Part shown: positions 1 to 38,303 of the stretch, piece after piece | How positions within the stretch are numbered: the first letter of the stretch is position 1 | Layout of the letters: each line of letters opens with the position of its first letter | From: an uncultured Nitrospiraceae bacterium | GTDB taxonomy: Bacteria; Nitrospirota; Thermodesulfovibrionia; Thermodesulfovibrionales; Dissulfurispiraceae | DNA: 38,303 nucleotides | Direction of reading: 5' to 3' | NCBI GenBank assembly: GCA_947085205.1 | Contig: CAMTVO010000024.1 | Coordinates: 1-38,303 of the forward strand | Made by a program: the position numbers and the translations under genes | Notes under the pieces: generated by a model | Databases searched by the model: none | Told to the model about the DNA's origin: nothing | Seen by the model: only the letters and a program-made list of their open reading frames with translations

Positions 1-125
1 GAGTCTGTTCCCTGCCTCCCATAGCCATAATAGGTTGATTGGGTCTTTGAACCCTTGTCATCATGGAGGATTGGCCGGGAGGCTTCACCTGCCTTGTTCA
101 AATAACTTTTTACGGAGGTGCTGCT

Positions 126-1316
126 TTGAATCATTTCTTTGTTGGTATTGATGTATCTAAGGATTCTTTTTCTGCTACAGGCATTGATGTTAAGGGAAAT
201 GTCTGTTTCTCTATTACTGCTGCTATGGATAAAGACGGTTTCTCTGAACTGATGAAGGCTATTACTTCTAACTGTAAAGACCTCTCTGCTGTCATGGCTG
301 CTATGGAGTCCACAGGCTGCTACCATATCAATCTCTTTTCCTTCCTGTCCGCTAAGGAAATCAATGCCATTGTGATTAATCCCCTTCTGATCTCTAATTT
401 CGCTAAGCTGTCTTTGAGAAAGGCCAAGACAGATAAGAAAGACTCTCTCACTATTGCACGATTTATCCTTATACATAAAGATTCCATTGAGCAGTTTTCT
501 ATCTCTCAGGACACTAAGGACTTCAGGGATATTGCCAGAGAAAGAGAGTCTATCTCCCACTTTATCGCTTCTACGAAAAACGAGGTTAAGAGGATTCTTC
601 AGAGTATCTTTCCTGAACTGGAGTCTATCTGTAATGTCTTTACTACAACTATGCTGCTGTTTCTTAAAGAATTCCCCTCTGCCCGTTTTATCAGGGCCGC
701 TAAGGCTAAGGTTGTTGCAGAGGCGCTTGAGCGCTGCGGCAGGGGCAGAAGGGTCTCTATCAGCGCCGATGAGATTATTAAGGCTGCCAAAGGCTCTATT
801 GCTTCCAATAGTCTTGCTAAGGAACTCATTCTGCCTCAGAAGATCTCTACGCTCCTTCATCTTATGGAGCAATTGGATAAGCTCTCCGGCATTCTCTCTG
901 AGCTCTGCGAGTCCATTGCTATTAAAGAGATGGAAATTATTACTTCCATTGACGGTATCGGTGATACTACAGGAGCTGCTTTCCTTGCTGAAATAGGCGA
1001 TATCAACAACTTCTCTTCTCATAAGTCTCTTATTGCCTACGCAGGAATTGACCCTACTGTCTTTCAGTCCGGCAAGTTTCAGGGAACAAGCAGAATCTCT
1101 AAAAGAGGCAATCGCCATCTCAGGAGAATTGTCTATCTTATGACTATCGGCGTTATCAGATGTAATGCCTTCTTTAAGGCTTATTTCCTTAAAAGAAAAC
1201 AGGATGGCCTGCCTTTCAGAAAGGCTGTCTTGGCTACTGCTCATAAGTTGATTAGAACTGTTTTCGCTATGCTTTCTCATAATTCTTATTTCTCGGTTAA
1301 GGAGAATTCTTTATAG
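126..1316 (+). mobile_element. IS110-family transposase (DEDD RuvC-like + Tnp domain); element extends left beyond the window
   Basis: Motifs GIDVSK, MESTG, KTDKKD and FQSGK...SKRGN. RBS GGAGG at 114-118 favours a TTG start at 126 rather than the ORF-track start at 63. T-rich codon usage differs from the neighbouring genes. Confidence 0.95.
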
Positions 1317-1348
1317 TTGACTCCGTTATTAATATCGTATAAAAGAAT

Positions 1349-2641
1349 TTATTCCCTGTCAATTTTTTCGAGTTTAACCTTAGCTGTCCTCTGTCCAATC
1401 ATCTCAATTACCCTTAATTTTTTGCCTTCGAGTTCTATGGTGTCGCCTGTCTGTGGTATCCTCTGGAGATATGTCACGATAAAACCTCCGAGGGTTTCGT
1501 ATTCAGTAGACTCAGGTATCTCTACATTATAATCCTCCATTAGGTCCCTGACGCTTATGGATGCATCTATTATCATTGAACCGTCGCTCAACTGGATAAC
1601 AGGACTCTCGATATCGTACTCGTCCCTGATTTCGCCTACAATCTCCTCAAGAAGGTCTTCCAGTGTCACAAGTCCTGAAACGCCGCCATATTCGTCGATA
1701 ACTATTGCCATGTGAACCCTCTTCTTCTGCATTTCCCTCAAGAGAATGCTTATCTTCATCGTCTCAGGGATAAACATAGGAGACTTTATGATTTTATGTA
1801 TATCAACTGAACCCGTTTTTGAGAGGATATTATAAAAGTCCTTTGCATAGAGGATGCCCCTGATATCATTTATGTCCTTGCCTGTGACTGGATAACGGGA
1901 AAATTTCTCCTCAGAAATGATCGACTTTGCTTCCTCAGCAGGCATATTAATTCCAATGGTAATCATCTGGGGGGCAGGGATCATCACTTCTTTAACAAAG
2001 GTATCTGTAAATTCAAAAACGCTGTGTATGAGCTCCTTTTCTTCGGGTTCAAAGATGCCCCGTTCTTTGCCCTCTTCAATAAGCATCTTTATCTCTTCCT
2101 CTGTAATGTATCCCCTTTCGCTGAATGCCCTTTTACCAAAGGGTTTCAATAGGACGTTGGTGCTTACTGTAAGGATACCGACGAATATTGTGGCCAACTT
2201 AGAAAACCTGTCTACTGTCCGAGCGGTCAGGAGTCCAATGGTCTCCGGGTTAGAAAGGGCTATTGACTTTGGGATGAGTTCCCCAAAAACAAGGGAAAAA
2301 TACGTGATAATCGCAACCACAATTCCTATAGATATCGCCTCGCTTGAGGCAGAGATAAAAGGTATATGAATGGTCTTTAATACAGGCTTTATGACCTCTA
2401 CTGCAACTGCACCACCTATAGCAGATGCCAGTGCCCCTGCCAGTGTAACACCGATCTGTATCGTTGCGAGGAATCTGTCAGGTTCATCCCTGAGTTTATT
2501 CAAGACATCGGCGTTCTTTCGACCTTCCTCAACTAACTGTTTGATACGCGTCTTTCTTGCTGTAACCACTGCTATTTCTGAGGCAGCAAAAAAGCCGTTT
2601 ATAAGGATGCATATTGATATGAGGATTATCTCAAGCCACAT
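1349..2641 (-). CDS. HlyC/CorC (CNNM/DUF21 + CBS pair + CorC) family transporter-associated protein
   Basis: NGFFAASE, FLATIQIG, GELIPK, DEYGG and LEDLLEEIVGEI motifs. Likely start is ATG 2641 (MWLE...). Confidence 0.92.
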   Translation of the reverse strand: MWLEIILISICILINGFFAASEIAVVTARKTRIKQLVEEGRKNADVLNKLRDEPDRFLATIQIGVTLAGALASAIGGAVAVEVIKPVLKTIHIPFISASSEAISIGIVVAIITYFSLVFGELIPKSIALSNPETIGLLTARTVDRFSKLATIFVGILTVSTNVLLKPFGKRAFSERGYITEEEIKMLIEEGKERGIFEPEEKELIHSVFEFTDTFVKEVMIPAPQMITIGINMPAEEAKSIISEEKFSRYPVTGKDINDIRGILYAKDFYNILSKTGSVDIHKIIKSPMFIPETMKISILLREMQKKRVHMAIVIDEYGGVSGLVTLEDLLEEIVGEIRDEYDIESPVIQLSDGSMIIDASISVRDLMEDYNVEIPESTEYETLGGFIVTYLQRIPQTGDTIELEGKKLRVIEMIGQRTAKVKLEKIDRE

Positions 2642-2753
2642 ATTTATGAGGGGACATGAGATGAAGGGCAATGGACAAAAGCCAAGTTAATGACCGCTGC
2701 CCTTGGGGTTTGTTAGGAATATACGGCTCCCGACTTGATAGATTAGGATCCAT
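2631..2753 (-). CDS. Putative 40-aa leader peptide/uORF overlapping the corC-family start
   Basis: Translated by hand as MDPNLSSREPYIPNKPQGQRSLTWLLSIALHLMSPHKYVA*. ATG lies 8 nt after TG-a-TATAAT; overlaps the downstream gene by 11 nt. Confidence 0.4.
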   Translation of the reverse strand: MDPNLSSREPYIPNKPQGQRSLTWLLSIALHLMSPHKYVA

Positions 2754-2773
2754 GTGATGTAATTATATCATGT

Positions 2774-4012
2774 TTAAGGATTAACCGTAAGTATCATCCT
2801 GACCATTTCCGGATAGTGCGCTATCAGCTTCAGTTCGTCGTCTGTAAGGGGCTTCTGCGTATGCAGGTTTGCATACTGGGCAAGCTCAAGAATCTTCCTC
2901 GCCTCGTTGTCGTCATGAAACTCTATTCCTAACTTACTGTAGACATGTCTGAAGCCTTTTATGCCTCCGTATTCTCCGGTTGTTATGACACGTCCTGTTT
3001 CTACAAGCTCATGCTCTCCCCTTCCTACATCTTCGGGGTCGTAAAGCTCGTAGCTCCTTCTGTCCTTCAATGCGCCGTCTGCATGGATTCCTGACTCGTG
3101 CGCAAAGGCATTAGCGCCCACGCCTGGCTGGGTTATGGGGATTGGAAGATTGAAGGAATAGGATGCGTACTTAGCTATCTTCCATGACTTTTTCAAATCC
3201 ACATGCTCATCGAGAGGCACTTTATCCTTAACACCGTGCGAGAACTTTAATGCAAGAATTGTAGATACGAGGTCGCAGTTTCCTGCCCTCTCTCCATATC
3301 CGTTTATTGTGGTGTTTATATAAGCATCAACGCCTGCTTCTATTGCTCCCTGAGCGCCGGCAACAGAGACGGCCTCACCCATACCGAGGTCGTTATGGCA
3401 ATGCATCTCCACAGGGACTTTTGTTGCGAATGAAAGCGCCTTTATCCTGTCGTAAATTGTTATAGGGTCGTCTGCTCCAAGAGTATCGCAGTATCTGAAT
3501 CTGTCTGCACCTGCCTCCTTGCCTGCAAGTGTAAACTCGATAAGCCTGTCGAGTTCGGTCCTCGACGCATCCTCTGCATTAACGCCGACTGTCTCTGCTC
3601 CGAGTTCTTTTGCAAGCTTTACCGCCTCTTTTACTGTCTTCAATATATCCTTCCATGACTTTTTGCCCATGAATTTTGCACGAAGCATTATCTCCGAGGT
3701 GGACATCGAAACATTGAGATGCTTAAGTCCCGGACAGTTCTTAAAGGACAATTTTACATCCTCGGGCACAGCCCTGCACCATCCCTCAAGGTGAATCCTC
3801 TTCATTGCACCTGCTTTAGCAAGTTCTATATTTGCATTAATATACTTGACTTCGTGTTTAAGCGTAGGGAAGCCCACCTCGCTCTGGTAGATTCCCATCT
3901 CATCGAGGTATATATTCAGCATGGTCTTTGAAAGCTTCGGCAGCAAAATCCTCGATGTCTGCACGCCGTCTCTATTTGTGACGTCAATGAGATATACTTT
4001 GCTGTTATTCAT
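2774..4012 (-). CDS. DRE-TIM metallolyase, homocitrate-synthase-like (possibly Re-citrate synthase)
   Basis: DVTNRDGVQ, HCHNDLG, GYGERAGN and FAHESGIH motifs; no LeuA regulatory domain. RBS GGAGG precedes ATG 4012. Confidence 0.8.
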   Translation of the reverse strand: MNNSKVYLIDVTNRDGVQTSRILLPKLSKTMLNIYLDEMGIYQSEVGFPTLKHEVKYINANIELAKAGAMKRIHLEGWCRAVPEDVKLSFKNCPGLKHLNVSMSTSEIMLRAKFMGKKSWKDILKTVKEAVKLAKELGAETVGVNAEDASRTELDRLIEFTLAGKEAGADRFRYCDTLGADDPITIYDRIKALSFATKVPVEMHCHNDLGMGEAVSVAGAQGAIEAGVDAYINTTINGYGERAGNCDLVSTILALKFSHGVKDKVPLDEHVDLKKSWKIAKYASYSFNLPIPITQPGVGANAFAHESGIHADGALKDRRSYELYDPEDVGRGEHELVETGRVITTGEYGGIKGFRHVYSKLGIEFHDDNEARKILELAQYANLHTQKPLTDDELKLIAHYPEMVRMILTVNP

Positions 4013-4043
4013 TGTCCTCCTTACTCCTGTCTTTTCTTTATTT

Positions 4044-4532
4044 TTATTTCTTTTTTGTGATTTCCCTTGCAATGGCAACCTTCCCTGTCCTTACAAACTC
4101 CTTTATGCCCATTGGTTTCATCAGTTCGATGAATGCCTCTATCTTTTTCTCATCACCTGTAATCTCTATTGTGTAGGTATTAGGGCTGGAGTCAACAACC
4201 CTTCCCCTGAATATCTCGGCTATCCTCAAGACCTCTGCCTTGTTTTCCTGCCTCGGGGAGACCTTTACCAGCACCATTTCCCTTTCCACATGGTCGAGCT
4301 CCGTTAGATCGGTAACCTTTATCACATCAATAAGTTTGTTCAACTGTTTCGTAATCTGCTCTATTACCCAATCGTCTCCTGTGGTGACAATGGTCATAAT
4401 CGAGACCTGAGGGTCTATCGTCTCGCCGACAGAAAGGCTCTCAATATTGTATCCCCTTCCGCTGAAAAGGCCTGACACTCTCGAAAGGACTCCGAATTTA
4501 TTCTCAACAAGAACAGAAATAGTATGTCTCAT
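4044..4532 (-). CDS. ilvN: Acetolactate synthase small (regulatory) subunit
   Basis: [36 protein letters not shown] domain; directly downstream of ilvB. Confidence 0.97.
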
Positions 4533-4544
4533 TCGTAACCTCCG

Positions 4545-6278
4545 TTATTTCACAGCCTTAAGTTTCTTCTCAGTCTTTTTCTCTTTCTCTTCAAAGAGCA
4601 TCAAGTCCAGTGTGGCGCCAGCAGGAACCATCGGATATACCTTTTCCTTCCAGTCAACAACAAAATCCATGAAGACAGGTTTCTGTATCTTAAATGCCTC
4701 TTTTAAAACAGGTTCCACCTCGCTCGGCTTTGTTGCCCTTAAACCGACTGCGCCGTATGCATGAGCAAGCTCGACAAAATCAGGCGTGACATCCAGATGG
4801 GTATGCGAATACCTCTCCTGATAGAAGAGCTCCTGCCATTGCCTGACCATTCCCAGATACCTGTTATTGAGGATTGCTACCTTAACAGGAAGCTTGTATA
4901 TAACCGCAGTCGCAAGCTCCTGTATGTTCATCTGAATACTCCCGTCGCCTGCTATGTCTATAACGAGTTTATCCGGATGCGCCAACTGTGCGCCTATGGC
5001 TGCCGGGAACCCATATCCCATTGTCCCGAGACCTCCTGATGTCAAAAGCTTTCTCGGTTTGTCGAACTTATAAAATTGAGCCGCCCACATCTGGTTCTGC
5101 CCCACCTCTGTTGTTATAATGGCATCTCCTTTTGTGACTTCGTATATCTTCTCCACAACAAACTGGGGCTTAATTACTTCTGAGCTTGGAGTGTAGCTCA
5201 TAGGCCTTTCCTTTTTCCATTCCGCTATCTGCTTAAGCCATGATTTCCTTACTTCTCCCCACTGTGCTTTGACATCTTCTTTTAAAATCTTGTTAAGCGC
5301 TGAAAGAACCTTCTTTATGTCTCCAACTATAGGAACATCGACCCTTACATTTTTCCTTATGGATGTTGGGTCTATGTCTATGTGAACTATCTTTGCATGG
5401 GGCGCAAATCCTTCTATCTTTCCTGTTACCCTGTCGTCAAATCTCATACCTATTGCAATCAACAAATCCGAGTCCTGAACGCTCTTGTTCGCATAGTATG
5501 TGCCGTGCATGCCGAGCATTCCCAACGATAAGTCGTGCGTGCCGGGGAATGCGCCAAGTCCCATTAATGTCATAGTCACAGGAATATCCGCATGCTCTGC
5601 AAGCTCCTTTAACTCTTTTGATGCGCCTGAGATTATGCAGCCGCCGCCGGCAATTATTAGAGGCTTTTTTGCCCTTGCAATCTCATGGGCAGCCTTTTCT
5701 ATCATCCACTTGTTTCCTTCATAGGTTGGATTATAACTCCTGATATCTATCTTTTCAGGCCATATAAAATCCGTCTTGCCTGATGTCACATCCTTAGGCA
5801 AATCTATCAATACAGGACCAGGCCTTCCTGTGGTAGCTATATGAAATGCCTCCCTTATCTGACTCGCGAGGTCTTTTACATCCTTTGCAAGAATATTGTA
5901 CTTTGTGCAAGACCTCGTTATACCCACAATATCCGCTTCCTGAAATGCATCGTTGCCTATAAGGACAGTAGGAACCTGACCTGTCATAACTACCAGAGGA
6001 ATAGAGTCCATCGATGCTGTTGCTATGCCCGTAACTGTATTCGTAGCGCCTGGTCCTGATGTCACAAGCACCACTCCGGGCTTTCCGGTTGCCCTTGCAT
6101 AGCCGTCTGCCGCATGGACAGCCCCTTGCTCATGTCTTGTGAGAATCAGCTTTAAGTCCTTCTCATCGTAAAGGAGGTCGAAGATATTTAATATGACGCC
6201 TCCAGGGTATCCAAAGATATGTTTTACACCTTCTCTTTTCAGACTTTCAATTATTATCTCAGCGCCCGACATTTTCAT
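4545..6278 (-). CDS. ilvB: Acetolactate synthase large subunit
   Basis: [20 protein letters not shown] and the GDGS...NN TPP motif. Confidence 0.97.
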
Positions 6279-6399
6279 AGTTCAGCTCCTTGTTTAAAAG
6301 GTTCGTTAAGTTATGAGTTATTAGAATATCATAATTTTCATTAACTTTTCCATAATGAAAGGACAAAACGTAAGACTGAGAACGTTTCAGAGCTTTGAT

Positions 6400-7689
6400 C
6401 TATTCATTTTCTCCGGGGACTTGCTCAAGATATAGTTCTCCTGAATCGTAATCGTATGCAAACAATTCTGCATATCTGCCCCAGTCTATGGCAGTTTCGA
6501 GCTGATTCCATGCCTGTTCGGTGGTGAAATGATTTTGGAGTATTCCTATAAAAAAGTCTTCCGCCATCTTGTGCTTTAAAGTGGATAACAAGACCTGCAT
6601 TATCTGTTTTATCAACTGAATATTGCTGAGCGCAGTATCCCTGAATATCTCCTTTTTCTGAAGGGTATCTGCCTCGGAAAACGCCGCGCCTTTTTCCGTT
6701 ATTATAAAGTCGCCTTCCCTTATTTCTCCGAAACCAAGGAAAACCGCGGCTTCTATAATAGGGAAAATATCGTCAACTTCCATGCTGAGTTCGGAGGCAA
6801 GAGTTGAAATATCAATCCTTCCTCCATTGTCATGAACCATTTCTATCAGACCCGCTATAGCGCCTACCTTTGCATGAGGCAGGAATTGGTAACGTTCAAA
6901 TCTCAGTAAAAATGGTATCTCTTCCGCAGGCTTTGTGAGTATTGTGTAAATTCTGTCAACTACATATTGAAATTCTCTCGTATTTTTATCTCTCGGATAT
7001 GGCATCTCAATTGGTATGTCAGCCTTGACTCTGGCTGGATTATGACTTAGCACTATTGCCCTGCCGGACATAAATACGGCTTCCTCTATGTTATGGGTAA
7101 CAAATATTACTGATTTTATGGGCATCTTCTTTTCAGTCCAAAGATCAATAAGTTCGCTCTTTAAATTATCAGCCGTGAGCACATCCAGCGCCGAGAAGGG
7201 CTCGTCCATGAAAAGCACCTCCGGCTCAAGCGCAAGCGCCCTGGCAATGCCGACACGCTGGCGCATGCCTCCCGAAAGCTCTCGTGGATATGCATCTTCA
7301 AATCCGTCCAAACCTACCATATCCAGCATCTTTACGGCACGCTCACGGGCTTCTTCGTCTTCAAAACCGTATGATTTAAGCCCAAGCTCTGCATTTTCAA
7401 GCACCGAGAGCCATGGAAACAGCGCAAAGCTCTGAAAGACCATGCCTATCTTGGGCTTAACGCTTTTAAGAGGCTCTCCGTTATAAAGAATATCCCCTGC
7501 CGACGGCGCTGCAAGCCCAGCAATTATTCTGAGCAGTGTTGATTTCCCGGCTCCTGAAGGTCCGAGAATGGAGACGAATTCTCCTTCCATAACCTTGATG
7601 TTTATATCTTCAAGGACGATTATTTCTTTCCCGCCGCTCATGGGAAACGACTTGGTCAGATTTCTGGTCTCCAGAACAGCAACTGACAT
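6400..7689 (-). CDS. NitT/TauT-family ABC transporter ATP-binding protein with C-terminal AAA-associated domain
   Basis: GPSGAGKST, LSGGMRQR, MDEPFSALD, plus a ~170-aa C-terminal extension (IDWGRYAELF). Confidence 0.92.
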   Translation of the reverse strand: MSVAVLETRNLTKSFPMSGGKEIIVLEDINIKVMEGEFVSILGPSGAGKSTLLRIIAGLAAPSAGDILYNGEPLKSVKPKIGMVFQSFALFPWLSVLENAELGLKSYGFEDEEARERAVKMLDMVGLDGFEDAYPRELSGGMRQRVGIARALALEPEVLFMDEPFSALDVLTADNLKSELIDLWTEKKMPIKSVIFVTHNIEEAVFMSGRAIVLSHNPARVKADIPIEMPYPRDKNTREFQYVVDRIYTILTKPAEEIPFLLRFERYQFLPHAKVGAIAGLIEMVHDNGGRIDISTLASELSMEVDDIFPIIEAAVFLGFGEIREGDFIITEKGAAFSEADTLQKKEIFRDTALSNIQLIKQIMQVLLSTLKHKMAEDFFIGILQNHFTTEQAWNQLETAIDWGRYAELFAYDYDSGELYLEQVPGENE

Positions 7690-7699
7690 TATGCTCTCC

Positions 7700-9415
7700 T
7701 CAATCCAAGCGGTATTTTTCCTGCGCTAAAGTGAATAGCCTTTTCCATAATAGACGATTTATGCTCACCACTACAACTGCCATTACGATTGTGCTTAAAA
7801 GCAAAAGACCTAAATTGCCTGAAACAGTTGATTCGCTTATAAGACTGCCCAATCCTCTTGTCTTCATAACTTCTCCGCCGAACGTTACGTATTCCGACAC
7901 AATGCTTGCATTCCATGCGCCGCCGGTTGCTGTTATCATTCCCGTAACAAGATAGGGGAAAATGCCGGGCAGAATCAGCACTTTCCATTTCCGTATTCCT
8001 TTCAAGCCGTACAGGGCGGCAGTTTCCCTCAGATCTTGCGGAATTGCCGATGCCCCGGCAATAACATTAAAAAGAATATACCATTGTGTGCCTAAAAGCA
8101 TTAAAAAAACAGACCCTACGGCAAGTCCTCCCCCAAGCTTTATGAGAAAGAGTAGAACCACAGGGAATACTGCTGTGGCAGGAATAGAGGCTATAACCTG
8201 TACAATCGGTTGCAGCACTTTGGATGCCTTAGGGTTGAGACCTATGTAAACTCCGAGCGGCACTGTCCAGAGAGAGGCAATTGCGATTGCAGCGGACGTT
8301 CTAATAAGAGAGGCAAATGCAGCGGCTATAACTGCCGCATACTCCCCTGCGGTAATACCTGAAAAAAGAAGTCCAGCTCTTATCAGCGCCCATACCATCA
8401 AACTAAGAGCCCCGATGCCGAGAATAAAGGTCATGCCTTTACGCAGGATGCCAACTATCTTTCTCTCAGGAAGCGCCTCTATTCTTTCATAAAAAGCTTC
8501 CGCATTATTGAGTGTTTTATCCCAAAAGCCTCCTGCGCGTTCTACAAATGGAGACTTCCTTAAGAAATCCAGCACAAGCGACTCCTTTTCATCTTCAGCC
8601 TGCACTGTATCAAACCGGAATTTCTGCGACCACGCAACAACAGGTCTCCATACCAGAAAGTCAAGCAATATTATAACTGCAACCATTGTTCCTATACCGT
8701 AAAAAACATGCGGCATATCGCCAAGGTTAGCCGCAGTCTGGATGTAAGAGCCGAGACCCGGAAGTCTGAAATCCCTGTCTTTCATTACAAACATCTCACA
8801 TGCCATGAGAAAAAACCAACCCCCCGCAACCGACATCATACTATTCCAGACAAGCCCTATTGCGCTGAACGGCATATCAAGCCGCAAAAAACGGGTAAAT
8901 CTATTGAGCCGGAAAATCTTTGTTACTTCAATCAATTCCTTAGGCATTGTATTGATGGAATTATAGTAGCTGAAGGCCATATTCCAGACCTGTCCGGTAA
9001 AAATAAGCAGTATGGATGCCAATTCAATACCTAATCTCCTGCCCGGAAATATTGCTATCATGGCAAGCGTTACCGCAGGCAAAAAAGAAAGCACAGGAAT
9101 TGACTGAAGCACGTCAAGAAGGGGAATCATAATCTTTTCATGAAGCCTGCTCCTGTTGGCAGTATAGCCGTACCAGACCGAAAATAAAAGGGAAAGCATA
9201 TAGGCTATAACTATCCTTACTACTGAATTGGCTGTATAGATAGGTATATTTACGGGATCAAGGTTTATCTCTACGGCAGGCTGCATCTCATAACGCCAGC
9301 CGGATGCGACATAAACAACCAGGGAAAGTATGGCAGCTATAAAAAAGAGGACAACAACATCTATAAACTTAAATCTGACTGATACGAGCGGGATTGAAAA
9401 GGGAATTTTAAGCAT
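7700..9415 (-). CDS. NitT/TauT-family ABC permease (duplicated TM module)
   Basis: Hydrophobic 571 aa; LDVLQSIP, WNSMMSVAGGW and GGAWNASIV motifs; adjacent to the ATPase. Confidence 0.9.
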   Translation of the reverse strand: MLKIPFSIPLVSVRFKFIDVVVLFFIAAILSLVVYVASGWRYEMQPAVEINLDPVNIPIYTANSVVRIVIAYMLSLLFSVWYGYTANRSRLHEKIMIPLLDVLQSIPVLSFLPAVTLAMIAIFPGRRLGIELASILLIFTGQVWNMAFSYYNSINTMPKELIEVTKIFRLNRFTRFLRLDMPFSAIGLVWNSMMSVAGGWFFLMACEMFVMKDRDFRLPGLGSYIQTAANLGDMPHVFYGIGTMVAVIILLDFLVWRPVVAWSQKFRFDTVQAEDEKESLVLDFLRKSPFVERAGGFWDKTLNNAEAFYERIEALPERKIVGILRKGMTFILGIGALSLMVWALIRAGLLFSGITAGEYAAVIAAAFASLIRTSAAIAIASLWTVPLGVYIGLNPKASKVLQPIVQVIASIPATAVFPVVLLFLIKLGGGLAVGSVFLMLLGTQWYILFNVIAGASAIPQDLRETAALYGLKGIRKWKVLILPGIFPYLVTGMITATGGAWNASIVSEYVTFGGEVMKTRGLGSLISESTVSGNLGLLLLSTIVMAVVVVSINRLLWKRLFTLAQEKYRLD

Positions 9416-9427
9416 TTTCAGCCATAG

Positions 9428-9583
9428 TCACGCCCGTTTATTTTTTTCTTCCGGTGTTTTAGATGCTGATCCTTCTATTTTTGCCGCGGGTTCTTCATCC
9501 ATAGCTTTTTTAAACCCGCGTATCGAATCGCCGAGGCTTTTCCCAAGGACATTAAGCTTTTTTGCAGGGCCGCTCTTAACCAT
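9428..9583 (-). pseudogene. 51-aa chimeric ORF: TatA-like amphipathic helix without a TM helix, with a possible DUF190-like start
   Basis: MVKSGPAKKLNVLGKSLGDSIRGFKKAMDEE... with RBS AGGAG; LGKSLGxSIRGFKKAM matches the TatA amphipathic helix. Confidence 0.6.
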
Positions 9584-9592
9584 AATTTTCTC

Positions 9593-9967
9593 CTATAAGC
9601 TTTTTGCTAAAAATTCACCGACTTTTAATGCCGTAAACCCGGCAACAACGCTGAAAGCAACATTTGCGGCAGCAATCAGCCATTCCCCGTCTTTTATCAA
9701 TCCGCCTGTTTCGTATTCAAAAGTTGAAAAAGTCGTATATGCTCCTAAAAAACCAACCACTAACAACAAACGCCATTGCGGATTTACCATAAATCTTTCA
9801 GTAAGCAGAGACATTATTAATCCGATAAAGAAGCTGCCGCTCACATTGATAAAAAATGTTCCGAGGGGAAAACTCCTTCCCCACTTCTGTTCAATCCAGA
9901 AGCCTAATGAATATCTCGCTATCGCGCCGAGAAAACCGCCCGCTCCTACAATAAGAAAATTCAGCAT
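9593..9967 (-). CDS. crcB: Fluoride efflux channel Fluc/CrcB
   Basis: GGFLGAIARY, FPLGTFFIN and GFLGAYTTFSTF motifs. Confidence 0.96.
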   Translation of the reverse strand: MLNFLIVGAGGFLGAIARYSLGFWIEQKWGRSFPLGTFFINVSGSFFIGLIMSLLTERFMVNPQWRLLLVVGFLGAYTTFSTFEYETGGLIKDGEWLIAAANVAFSVVAGFTALKVGEFLAKSL

Positions 9968-9998
9968 TGTTAATTATATCAGAATTGAAATATTGACT

Positions 9999-10197
9999 TC
10001 AGTTTTTTCGGATGAAGATAATAAATACGATAAACAGCGCAGCCGACAGGCTCGCCGTAATAGCTCCGAAATAAAATGTCGCTGATGGCGAAATATTATC
10101 CCACAGCCACCCTCCGATGAGGCTTGCGGGAAACATCAACGGCCTTTTTCTTTTCCGTGATGAAAAAAATTATCAGCAGCATGGCAATAACGCCGTG
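9999..10197 (-). pseudogene. MFS transporter remnant (two fused fragments)
   Basis: 9999-10136 reads MFPASLIGGWLWDNISPSATFYFGAITASLSAALFIVFIIFIRKN* (last MFS helices). It is preceded, in another frame, by GVIAMLLIIFFITEKK (TM6-like). Confidence 0.65.
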
Positions 10198-10198
10198 A

Positions 10199-10347
10199 GT
10201 AAAGGGGACGGTTCTCTTTATTTGACAAATTTGGCCTGAGATGATACTTTTGACATATGCCAATGACCGCAAGGGTGGCTCCACAAGAGCATGTCTATCA
10301 TGTACCGATGAGATGGAGAAAAAAATAAAGAGAACCGTCCCCTTTAC
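10199..10347 (+). mobile_element. Miniature element: perfect 25-bp inverted repeats around an internally deleted RAYT/IS200-like (Y1) transposase
   Basis: GTAAAGGGGACGGTTCTCTTTATTT (10199-10223) with its exact reverse complement (10323-10347). Internal ORF 10257-10328 reads MPMTARVAPQEHVYHVPMRWRKK*. Confidence 0.75.
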
Positions 10348-10497
10348 CTTTTTTTGACCTTACGAGATTTATAAAAAGTTTATCTGGGCGGGCATTTCCC
10401 TGTTGCTTATCCTGATAAAAGGCAATTGAATCCCGACCTCCGCATAGTCGCCAGATGTCATGAACTGAAAAACGTGGATAACGGGTATCAGTCATGC

Positions 10498-11595
10498 TCA
10501 CACATTAAACCTGAAATTAATTATATCCCCGTCCTTTACTTCGTAGGTCTTGCCTTCAAGTCTTAAACGCCCTTTCTCCTTTGCAGAAGTCATGCTTCCT
10601 GATGAAATAAAATCATCATAGCCGGCAACCTCAGCCCTGATAAATCCCCTCTCGATATCCGAATGTATCTTGCCTGCAGCCTGCTGTGCATTGATGCCTC
10701 TTTTTATAGTCCATGCCCTTACCTCATCTTCACCGCATGTAAGGAAGGATATGAGACCTAAGAGGTCGTAACTGACATGTATCAATTTGTTAAGCGCAGG
10801 CTCATGTATTCCAAGGTCATCGAGGAATGCACGGGCTTCATCCGGAGAAAGTTGTGCAATCTCCATCTCTATCTTTCCGTAGAGCGCCACGACTTTTGTA
10901 GTTTCTGATATGCCTTTGTCGGCAAAATGTTTTTCGGCGTCTTTTTGGAGATTTAATGCCTTATCTGTATTTAAATCACCTTCGCCGATATTTAAAACAA
11001 CCACCTCCGGTTTTGTAGAGACGAACTGGAGATGTTTCATTACTTTTTGCTCCTCGTCTTCAAAACTTACACTTCTGAGGGGAATCTCCTTCTCAAGGGC
11101 ATCCTTGCACTTCAACAAAAGGTTTTTTTCCGCTTCATTCGGCTTTTTGCCTTTCTTTGCTCCCTCCTCCATTCTTGCGAGTCTCTTTTCAACCAATTCA
11201 ATATCTCCGAATATAAGTTCAAGCTCCAATGTCTCTATGTCGTTAAGCGGATTGACCTCATTCATCGGGTGCGAGACAGAATCGTCCTCAAAAGCCCTTG
11301 CTACATGGACAATGGCGTCAACATCTTTTATCAGGTCAAAGACCTTTCTGTTCTGGGCAATGTCTCCTTTGGTGAGGCCTATGTAATCAACATATTCCAC
11401 TGTGGCGTAAGTGATCTTTTTGGGTCTGTAAATTTCAGCAAGCTTATCAACTCTGTAATCAGGAACTTTTACAACACCGAAATTCGGCTCGCCGCTGACG
11501 GTCGGATAAATAGTCGTCTCAAGGTTCTGTCCTGTAAGGGCATTGAAGACGGTAGTCTTTCCGGAATTGGACAATCCGATAATCGCTAATTTCAC
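10498..11595 (-). CDS. ychF: Ribosome-binding ATPase YchF (Obg family)
   Basis: GLSNSGKTT P-loop, EVRAW, AAGKIHSDIERGFIRAE and DGDIINFRFNV motifs. Confidence 0.95.
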   Translation of the reverse strand: MKLAIIGLSNSGKTTVFNALTGQNLETTIYPTVSGEPNFGVVKVPDYRVDKLAEIYRPKKITYATVEYVDYIGLTKGDIAQNRKVFDLIKDVDAIVHVARAFEDDSVSHPMNEVNPLNDIETLELELIFGDIELVEKRLARMEEGAKKGKKPNEAEKNLLLKCKDALEKEIPLRSVSFEDEEQKVMKHLQFVSTKPEVVVLNIGEGDLNTDKALNLQKDAEKHFADKGISETTKVVALYGKIEMEIAQLSPDEARAFLDDLGIHEPALNKLIHVSYDLLGLISFLTCGEDEVRAWTIKRGINAQQAAGKIHSDIERGFIRAEVAGYDDFISSGSMTSAKEKGRLRLEGKTYEVKDGDIINFRFNV

Positions 11596-11625
11596 ATTTC
11601 CTCCATTAGTATAAATAAATATAGG

Positions 11626-11925
11626 TTAATAAACTAATTTGATTTTTTTCTCGCGGGCAATATTCTTTATGACCATCAAAGCAGAATAAAGCCTCTGAAG
11701 CCTTATGCTTCTTTTTCGTATCAGATAAATGTCTTCGTATGGAAAAGGCTCGGACCGAATCTCAATCTGCTTGCGCTCTATAGCCCTGCATAGAGATTTA
11801 AGTGCATTTTCATCGAATGACTTCAAAAATATTGGGTTAACGGCAATAAAGCCTTCCGATATATCTGAGACGATAGCCCTATAATTTCTCTTAATCTGTT
11901 CCGCCATGCTCCTTTTTCTTTGCAA
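11626..11925 (-). CDS. Hypothetical protein (start possibly at MAEQ)
   Basis: Fills the gap between tatC and ychF on the same strand; no recognised motif. Confidence 0.6.
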   Translation of the reverse strand: MQRKRSMAEQIKRNYRAIVSDISEGFIAVNPIFLKSFDENALKSLCRAIERKQIEIRSEPFPYEDIYLIRKRSIRLQRLYSALMVIKNIAREKKIKLVY

Positions 11926-12682
11926 ACAATGGTGAGATCCAGATACCTATCTCATATAGCAATATTATGGGGACAGCCATCAACGTTTGATTAAACGCAT
12001 CCGGCGTCGGCGTCAAAAAGGCAGCCAATACAAATGCGATTAATACTGTATATTTCCTGTTTTTAGCAAGGGTTTTAGGGGTAACAATACCGAGCTTTGT
12101 GAGAAAAATTATAATTATTGGAAGCTCAAAAACAGCGCCGAAAGCGAGTATAAATTTCAGGCAGAAGTCAACATACTGTCCCACAGAAAGCATGGGCATT
12201 AGAAAATCGCCCAATTTGTAAGTGAGGAGAAATCCCATTGCAAAAGGCAGGACAATAAAAAAACAAAAAGCGGCTCCGAAAAGAAAGAGTCCTGTTGCGG
12301 AAAATACGAACGGCAGCACATATTTTTTCTCTCTCTGATGAAGCCCCGGAGAAATGAATTTCCATAATTGATGGAATATTACAGGCAGTGAAAGTATCAG
12401 TCCAGCAACGAAAGAAACCTTGATATTCATCCAGAGAGCCTCAGCAGGACCAAGGAATACAAGCTTCGTATTTTGGAGTTTATCCTGCGGGACAAAATGC
12501 ACATATATATTTTGTACGGAGAAGTCCAGATTGTATCTAAGAGGAAACATTAAGAACTTAAAAATCTCTTCGGAATAACTGAATGCTGTTATAAAAGTGA
12601 CAAGTAAGGCGACTAAGGATATTGTTATCCTCTTTCTGAGGTCGCCGAGGTGTTCTGTAAGGGGCATCTTTTCATCTTCCAT
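11891..12682 (-). CDS. tatC: Twin-arginine translocase subunit TatC
   Basis: MPLTEHLGDLRKR, WKFISPGL, FELP and LTPTPD motifs. Confidence 0.97.
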   Translation of the reverse strand: MEDEKMPLTEHLGDLRKRITISLVALLVTFITAFSYSEEIFKFLMFPLRYNLDFSVQNIYVHFVPQDKLQNTKLVFLGPAEALWMNIKVSFVAGLILSLPVIFHQLWKFISPGLHQREKKYVLPFVFSATGLFLFGAAFCFFIVLPFAMGFLLTYKLGDFLMPMLSVGQYVDFCLKFILAFGAVFELPIIIIFLTKLGIVTPKTLAKNRKYTVLIAFVLAAFLTPTPDAFNQTLMAVPIILLYEIGIWISPLFAKKKEHGGTD

Positions 12683-12703
12683 CTGCCCTACCCCGAAAAG
12701 ACG

Positions 12704-12731
12704 GTGATGAGTGACGAGTTATGAGTGATGA
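12704..12731. repeat. Intergenic degenerate 7-bp tandem array (GTGATGA x4)
   Basis: gtgatga gtgacga gttatga gtgatga. Confidence 0.8.
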
Positions 12732-12768
12732 ATTAATGAATAATAAAATTATTTTATAAAATTTATTT

Positions 12769-13044
12769 TCAGCCATTTTTAGTATTCTTCTCTGTCTCTG
12801 ATGAATCGGCTATCTTATCTTCTGTTTTTTGTTCTGACTTATAAACATCTGCCTCTAACGATATAGGCTGTTTTATATCGTGAAGCTCTGCGTCCATCTG
12901 TTCTTTAACGCCGTGCATTGCCCTTTTGAGTTCGGCAATCCCCTTTCCGAGCGTTCTTCCAAGTTCCGGCAATCTCTTTGGACCAAAGACAAGGAGTGCG
13001 ACAATGAATATTACTATAAGTTCCTGTACGCCTAAGTCAAACAT
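12769..13044 (-). CDS. Twin-arginine translocase TatA/TatB-family subunit
   Basis: MFDLGVQELIVIFIVALLVFGPKRLPELGRTLG; upstream of tatC. Confidence 0.93.
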   Translation of the reverse strand: MFDLGVQELIVIFIVALLVFGPKRLPELGRTLGKGIAELKRAMHGVKEQMDAELHDIKQPISLEADVYKSEQKTEDKIADSSETEKNTKNG

Positions 13045-13066
13045 AGCTTGTTATTATAACACAAAA

Positions 13067-13861
13067 CTACTCTTCGTAGACTTTTTGAATCTTTTTCTTT
13101 TCGGGCGGAAGAATAACGTTGACCGAAAACATCAGCCTGTAATCGGGGGTTCTATTCTTAATATTAAAACCGGCTCCGACAGTCGTATACAGATAATCGG
13201 TGGTTGCTATTCTGTATCCGAGCCTCCATTCAACCATGTCTATCTTGTTTTTAAAGTAATTCTTTTTCCCCACAATCTCTGCAAGCACTTTCGAGTCATG
13301 TGTTACAGCAAGCTCCGCGCCAAGATTAACGGAATATTCATCTTTAAGTCCCTGTTTCTCCGGCTTGGAATAAAATGCGTTCAGATGTCCCTTGAAAGGC
13401 CCGACCTTTTTTGTCAGAAGTATTCCTCCGCCGACCCTTCCGTCGGTGCTGAAATCATCCTTGCCTGACGGAGCGGATACCGTCAGAACATATGCAAATG
13501 CAGGTTCATAGTAGCCTTCATCCATAATTCTATGCTTAATCCCCAGACTTACATCTTCAAAGCCGTCTATCTTTCCATTCCATTCCGCTACATAAGGCAA
13601 TGTGACATTGAACTCAAATTTGTCGTGCAGGCCGTATGCAAGCTGAAAAATAGTGCGGTAAAAATCGGGGTCATTGGATTTCTCGACGCTCAAGCCGAAT
13701 CCTAATTTATTCTGTTTAAGGCTCTCTGCGCTGAATGTAGAAAATACGCCGTAAGGAGGAAGGGGCTGAAGGCCTTTTACATCAAAAGCAGATGCATCGG
13801 CAAGCAGTATAAAACATAGGAGTATTGGAGTAATGGAGTAATGGAGTATCCATTTTTTCAT
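13067..13861 (-). CDS. Putative outer-membrane beta-barrel protein (MetA-pathway/transporter-like)
   Basis: Signal peptide ending ASA followed by alternating beta-strand segments. Start MKKW at 13861 lies just after a TTGACA-17-TATTCT promoter. Confidence 0.7.
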   Translation of the reverse strand: MKKWILHYSITPILLCFILLADASAFDVKGLQPLPPYGVFSTFSAESLKQNKLGFGLSVEKSNDPDFYRTIFQLAYGLHDKFEFNVTLPYVAEWNGKIDGFEDVSLGIKHRIMDEGYYEPAFAYVLTVSAPSGKDDFSTDGRVGGGILLTKKVGPFKGHLNAFYSKPEKQGLKDEYSVNLGAELAVTHDSKVLAEIVGKKNYFKNKIDMVEWRLGYRIATTDYLYTTVGAGFNIKNRTPDYRLMFSVNVILPPEKKKIQKVYEE

Positions 13862-13933
13862 AGTGTATGAGAATATCAAAAATACCTTTTTCTGTCAAAT
13901 AACAACACTCCAATACTCCATCACTCCAATGCC
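13819..13933. repeat. Inverted pair of 8-bp arrays: (GGAGTAWT)x4 at 13819-13850 and AATACTCC-like x3 at 13904-13927
   Basis: Read directly; AATACTCC is the reverse complement of GGAGTATT. Confidence 0.85.
13870..13898 (-). promoter_or_regulatory. Sigma70-type promoter
   Basis: TTGACA (13898-13893), 17-bp spacer, TG-a-TATTCT (13875-13870). Confidence 0.7.
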
Positions 13934-13934
13934 G

Positions 13935-15095
13935 TTATTTCCCAAACGGACAAATGGGATACCTGCATTCCTTACAGTTGAGGCACAGACCTCCATGCCC
14001 GAGTTCTGCAAGCTCCTTTCTGCCGATACTTTCCCCTGCAAGCACTCTCGGAAGAATCAAATCAAGCACGGTTGTCTTATGATACATCCCGCAGGCGGGA
14101 ATACCGAGGATTGGAATGAGTTCAGAGTTTTGAGTTATGAGTTTTGAATTATTTAATCCCTGAACTCCTAATTCTGAACTCTTAACTCTTTCGATACACG
14201 CTATCAGAAACATTGCACCTGGAAGCACTGCGGAGCCGTATGATATATCAACAGCGCCCAAATTCCTTATGGCAAACCGCGTTACGTCGTCAGGATCGAC
14301 AGACATGCCTCCTGTTGTAATAAGCAAATCAGCGCCTGCATCTATTAATTCTCTGAGTCTTGCCTCTATGAAATCTTCATTGTCAGGCGCATAATATATT
14401 CCGACAATCTCACCATTAAACTCATCTATCTTTTCCCTGATAACCGGCGCAAAGGCATCCTTTATCCTTCCATAATAAACCTCATTGCCTGTAATAACCA
14501 CTCCGGCCTTAGGTTTTCTCAATTCCTTAACTTCAATAACGCCTTTACCTCTGACTTCTGACTTCTGACTTCTGACTTTTTCTGCAATTGCCACTGCTTC
14601 CTCAACCACTTTCCTTTTAACTATAAGAGGAATCGCCCTTGTGCCTGCCACAACCTGTCCTTTTTTAACCACTGTGTTATCATGAAGTGTTGCGCACATT
14701 ATATCACCGAGCATATTAAATTGAGTGAGGGTGCACTTATTAACCTTTAACAGTCCCTCTTTGTCCGCAATTATATTAATCTTGCCCTCCTTCGGTTCTC
14801 CTTCCATCTTTACGCCTTCACCCATTAAGGCATTGGCCAGTGCATATGCAGCGCCATCTTCATGCACCTCGTCATCACCAATGTTTAGAACAAACAGATT
14901 CTCCTTTCCAAGTTTTTGGAGATGACTTATATCCTCTTCTCTGACAATATGCCCTTTTTTAAATGCCCTGCCTTTAAAATCATCCTGCCTTATCTCGGTA
15001 ATGTCATGTGCCAAAACCATCCCCGCCGCCTCTGTTACAGGGATTGTCTTAACGCCGAGCCTGCTCCTCGTATCGGAGCCCTGAATATCGCACAT
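13935..15095 (-). CDS. MoeA-like molybdopterin-binding protein
   Basis: GMVLAHDIT, ITGNEVY, TTGGMSVDPDDVT and GHGGLCLNCKEC motifs; two repeat-derived insertions. Confidence 0.88.
   Translation of the reverse strand: MCDIQGSDTRSRLGVKTIPVTEAAGMVLAHDITEIRQDDFKGRAFKKGHIVREEDISHLQKLGKENLFVLNIGDDEVHEDGAAYALANALMGEGVKMEGEPKEGKINIIADKEGLLKVNKCTLTQFNMLGDIMCATLHDNTVVKKGQVVAGTRAIPLIVKRKVVEEAVAIAEKVRSQKSEVRGKGVIEVKELRKPKAGVVITGNEVYYGRIKDAFAPVIREKIDEFNGEIVGIYYAPDNEDFIEARLRELIDAGADLLITTGGMSVDPDDVTRFAIRNLGAVDISYGSAVLPGAMFLIACIERVKSSELGVQGLNNSKLITQNSELIPILGIPACGMYHKTTVLDLILPRVLAGESIGRKELAELGHGGLCLNCKECRYPICPFGK
14118..14188. repeat. In-frame two-armed 7-bp array (GAGTTNN)x5 / (NNAACTC)x4 in the moeA-like gene
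   Basis: The arms are approximate reverse complements; encodes RVKSSELGVQGLNNSKLITQNSEL. Confidence 0.85.
14551..14578. repeat. In-frame (CTGACTT)x4 in the moeA-like gene
   Basis: Perfect repeat; encodes KVRSQKSEVR. Confidence 0.95.
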
Positions 15096-15112
15096 ATTAT
15101 CCTCCTCTTGTT

Positions 15113-15271
15113 GTCATTCCTCGACCACCGCTGTCATTCCCCGATTTAATCGGGGAATCCATGTCCTTTTGTTCTGGATTCTCCGGTCAAGCCGGAGAAT
15201 GACAAATACTATAACTCTTGGATTCACGTTCCCCGCTTACGACCTGCGGGGACAAGTTTCACGGGAATGAC
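15113..15271. repeat. Cluster of nested REP-like palindromes (GTCATTCC...GGAATCC / GGATT...AATGAC type)
   Basis: gtcattccccgatttaatcggggaatcc (15133-15160), ggattctccggtcaagccggagaatgac (15176-15203), and a third unit ending gggaatgac at 15271 that is interrupted by a ccccgc..gcgggg hairpin. Confidence 0.88.
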
Positions 15272-15282
15272 AAAATAGACAA

Positions 15283-15615
15283 TTATTTGCCGAATATCTT
15301 ACCGAATTTCTTATCAACCGCCTCTCTTATCCCTTCTTCCATCTGTTCATATTTTTTCAAGAACTTTCTGGCGTCTTTTGTGAGAACTGCGCCACCGCCA
15401 TTCCTGCCGCCTGCCTGCCTCTCAACCAATTTTATGCCAAGCCTCTCCTCCATTGCCTTTATATAACTCCACGCCTTTCTGTAAGAGATGCTTATTTCTT
15501 TTGCCGCCTGATTTATAGAGCCGTATTCATCTATCGCATTAAGCAGAAATCTCCTGCCCCTTCCAAAAACCGGCTCTCCGTCAACCTCTATCCAGAGCTT
15601 GGATTTTATTTGCAT
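15283..15615 (-). CDS. modE: ModE-family winged-helix regulator (HTH-only form)
   Basis: KSKLW...VFGRGR..LL.AI...GSINQAAKE..ISYRKAW...GGRNGGGA; likely start MQIK at 15615. Confidence 0.88.
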   Translation of the reverse strand: MQIKSKLWIEVDGEPVFGRGRRFLLNAIDEYGSINQAAKEISISYRKAWSYIKAMEERLGIKLVERQAGGRNGGGAVLTKDARKFLKKYEQMEEGIREAVDKKFGKIFGK

Positions 15616-15641
15616 ATCGTTATGACTTTTTGGCATAGCGT
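15616..15641. promoter_or_regulatory. ModE-box-like palindrome immediately upstream of modE
   Basis: atCGTTATG-N9-CATAGCGt. Confidence 0.65.
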
Positions 15642-15655
15642 ATAATAACAAAAAA

Positions 15656-15970
15656 TTATTCCCTTGTGATACTTGTAATTGTAATCTTCTGAAGCCAGAA
15701 GATTCCCTTCAACGGTGACAATATCCCCTTAACTGTACTCTCTATCAACTGCCTTGCGAAGTCCTTTTTTGAGATATCTATTTCTCCCTTTTCAGTATAG
15801 ATATGAAACTCGTCGGAATCCACGCATACCGTTACCGTATTTGAGTCAACACCAAAGGATATCGCGGCTGCATACAGAACATTGGTTATATATTTCTGTG
15901 TAAAATCATTCAAAGGGACTATATTATTATTTACCAGGAGACTTGTCTTCAATTGTGTAATACCCTCCAT
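15656..15970 (-). CDS. Hypothetical protein, resembling MobB C-terminal-like small domains
   Basis: LLVNNNIVPLNDF and FARQLIESTVKGILSPLKG segments; lies within the Mo cluster. Confidence 0.6.
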   Translation of the reverse strand: MEGITQLKTSLLVNNNIVPLNDFTQKYITNVLYAAAISFGVDSNTVTVCVDSDEFHIYTEKGEIDISKKDFARQLIESTVKGILSPLKGIFWLQKITITSITRE

Positions 15971-16535
15971 CTGCGCATGGCCTGCATAACACCTTTCCGT
16001 TTTTATGTATCTCTCTCATGTCCTGAACATATTCTCCGCATATATTGCATGACACCCTTTTCAGCGGCCTGCCCGGCAGGTTCTCGGGCTTTATGCTTAC
16101 CCTGACATTCATCACCTCAAAAAGTTCCTTATCAGACATTACCTTATACGCCTCAAGCTGAGCCTTGTATTTGTCATCTATATCAGGGAAATATTTCTTT
16201 GCCTTTTCCCTTGCGTCCTCTTTTGCCACGACTCTCACTGCCCTGCCTGTCTTTAGATTCACAAATGTCGCAGCCATCTTGCCGTAGTCCATAAACTTCA
16301 TGGTCCTATGACCAAGGCTGCATCCTGTCACAGACTGGACTGCATCTGTAGCGCACCTGTCCATCTCAACAAATACGATAAGGCTTTTCCTGTCTTTGCC
16401 CTTCGGGTCTTCAATCCCTGTCTCCCTCAGTCCGAGCATTGACATCTTAACTCCAAGCACCTGTCCCGGGCATAAATGGCCGTGGATTTTGACGGATTCA
16501 TCAAGGAGACCTTCAAAAGTATTATCTATTGACAT
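15927..16535 (-). CDS. FmdE/FwdE-family protein with C-terminal Zn finger
   Basis: HGHLCPG, EMDRCATDAVQ..TGCSLG and CxxCGE...CxxC motifs. Confidence 0.9.
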   Translation of the reverse strand: MSIDNTFEGLLDESVKIHGHLCPGQVLGVKMSMLGLRETGIEDPKGKDRKSLIVFVEMDRCATDAVQSVTGCSLGHRTMKFMDYGKMAATFVNLKTGRAVRVVAKEDAREKAKKYFPDIDDKYKAQLEAYKVMSDKELFEVMNVRVSIKPENLPGRPLKRVSCNICGEYVQDMREIHKNGKVLCRPCADGGYYTIEDKSPGK

Positions 16536-16574
16536 AGTTAAATTTACAATTTGGAAACAATAATAATCAATAAA

Positions 16575-16695
16575 AAGTTTTCTCCTTTAACGCCTGCAGT
16601 TCTAAAAGTCTTTCAAGTTCAACCGTTATATGATCAGGCAGTTCTCTAAATTCATCGTCTATTGAGAGACCTTCATCCTGCAATCGCCTCTTATA
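16575..16695 (-). pseudogene. TorD/DmsD-family chaperone fragment
   Basis: Reads GLSIDDEFRELPDHITVELE, matching the E-x-P-D-H..EL signature. Confidence 0.6.
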
Positions 16696-16804
16696 CTCTC
16701 ATTTATCACGAATTTTTTAATATCCACCTTCACCTCTCATATAAATAGAGACTGTCCATAAAGTAAGGTTTTGTCATTGTCCGGCTTGACCCCCGCATCC
16801 CCAG

Positions 16805-17214
16805 ATTTCGGAATTATACATGCCTTTTTTCTTGAAATCTTCCCAACCTTCTATTTTGTCTCCCTTGAGAGGCTCCTTTGGCTTCCAGAGAGGCGCTGTG
16901 TGAATTTTTGTGGCAATCTCGGAAAGCTCTTTGCCGTTTGCAGGGGTCTTGCCTGTCTCAGGGTCTTTAAACTCTGTTGAGAGATAGGCATAGAACTTGT
17001 CAAAGCCTTTTTCTTTGAGTTTTTCGGCAAGCATCCATACAAACTCGGTCTCTTCCTGTCTTACATCCCAGAGGGGTTTTACCAATTGCTGATGTAATGA
17101 TGCCCACGCGTGAAGATTATATTTTGACTTTAAATATGCTGAATTCAATTCAAGCATGTGGTGCGGCGCAGGCAGGACTATATCTGCAAAGTGAGCCATT
17201 TCAGACGAGTTAGT
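16805..17214 (-). pseudogene. Internal fragment of a DMSO-reductase-family molybdoenzyme catalytic subunit (ArrA-like)
   Basis: SEMAHFADIVLP motif; KPLWDVRQEETE and FKDPETGKTPAN recall respiratory arsenate reductase. No N- or C-terminus. Confidence 0.75.
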
Positions 17215-17216
17215 CC

Positions 17217-17321
17217 TTATAATGAATTATTCTTCAGAGAGGCCAATGCCTCAGCTCCTGTTTCGAAAGATACGACATCATAGCCGGCAGATTTGAGGGC
17301 GTCTTCGAGGGTGACCCTCAT
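17217..17321 (-). pseudogene. Response-regulator receiver-domain fragment
   Basis: MRVTLEDALKSAGYDVVSFETGAEALASLKNNSL*; corresponds to alpha1-beta2-alpha2 only. Confidence 0.7.
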
Positions 17322-17345
17322 AGAGCCGTATCTACAACCTTAACC

Positions 17346-18560
17346 TTACAGGTGCCTTGCAACAGCGCCTTTTATCTCTGAAAACTCATAGCCGAATTTC
17401 TGCGGCTTTCTGCCGAAACAGATACCGAGGCTTTCGAAAAGAGCTATCTCCTGTATATCCACTTCTCTCCGCTTTATCGCTTCAGAGGTCGGCATATAAT
17501 GAATATTCTTTCCATCCACATTAACAACAGTATTGGCTGTTTTGCCTTCCATAAGAAGAAGAACCGCTGCCGCCCCTGTCTTGTATCCAAAATTCACATC
17601 ATATGCAGATGAGCCTCCGCAGCGCACAAGATGTCCCAGCGTAACTTCCCTTGCCTCCGGTATTTCGTAAACACCCGGAGCATACATGCCTGTTTTTTTC
17701 ATGAACTCAACTACTTCAGGGTCGCTTTTAAGTCTCTTTTCGAGCTGCTGCCTTACATACTTCCCTGCGCCTGCAAGTTTCTTATGGCCGAATGCATCTA
17801 CACCTGCTGATTCATCGTATAAAAGCTCGCCGCTTGCATTTTTAAGGCCTTCAGCAACAACGATTATATATGTGCCTGCCTTAACATCGCTTCTCATAAC
17901 CCTGCCGAAATATGTAGCCTTCATGTGTTCATATACAACATCAAAGTCAGCCGGGACCTCCGGAATCAATATGCAATCAGCCTCTGCCCCTACACCGCCG
18001 CGAAATGCCGTGTGTCCCACATATCTTCCAAAAACTTCGATTATAAGGACACGATTATGGCTCTGTCCTGTAGTCTTTAAGTCCTTTGTAAATGTAGCTA
18101 TCCTGTTTATTGCCGAATCGCCGCCTACACTGTAAGGCTGAAGGTCGAGGTCCATAGTCTTAGGGACATGAATGCACGGTATGCCTTGAGATGAAAGGTC
18201 GACGACAACGCTTCCCGTATCATCGCCGCCGCTTATTATGAGGGCGTCTATTTTAAACTTCTTAAGCCCATCTTTTATACGTTCGTATGTATTAGGGTCT
18301 TTGATTTTGCTAAGCTTCACTCTGGAATGACCGGCCTCAGAACCGGCAAGCGATGCTTCTATCTTGCTTACCCTCGCTGCATCGAGCACTACAACATTAT
18401 CAAGATCGATAAGATTATAGAGGCCTGCGTATCCGTTCGGAATAACCACCGATTCTATTCCTAATGAATACGCATATCTCGCAACTCCCTTGATTACTGC
18501 ATTGAGACCGCCGCAATCGCCTCCGCTTGTTATAACTCCGATTCTTTTGATTGAAGCCAT
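17346..18560 (-). CDS. pfkA: 6-phosphofructokinase (PfkA family, probably PPi-dependent)
   Basis: TSGGDCGGLN, GGDDT, PKTMD, EVFGR and LGHLVR motifs. Confidence 0.9.
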   Translation of the reverse strand: MASIKRIGVITSGGDCGGLNAVIKGVARYAYSLGIESVVIPNGYAGLYNLIDLDNVVVLDAARVSKIEASLAGSEAGHSRVKLSKIKDPNTYERIKDGLKKFKIDALIISGGDDTGSVVVDLSSQGIPCIHVPKTMDLDLQPYSVGGDSAINRIATFTKDLKTTGQSHNRVLIIEVFGRYVGHTAFRGGVGAEADCILIPEVPADFDVVYEHMKATYFGRVMRSDVKAGTYIIVVAEGLKNASGELLYDESAGVDAFGHKKLAGAGKYVRQQLEKRLKSDPEVVEFMKKTGMYAPGVYEIPEAREVTLGHLVRCGGSSAYDVNFGYKTGAAAVLLLMEGKTANTVVNVDGKNIHYMPTSEAIKRREVDIQEIALFESLGICFGRKPQKFGYEFSEIKGAVARHL

Positions 18561-18586
18561 ATAAACCTCCTTATTATATTAGTGTT

Positions 18587-18719
18587 GACGAACTCGTAAA
18601 AAGTCTTTTTTCAGGTCGTCATTCCCGAAGTCCTTAATCGGGAATCCAGTCTTTTCAAGTAGTTGTAACGTCTCTGGATACCCGCCTTCGCGGGTATGAC
18701 GACTTTTTACGAAGCTATC
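18587..18719. mobile_element. 133-bp MITE with imperfect TIRs, a 6-bp target-site duplication and an internal REP pair
   Basis: AGTGTT at 18581-18586 and 18720-18725; TIR cores TCGTAAAAAGTC / GACTTTTTACGA; REP hairpins at 18618-18647 and 18676-18700. Confidence 0.85.
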
Positions 18720-18748
18720 AGTGTTTAGTGAATAAATTCAGTTTTTAT

Positions 18749-18779
18749 CTATTCACTATGCACTATTTACTATTCACTG
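18749..18779. repeat. Degenerate (CTATTCA)x4 array that supplies the carB stop codon
   Basis: ctattca ctatgca ctattta ctattca; the stop TAG is 18770-18772. Confidence 0.8.
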
Positions 18780-21700
18780 CCTCTATGGTATTCTTGTATT
18801 GATTTAATGCTCAATTCTTTTTTCAACAGCATCTCGATGGCCTTAACAACAGCGCTCGCCCCGGAGATTGTCGTTGTATAAGGGATATTATACTGCAATG
18901 CGCTCCTTCTTATGGAGAAAGAATCCTTCTGAGCCTGAGCACCCGTAACCGTATTAATTATGAAGTTTACTTCCCTGTTTTTTATCATGTCAACAACATG
19001 GGGCCTTCCTTCCATAACCTTATTGATTAAATCTACATGAATCCCGTTTTCTTCAAGATATTGTTTGGTCCCCCTTGTCGCAATAATCTGGAAGCCCATC
19101 CCTGACAATTTCTTTGCAATCTCGAGCGTATAAGGCTTGTCTTTGTCTTTCACGCTTATGAATATTTTGCCTGATGTGGGTATCCTGTTTTTACTTGCAG
19201 CCTGAGCCTTTGCATAAGCAAGGCCGAAATCTTCATCTATACCCATTACTTCGCCTGTTGACTTCATCTCAGGACCGAGTATCACATCCACGCCCGGAAA
19301 TTTATCAAAAGGAAATACCGCCTCTTTAACAGCCACATGGCTTATCTCTATCTCCTTTGTGAGTCCAAGCTCTTTCAATGTCTTCCCGACTATCGCCTTT
19401 GCTGCAAGCTTTGCCAAGGGAACGCCTGTCGCCTTGCTCACATACGGAATAGTCCTTGATGCCCTCGGATTGACCTCTAAAACATATATATCATAATCTT
19501 GATTGCTGATTGCTGATTGCTGATTGCTGATTGCTGACTTGACTGCAAACTGGATATTCATCAAGCCTATGACATTAAGTTCCTTTGCAAGAGCCTTTGC
19601 ATGCCTTTTTATTTCATCCACTATGTCCGATGGCAGTGAATAAGGAGGAATGGAGCATGCCGAATCGCCGGAATGAATACCTGCTTCCTCTATATGCTGC
19701 ATCACCCCGCCAATAACAACATCCGCGCCGTCAGATATTGCATCCACATCCACCTCTATTGCGTCTTCAAGGTATTTATCTATGAGAATCGGATGTTCCG
19801 GTGATGCCTTAACCGCCCTCTTCATGTAGTCTATCAGGGATGTCTCATCATAAACTATCTCCATTGCCCTTCCGCCGAGGACATAAGAAGGTCTTACCAT
19901 CACAGGGCAGCCGATTTTATTTGCAACATTCACCGCCTCTTCGCATGACATTGCAGTGCCGCTGTCAGGCTGCTTTAGATTAAGCTTGTGAAGGAGTTCC
20001 TTAAACCTCTTCCTGTCTTCTGCCCTGTCGATTGAATCAGGGGATGTGCCCAAAATCTTCACGCCTTCTCTTTCAAGAGGCACGGCGAGTTTCAATGGAG
20101 TCTGGCCTCCGAACTGGACTATTACGCCTTCAGGCTTTTCCTTTTCGATAATGTTTAAAACATCCTCTATTGTTAAAGGCTCAAAATAAAGCCTGTCTGC
20201 TGTATCGTAATCCGTGCTGACGGTTTCCGGGTTGCAGTTGACCATTATGGTTTCATAGCCAAGTTCTTTCAAGGCAAAGACAGCGTGAACACAGCAGTAA
20301 TCGAACTCTATTCCCTGCCCTATCCTGTTAGGACCAGAACCCAAAATAACAACCTTCTTACGGTTGGTGGGATTTGATTCGCATTCAGTGCGGTAATGCG
20401 GTAGTGCGGTAGTGCGGCAGTCTTTTAAGGAAATATTTTCTGTCGCTCTGTCGCTCTGTCGCTCTATAACACTATAAAACGGTTTTTCATAAGTCGAATA
20501 CATATACGGCGTATATGCCTCGAACTCTGCGGCACAGGTATCAACTAATTTATAAACAGGCTTTAAACCTATGTCATTTCTCATCTGCCTTATCTCCGCT
20601 TCTGTTTTCCCGGTAAGCGCTGCAATCCTTTTGTCAGAGAAACCATACTCCTTCGCCTGCCTTAAAATGTGTTGGAAGTCTGAATGTTCATAATTTTTTT
20701 CTGTCGCACTGTCGCACTGTCGCACTGTCGCACTTATCCTATCTTCCATCTCCACAATCTGTTTTATATTATTTAAAAACCACAGGTCTACCCATGAGAG
20801 ATCATAGATTTCATCTATGCTCATGCCCTGTCTAAGTCCCTGTGCTATATACCATATCCTTTCTGCATTCGGTGTCTTTAATTTGCCTTTTATATCATCG
20901 ATAGTTGTTTCATGCGGCTCAAATCCTGCAGAGCCTATCTCAAGGCTCCTTAATGCCTTTTGCAGAGATTCCTTGAATGTCCTTCCTATAGACATGACCT
21001 CGCCGACAGACTTCATCTGTGTTGTCAATGTAAAATCCGCCTCGGGGAATTTCTCGAAAGTAAACCTCGGGATTTTAGTCACCACATAGTCTATTGTCGG
21101 CTCAAATGATGCTGGCGTTTCCCTTGTTATGTCGTTCCTTATCTCATCAAGGGTATAGCCGACTGCAAGTTTTGCTGCAATCTTTGCTATGGGGAAGCCT
21201 GTTGCCTTGCTGGCAAGGGCAGAGCTTCTGGATACCCTCGGATTCATCTCTATCACAACCATCATGCCGTCTCTTGGATTTAAGGCAAATTGGATATTTG
21301 AACCGCCAGTATCAACACCAATTTCTCTTATAACAGCAATTGCCGCATCACGCATCCTCTGATATTCCTTGTCAGTTAAGGTCTGAGCAGGAGCAACTGT
21401 AATAGAATCGCCTGTATGGACACCCATAGGGTCAAAGTTCTCTATGGAGCAGATGATTACAACATTATCCTTCATGTCGCGCATCACCTCTAACTCGTAT
21501 TCCTTCCAACCCAGCACAGACTCTTCAACAAGAACCTGACTTGTAGGACTCAGCTTTAATCCCTTATCGAGGAGTTCACTGTATTCTTCGATATTGTAGG
21601 CAATGCCTCCCCCAGTGCCTCCGAGGGTAAAGGCGGGTCTGAGTATTGCAGGAAAGCCTATGTGTTCAATTATTTCGAGGCCGTCCTTAATACTGGTAAT

Positions 21701-22144
21701 TGCCGCGCTCTTGGGGACATCGAGTCCTATCTTTCTCATCGCCTCTTTAAAAAGCTCCCTGTCCTCAGCCTTTTTTATAGCAGGCAGTTTTGCGCCTATA
21801 AGCTCAACGCCGTATTTATCAAGGACCCCGGCTTCGGATAATTCAACAGCAAGGTTTAATGCGGTTTGCCCTCCCATTGTCGGCAGAATGGCATCAGGTC
21901 TTTCTTTTTTTATAATCAATTCTAAAATCTCTGCGGATAACGGCTCGATATAGGTTGAGTCGGCAATCTCCGGGTCTGTCATGATTGTTGCTGGATTTGA
22001 GTTCACAAGCACTATCTTATAGCCTTCCTCACGGAGGGCCTTGCACGCCTGTGTCCCTGAGTAGTCAAATTCGCAGGCCTGTCCGATAACGATAGGGCCT
22101 GAGCCAATCAAAAGTATCTTCTTAATATCAGTCCTTTTCGGCAT
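18770..22144 (-). CDS. carB: Carbamoyl-phosphate synthase large subunit
   Basis: [11 protein letters not shown]...[10 protein letters not shown], two ATP-grasp halves and an MGS domain; three repeat-derived insertions. Confidence 0.98.
19500..19534. repeat. In-frame (TGATTGC)x5 in carB
   Basis: Perfect repeat; encodes [13 protein letters not shown]. Confidence 0.95.
20387..20465. repeat. In-frame two-armed 8-bp element in carB: (AGTGCGGY)x4, spacer, (CTGTCGCT)x3
   Basis: Encodes [26 protein letters not shown]. Confidence 0.92.
20701..20732. repeat. In-frame (CTGTCGCA)x4 in carB
   Basis: Perfect repeat; encodes [11 protein letters not shown]. Confidence 0.95.
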
Positions 22145-22183
22145 TCTTACCTCTCTATAAAATTTTTTATTTTTGTCGCAAAT

Positions 22184-22711
22184 TTATTGCCTAAAATAAA
22201 CCATCCTGCTTCCGCCTAAATGAAGGGGGATCCCTGCCTTCTCGCTCCACAAACCTTTCTTCATGTATTTATCATCAGCATAAGCAGAAAGCACCTTGCC
22301 GAAAAATCCATAACACTCTCCTGCATCCACAGCCTTCCACAATTTGCATTCAATATACCCCGCACAGCCATCAATTATCGGAGCTTTCAATGACTTAGCC
22401 ATATTTTGTTTGAGCTTTGCTTTAGCAAATTTATCGGTATCCCTTCCTGAGGTTTTCCCGCAAATCCATAAGGCCTTCAGCATTTCCTTTGTTGGAATAT
22501 TTATCGCAAACTCCCTTGTCTGTCTGATTAACTCTGCTGAATAGCTCTCCTTTGCAACACAGACAACAACAATGGGCGGCTCCTCGCTCACAGGCGTTGC
22601 CCATGCACATGCCATGACATTTGGCTTTCCATTCTTGCTTATACTGGTAAGGAAAAACGCCATCTTTGGATGAAGGAGATGGTAGATGTCTGATTTTATT
22701 TCCTTCAACAT
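22184..22711 (-). CDS. Flavin reductase-like FMN-binding protein
   Basis: PNVMACAW, EFAINIP and CGKTSGRDTDKF motifs. Confidence 0.88.
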   Translation of the reverse strand: MLKEIKSDIYHLLHPKMAFFLTSISKNGKPNVMACAWATPVSEEPPIVVVCVAKESYSAELIRQTREFAINIPTKEMLKALWICGKTSGRDTDKFAKAKLKQNMAKSLKAPIIDGCAGYIECKLWKAVDAGECYGFFGKVLSAYADDKYMKKGLWSEKAGIPLHLGGSRMVYFRQ

Positions 22712-23838
22712 TTTGCCTCCATCATCTCCCTGAATCTTTTAAATAAATGCGTTGAGTCATTTGGACCGGGCCCGGCCTCCGGATGGTGTTGGACAGAGAA
22801 TATAGGCAGTTCTACATGCTCCATACCTTCTTCCGAGCCGTCAAAGAGATTTCCATGCGTGAGCCTCACCTTTCCGCCAAGACTGTTTATGTCAACACAA
22901 TAATTATGATTCTGCGAAGTTATCTCTACCCTTCCTGTCTTTAAATCCTTTACAGGATGGTTGCCTCCGTGATGGCCGAATTTAAGCTTATACGTCCTTC
23001 CTCCCATTGCGAGACCTAAGATTTGATGGCCGAGACATATTCCGAAGATGGGCTTTTTGCCAATGAGTTTCTTTGTATTTTCGATGGCATAGGTTACTGT
23101 CTCAGGGTCGCCGGGGCCATTGCTCAAGAGTATTCCATCAGTGTTCATTTCAAGCACAGCTTCGGCAGGCGTTTGAGCGGGGACAACGCTCACATTAAAA
23201 CCTGCCTCCACAAGATTTCTCAGGATATTGAACTTTACTCCAAAATCATAAACAACAACCTTAGCCATTCCTTCATATCTGTCGCTCTGTCGCTCTGTCG
23301 CTCGAATTCCCCACTTCCAACATCCCTCTTTCCACTCATAGGGCTTTCTCGTGGTTATATCTTTTACAAGATCAATTGCTGATATACCAGGATGTCTCCT
23401 CACCTTTTCAAGAAGGCTTTCAGGATTTAAATCTATTGTCGAAATTATGCCCATTTGTGCGCCGTGATTCCTCAGATGCCTTGTCAATGCCCTTGTATCA
23501 ATACCCTCGATACCCACTATTTTGTTATCTTTGAGATACTCACCCAATGACATATTAGAGCGCCAGTTGCTCGGAAAATCAAGGTATTCCTTGACGACAA
23601 ATCCTTCAACCTTCGGCCCGCCCGAGGATTCAATATCTTCGACATTAACACCGTAATTGCCCATCTGGGTATATGTCATTGTTACAATCTGACCTTTATA
23701 CGACGGGTCTGTGAGTATCTCCTGATAGCCGGTCATGGAGGTATTAAAGACCACCTCGCCGGTAGTCTCGCCTTCAGAGCCGAAGCTCCTGCCTTCGAAA
23801 ACTGTACCGTCTGACAATACAAGCAATGCCTTACTCAT
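22705..23838 (-). CDS. carA: Carbamoyl-phosphate synthase small subunit
   Basis: FNTSMTGYQE.LTDPSY, SNGPGDP, GICLGHQ and HPEAGPGP motifs. Confidence 0.98.
   Translation of the reverse strand: MSKALLVLSDGTVFEGRSFGSEGETTGEVVFNTSMTGYQEILTDPSYKGQIVTMTYTQMGNYGVNVEDIESSGGPKVEGFVVKEYLDFPSNWRSNMSLGEYLKDNKIVGIEGIDTRALTRHLRNHGAQMGIISTIDLNPESLLEKVRRHPGISAIDLVKDITTRKPYEWKEGCWKWGIRATERQSDRYEGMAKVVVYDFGVKFNILRNLVEAGFNVSVVPAQTPAEAVLEMNTDGILLSNGPGDPETVTYAIENTKKLIGKKPIFGICLGHQILGLAMGGRTYKLKFGHHGGNHPVKDLKTGRVEITSQNHNYCVDINSLGGKVRLTHGNLFDGSEEGMEHVELPIFSVQHHPEAGPGPNDSTHLFKRFREMMEAKC
23279..23302. repeat. In-frame (CTGTCGCT)x3 in the carA interdomain linker
   Basis: 24 bp; encodes RATERQSDR. Confidence 0.93.
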
Positions 23839-23858
23839 TTATCCTCCATCTAATCTTA

Positions 23859-25181
23859 TCAATCAAAAATCTTACCTTTGCATATTGTTATCACAGGCAT
23901 ACCTTTCAGGTTCCATCCCTCAAACGGCGTATTTTTACCCTTTGATAAGAACCTTTCCGATTCAACCTTAAAATCTTTATTTATATCCACTATCACGACA
24001 TCTGCATCAGAGCCTGCCTTCAATGTACCTGTATTTAAGCCGAGAATCTTTGAAGGATTAATCGTCATCTTTTCGACAAGCTGCGGCATTGTCAGAGTAC
24101 CGTCCCTGACAAGCTGGAGGCTGAGGCTTAAAGCTGTCTCAAAGCCGGATATTCCTGAAGGCGCATTGTCGAATTCCTGAAGCTTTTCGTCCCTGTGATG
24201 CGGCGCATGGTCGGTAGTTATAACATCTATTGTGCCGTCCCTCAACCCTTCCTTTATTGCCTCAACATCCCTTTGTATCCTCAAAGGCGGATTGACCTTT
24301 GCATTGGTATTGTAGTCTCTCACTGCATCCTCTGTGATTGCAAAGTAATGAGGGCACGTCTCTGCCGTTACATTTACGCCCCTCTCCTTTGCCTGTCTGA
24401 TAACTCTAACAGAGCCTTCTGTCGAGACATGGGCAATATGAAGCCTTCCGCCGGTATGCTCTGCAAGGATAACGTCCCGTGCGACCATCACGTCTTCGGA
24501 AGCCGAAGGAATGCCCTTTAAACCCATCTGCGCAGAAAGCCTTCCTTCATTCATCGAGCCGCCTTCCGCAAGGCTTATGTCTTCGCAATGGGAAATAATC
24601 GGCACATTAAATGTCTTTGAATATTCCAATGCCCTTCTCATTATAAGGCTGTTTATGACAGGCCAACCGTCGTCTGAAAATGCAATGCAGCCTGCGCCAA
24701 TCATCATTCCGAATTCGGCAAGCTCTCCGCCTTTCTGCCCTTTTGTTATTGCGCCGATAGGATAAACAGAACATACCCCCTCTTCCAGAGCCTTTTTAAC
24801 AATAAATCCGGTTACAACCGCATTATCATTTACAGGATTAGTATTTGGCATGCAGCATACGGATGTAATGCCTCCCCTCACAGCAGCCATAGTGCCAGTC
24901 TTGATTGTCTCTTTGTATTCAAATCCCGGCTCCCTAAGATGTGTATGCATGTCAACAAGGCCCGGCAATACATATAAGCCTGTTGCATCAATAGTGCGGC
25001 AGTGCGGCAGTGCGGCAGTGCGATAGTTTTTTAAAGAATTATCTTTTTCCTTATTGACTGTCGCTCTATCGCTCTGTCGCACTATTTTGACTATCTTCCC
25101 ATCCTCTATAAGAACATCTCCGAGGCCGTCAATCTTCTGAGAGGGGTCTATTATGTGTCCATTCTTAATTAATATATTCAC
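23859..25181 (-). CDS. pyrC: Dihydroorotase
   Basis: PGLVDMHTHLREPG, MPNTNP, KVNPPLR and TDHAPH motifs. Confidence 0.97.
   Translation of the reverse strand: MNILIKNGHIIDPSQKIDGLGDVLIEDGKIVKIVRQSDRATVNKEKDNSLKNYRTAALPHCRTIDATGLYVLPGLVDMHTHLREPGFEYKETIKTGTMAAVRGGITSVCCMPNTNPVNDNAVVTGFIVKKALEEGVCSVYPIGAITKGQKGGELAEFGMMIGAGCIAFSDDGWPVINSLIMRRALEYSKTFNVPIISHCEDISLAEGGSMNEGRLSAQMGLKGIPSASEDVMVARDVILAEHTGGRLHIAHVSTEGSVRVIRQAKERGVNVTAETCPHYFAITEDAVRDYNTNAKVNPPLRIQRDVEAIKEGLRDGTIDVITTDHAPHHRDEKLQEFDNAPSGISGFETALSLSLQLVRDGTLTMPQLVEKMTINPSKILGLNTGTLKAGSDADVVIVDINKDFKVESERFLSKGKNTPFEGWNLKGMPVITICKGKIFD
24993..25083. repeat. In-frame two-armed 8-bp element in pyrC: (AGTGCGGC)x3-4, spacer, (CTRTCGCW)x3
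   Basis: Encodes VRQSDRATVNKEKDNSLKNYRTAALPHCRT; same design as the carB copy. Confidence 0.92.
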
Positions 25182-25185
25182 GCCG

Positions 25186-26094
25186 TTACTCCCTCACTCC
25201 TGCCAGCAGATACATAACAGCCATTCTCACGGCAAGACCGTTTGTCACCTGCTCAAGGATTATGGACTGTCCTGAGTCTGCAACATCAGAGCTTATCTCA
25301 ATCCCTCTGTTCATAGGCCCGGGATGCATTACAATAGCATCTTTTTTCGCAAACTTAAGCCTCTTCATGTCCAGTCCCCAGTTCTTAAAATACTCCAGAG
25401 TGGAAGGGAAAAATCCCTTGCCCTGCCTTTCCATCTGAATCCTGAGCATCATTATTACATCAACATCCTTAAGCCCTTTGTCCATATCGTAAAAGACTTC
25501 TACATTATAGTCAGACATATCGGGAATAAGCGTCGGAGGGCCTATAAGCCTGACATTTGCGCCGAACTTCGAAAAGAGATATATATTAGATTTTGCCACC
25601 CTGCTGTGAAGGATGTCTCCGACTATCGCAATCTTAAGCCCGCTGAGACTTCCCTTCTTTTCGACGATACTGAAGGCATCCAGCAATGCCTGCGTAGGAT
25701 GCTCGTTTATGCCGTCTCCTGCATTTATAACGGACGCATCAACATTCTTTGCAATAAAGTGCGGCACCCCGCTGGAGGAATGTCTTATCACAATAAAATC
25801 TACGCCATATGCCTCGATGGTCTTGACCGTATCAAAGAGGCTTTCGCCTTTAACCACACTGCTCGTCGGCACAGAGAAATTCAGCACATCTGTGCTAAGC
25901 CTCTTTTCCGCCAGTTCAAAAGATGTCTTTGTCCTTGTTGAAGGCTCAAAAAAGAGATTCACAACAGTCTTTCCGCGCAAGGCAGGAACCTTTTTAATAT
26001 CCCTCTTTAAGACGTCCCTGAATGATGAGGCTGTGTTGAGTATTAACTCAATATCGTCCTTGGATAGCTCTTTGATTCCGACTAAATCCTTCAT
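25186..26094 (-). CDS. pyrB: Aspartate carbamoyltransferase catalytic subunit
   Basis: [18 protein letters not shown] and MHPGP motifs. Confidence 0.98.
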
Positions 26095-26633
26095 TCCTTT
26101 GTCTGTAACACCACTTTGTCTTCAAACCCTTCTTCCTCAAGCTGAACCTCGATGCTCTCTATGCTTGAGGTAGGAATATTCTTACCGACATAATCAGCCC
26201 TTATGGGCAATTCCCTGTGTCCCCTGTCGACAAGCACAGCAAGCTGTATCTGGGCAGGTCTTCCGAAATCCATGAGTGCATCCATTGCCGCCCTTATGGA
26301 ACGGCCTGTAAAAAGCACATCATCCACAAGTACTACTTTTTTATCCGTTATATCGCAGGGCATCTCTGTCTTTCTGACAACGGGCTGCTCTTTTCTTATG
26401 CCAATGTCATCCCTGTAAAGGGATATATCAAGGGAGCCTACTATAATATCAGCATTCTCTATGTCTTTTATTTTTACGGCAAGCCTTTTTGCAAGATGCA
26501 CCCCTCCGCGCTGTATTCCTACAAGGCAGAGGTTTTCAGTGCCCTTGTTCTTTTCGATGATCTCATGGGCTATCCTCGAAAGTATCCTTTCGATATCCTT
26601 TTTATTAAGAAGTTCTTTATTCATTTTAGACAT
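26091..26633 (-). CDS. pyrR: Pyr operon attenuation regulator / UPRTase
   Basis: [26 protein letters not shown] and DRGHRELPI motifs. Start moved to ATG 26633 (or 26624) because the upstream extension is the attenuator. Confidence 0.95.
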
Positions 26634-26667
26634 AAAAAAAAGCCTTCCCCTGTCTTCAGAGGAAGGC
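26634..26667 (-). terminator. Attenuator terminator in the pyrR leader
   Basis: GCCTTCCTCTG-AAGA-CAGGGGAAGGC followed by a U8 tract. Confidence 0.85.
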
Positions 26668-26702
26668 ATATATTATTGAATATTTGTTTCAAGCGATCTC
26701 CT

Positions 26703-26735
26703 ACCTTTTAGCCTCACAGAGCTATCATTAAAGGT
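26703..26735 (-). promoter_or_regulatory. PyrR-binding stem-loop
   Basis: ACCTTTAATGATAGCTCTGTGAGGCTAAAAGGT resembles the UUUAA / ARUCCNGNGAGGYU consensus; TTGACA...TG-g-TTTAAT promoter just upstream. Confidence 0.8.
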
Positions 26736-26786
26736 AATACTATTAAACCATAAATTATTTTATATTGTCAAAAATAATTTTGAGGT

Positions 26787-27362
26787 CTATTTATCGCTGA
26801 GATTTGTAGAGCATTTAATAGAATCGAAGGCATAAAGAATCCTTTTTTCCTTTTCCGCCCTCTCTTGCGGATAGGGAGGGAATGCGTTCTCTTTGACGAT
26901 TTTCATTGCATCTTTTTTTGACGGTATTGATTCAAGACCTTCTGCTATTAGTTTGCCTTCGGAAACATCCAGTATCCTTGCATGTTCGCTGTCTGTAACG
27001 ATTGCATAGGGTATCTGGTATGATTCAACAACACGTCCGAAGGCTACAGAGTGTCTTTCCCATGATTCAAGGGAGCTCATCACGCATTTTATAATGCAAA
27101 AGACCCTTCCTTCTATTTTAAAGACAATATCCGCCCTTGCATTAAAAGAGGACTCAGGCAGAACTACAGTAAAGTCTTTGTTTGCCTCGATTTCATCGCT
27201 GGTATAACCTTTTGAGGAAATCAGGAAATCGATAACCCTTCTCTGAACTTGGGTCAGTTCGAGACTGGAGAAAAATTCTTCCATTGCCACCCTTTTGGCA
27301 AGCAGCTCTTGCCGCTCTTCAGGGCTTGTGGGGATTTTGCCTAATGAAATGTAAGTTGACAT
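26787..27362 (-). CDS. Standalone type I restriction HsdR N-terminal-like domain protein
   Basis: FLISSKGY, RADIV...IIKC and YAIVTD pattern. Confidence 0.7.
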   Translation of the reverse strand: MSTYISLGKIPTSPEERQELLAKRVAMEEFFSSLELTQVQRRVIDFLISSKGYTSDEIEANKDFTVVLPESSFNARADIVFKIEGRVFCIIKCVMSSLESWERHSVAFGRVVESYQIPYAIVTDSEHARILDVSEGKLIAEGLESIPSKKDAMKIVKENAFPPYPQERAEKEKRILYAFDSIKCSTNLSDK

Positions 27363-27365
27363 TAT

Positions 27366-27914
27366 TCATTTCACTCCCTCTTTCAGGGTAAGTCCGTATT
27401 TTTGGTGCTCAAAAGGATGTGTTGCAGGGAACTTTGAAAAGAGCCATCCCTTGAATATGCTCTTGCCATCCTCAAAAACCTCAAGCCTTACAGCGGGGTT
27501 GTTAGGCATATCGCTTGCAGACGTGATTGTTGATTCATCCATTCTGAAGTCCGGCAAAAATTCGCTTGCGACTATTTTCAGCTTAGTATTCGGAACCTTT
27601 AATTCAGAGCCAACATTGACAGTATATTCGCTGCTTTTCTTTGATGCCTTGTCCTCAAATACAAATTTCACTTTGTTCCATTTTGCTTTAACATCAGCAG
27701 GTACAACAATCTTCTTTTCTGCCTTAGTCCCCGCATTGCCATGAGGAGACATGGGTGTCTGCATAGGTGTAGACATAGGAGCCTGCATCGGCGCCGACAT
27801 GGGCTGCTGCTGCGCAGGCGTCTTGGGAACTGGCTGTTCTTCCTTCTTTTTACAGCCGAAGGCTATCATGGACAAAGCAAGTCCGACAACAATGGTCATA
27901 CCAAATCTTCTCAT
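27366..27914 (-). CDS. Lipoprotein (DUF2155-like)
   Basis: Lipobox AFGC, Pro/Met-rich linker, FLPDF, FKGWLF..FP..HPFEH. Confidence 0.75.
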   Translation of the reverse strand: MRRFGMTIVVGLALSMIAFGCKKKEEQPVPKTPAQQQPMSAPMQAPMSTPMQTPMSPHGNAGTKAEKKIVVPADVKAKWNKVKFVFEDKASKKSSEYTVNVGSELKVPNTKLKIVASEFLPDFRMDESTITSASDMPNNPAVRLEVFEDGKSIFKGWLFSKFPATHPFEHQKYGLTLKEGVK

Positions 27915-28025
27915 CTGATGATCCTCCTTTATTTAGTTATATGAGTTGCGAGCTAAAGACTCCTGAAACTTTTAATCCTTAACTCCTTAATTTTCTATTC
28001 ACTATTCGCTTATCACTGTCATTAA

Positions 28026-28118
28026 TGGCGGAGAGGCAGGGATTCGAACCCTGGGTGAGGTGTTACCCCCACAACCGCTTAGCAGGCGGCTGCCTTCGAC
28101 CGACTCGGCCACCTCTCC
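28026..28118 (-). tRNA. tRNA-Ser(GCT)
   Basis: GGAGAGG...GCCGC-CT-GCT-AA-GCGGT, long variable arm, GTTCGAATC, encoded GCCA end. Confidence 0.96.
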
Positions 28119-28226
28119 AAAAATTTTAACTATCATATCAACTCGGATACGAAATTGTAAAGCAATGCTTGCCTTTTTGCTCAAATGTGATACACTTAAT
28201 TTAGAAGACCACTCAGGAGGTGTACA

Positions 28227-29111
28227 ATGAAGATATTGCTTGCAACAGACGGCTCTGAATACTCAGAGGGCGCCGCAAAATTTTTAGCGCAGTTAGTCTT
28301 CTCGCCGGAAGATGAAATCACAGTCCTTCATGTTATATCGGAAGTTCCATTCAAAGACGACAGGGAATCGTATCACGCAAAACTCAAACAGATAAAACAG
28401 GAAATAGCGCCTAAGATACTGGATTCAACAATCAATAACCTGAAACCCCTTAATGTAAAAATCAGTACGGCGTTGATGGACGGTTATCCTGACAAAGCCA
28501 TTGTGAATGCAGCGGTGGATTACAATATGGATTTGATTGTCATGGGAGCGAGGGGATTGAAAGGAATAAGGTCTCTTTTAATAGGCAGCGTAACAAGGTC
28601 TGTATCCATCAACTCTCAAAAGCCTGTGCTTGTAGTTAAACCGCTTCAGCGGGAAACAACCGGGGCATTAAAAATCATCTATGCAGCGGATGGCTCAACG
28701 TATTCAACAGATACAGGAAGACTTCTGGCATCAATTCCTTTTCCAAAAAATGCGGAAATTACAATACTTAACGTAATACCATCGGCGCACATGGATATTC
28801 CCGAAAGGTACTGGATGGAGGTGGATGAGAAAATCAAAAACGAGATTGCAAAGATACGGGAAAAGGAATTCGGGGTATCGGATAAGATAATCGACGATGC
28901 ACGGGAGATGTTGAGGGACAGATTTTCAGACATAAAGGTATCCATAAAATTCGGCGATCCGTCTCTTGAGATACTTAATGAAGCTGAGAGTTTAAAGGCC
29001 GACATTATTGCGGTGGGCAGCAGCGGAATGAGGGGTGTAAAGGGAATGTTAGGAAGCGTGTCCAGAAGCATACTCGGACACTCGGAATGCTCTGTATTGA
29101 TAGGGAAATAG
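28227..29111 (+). CDS. Universal stress protein (two USP domains)
   Basis: ILLATDGS, MGARG...LIGSV and a second VGSSG...LGSVS. Confidence 0.94.
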   Translation: MKILLATDGSEYSEGAAKFLAQLVFSPEDEITVLHVISEVPFKDDRESYHAKLKQIKQEIAPKILDSTINNLKPLNVKISTALMDGYPDKAIVNAAVDYNMDLIVMGARGLKGIRSLLIGSVTRSVSINSQKPVLVVKPLQRETTGALKIIYAADGSTYSTDTGRLLASIPFPKNAEITILNVIPSAHMDIPERYWMEVDEKIKNEIAKIREKEFGVSDKIIDDAREMLRDRFSDIKVSIKFGDPSLEILNEAESLKADIIAVGSSGMRGVKGMLGSVSRSILGHSECSVLIGK

Positions 29112-29125
29112 TATATAATGAATAG

Positions 29126-30598
29126 ATGTATATTATCGAAAGGGTCAAAAACACTATCCAGAAATACTCCATGCTCGTTCGTGGCGACCATGTGCTTGTC
29201 GGACTCTCAGGAGGTCCAGACTCGGTATGCCTGCTCATCATTCTCAACAGACTAAAACCTGAGCTTGGCATTAGTTTATCCGCAGCTTATATAGACCACG
29301 GATTAAGGCCTGATGAAATTCCCAATGAGATAGAATTGTGCAGAGATTTATGCAGTTCCCTCGACATGCCTTTTATAACAAGACCCATTGATGTAAAGTC
29401 CTATATGAAAGAAAAAAAGCTAAACAAACAGGAAGCCGCAAGAGAGTTGAGATACAAAGCCCTCGATGAAACAGCAATAGAAAAAGCCGCTGACAAAATA
29501 GCTCTCGGACATAATGCCAATGATCAGGCAGAGACGATAATGATGCGGCTTTTCAGAGGCGCAGGCCCCTCGGGTCTCTCCGGCATACCGCCTGTGAGGA
29601 GTTTTGAGTCAGGAGTTTTGAGTCAGGAGTTGAGAAAAAAAATATCCATAATACGGCCGCTAATTGAGATAGAGAGATATGAAATAGAAAAGTTCCTTGA
29701 AAATGAAGGTATAGGTTTTGTCATTGATTCATCTAATCTAAAGCACGAGTATCTTCGCAATAAAATACGGCATCTCATAATCCCTGCAATCAGGAACATA
29801 AACAAGGATGTCACCCACACACTTTCAAGAACTGCGGATATTTTCAGGGACGAAGAGCGATATTTCAAAATACTCGTAACAAAAACCCTCATGAAGCTTA
29901 TAACCAGAAAAACCTGCAATTCTATCGAACTATTTTTAGGGCCTCTTGAAGGCATGGATACCGTGTTATTAAGAAGGGTCTTAAGGCGCTCCATCGACGA
30001 AACCAAAGCGCTTCACGGAATCGGTTTTATCCATATCGAGGAGATACTTTCCCTTATAAAATCAGGCCGGTCAGGCGACAGGATTTACCTGCCTAAGGAC
30101 ATAAGAGTCATAAAAGGATATTCGACGCTTATTATTACATCGGAAAAGCCGGCGCAACTTAATATACATGCTATGGACGGCCCTGGTGAAATTCTACTAA
30201 AGGAATCATCAATAGTAATTCGGTCTGAAATTATTGAAAATATCTCCGAACTCCGAACGGCTCGGCTGAGCTCGCCGAAGTCTCCGAACTCTAAACTCTT
30301 TTACAGCGATGGTAAAAAAATCGTATATATAGATGCCGACAAGGCGCTTTTCCCGTTGACAATACGAAGCAGACGGCAGGGAGATTTCTTCTATCCAATC
30401 GGTTTTGGAAAGAGGAAAAAGCTTCAGGACTATTTTGTCGACGAAAAGATACCGAGGGATGAGAGAGATGCGGTTCCTCTATTGACCTCGAAAAATGATA
30501 TTGTATGGGTAGTGGGACACAGGCTCGACGAAAGGTATAAGGTTGATAAAGAGACCAAAAGAGTTTTAAAATTAGAAATCAAACCTTTAAAAATTTAG
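29126..30598 (+). CDS. tilS: tRNA(Ile)-lysidine synthetase
   Basis: SGGPDS, GHNANDQAET, IRPL and DSSN...RNKIR motifs; two repeat-derived insertions. Confidence 0.97.
   Translation: MYIIERVKNTIQKYSMLVRGDHVLVGLSGGPDSVCLLIILNRLKPELGISLSAAYIDHGLRPDEIPNEIELCRDLCSSLDMPFITRPIDVKSYMKEKKLNKQEAARELRYKALDETAIEKAADKIALGHNANDQAETIMMRLFRGAGPSGLSGIPPVRSFESGVLSQELRKKISIIRPLIEIERYEIEKFLENEGIGFVIDSSNLKHEYLRNKIRHLIIPAIRNINKDVTHTLSRTADIFRDEERYFKILVTKTLMKLITRKTCNSIELFLGPLEGMDTVLLRRVLRRSIDETKALHGIGFIHIEEILSLIKSGRSGDRIYLPKDIRVIKGYSTLIITSEKPAQLNIHAMDGPGEILLKESSIVIRSEIIENISELRTARLSSPKSPNSKLFYSDGKKIVYIDADKALFPLTIRSRRQGDFFYPIGFGKRKKLQDYFVDEKIPRDERDAVPLLTSKNDIVWVVGHRLDERYKVDKETKRVLKLEIKPLKI
29597..29631. repeat. In-frame (AGGAGTTTTGAGTC)x2.5 (paired 7-mers) in tilS
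   Basis: Encodes RSFESGVLSQEL. Confidence 0.9.
30244..30295. repeat. In-frame (CTCCGAA)n array interrupted by a 24-bp REP-like palindrome in tilS
   Basis: ctccgaa ctccgaa [cggctcggctgagctcgccgaagt] ctccgaa ctctaaa. Confidence 0.85.
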
Positions 30599-30618
30599 GC
30601 ATGGAGGAATAAAACACA

Positions 30619-32049
30619 ATGAGGCATGGCGATAAAACATCGAAAAAACTTTTGCAAATAGTCGTATTAATCCTGTCTTTCAGTCTGCTTTTTCCTGCCT
30701 TGACCCTTGCAGGCACAGCAGACAAGGATGCAACAGAGATACTCACAAAATTCGGCGATGCAATGGCAACGGTAGCAGAACGCGTAAAACCTGCTGTTGT
30801 AAATATATCAACCACAAGGACTGTCAAGGCCCCACGCCTCCCATTTCTCGACGATCCATTTTTCAGGAGATTCTTTGGAGACGGCTTACATGCGCCACAG
30901 AAAAGAAAGGTTACAAATCTCGGCTCAGGCGTCATCGCTACACCTGACGGTTACATACTCACAAATAACCATGTGATAGAAGGCGCTGAAGACATTCTCG
31001 TGAAGTTAGCAGATGGCAAGGAGTATAAAGGAAGAGTCATAGGCATGGACTCAAGAACAGACATCGCTGTCATTAAGATAAACGAAACCAATCTCCCGAC
31101 AGTACAATGGGGTGATTCAGATAAATTACGGGTCGGGGAAGTAGTGCTGGCAGTGGGCAACCCCTATGGTTTAAGCCAGACCATAACAATGGGAATTATC
31201 AGCGCCCTCGGCAGGTCAGGAATAGGCATTACAGACTATGAGGACTTTATCCAGACCGATGCTGCCATAAATCCAGGGAATTCAGGCGGCGCACTGGTAA
31301 ACATCAAAGGGGAGTTGATCGGCATCAATACAGCTATATTCAGCGTAACTGGCGGTTATCAGGGCATTGGATTTGCTATACCGTCAGGTATGGCGAAAAA
31401 CGTAATGGATAGTATCGTCAATCAGGGAATGGTTGTAAGAGGATGGCTCGGTGTGCAGATACAACCCCTTACCCCTGATATCGCAAAACAGTTCAATCTG
31501 AAGGACGAAAAGGGCGTATTGCTTGTTGATGTTGTGGAAGGTGGGCCTGCCGACAAAGGAGGACTGAAAAGGGGCGATGCAATAGTGGAGTATGACGGGA
31601 AGAAGACGGATAATCCATTCCATTTTAAAAACATGGTGGCCTCCACAAAGCCGGGCAAAATCGTAGAGATAAAGATTATACGAAACGGCAATCTCCTCAC
31701 TGCAAAAGTAACCATAGGCGAACTGCCCATAGAGCCGCAGATCGTTGCGCCTGCACAATTTGAAAACGCATTAAGGGGAGTGTCCGTTCAGGAAGTTACA
31801 GAGGAGATACTGAAGAGGCTCGGCATAACAAAGAAGATAAAGGGTGTTATGGTGAATAATATAGAAGAAGACAGCCCTGCGCTGGGCATTCTGAGAAAAG
31901 GGGATATAATAATGGAAGTCAACAGAAAACTTATAGCAAATATAAAAGAATACAATGATATAGTCTCAAAGATAGAAAGGGGTCAGGACATACTCCTTTT
32001 AATCATCAGGGGCGGTTCATCTCAATATATAACAGTAGCTTCACGATAA
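30619..32049 (+). CDS. DegP/DegQ (HtrA) serine protease with two PDZ domains
   Basis: TNNHV, TDIAV and QTDAAINPGNSGG motifs; signal peptide. Confidence 0.96.
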   Translation: MRHGDKTSKKLLQIVVLILSFSLLFPALTLAGTADKDATEILTKFGDAMATVAERVKPAVVNISTTRTVKAPRLPFLDDPFFRRFFGDGLHAPQKRKVTNLGSGVIATPDGYILTNNHVIEGAEDILVKLADGKEYKGRVIGMDSRTDIAVIKINETNLPTVQWGDSDKLRVGEVVLAVGNPYGLSQTITMGIISALGRSGIGITDYEDFIQTDAAINPGNSGGALVNIKGELIGINTAIFSVTGGYQGIGFAIPSGMAKNVMDSIVNQGMVVRGWLGVQIQPLTPDIAKQFNLKDEKGVLLVDVVEGGPADKGGLKRGDAIVEYDGKKTDNPFHFKNMVASTKPGKIVEIKIIRNGNLLTAKVTIGELPIEPQIVAPAQFENALRGVSVQEVTEEILKRLGITKKIKGVMVNNIEEDSPALGILRKGDIIMEVNRKLIANIKEYNDIVSKIERGQDILLLIIRGGSSQYITVASR

Positions 32050-33154
32050 CCTCGTTGCTTAAGAGAAGCCCTTTTCCGGTAAGCCTTAAATAGTTGTCTT
32101 TCAGCTCGATAAGGCCGTGTGATGAAATATCTTCCACGGCCTTCATTATTAACAGCCGTTTTTCATCCGGTATTCTGTTTATGTCTATGCCTTCTGTTTT
32201 TCTCAGGCCGAGGAATATAAACTCTTTCAATGCCTCATCATCCGATATTTCTGTCTCTTCTTCAATCACGGATATGCCGCTGTTCAAAAACTCGATATAT
32301 GCATTTACATCCCTGATATTACTTGTCCTCTTTTTATTGAGAAAAGAATGGGCGCCTGCTCCGACGCCAAGGTATTCTCCCATATTCCAATAATTGAGAT
32401 TGTGCCTGCATTCATATCCATGTTTGGCAAAATTCGATATTTCATAATGTTTGTAGCCATGTTCCTTTAATATATCTATTCCCTTGTAGTACATTTCGGC
32501 AATTAATCCTTCATCAGGCATGACTATCCTTCCCTGCTTTATGCTTTCATGTAACGGCGTATTTTTCTCAGGCGTAAGCTCATATGCAGATATATGTGTT
32601 GGCGATAGTTCAATGGTCTTTTCCAGCGAGTATTCCAAGTCATCCATTTTTTGCCCGGGAATTCCGTATATAAGGTCTATCGATATATTGTTAAAGCCTG
32701 CCCTTCTGACATCCTTTAAAGCCTTTACAGCATCATCTGCATTATGGCTTCTACCTAAAATCGCAAGCTCGACATCAATGAAAGACTGCATTCCGATGCT
32801 TATCCTGTTTATACCCGACTTCAGCAAACTCTCTGCCTTTTTTTCTGAGATGGTTCTCGGATTAGCCTCAACAGTAATCTCTACATCAGGATGTATGGAA
32901 TAATTTTCCCTGACAGCATTCAATGCTCTTGAAATCTCTTTTTCAGAAAGAATTGTCGGCGTCCCTCCACCGATGTAAATAGTTCGGAGTCCGGTCCCTG
33001 CGAAAGCAGGGATCAGAATTCGGAGCTTTATTTCTCTGCATAATGCGCTTATATAATCTTCGCCTATCTGTGACTTAAAAGGTATCGAATAAAAGTCGCA
33101 ATAAACGCATTTCTTTATACAAAATGGAATATGTATGTACAAATAATCGGCCAT
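32006..33154 (-). CDS. hemW: Radical SAM heme chaperone HemW (HemN-like)
   Basis: LYIHIPFC..KC.YCDF, GGGTP, YEISNF and HNxxYW motifs. Confidence 0.92.
   Translation of the reverse strand: MADYLYIHIPFCIKKCVYCDFYSIPFKSQIGEDYISALCREIKLRILIPAFAGTGLRTIYIGGGTPTILSEKEISRALNAVRENYSIHPDVEITVEANPRTISEKKAESLLKSGINRISIGMQSFIDVELAILGRSHNADDAVKALKDVRRAGFNNISIDLIYGIPGQKMDDLEYSLEKTIELSPTHISAYELTPEKNTPLHESIKQGRIVMPDEGLIAEMYYKGIDILKEHGYKHYEISNFAKHGYECRHNLNYWNMGEYLGVGAGAHSFLNKKRTSNIRDVNAYIEFLNSGISVIEEETEISDDEALKEFIFLGLRKTEGIDINRIPDEKRLLIMKAVEDISSHGLIELKDNYLRLTGKGLLLSNEVIVKLLLYIEMNRP
32983..33025. repeat. In-frame REP-like hairpin flanked by TTCGGAG 7-mers in hemW
   Basis: ttcggag tccgg TCCCTGC gaaa GCAGGGA tcagaa ttcggag; encodes LRILIPAFAGTGLR. 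Confidence 0.85.
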
Positions 33155-33224
33155 TTGTAATCCTTAGTTTAATCTATTATAATCTAACCATTAATATAGA
33201 ATATAGAAACATAGGGAGGTCGGG

Positions 33225-33791
33225 ATGGAGAAGAAGGTGGCATACTTTGAAAAAGTAGGGAAAGAAAACACAGAGGCATGTCTCCAAATCGTCAAAAATG
33301 CAATCAAAGACGGCAATTATAAACACCTTATAGTAGCCTCGACAGAGGGCGATACAGGACTCTTATTTTCAGAATCGCTAAAAGACTCTGGAATAAATAT
33401 AGTTGTCGTAACACATTCTGCAGGCTTTAAGGCTGCCAACACGCATGAGATGCCTTCTGAAACAAGAAAGAACATAGAATCAAACAGCGCAAAGATATAT
33501 ACAGGAACTATGATTACTCATAACATCGAGACAGCCTTTGCATCAAAGTTTCAGGGACTTTATCCTACGACCATTGTCGCTCAGGCATTAAGGAGATACG
33601 GCGAGGGGCCAAAGGTATGCTGCGAGATTGTGATGATGGCTGCGGATGCGGGGTTGATTCCAGAAGGAGAGGAAGTCATTGCGGTGGCAGGAACTGCAAA
33701 AGGCGCAGATTCCGTGCTTGTAATAAGGTCTGCTGCTTCAAAGAGATTTCTTGAATTAAGGGTGCTTGAGATACTGGCAAAACCGAGATAA
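33225..33791 (+). CDS. Pyruvate-kinase C-terminal-like domain protein (MTH1675/COG1751-like)
   Basis: YF...GKENT, VASTEG.T and KVCCEIVMMAADAG motifs. Confidence 0.85.
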   Translation: MEKKVAYFEKVGKENTEACLQIVKNAIKDGNYKHLIVASTEGDTGLLFSESLKDSGINIVVVTHSAGFKAANTHEMPSETRKNIESNSAKIYTGTMITHNIETAFASKFQGLYPTTIVAQALRRYGEGPKVCCEIVMMAADAGLIPEGEEVIAVAGTAKGADSVLVIRSAASKRFLELRVLEILAKPR

Positions 33792-33796
33792 TTACA

Positions 33797-34909
33797 CTAA
33801 ACCAAATATCCTTCAATCATGAGGTCTTCGCCGACTTTTTTGACTTTTATGTCTTGAATTTTATATGCTGATTCCAGCCTCTGAAAAAATTTGCCGCCTA
33901 TGGCAAGGATTGAGTCCCTGCCGCCGATTATTTTCGGCGCGATAAAAAATACCACCTCATCAACTATCCCGTCCTGAAGTGCGTAGGCATTGAGAGATGA
34001 GCCTCCTTCTATCATTACTGATATGATGCCCATCCCGCCAAGCCTCTTCATAAGCCATTTTAAGTCAACACGTTCTCCTTCAAACTCGATTATCTTTATA
34101 CCCTTGTCAATCAAGGTTTTTATCTTCTGACTCCTGACTCCTGACTTCTGTCTTCTGGTTATCACTATCGTCTCAGGCGGCATATTGAATATCTTGTAGT
34201 CTAATGGCGTTTCGAGATTAGGGTCTATGATAATTCTCTTGGGATTCTTGACCCTTGACCCTTGACCCTTGACCCTCACGGTGAGTTCCGGATTGTCTGC
34301 CTTCACTGTTCCGACTGCTGTGAGTATGGCATCGGCGTTGCTTCTCATCCGGTGGACCACTTTTCTTGCCTTTTCACCTGTTATCCATTTTGATTGCCCT
34401 TCGGGCGTCGCAATCTTTCCATCGATGGTCATAGCTATTTTTAAGACAACAAAAGGCATTCTTGTGGTGATGTATTTTATGTAAGCCTCGTTCAGTTTTT
34501 TTGCCTTATCTTCAAGGATTCCATTAATAACTGTAATGCCATGACTTTTCAACTCTTCTATGCCCTTGCCCGACACCTTCGGATTCGGGTCTTTCATGGC
34601 AATAAAAACTTTCTTAATTCCTGAATTAATAATAGCCTTTGTGCATGGAGGCGTTCTTTTATCTGTGTGGCAACATGGCTCAAGAGTCACATAAAGGGTT
34701 GCGCCTTTTGCCTTTTCTCCGGCCTTTAATATAGCAAGCGCCTCTGCATGAAGCTCTCCTACTCTTTTGTGAAAGTCTTCGGCGATAACTTTGCCGTTTT
34801 TGACTATTAAAGCCCCAACCATCGGATTAGGGCTCGTCATTCCCCTTGCCTTTGAAGCAAGGGTCAATGCACGTTGCATGAAATTTTTATCTTTATCAGA
34901 AACCTGCAT
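33797..34909 (-). CDS. ribD: Riboflavin biosynthesis deaminase/reductase
   Basis: SPNPMVG, HAE, TLEPC...PPC, SKWIT and EGG motifs; two repeat-derived insertions. Confidence 0.97.
   Translation of the reverse strand: MQVSDKDKNFMQRALTLASKARGMTSPNPMVGALIVKNGKVIAEDFHKRVGELHAEALAILKAGEKAKGATLYVTLEPCCHTDKRTPPCTKAIINSGIKKVFIAMKDPNPKVSGKGIEELKSHGITVINGILEDKAKKLNEAYIKYITTRMPFVVLKIAMTIDGKIATPEGQSKWITGEKARKVVHRMRSNADAILTAVGTVKADNPELTVRVKGQGSRVKNPKRIIIDPNLETPLDYKIFNMPPETIVITRRQKSGVRSQKIKTLIDKGIKIIEFEGERVDLKWLMKRLGGMGIISVMIEGGSSLNAYALQDGIVDEVVFFIAPKIIGGRDSILAIGGKFFQRLESAYKIQDIKVKKVGEDLMIEGYLV
34127..34154. repeat. In-frame (CTGACTY)x3-4 in ribD
   Basis: Encodes RRQKSGVRSQ. Confidence 0.88.
34247..34274. 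repeat. In-frame (CTTGACC)x4 in ribD
   Basis: Perfect repeat; encodes RVKGQGSRVK. Confidence 0.95.
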
Positions 34910-35163
34910 TTAAATATAATAACAGTATGCTGCTTTTGTTGACAATGAAAAGGTGATTTCCGAAAAATAGACATAGAACTTTCCAAAAGTTTCCCCTCCC
35001 TTTTCTAACTTTCTATATCTATTTTTCGGATACAATTATGTTATCCTTATATGCAGAAGGAGGCAAAGAAAGGAAAAAGCAAGGATAAGAAGGCTTGAAG
35101 CAAACAGAAACTTAATGACCCAAAAACAGCATGCATTAAACAATCACAAAAGGAGGCAGCAAA

Positions 35164-36021
35164 ATGGATGAAAGAGATGTTTACAGGGCTAAGGAGGCAA
35201 TGCAGTCTGCAATAAAGAAAGGACCTATGAGGCTGGCGCTGATTATCGGAGCAATTCTGGTCGGTTTTCTGTTTTTAAATCCATGGGTTCAGGTTGGTGC
35301 AGGTCAAAGAGGGGTTGTCCTTAATTTTGGCGCTGTTCAGAAGAATGTGCTTGGAGAAGGGCTGCATTTCAGGATACCTATAGTGCAGAGGGTTGCCATA
35401 ATGGATGTCAAGGTTCAGAAATCTTTAACAAATGCCGCTGCTTCATCAGCTGACCTTCAGGAAGTGAGTTCAGAGGTTGCGCTTAACTATCATATAATTC
35501 CAGATAAGGCAAATATCGTCTATCAGTCCATCGGCATACACTTTAAAGAGCGAATCATAGACCCTGCAGTGCAGGAGGTGGTAAAGGCTGTGACAGCCAA
35601 GTATACAGCAGAAGAGCTTATCACAAAGAGGCCGGCGGTAAGCGAGGCAATGAGAGCAACCCTTGCTGAAAGACTTTTGGAGCACAACATAGCAGTTGAT
35701 GCATTTTCTATCGTCGGTTTCAGCTTCTCCAAGATATTTATGGAAGCCATTGAGTCAAAGCAGACAGCAGAACAGCTTGCACTAAAGTCAAAGAGAGACC
35801 TGGACAGGATAAAGATAGAGGCAGAGCAGAGGATTACAACAGCCAGGGCAGAGGCAGAGTCCTTGAGGCTGCAGAGGGCAAATATTTCACTGGACCTTAT
35901 AGAGCTTAGAAAGGTGGAGGCTAATCTCAAGGCTATAGAGAAATGGAATGGAATTCTCCCCCAGGTTACAGGTGGTGGCGCAGTGCCATTTATTGGCGTA
36001 GGTGAGATACAGAAAAGATAA
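35164..36021 (+). CDS. SPFH/prohibitin-family membrane protein
   Basis: N-terminal TM, EGLHFRIP, SADLQ, AIESKQ.AEQ and IEKWNG.LP motifs. Confidence 0.93.
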   Translation: MDERDVYRAKEAMQSAIKKGPMRLALIIGAILVGFLFLNPWVQVGAGQRGVVLNFGAVQKNVLGEGLHFRIPIVQRVAIMDVKVQKSLTNAAASSADLQEVSSEVALNYHIIPDKANIVYQSIGIHFKERIIDPAVQEVVKAVTAKYTAEELITKRPAVSEAMRATLAERLLEHNIAVDAFSIVGFSFSKIFMEAIESKQTAEQLALKSKRDLDRIKIEAEQRITTARAEAESLRLQRANISLDLIELRKVEANLKAIEKWNGILPQVTGGGAVPFIGVGEIQKR

Positions 36022-36052
36022 ACGAATAATCATAAAAAAGTAGAGAACCCCA

Positions 36053-36322
36053 TTGTTTAGATATATATTACTGTTTATCATTGCAGGCATTGTGGGGAGC
36101 ATCATAGCTACAAGAAAAGGGCGCAGCCCGATATGGTGGTTTATACTATGCTGCGCCCTTTTCCCTTTGCTTATTATTGCATTGCTTCCACCTCTGGTAT
36201 CTAAAGGGTATACCAAAAAGTGCCCTTACTGTGCAGAGATTATTAAAGAAAATGCAATAGTTTGCAAGCATTGTGGCAGGGAACTGCCCATAGAGATGAT
36301 CAAGGTATTCTCGAAAAAATAG
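36053..36322 (+). CDS. Small membrane protein with zinc ribbon
   Basis: IA..KGRS...WF TM pair and CPYCAE...CKHCG. Confidence 0.8.
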   Translation: MFRYILLFIIAGIVGSIIATRKGRSPIWWFILCCALFPLLIIALLPPLVSKGYTKKCPYCAEIIKENAIVCKHCGRELPIEMIKVFSKK

Positions 36323-36564
36323 GGACAGCCTGACGGTTCTATTTTTTACAGGGAGTCTTGTATGGGCTTGCGTCTTGAACTTTGAATTCACTAAGTCATA
36401 AAAATATTTTTTGCTTGCTAATTATCCGTTAAATTTGTTATTTTATTCATGAAGTTTTAGAAGTTTCTTTTGTCCACACAAGGCCACAAAGACTTTTAGC
36501 TTTGTGGCTTTTTTATTTCTTGCGCCCTTCTGAAATTTCAATTCACACGTAAGGAGGTACGCAC

Positions 36565-36765
36565 ATGGCTAACGGAACAGTAAAGTGGTTCAATGAATCC
36601 AAGGGTTTTGGCTTTATCACAAGCGAAGACGGCAGTGATATATTTGTCCACTATTCCTCTATCCAGGGTAACGGATTCAAATCCCTTGCCGAGGGTGACA
36701 GAGTAAGTTTTGATATCGAAAAGGGCCCGAAAGGTCCCAAGGCAATCAATGTAGTAAAACAGTAA
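36565..36765 (+). CDS. Cold-shock protein (CspA family)
   Basis: GTVKWFN..KGFGFI and FVHYS motifs; strong RBS AAGGAGG. Confidence 0.97.
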
Positions 36766-36775
36766 GGAACTGAAG

Positions 36776-36800
36776 AGCCCCTTGCGCACAGCAGGGGGCT
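36776..36800. terminator. Hairpin between the convergent csp and hypD genes
   Basis: AGCCCCTTGC-gcaca-GCAGGGGGCT; weak U tract. Confidence 0.55.
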
Positions 36801-36851
36801 TACTCTTCTGGACAAGCCAGAATGACAGAGTATAGAATCGCTCAATTTAGG

Positions 36852-37898
36852 TTAAATATTGTATTTATAATACGCTGCGCAGCTTCCTTCCATGCTCACC
36901 ATGCACGCGCCTATAGGTTTTTCCGGAGTGCATGCCTTGCCGAAAAGAGGGCATTCCGAAGGTATTTTAACGCCCCTCAACACCAATCCGCACTGACAGC
37001 CCTTCGGCTCAGAAAAATCTGGAACATCTATTTTAAAAACAACCTCTGCATCCCGCTGCTTATATTCATCCCTCAGTTTCAGGCCGCTCTGCGGCAGCAC
37101 CCCTATGCCTCTCCAATGGCTATCGCACGGCTCGAAATACTTATCGATAAACTCAACAGCCTTTTTATTGCCGGTCTCCGTAACAACGCTTTTATACTGG
37201 ATTTCAACCGCCGCCCTTCCCTCTGCGATCTGCTTAAGCAGCATGGTTATGCCTGCCAATATATCATCCGCGCCGAAACCCGTTATAACGCACGGCGTCG
37301 CGTATTTCGAAGCAATAAAATCATACGGCTTACTGCCGATTATGGCGCTCACATGCCCCGGCATTATAAAGCCGTCTATCCTCACGTCATCCGATTGTAG
37401 CAAGACATCGAGCGCAGGAGGCACGAGCTTATTCACGGAATATATGAAAAAATTATTTATCCGACGCCGCTCTGCTTCAAAGATAGTGCCTGCCACGGAC
37501 GGGGTAGTCGTCTCAAACCCCGCTGAAAAGAACACTATCTTTTTATCTTTATTCTCCTCAGCGATCTTCAGGCAGTCGAGAGGAGAATAGATTACACGTA
37601 TATCCGCACCCTCTGCCCTTGCCTCTGATAGAGACTTCTTAGCGCCCGGAACGCGCATCATATCGCCGAAGGTTGTAAATATCACATCCGGCTGCATCGC
37701 GATTGCTATTGCTTTGTCGATATCTTTAATGGATGTAACGCATACAGGGCATCCCGGACCGCTCAAGAGCCGCAGTCCTTCCGGCAAAAGGCTTCTTATG
37801 CCGTGCTTGAATATAGCCACAGTATGCGTCCCGCATACCTCCATGAGGTTTACGGGGCGGTTGATTTTGTTATAGAGATTGTTAATCAGGTCAATCAT
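36852..37898 (-). CDS. hypD: Hydrogenase maturation protein HypD
   Basis: MEVCGTHT, GPGCPVC, GFETT, PGHVS and GACMVS.EG.C motifs; likely start ATG 37898. Confidence 0.96.
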   Translation of the reverse strand: MIDLINNLYNKINRPVNLMEVCGTHTVAIFKHGIRSLLPEGLRLLSGPGCPVCVTSIKDIDKAIAIAMQPDVIFTTFGDMMRVPGAKKSLSEARAEGADIRVIYSPLDCLKIAEENKDKKIVFFSAGFETTTPSVAGTIFEAERRRINNFFIYSVNKLVPPALDVLLQSDDVRIDGFIMPGHVSAIIGSKPYDFIASKYATPCVITGFGADDILAGITMLLKQIAEGRAAVEIQYKSVVTETGNKKAVEFIDKYFEPCDSHWRGIGVLPQSGLKLRDEYKQRDAEVVFKIDVPDFSEPKGCQCGLVLRGVKIPSECPLFGKACTPEKPIGACMVSMEGSCAAYYKYNI

Positions 37899-37977
37899 GC
37901 TTAAAAAGCATATCAGAAACAATTTAAATATTGACAGCAAGGGGGCGCTTTGATAGTATTTAGTTCATGGAACCGGG

Positions 37978-38303
37978 GTGAATATAAGCAAAGACAATTC
38001 AGGCAGGATAACAGTCGCCTTCCATTATAATCCTCAGTTTGTTGAGAAGGTCAAGACCATCCCGAGCCACAAATGGCATCCTGAAGAAAAGTGCTGGAGT
38101 TTTCCTGATTCAGGCGCGAAAGCCGATAGATATTTATCAATACGGTCGGTTCAAAAAATATTTGACAATGCATGTCAAAGGGCATCTATTAAGAAAAATG
38201 TTACTATTCACAGTTTACACCATAGTTTTGCAACGCATTTGCTTGAAAGTGGGGTTAATTTGAGATACATACAGGAGTTATTAGGACATAGCCATTCAAA
38301 AAC
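37978..38303 (+). pseudogene. Internally deleted tyrosine recombinase (XerC/IntI-like); runs off the window
   Basis: Open frame from GTG 37978: [62 protein letters not shown]...[33 protein letters not shown]. Absent from the ORF track because there is no stop in the window. Confidence 0.85.

Follow-up and report, generated by a model that had tools for sequence, protein, structure and literature searches.

The two-armed repeat inserts of carB and pyrC in an uncultured Nitrospiraceae bacterium are probably copies of a gene-less mini-element (rough probability 0.6), which would have arisen from a four-helix-bundle cassette by internal deletion and spread as a short DNA patch overwriting host sequence. 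The window, i.e., the whole stretch of DNA analysed, consisted of 38,303 nt (positions 1–38,303 of contig CAMTVO010000024.1, assembly GCA_947085205.1, 89.7% complete). Direct observations are the anatomy of the inserts, the spacer match, the intermediates, host sequence replaced at each of three full/empty sites, and a near-identity that is patchy among genera. All two-armed and single-arm inserts lay on the minus strand within the open frames of carB, carA, and pyrC, and the features of the region were as follows.

18770..22144, minus strand: carB, host gene, 1124 aa (TIGR01369 and NF003671 above cut-off)
19500..19537, minus strand: in-frame heptamer array in carB, aa 870–882, another repeat class and word of the same system (TRF)
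20387..20475, minus strand: two-armed mini-element in carB, approximately aa 557–586, separating the oligomerisation region from the second half of the synthetase, with a shortened spacer of 19 nt
20701..20734, minus strand: single purine-rich arm in carB, aa 471–482 (TRF)
22705..23838, minus strand: carA, host gene, 377 aa (TIGR01368 above cut-off)
23278..23303, minus strand: single purine-rich arm in carA, aa 179–187, just N-terminal of the glutaminase domain (TRF)
23859..25181, minus strand: pyrC, host gene, 440 aa (TIGR00857 above cut-off)
24991..25085, minus strand: two-armed mini-element in pyrC, aa 33–64, with a purine-rich octamer arm, a 31-nt spacer, and a pyrimidine-rich octamer arm (perfect inverted ends)
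25027..25057, minus strand: pyrC spacer, divergent within a spacer family that occurs genome-wide, reading Ser-Leu-Lys

TRF recovered both two-armed repeats of the preliminary description, with arms at 20387–20421 and 20439–20465 in carB and at 24993–25022 and 25061–25085 in pyrC, as well as the two single arms. The pyrC unit with perfect terminal inverted ends was 95 nt long (24991–25085), which corrects the range of 24993–25083 given earlier. Translation of the two-armed copies revealed the peptides said to be common to CarB and PyrC, and the claimed fold-back of the arms was beyond chance in both copies. The fold-back z was −3.2 (carB) and −5.5 (pyrC) on the mRNA strand against −3.8 and −8.1 on the opposite strand, the hairpin being weaker on the mRNA strand in both copies, while the single arms did not fold (z approximately −0.5). 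Comparison of the hairpin with Rfam returned sub-threshold miRNA-precursor matches only, which were taken as chance. The spacers, earlier considered to be shared, were related (local match 14/17, shuffle p = 0.011) but not identical, with 19 nt in carB and 31 nt in pyrC. The inserts of carB, carA, and pyrC were in frame and placed in linkers or loops, and this in-frame state is as expected if the element is translated and not cut out. One full copy of pyrC was present in the assembly, and its HxH and DHAPH motifs were preserved. At the carB two-armed site, a linker is absent from E. coli CarB (1bxr_A), and the alignment breaks at residues 547–549. Low pLDDT at the insert was not unique, as four other segments were also below 50.

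The pyrC copy was 94/95 identical to a sequence within a moeA-family gene on another contig (G000:C14:6724–6818). This 95-nt copy with one difference, together with the spacer family found in 16 two-armed copies, supports the earlier proposal that a unit was copied, rather than produced by independent slippage. All of the other moeA orthologues (29/29) were devoid of the element and had approximately 10 ordinary codons at the site, and the moeA copy stands in place of this 10-codon linker. No target duplication could be observed at the moeA copy, the flanks of which differ on the two sides, and flanking matches at the copies were of a few bases only. Host sequence was also replaced at two gene junctions where full and empty sites could be compared, giving three full/empty sites in total; at a third junction, the flanks were too little syntenic to define an empty site. 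The suggested insertion of the RPE/MITE type was not supported, since the full and empty sites show host codons replaced with no target duplication.

The genome search for further copies revealed 16 two-armed copies on 12 contigs, 6 of them in open frames and 10 intergenic, with a recurring spacer family and with both orientations relative to host transcription. Confinement of all such insertions to one operon, as stated earlier, was therefore valid inside the window but not genome-wide. Local propagation could likewise be retained in part: the octamer class occurs throughout the genome (31 loci on 20 contigs in a hand-compiled list), whereas four loci in 4.7 kb exceed chance (p = 0.002). The loops at these sites were filled with other repeat words in most relatives, so permissive sites account for part of the operon clustering. 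A 20-nt arm-spacer motif was present 13 times in this genome and once across 400 other genomes, which implies lineage-specific amplification. An exact-pattern scan for the pyrC-type spacer gave no match in metagenome contigs or in viral contigs, and no vector was found.

The spacer corresponds to the final codons of a four-helix-bundle gene that, in a relative, has these octamer arms on either side, and the element therefore likely arose from such a cassette by internal deletion; the linkage to four-helix-bundle genes that the preliminary description proposed to look for was thereby supported. Among 24 four-helix-bundle loci listed from 10 relatives, one (L081) carries a TIGR02436 gene with this exact octamer class on both sides. 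This locus shows a four-helix-bundle ORF between complementary ends, of which the window copies retain a diverged gene tail only. The L081 protein scored 117 bits against TIGR02436 (cut-off 24) and 28 bits against the Avd family NF033474, below the cut-off of 80. A deletion intermediate (L196) kept both arms and approximately 110 nt of the 3′ end of the gene, and another genome (G151) contained two gene-less copies, each with a 41/45 match to the last 45 nt of L081 (gene tail plus arm). An initial idea that the spacer represents the start of the gene was replaced by the gene-tail match.

Within the genome itself, 11 of the 15 parsed spacers matched the L081 tail at shuffle p < 0.05, and 8 did so at p ≤ 0.0015. 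Three spacers read KLWKIYSL*, KLWKIYSLK, and KLWKNFSLK against KLLWKFKRSL* in the gene. The pyrC/moeA spacer compared directly with the L081 gene tail was not significant (p = 0.93) and the carB spacer was marginal (p = 0.054); against a typical family copy, the values were p = 0.0002 and p = 0.016, respectively, so these spacers are linked to the gene tail via the family copy and not directly. Ser-Leu-stop was retained in 8 of the 10 intergenic copies (7 parsed and 1 by eye) and in none of the 5 parsed copies within ORFs, a contrast that does not represent 10 independent events because the intergenic copies are close kin of each other; three enzyme copies carry Ser-Leu-Lys in its place. The cognate four-helix-bundle gene was not in the 89.7%-complete assembly (best match 41% over 82 aa), nor was any match to the GxxExxY family PF13366. 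A blastn scan found no gene-tail remnants of the two intact four-helix-bundle genes of this genome, and the gene-tail origin thus holds for this octamer class only. Among 69 loci, arm words tracked protein similarity (Mantel rho 0.12, p = 0.0005), a small effect among non-independent kin, with a word similarity of 0.30 at >70% protein identity and 0.02 at <40%.

Comparison between genomes revealed that three other genera (G015, G173, and G085) have this insert at the identical position of pyrC, with 98% identity. Each differed from the present element at 2 positions in 93 nt, and each genome had its own two substitutions. Synonymous sites of those genera were near saturation. The best 90-nt windows over the insert were 0.98–0.99 identical compared to 0.82–0.92 for the best background, and fourfold sites showed 1 difference in 39 inside the insert, compared to a gene-wide identity of 40–55%. 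The tracts common to genera reached only approximately 8–25 nt into genes that were 73–79% identical overall. The pyrC tree forced at least 3 changes for the presence of the insert; the concatenated tree was a quick search only. Sister genes carried different words (G002 beside G173, and G021 beside G015). The carB two-armed site of G085 held the same class with a related spacer, and the carB single-arm site held other repeat words in relatives. At the carA single-arm site, the best 60-nt window was 98–100% identical in G027 and G086, and a two-armed version occurred in G173. Arm copy numbers varied, and spacer-less or one-armed forms were exemplified by pyrC of G027.

Based on these comparisons, internal deletion of a four-helix-bundle cassette would yield a gutted derivative of approximately 90 nt, comprising the arms and the gene tail, which probably overwrites host sequence as a short DNA patch within and between genomes. 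Such patches would be pasted by recombination at short matches, and a copy inside a gene would persist only if it lies in a tolerant loop, keeps the frame, and contains no stop. The terminal codons of the arms, Ile and Thr, merge with codons of the host. A candidate four-helix-bundle protein may give each repeat word its specificity, the insert peptides would be neutral passengers, and the catalyst, as a best guess, could be a host recombination or repair function acting on a protein-bound single-stranded hairpin. It is possible, and put forward tentatively, that this represents an undescribed class of transposase-free mobile element, in which every four-helix-bundle subfamily has a tandem 7/8-base word that it recognises and drives the copy-and-overwrite of its hairpin cassette, while gutted derivatives of 90 bases home into the same protein loops in different genera and continually rewrite surface loops of essential enzymes.

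Passive repeat turnover, in which a cassette decayed once and its remnants have since been moved by slippage, quasi-palindrome correction, and homologous gene conversion or transformation, the four-helix-bundle protein taking no part, is a rather unlikely source of these inserts. It would suit the variable arm copy numbers, the reduced forms seen in G027, the missing cognate gene, and the finding of no mobilising enzyme. However, the 29/29 moeA orthologues have no arms to act as homology and flank matches span a few bases, the short reach of the cross-genus tracts into 73–79% identical genes also argues against it, and so does the 20-nt motif with its 13 occurrences here and one in 400 genomes. 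The filled loops of most relatives and the clustering of the class in this operon (p = 0.002) would also suit old, vertically inherited inserts kept by function, for example as protein-binding sites or as RNA hairpins through which the pyr-car message is tuned or, by RNase III, cleaved. RNase III cleavage is described for the Coxiella IVS, which shares the protein family and has heptamer repeats, in the available part of its description (PMC4990558). Inheritance of this kind is improbable given that the words differ between sister genes, that copies run both with and against host transcription, and that folding has no strand bias. Among 20 intragenic pairs, 11 were weaker and 9 stronger on the mRNA strand, and an idea that intragenic hairpins are weakened on that strand to evade cleavage was dropped on this count. 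A predicted PyrR site also lies outside the inserts, at 26633–26738 (RF00515, 51 bits, under the 54-bit cut-off).

A classical MITE or RPE-like element mobilised by a transposase in trans appears very improbable, even though the size below 500 bp, inverted ends, stable hairpin, gene-bearing parent, and in-frame fusions in unrelated enzymes agree with features in the available text of PMC10969869. Host sequence was replaced, no direct repeats flank the youngest copy, the parent gene (TIGR02436) is not a transposase, and the arms are absent from 1.1 kb surrounding the single Y1 transposase of the genome. An assembly artefact is barely conceivable. Among the read-derived contigs, none covers a complete two-armed copy together with its native flanks on both sides, and a low-depth contig of run X4 joins a moeA flank to 11 pyrC-like letters across the repeat; however, contig breaks are expected at a 95-nt two-copy repeat, both moeA junctions occur in contigs of run X1 at flank depth, one of them also occurs in X3 and in X4 (a different study), and the three other genomes have the pyrC insert with their own substitutions.

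The preferred reading, a gutted cassette derivative spread by overwriting, was further compared with known systems in the available parts of their descriptions. In the Coxiella 23S rRNA IVS, an S23p/four-helix-bundle ORF lies between complementary ends, its function and origin being unexplained there (PMC4990558). The PF05635/TIGR02436 family between complementary ends and the tandem heptamers upstream of the IVS ORF resemble the present case (PMC4990558), but here the gene is deleted to its last codons and the element stands in either orientation within protein-coding genes and junctions (carB, pyrC, moeA, and gene junctions), not in an rRNA gene. Like RPE and prokaryotic MITEs, the element is palindromic, multi-copy, and in frame in unrelated enzymes with a common peptide (PMC10969869), and it is short, with terminal inverted repeats, a stable stem-loop, and dispersed copies, some of them in-frame fusions. 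It differs from RPE in size (approximately 90 versus 150 bp), tandem-octamer arms, replacement of host codons with no target duplication, and a non-transposase parent (PMC10969869); ends in common with a transposase IS were not found in a search that covered the Y1 family only, the gene between the arms being TIGR02436. With a doublet of ~90 bp, in which inverted arms enclose a variable spacer and the arm type is tied to a cognate protein, the element resembles REPIN-RAYT in outline, whereas its arms are not palindromic REPs, open frames contain 6 of the 16 copies, and a four-helix bundle stands in place of the tyrosine transposase (PMC3337134). The single PF01797 gene was not flanked by these arms in the surrounding 1.1 kb (by eye, in an 89.7%-complete assembly). 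Avd of diversity-generating retroelements is a structural relative of PF05635, and the copy-and-replace outcome is similar (PMC10053308); unlike in those retroelements, no reverse transcriptase (PF00078, 0 matches) was found in the 89.7%-complete assembly, and the parent protein was under the Avd cut-off.

To our knowledge, an explanation has been lacking for years both for heptamer/octamer repeat pairs and for the S23p four-helix-bundle protein. A literature search, with subscription journals mostly outside it, found no paper joining the arms and the four-helix-bundle gene as a mobile element. The present locus ties the two together through a parent cassette, an intermediate of its deletion, and a derivative of 95 bases, along with a young copy whose empty site is defined and a patch found in four genera. 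A mobility assay would thus have a defined donor, a target, and a candidate protein. If true, this reading would represent a route that writes new peptide loops into essential enzymes, exchanged between distant genomes in patches of <150 bases.

Paired tandem octamer/heptamer sites in Geobacter metallireducens (PMC2700814) and inverted heptamer pairs in Xanthomonas (PMC4692102) are the closest parallels to the arrays themselves, with 3–5 tandem 7/8-mers, often as opposite-strand pairs, between and within genes. In the available parts of both papers, such sites are interpreted as G-quadruplex formers or as binding sites of regulators, with neither a parent gene nor replacement copying, unlike in the present account (PMC2700814, PMC4692102). 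The arrays of this genome were of the same type, dispersed, with 3–5 units and inverted pairs far above chance: approximately 370 arrays (305 heptamer and 71 octamer) were counted against 1 and 0 in one codon shuffle, and close inverted pairs numbered 72, compared to 0 in two shuffles. The purine-rich arm came first in 30/30 close pairs at a strict threshold and in 57/72 at a laxer one, so this polarity is not an absolute rule.

On its minus strand the window carries a run of pyrR, pyrB, pyrC, carA, a flavin reductase gene and carB; the names pyrR and pyrB were assigned by reading translations. The octamer inserts claimed in the preliminary description were recovered by TRF at four places in carB, carA and pyrC, all in frame:

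20387-20465: paired octamer arms in carB (aa 557-586)
20701: single arm in carB (aa 471-482)
23278: single arm in carA (aa 179-187)
24993-25085: paired octamer arms in pyrC (aa 33-64)

For the paired carB and pyrC copies, folding on either strand was much stronger than in shuffles, which bears out the proposed fold-back, and the single arms at 20701 and 23278 folded no better than shuffles. At the operon head, a PyrR binding site match (26633-26738, minus strand; RF00515, 51 bits) just missed the 54-bit cut-off. The flavin-reductase-like gene between carA and carB (22184-22711, minus strand) adjoins carA again in the relatives G086 and G173. Further 7/8-mer arrays of other words at 13819-13929, 14117-14190, 14550-14578, 29597-29631, 30244-30258, 34124-34157 and 34247-34276 were intergenic or in frame within molybdopterin-binding, tilS-like and ribD-like genes.

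An iterated profile search of the own assembly revealed 16 two-armed copies at E <1e-11 on 12 of 65 contigs, plus one weaker; by crude ORF calls, 10 were intergenic and 6 lay within open frames. The genome held 305 heptamer and 71 octamer arrays, where a single codon shuffle gave 1 and 0, respectively; the two-armed octamer family is one class among the genomic arrays. Four of the 31 loci of this class (a hand-made list) fell inside 4.7 kb, exceeding chance (p = 0.002); thus, the clustering described earlier is real, but its exclusivity to one operon does not hold given the copies on other contigs. Copies at ORF 5' ends (G000:C1:64809-64901, C16:4-93, C47:27747-27822) encoded hydrophobic stretches resembling signal-peptide cores. 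In three half-elements (C27:272-325, C38:20639-20685, C1:73114-73175), an arm with a portion of the spacer adjoined an unrelated sequence that is common to all three and apparently belongs to a further dispersed repeat.

The pyrC copy recurs at G000:C14:6724-6818 in a moeA-family gene, with the frame shared and 94 of 95 nt identical, in agreement with the earlier proposal that a whole unit was copied. A comparison of the best 30 moeA loci in 61 genomes showed the element at this locus alone; the remaining 29 had approximately 10 ordinary codons at the position, hence 31 codons stand in place of 10. Both ends of the moeA copy merge with host Ile and Thr codons, and no direct repeats were found flanking it, so that insertion with target duplication, raised as a check, was not borne out. 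At two gene junctions (syntenic relatives 3/5 and 2/5) the element replaces a gene tail or another repeat word, while a third was uninformative on replacement. Judging from these alignments, the unit is copied and overwrites host sequence.

Both moeA junctions were present in read-derived contigs of run X1, possibly the source sample, and one also in those of X3 and of X4, a second study. The carA arm was spanned by an X1 contig and the carB single arm by an X4 contig. Read-derived contigs stop at the two-armed repeat, which could point to an assembly artefact, though such breaks are expected; with the moeA junctions recovered and the pyrC insert present in three other genomes, each with its own substitutions, an artefact is hardly credible and the octamer inserts are real.

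Within the family, 3 of 68 genomes (counting the own one) had the pyrC-type spacer, as did G085 from another family; save for the moeA copy, it always lay in pyrC. The pyrC inserts of the three other genomes, which belong to other genera, each differed at 2 of 93 nt. Only 1 of 39 fourfold sites inside the insert differed, at a gene-wide fourfold identity of 0.40-0.55, and the best insert windows were 0.98-0.99 identical against 0.82-0.92 for the best background windows. On a pyrC tree (20 rows, loop left out) the four insert bearers require at least 3 changes, and their sisters carry other repeat words in the loop. The carA arm compared with G027 and G086 showed a similar, weaker pattern (0.98-1.00 against 0.90-0.97). 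G085 has an insert of the carB copy's class at the corresponding site, but at ordinary conservation (0.78 vs a median of 0.73); the carB copy would therefore be older or independent. Some repeat or palindrome was recognised by eye at the carB site in 15 of 17 relatives; these loops are thus standing hot spots. In G085, pyrC (L033) and carB (L056) have a second, unrelated 39-nt G+C-rich palindrome nested in frame at an equal point of the arm.

The pyrC insert lengthens by approximately 19 residues a short turn of 3d6n_A, a dihydroorotase which we take to be of Aquifex type. When mapped on the predicted pyrC structure (mean pLDDT 79), residues 42-52 and 54-57 were below 50, and four other segments were low as well. 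In E. coli CarB, the chain passes directly from residue 547 to 549 and beyond at the position of the carB copy, and the carA arm lies before the glutaminase domain. Since pyrC is single-copy in the assembly with invariant residues intact, the enzymes likely work despite the inserts.

The suggested link to four-helix-bundle genes found support in relatives. Such genes are flanked by arms of this kind throughout the group: inverted word matches exceeded direct ones across the gene at 51 of 69 loci, and L081 has exactly the octamer class of the window inserts, its arm directly following the last codons (KLLWKFKRSL-stop). Over the L081 tail and the adjoining arm, two gene-less copies in genome G151 match at 41 of 45 nt each; L196 retains the two arms together with approximately 110 nt of the gene end. 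Of the 15 spacers parsed in the own genome, 11 matched the L081 tail (p <0.05); the pyrC spacer did not match it directly (p = 0.93) and was tied to it only via a family copy (p = 0.0002). Ser-Leu-stop is kept in 8 of 10 intergenic copies, and pyrC, moeA and carB have Ser-Leu-Lys; the SLK noted earlier as shared probably stems from the final two codons of the parent gene, its stop having been lost. The own assembly (89.7% complete) lacks the cognate gene, and its two intact four-helix-bundle genes have arms of other words.

A parent, an intermediate, a derivative, a young copy, replacement and patchy spread are thus all observed. The best reading, at a probability of about 0.6, is an overwriting patch derived from a gutted four-helix-bundle cassette. 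The element would move as a short DNA patch pasted at few-base matches, selection would retain in-frame, stop-free copies in loops, and the peptides would be passengers. Arm words follow protein similarity (a weak but significant association), which suggests that the four-helix-bundle protein may read the arm word. Copies in both orientations and no folding bias favour a DNA-level event over RNA excision; neither a reverse transcriptase nor a Y1 transposase flanked by these arms was found in the own assembly. Passive conversion of repeat remnants is a possible but unlikely account, and retention of the inserts for function is improbable. A classical MITE is very improbable, as the moeA copy replaces host codons and has no direct repeats beside it.

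The outcome resembles RPEs, but the element lacks target duplication and transposase parentage (RPE and MITE features as in sections of PMC10969869); the layout resembles REPINs, but without palindromic arms (features from part of PMC3337134). The element shares ancestry with S23p-bearing rRNA intervening sequences; that of Coxiella likewise has tandem heptamers ahead of its ORF (excerpt of PMC4990558). The link of this protein family to Avd follows part of PMC10053308. Paired 7/8-mer sites are known, described without mechanism in the consulted parts of papers on Geobacter (PMC2700814) and Xanthomonas (PMC4692102). No description of the four-helix-bundle cassette as a mobile unit was found in the literature searched. 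The locus adds the gene-tail origin of this octamer class. It also provides a unit shared almost perfectly by two genes, for which the empty site is defined, and a single site at which the insert is alike across genera.

Directly after CRISPR-like repeats (by eye), often with a shortened repeat next, lie L061, L064, L067, L068, L071, L074, L081, L147, L148, L196 and L197: four-helix-bundle cassettes, one deleted form and one same-armed unit with other cargo. The last six bases of the CRISPR-like repeat equal part of the arm word at L081, L196 and L197. Close homologues of the L081 protein (L144, L162, L163) have opposite arm polarity, with the pyrimidine-rich word upstream, and apparently lie between neighbouring hairpins.
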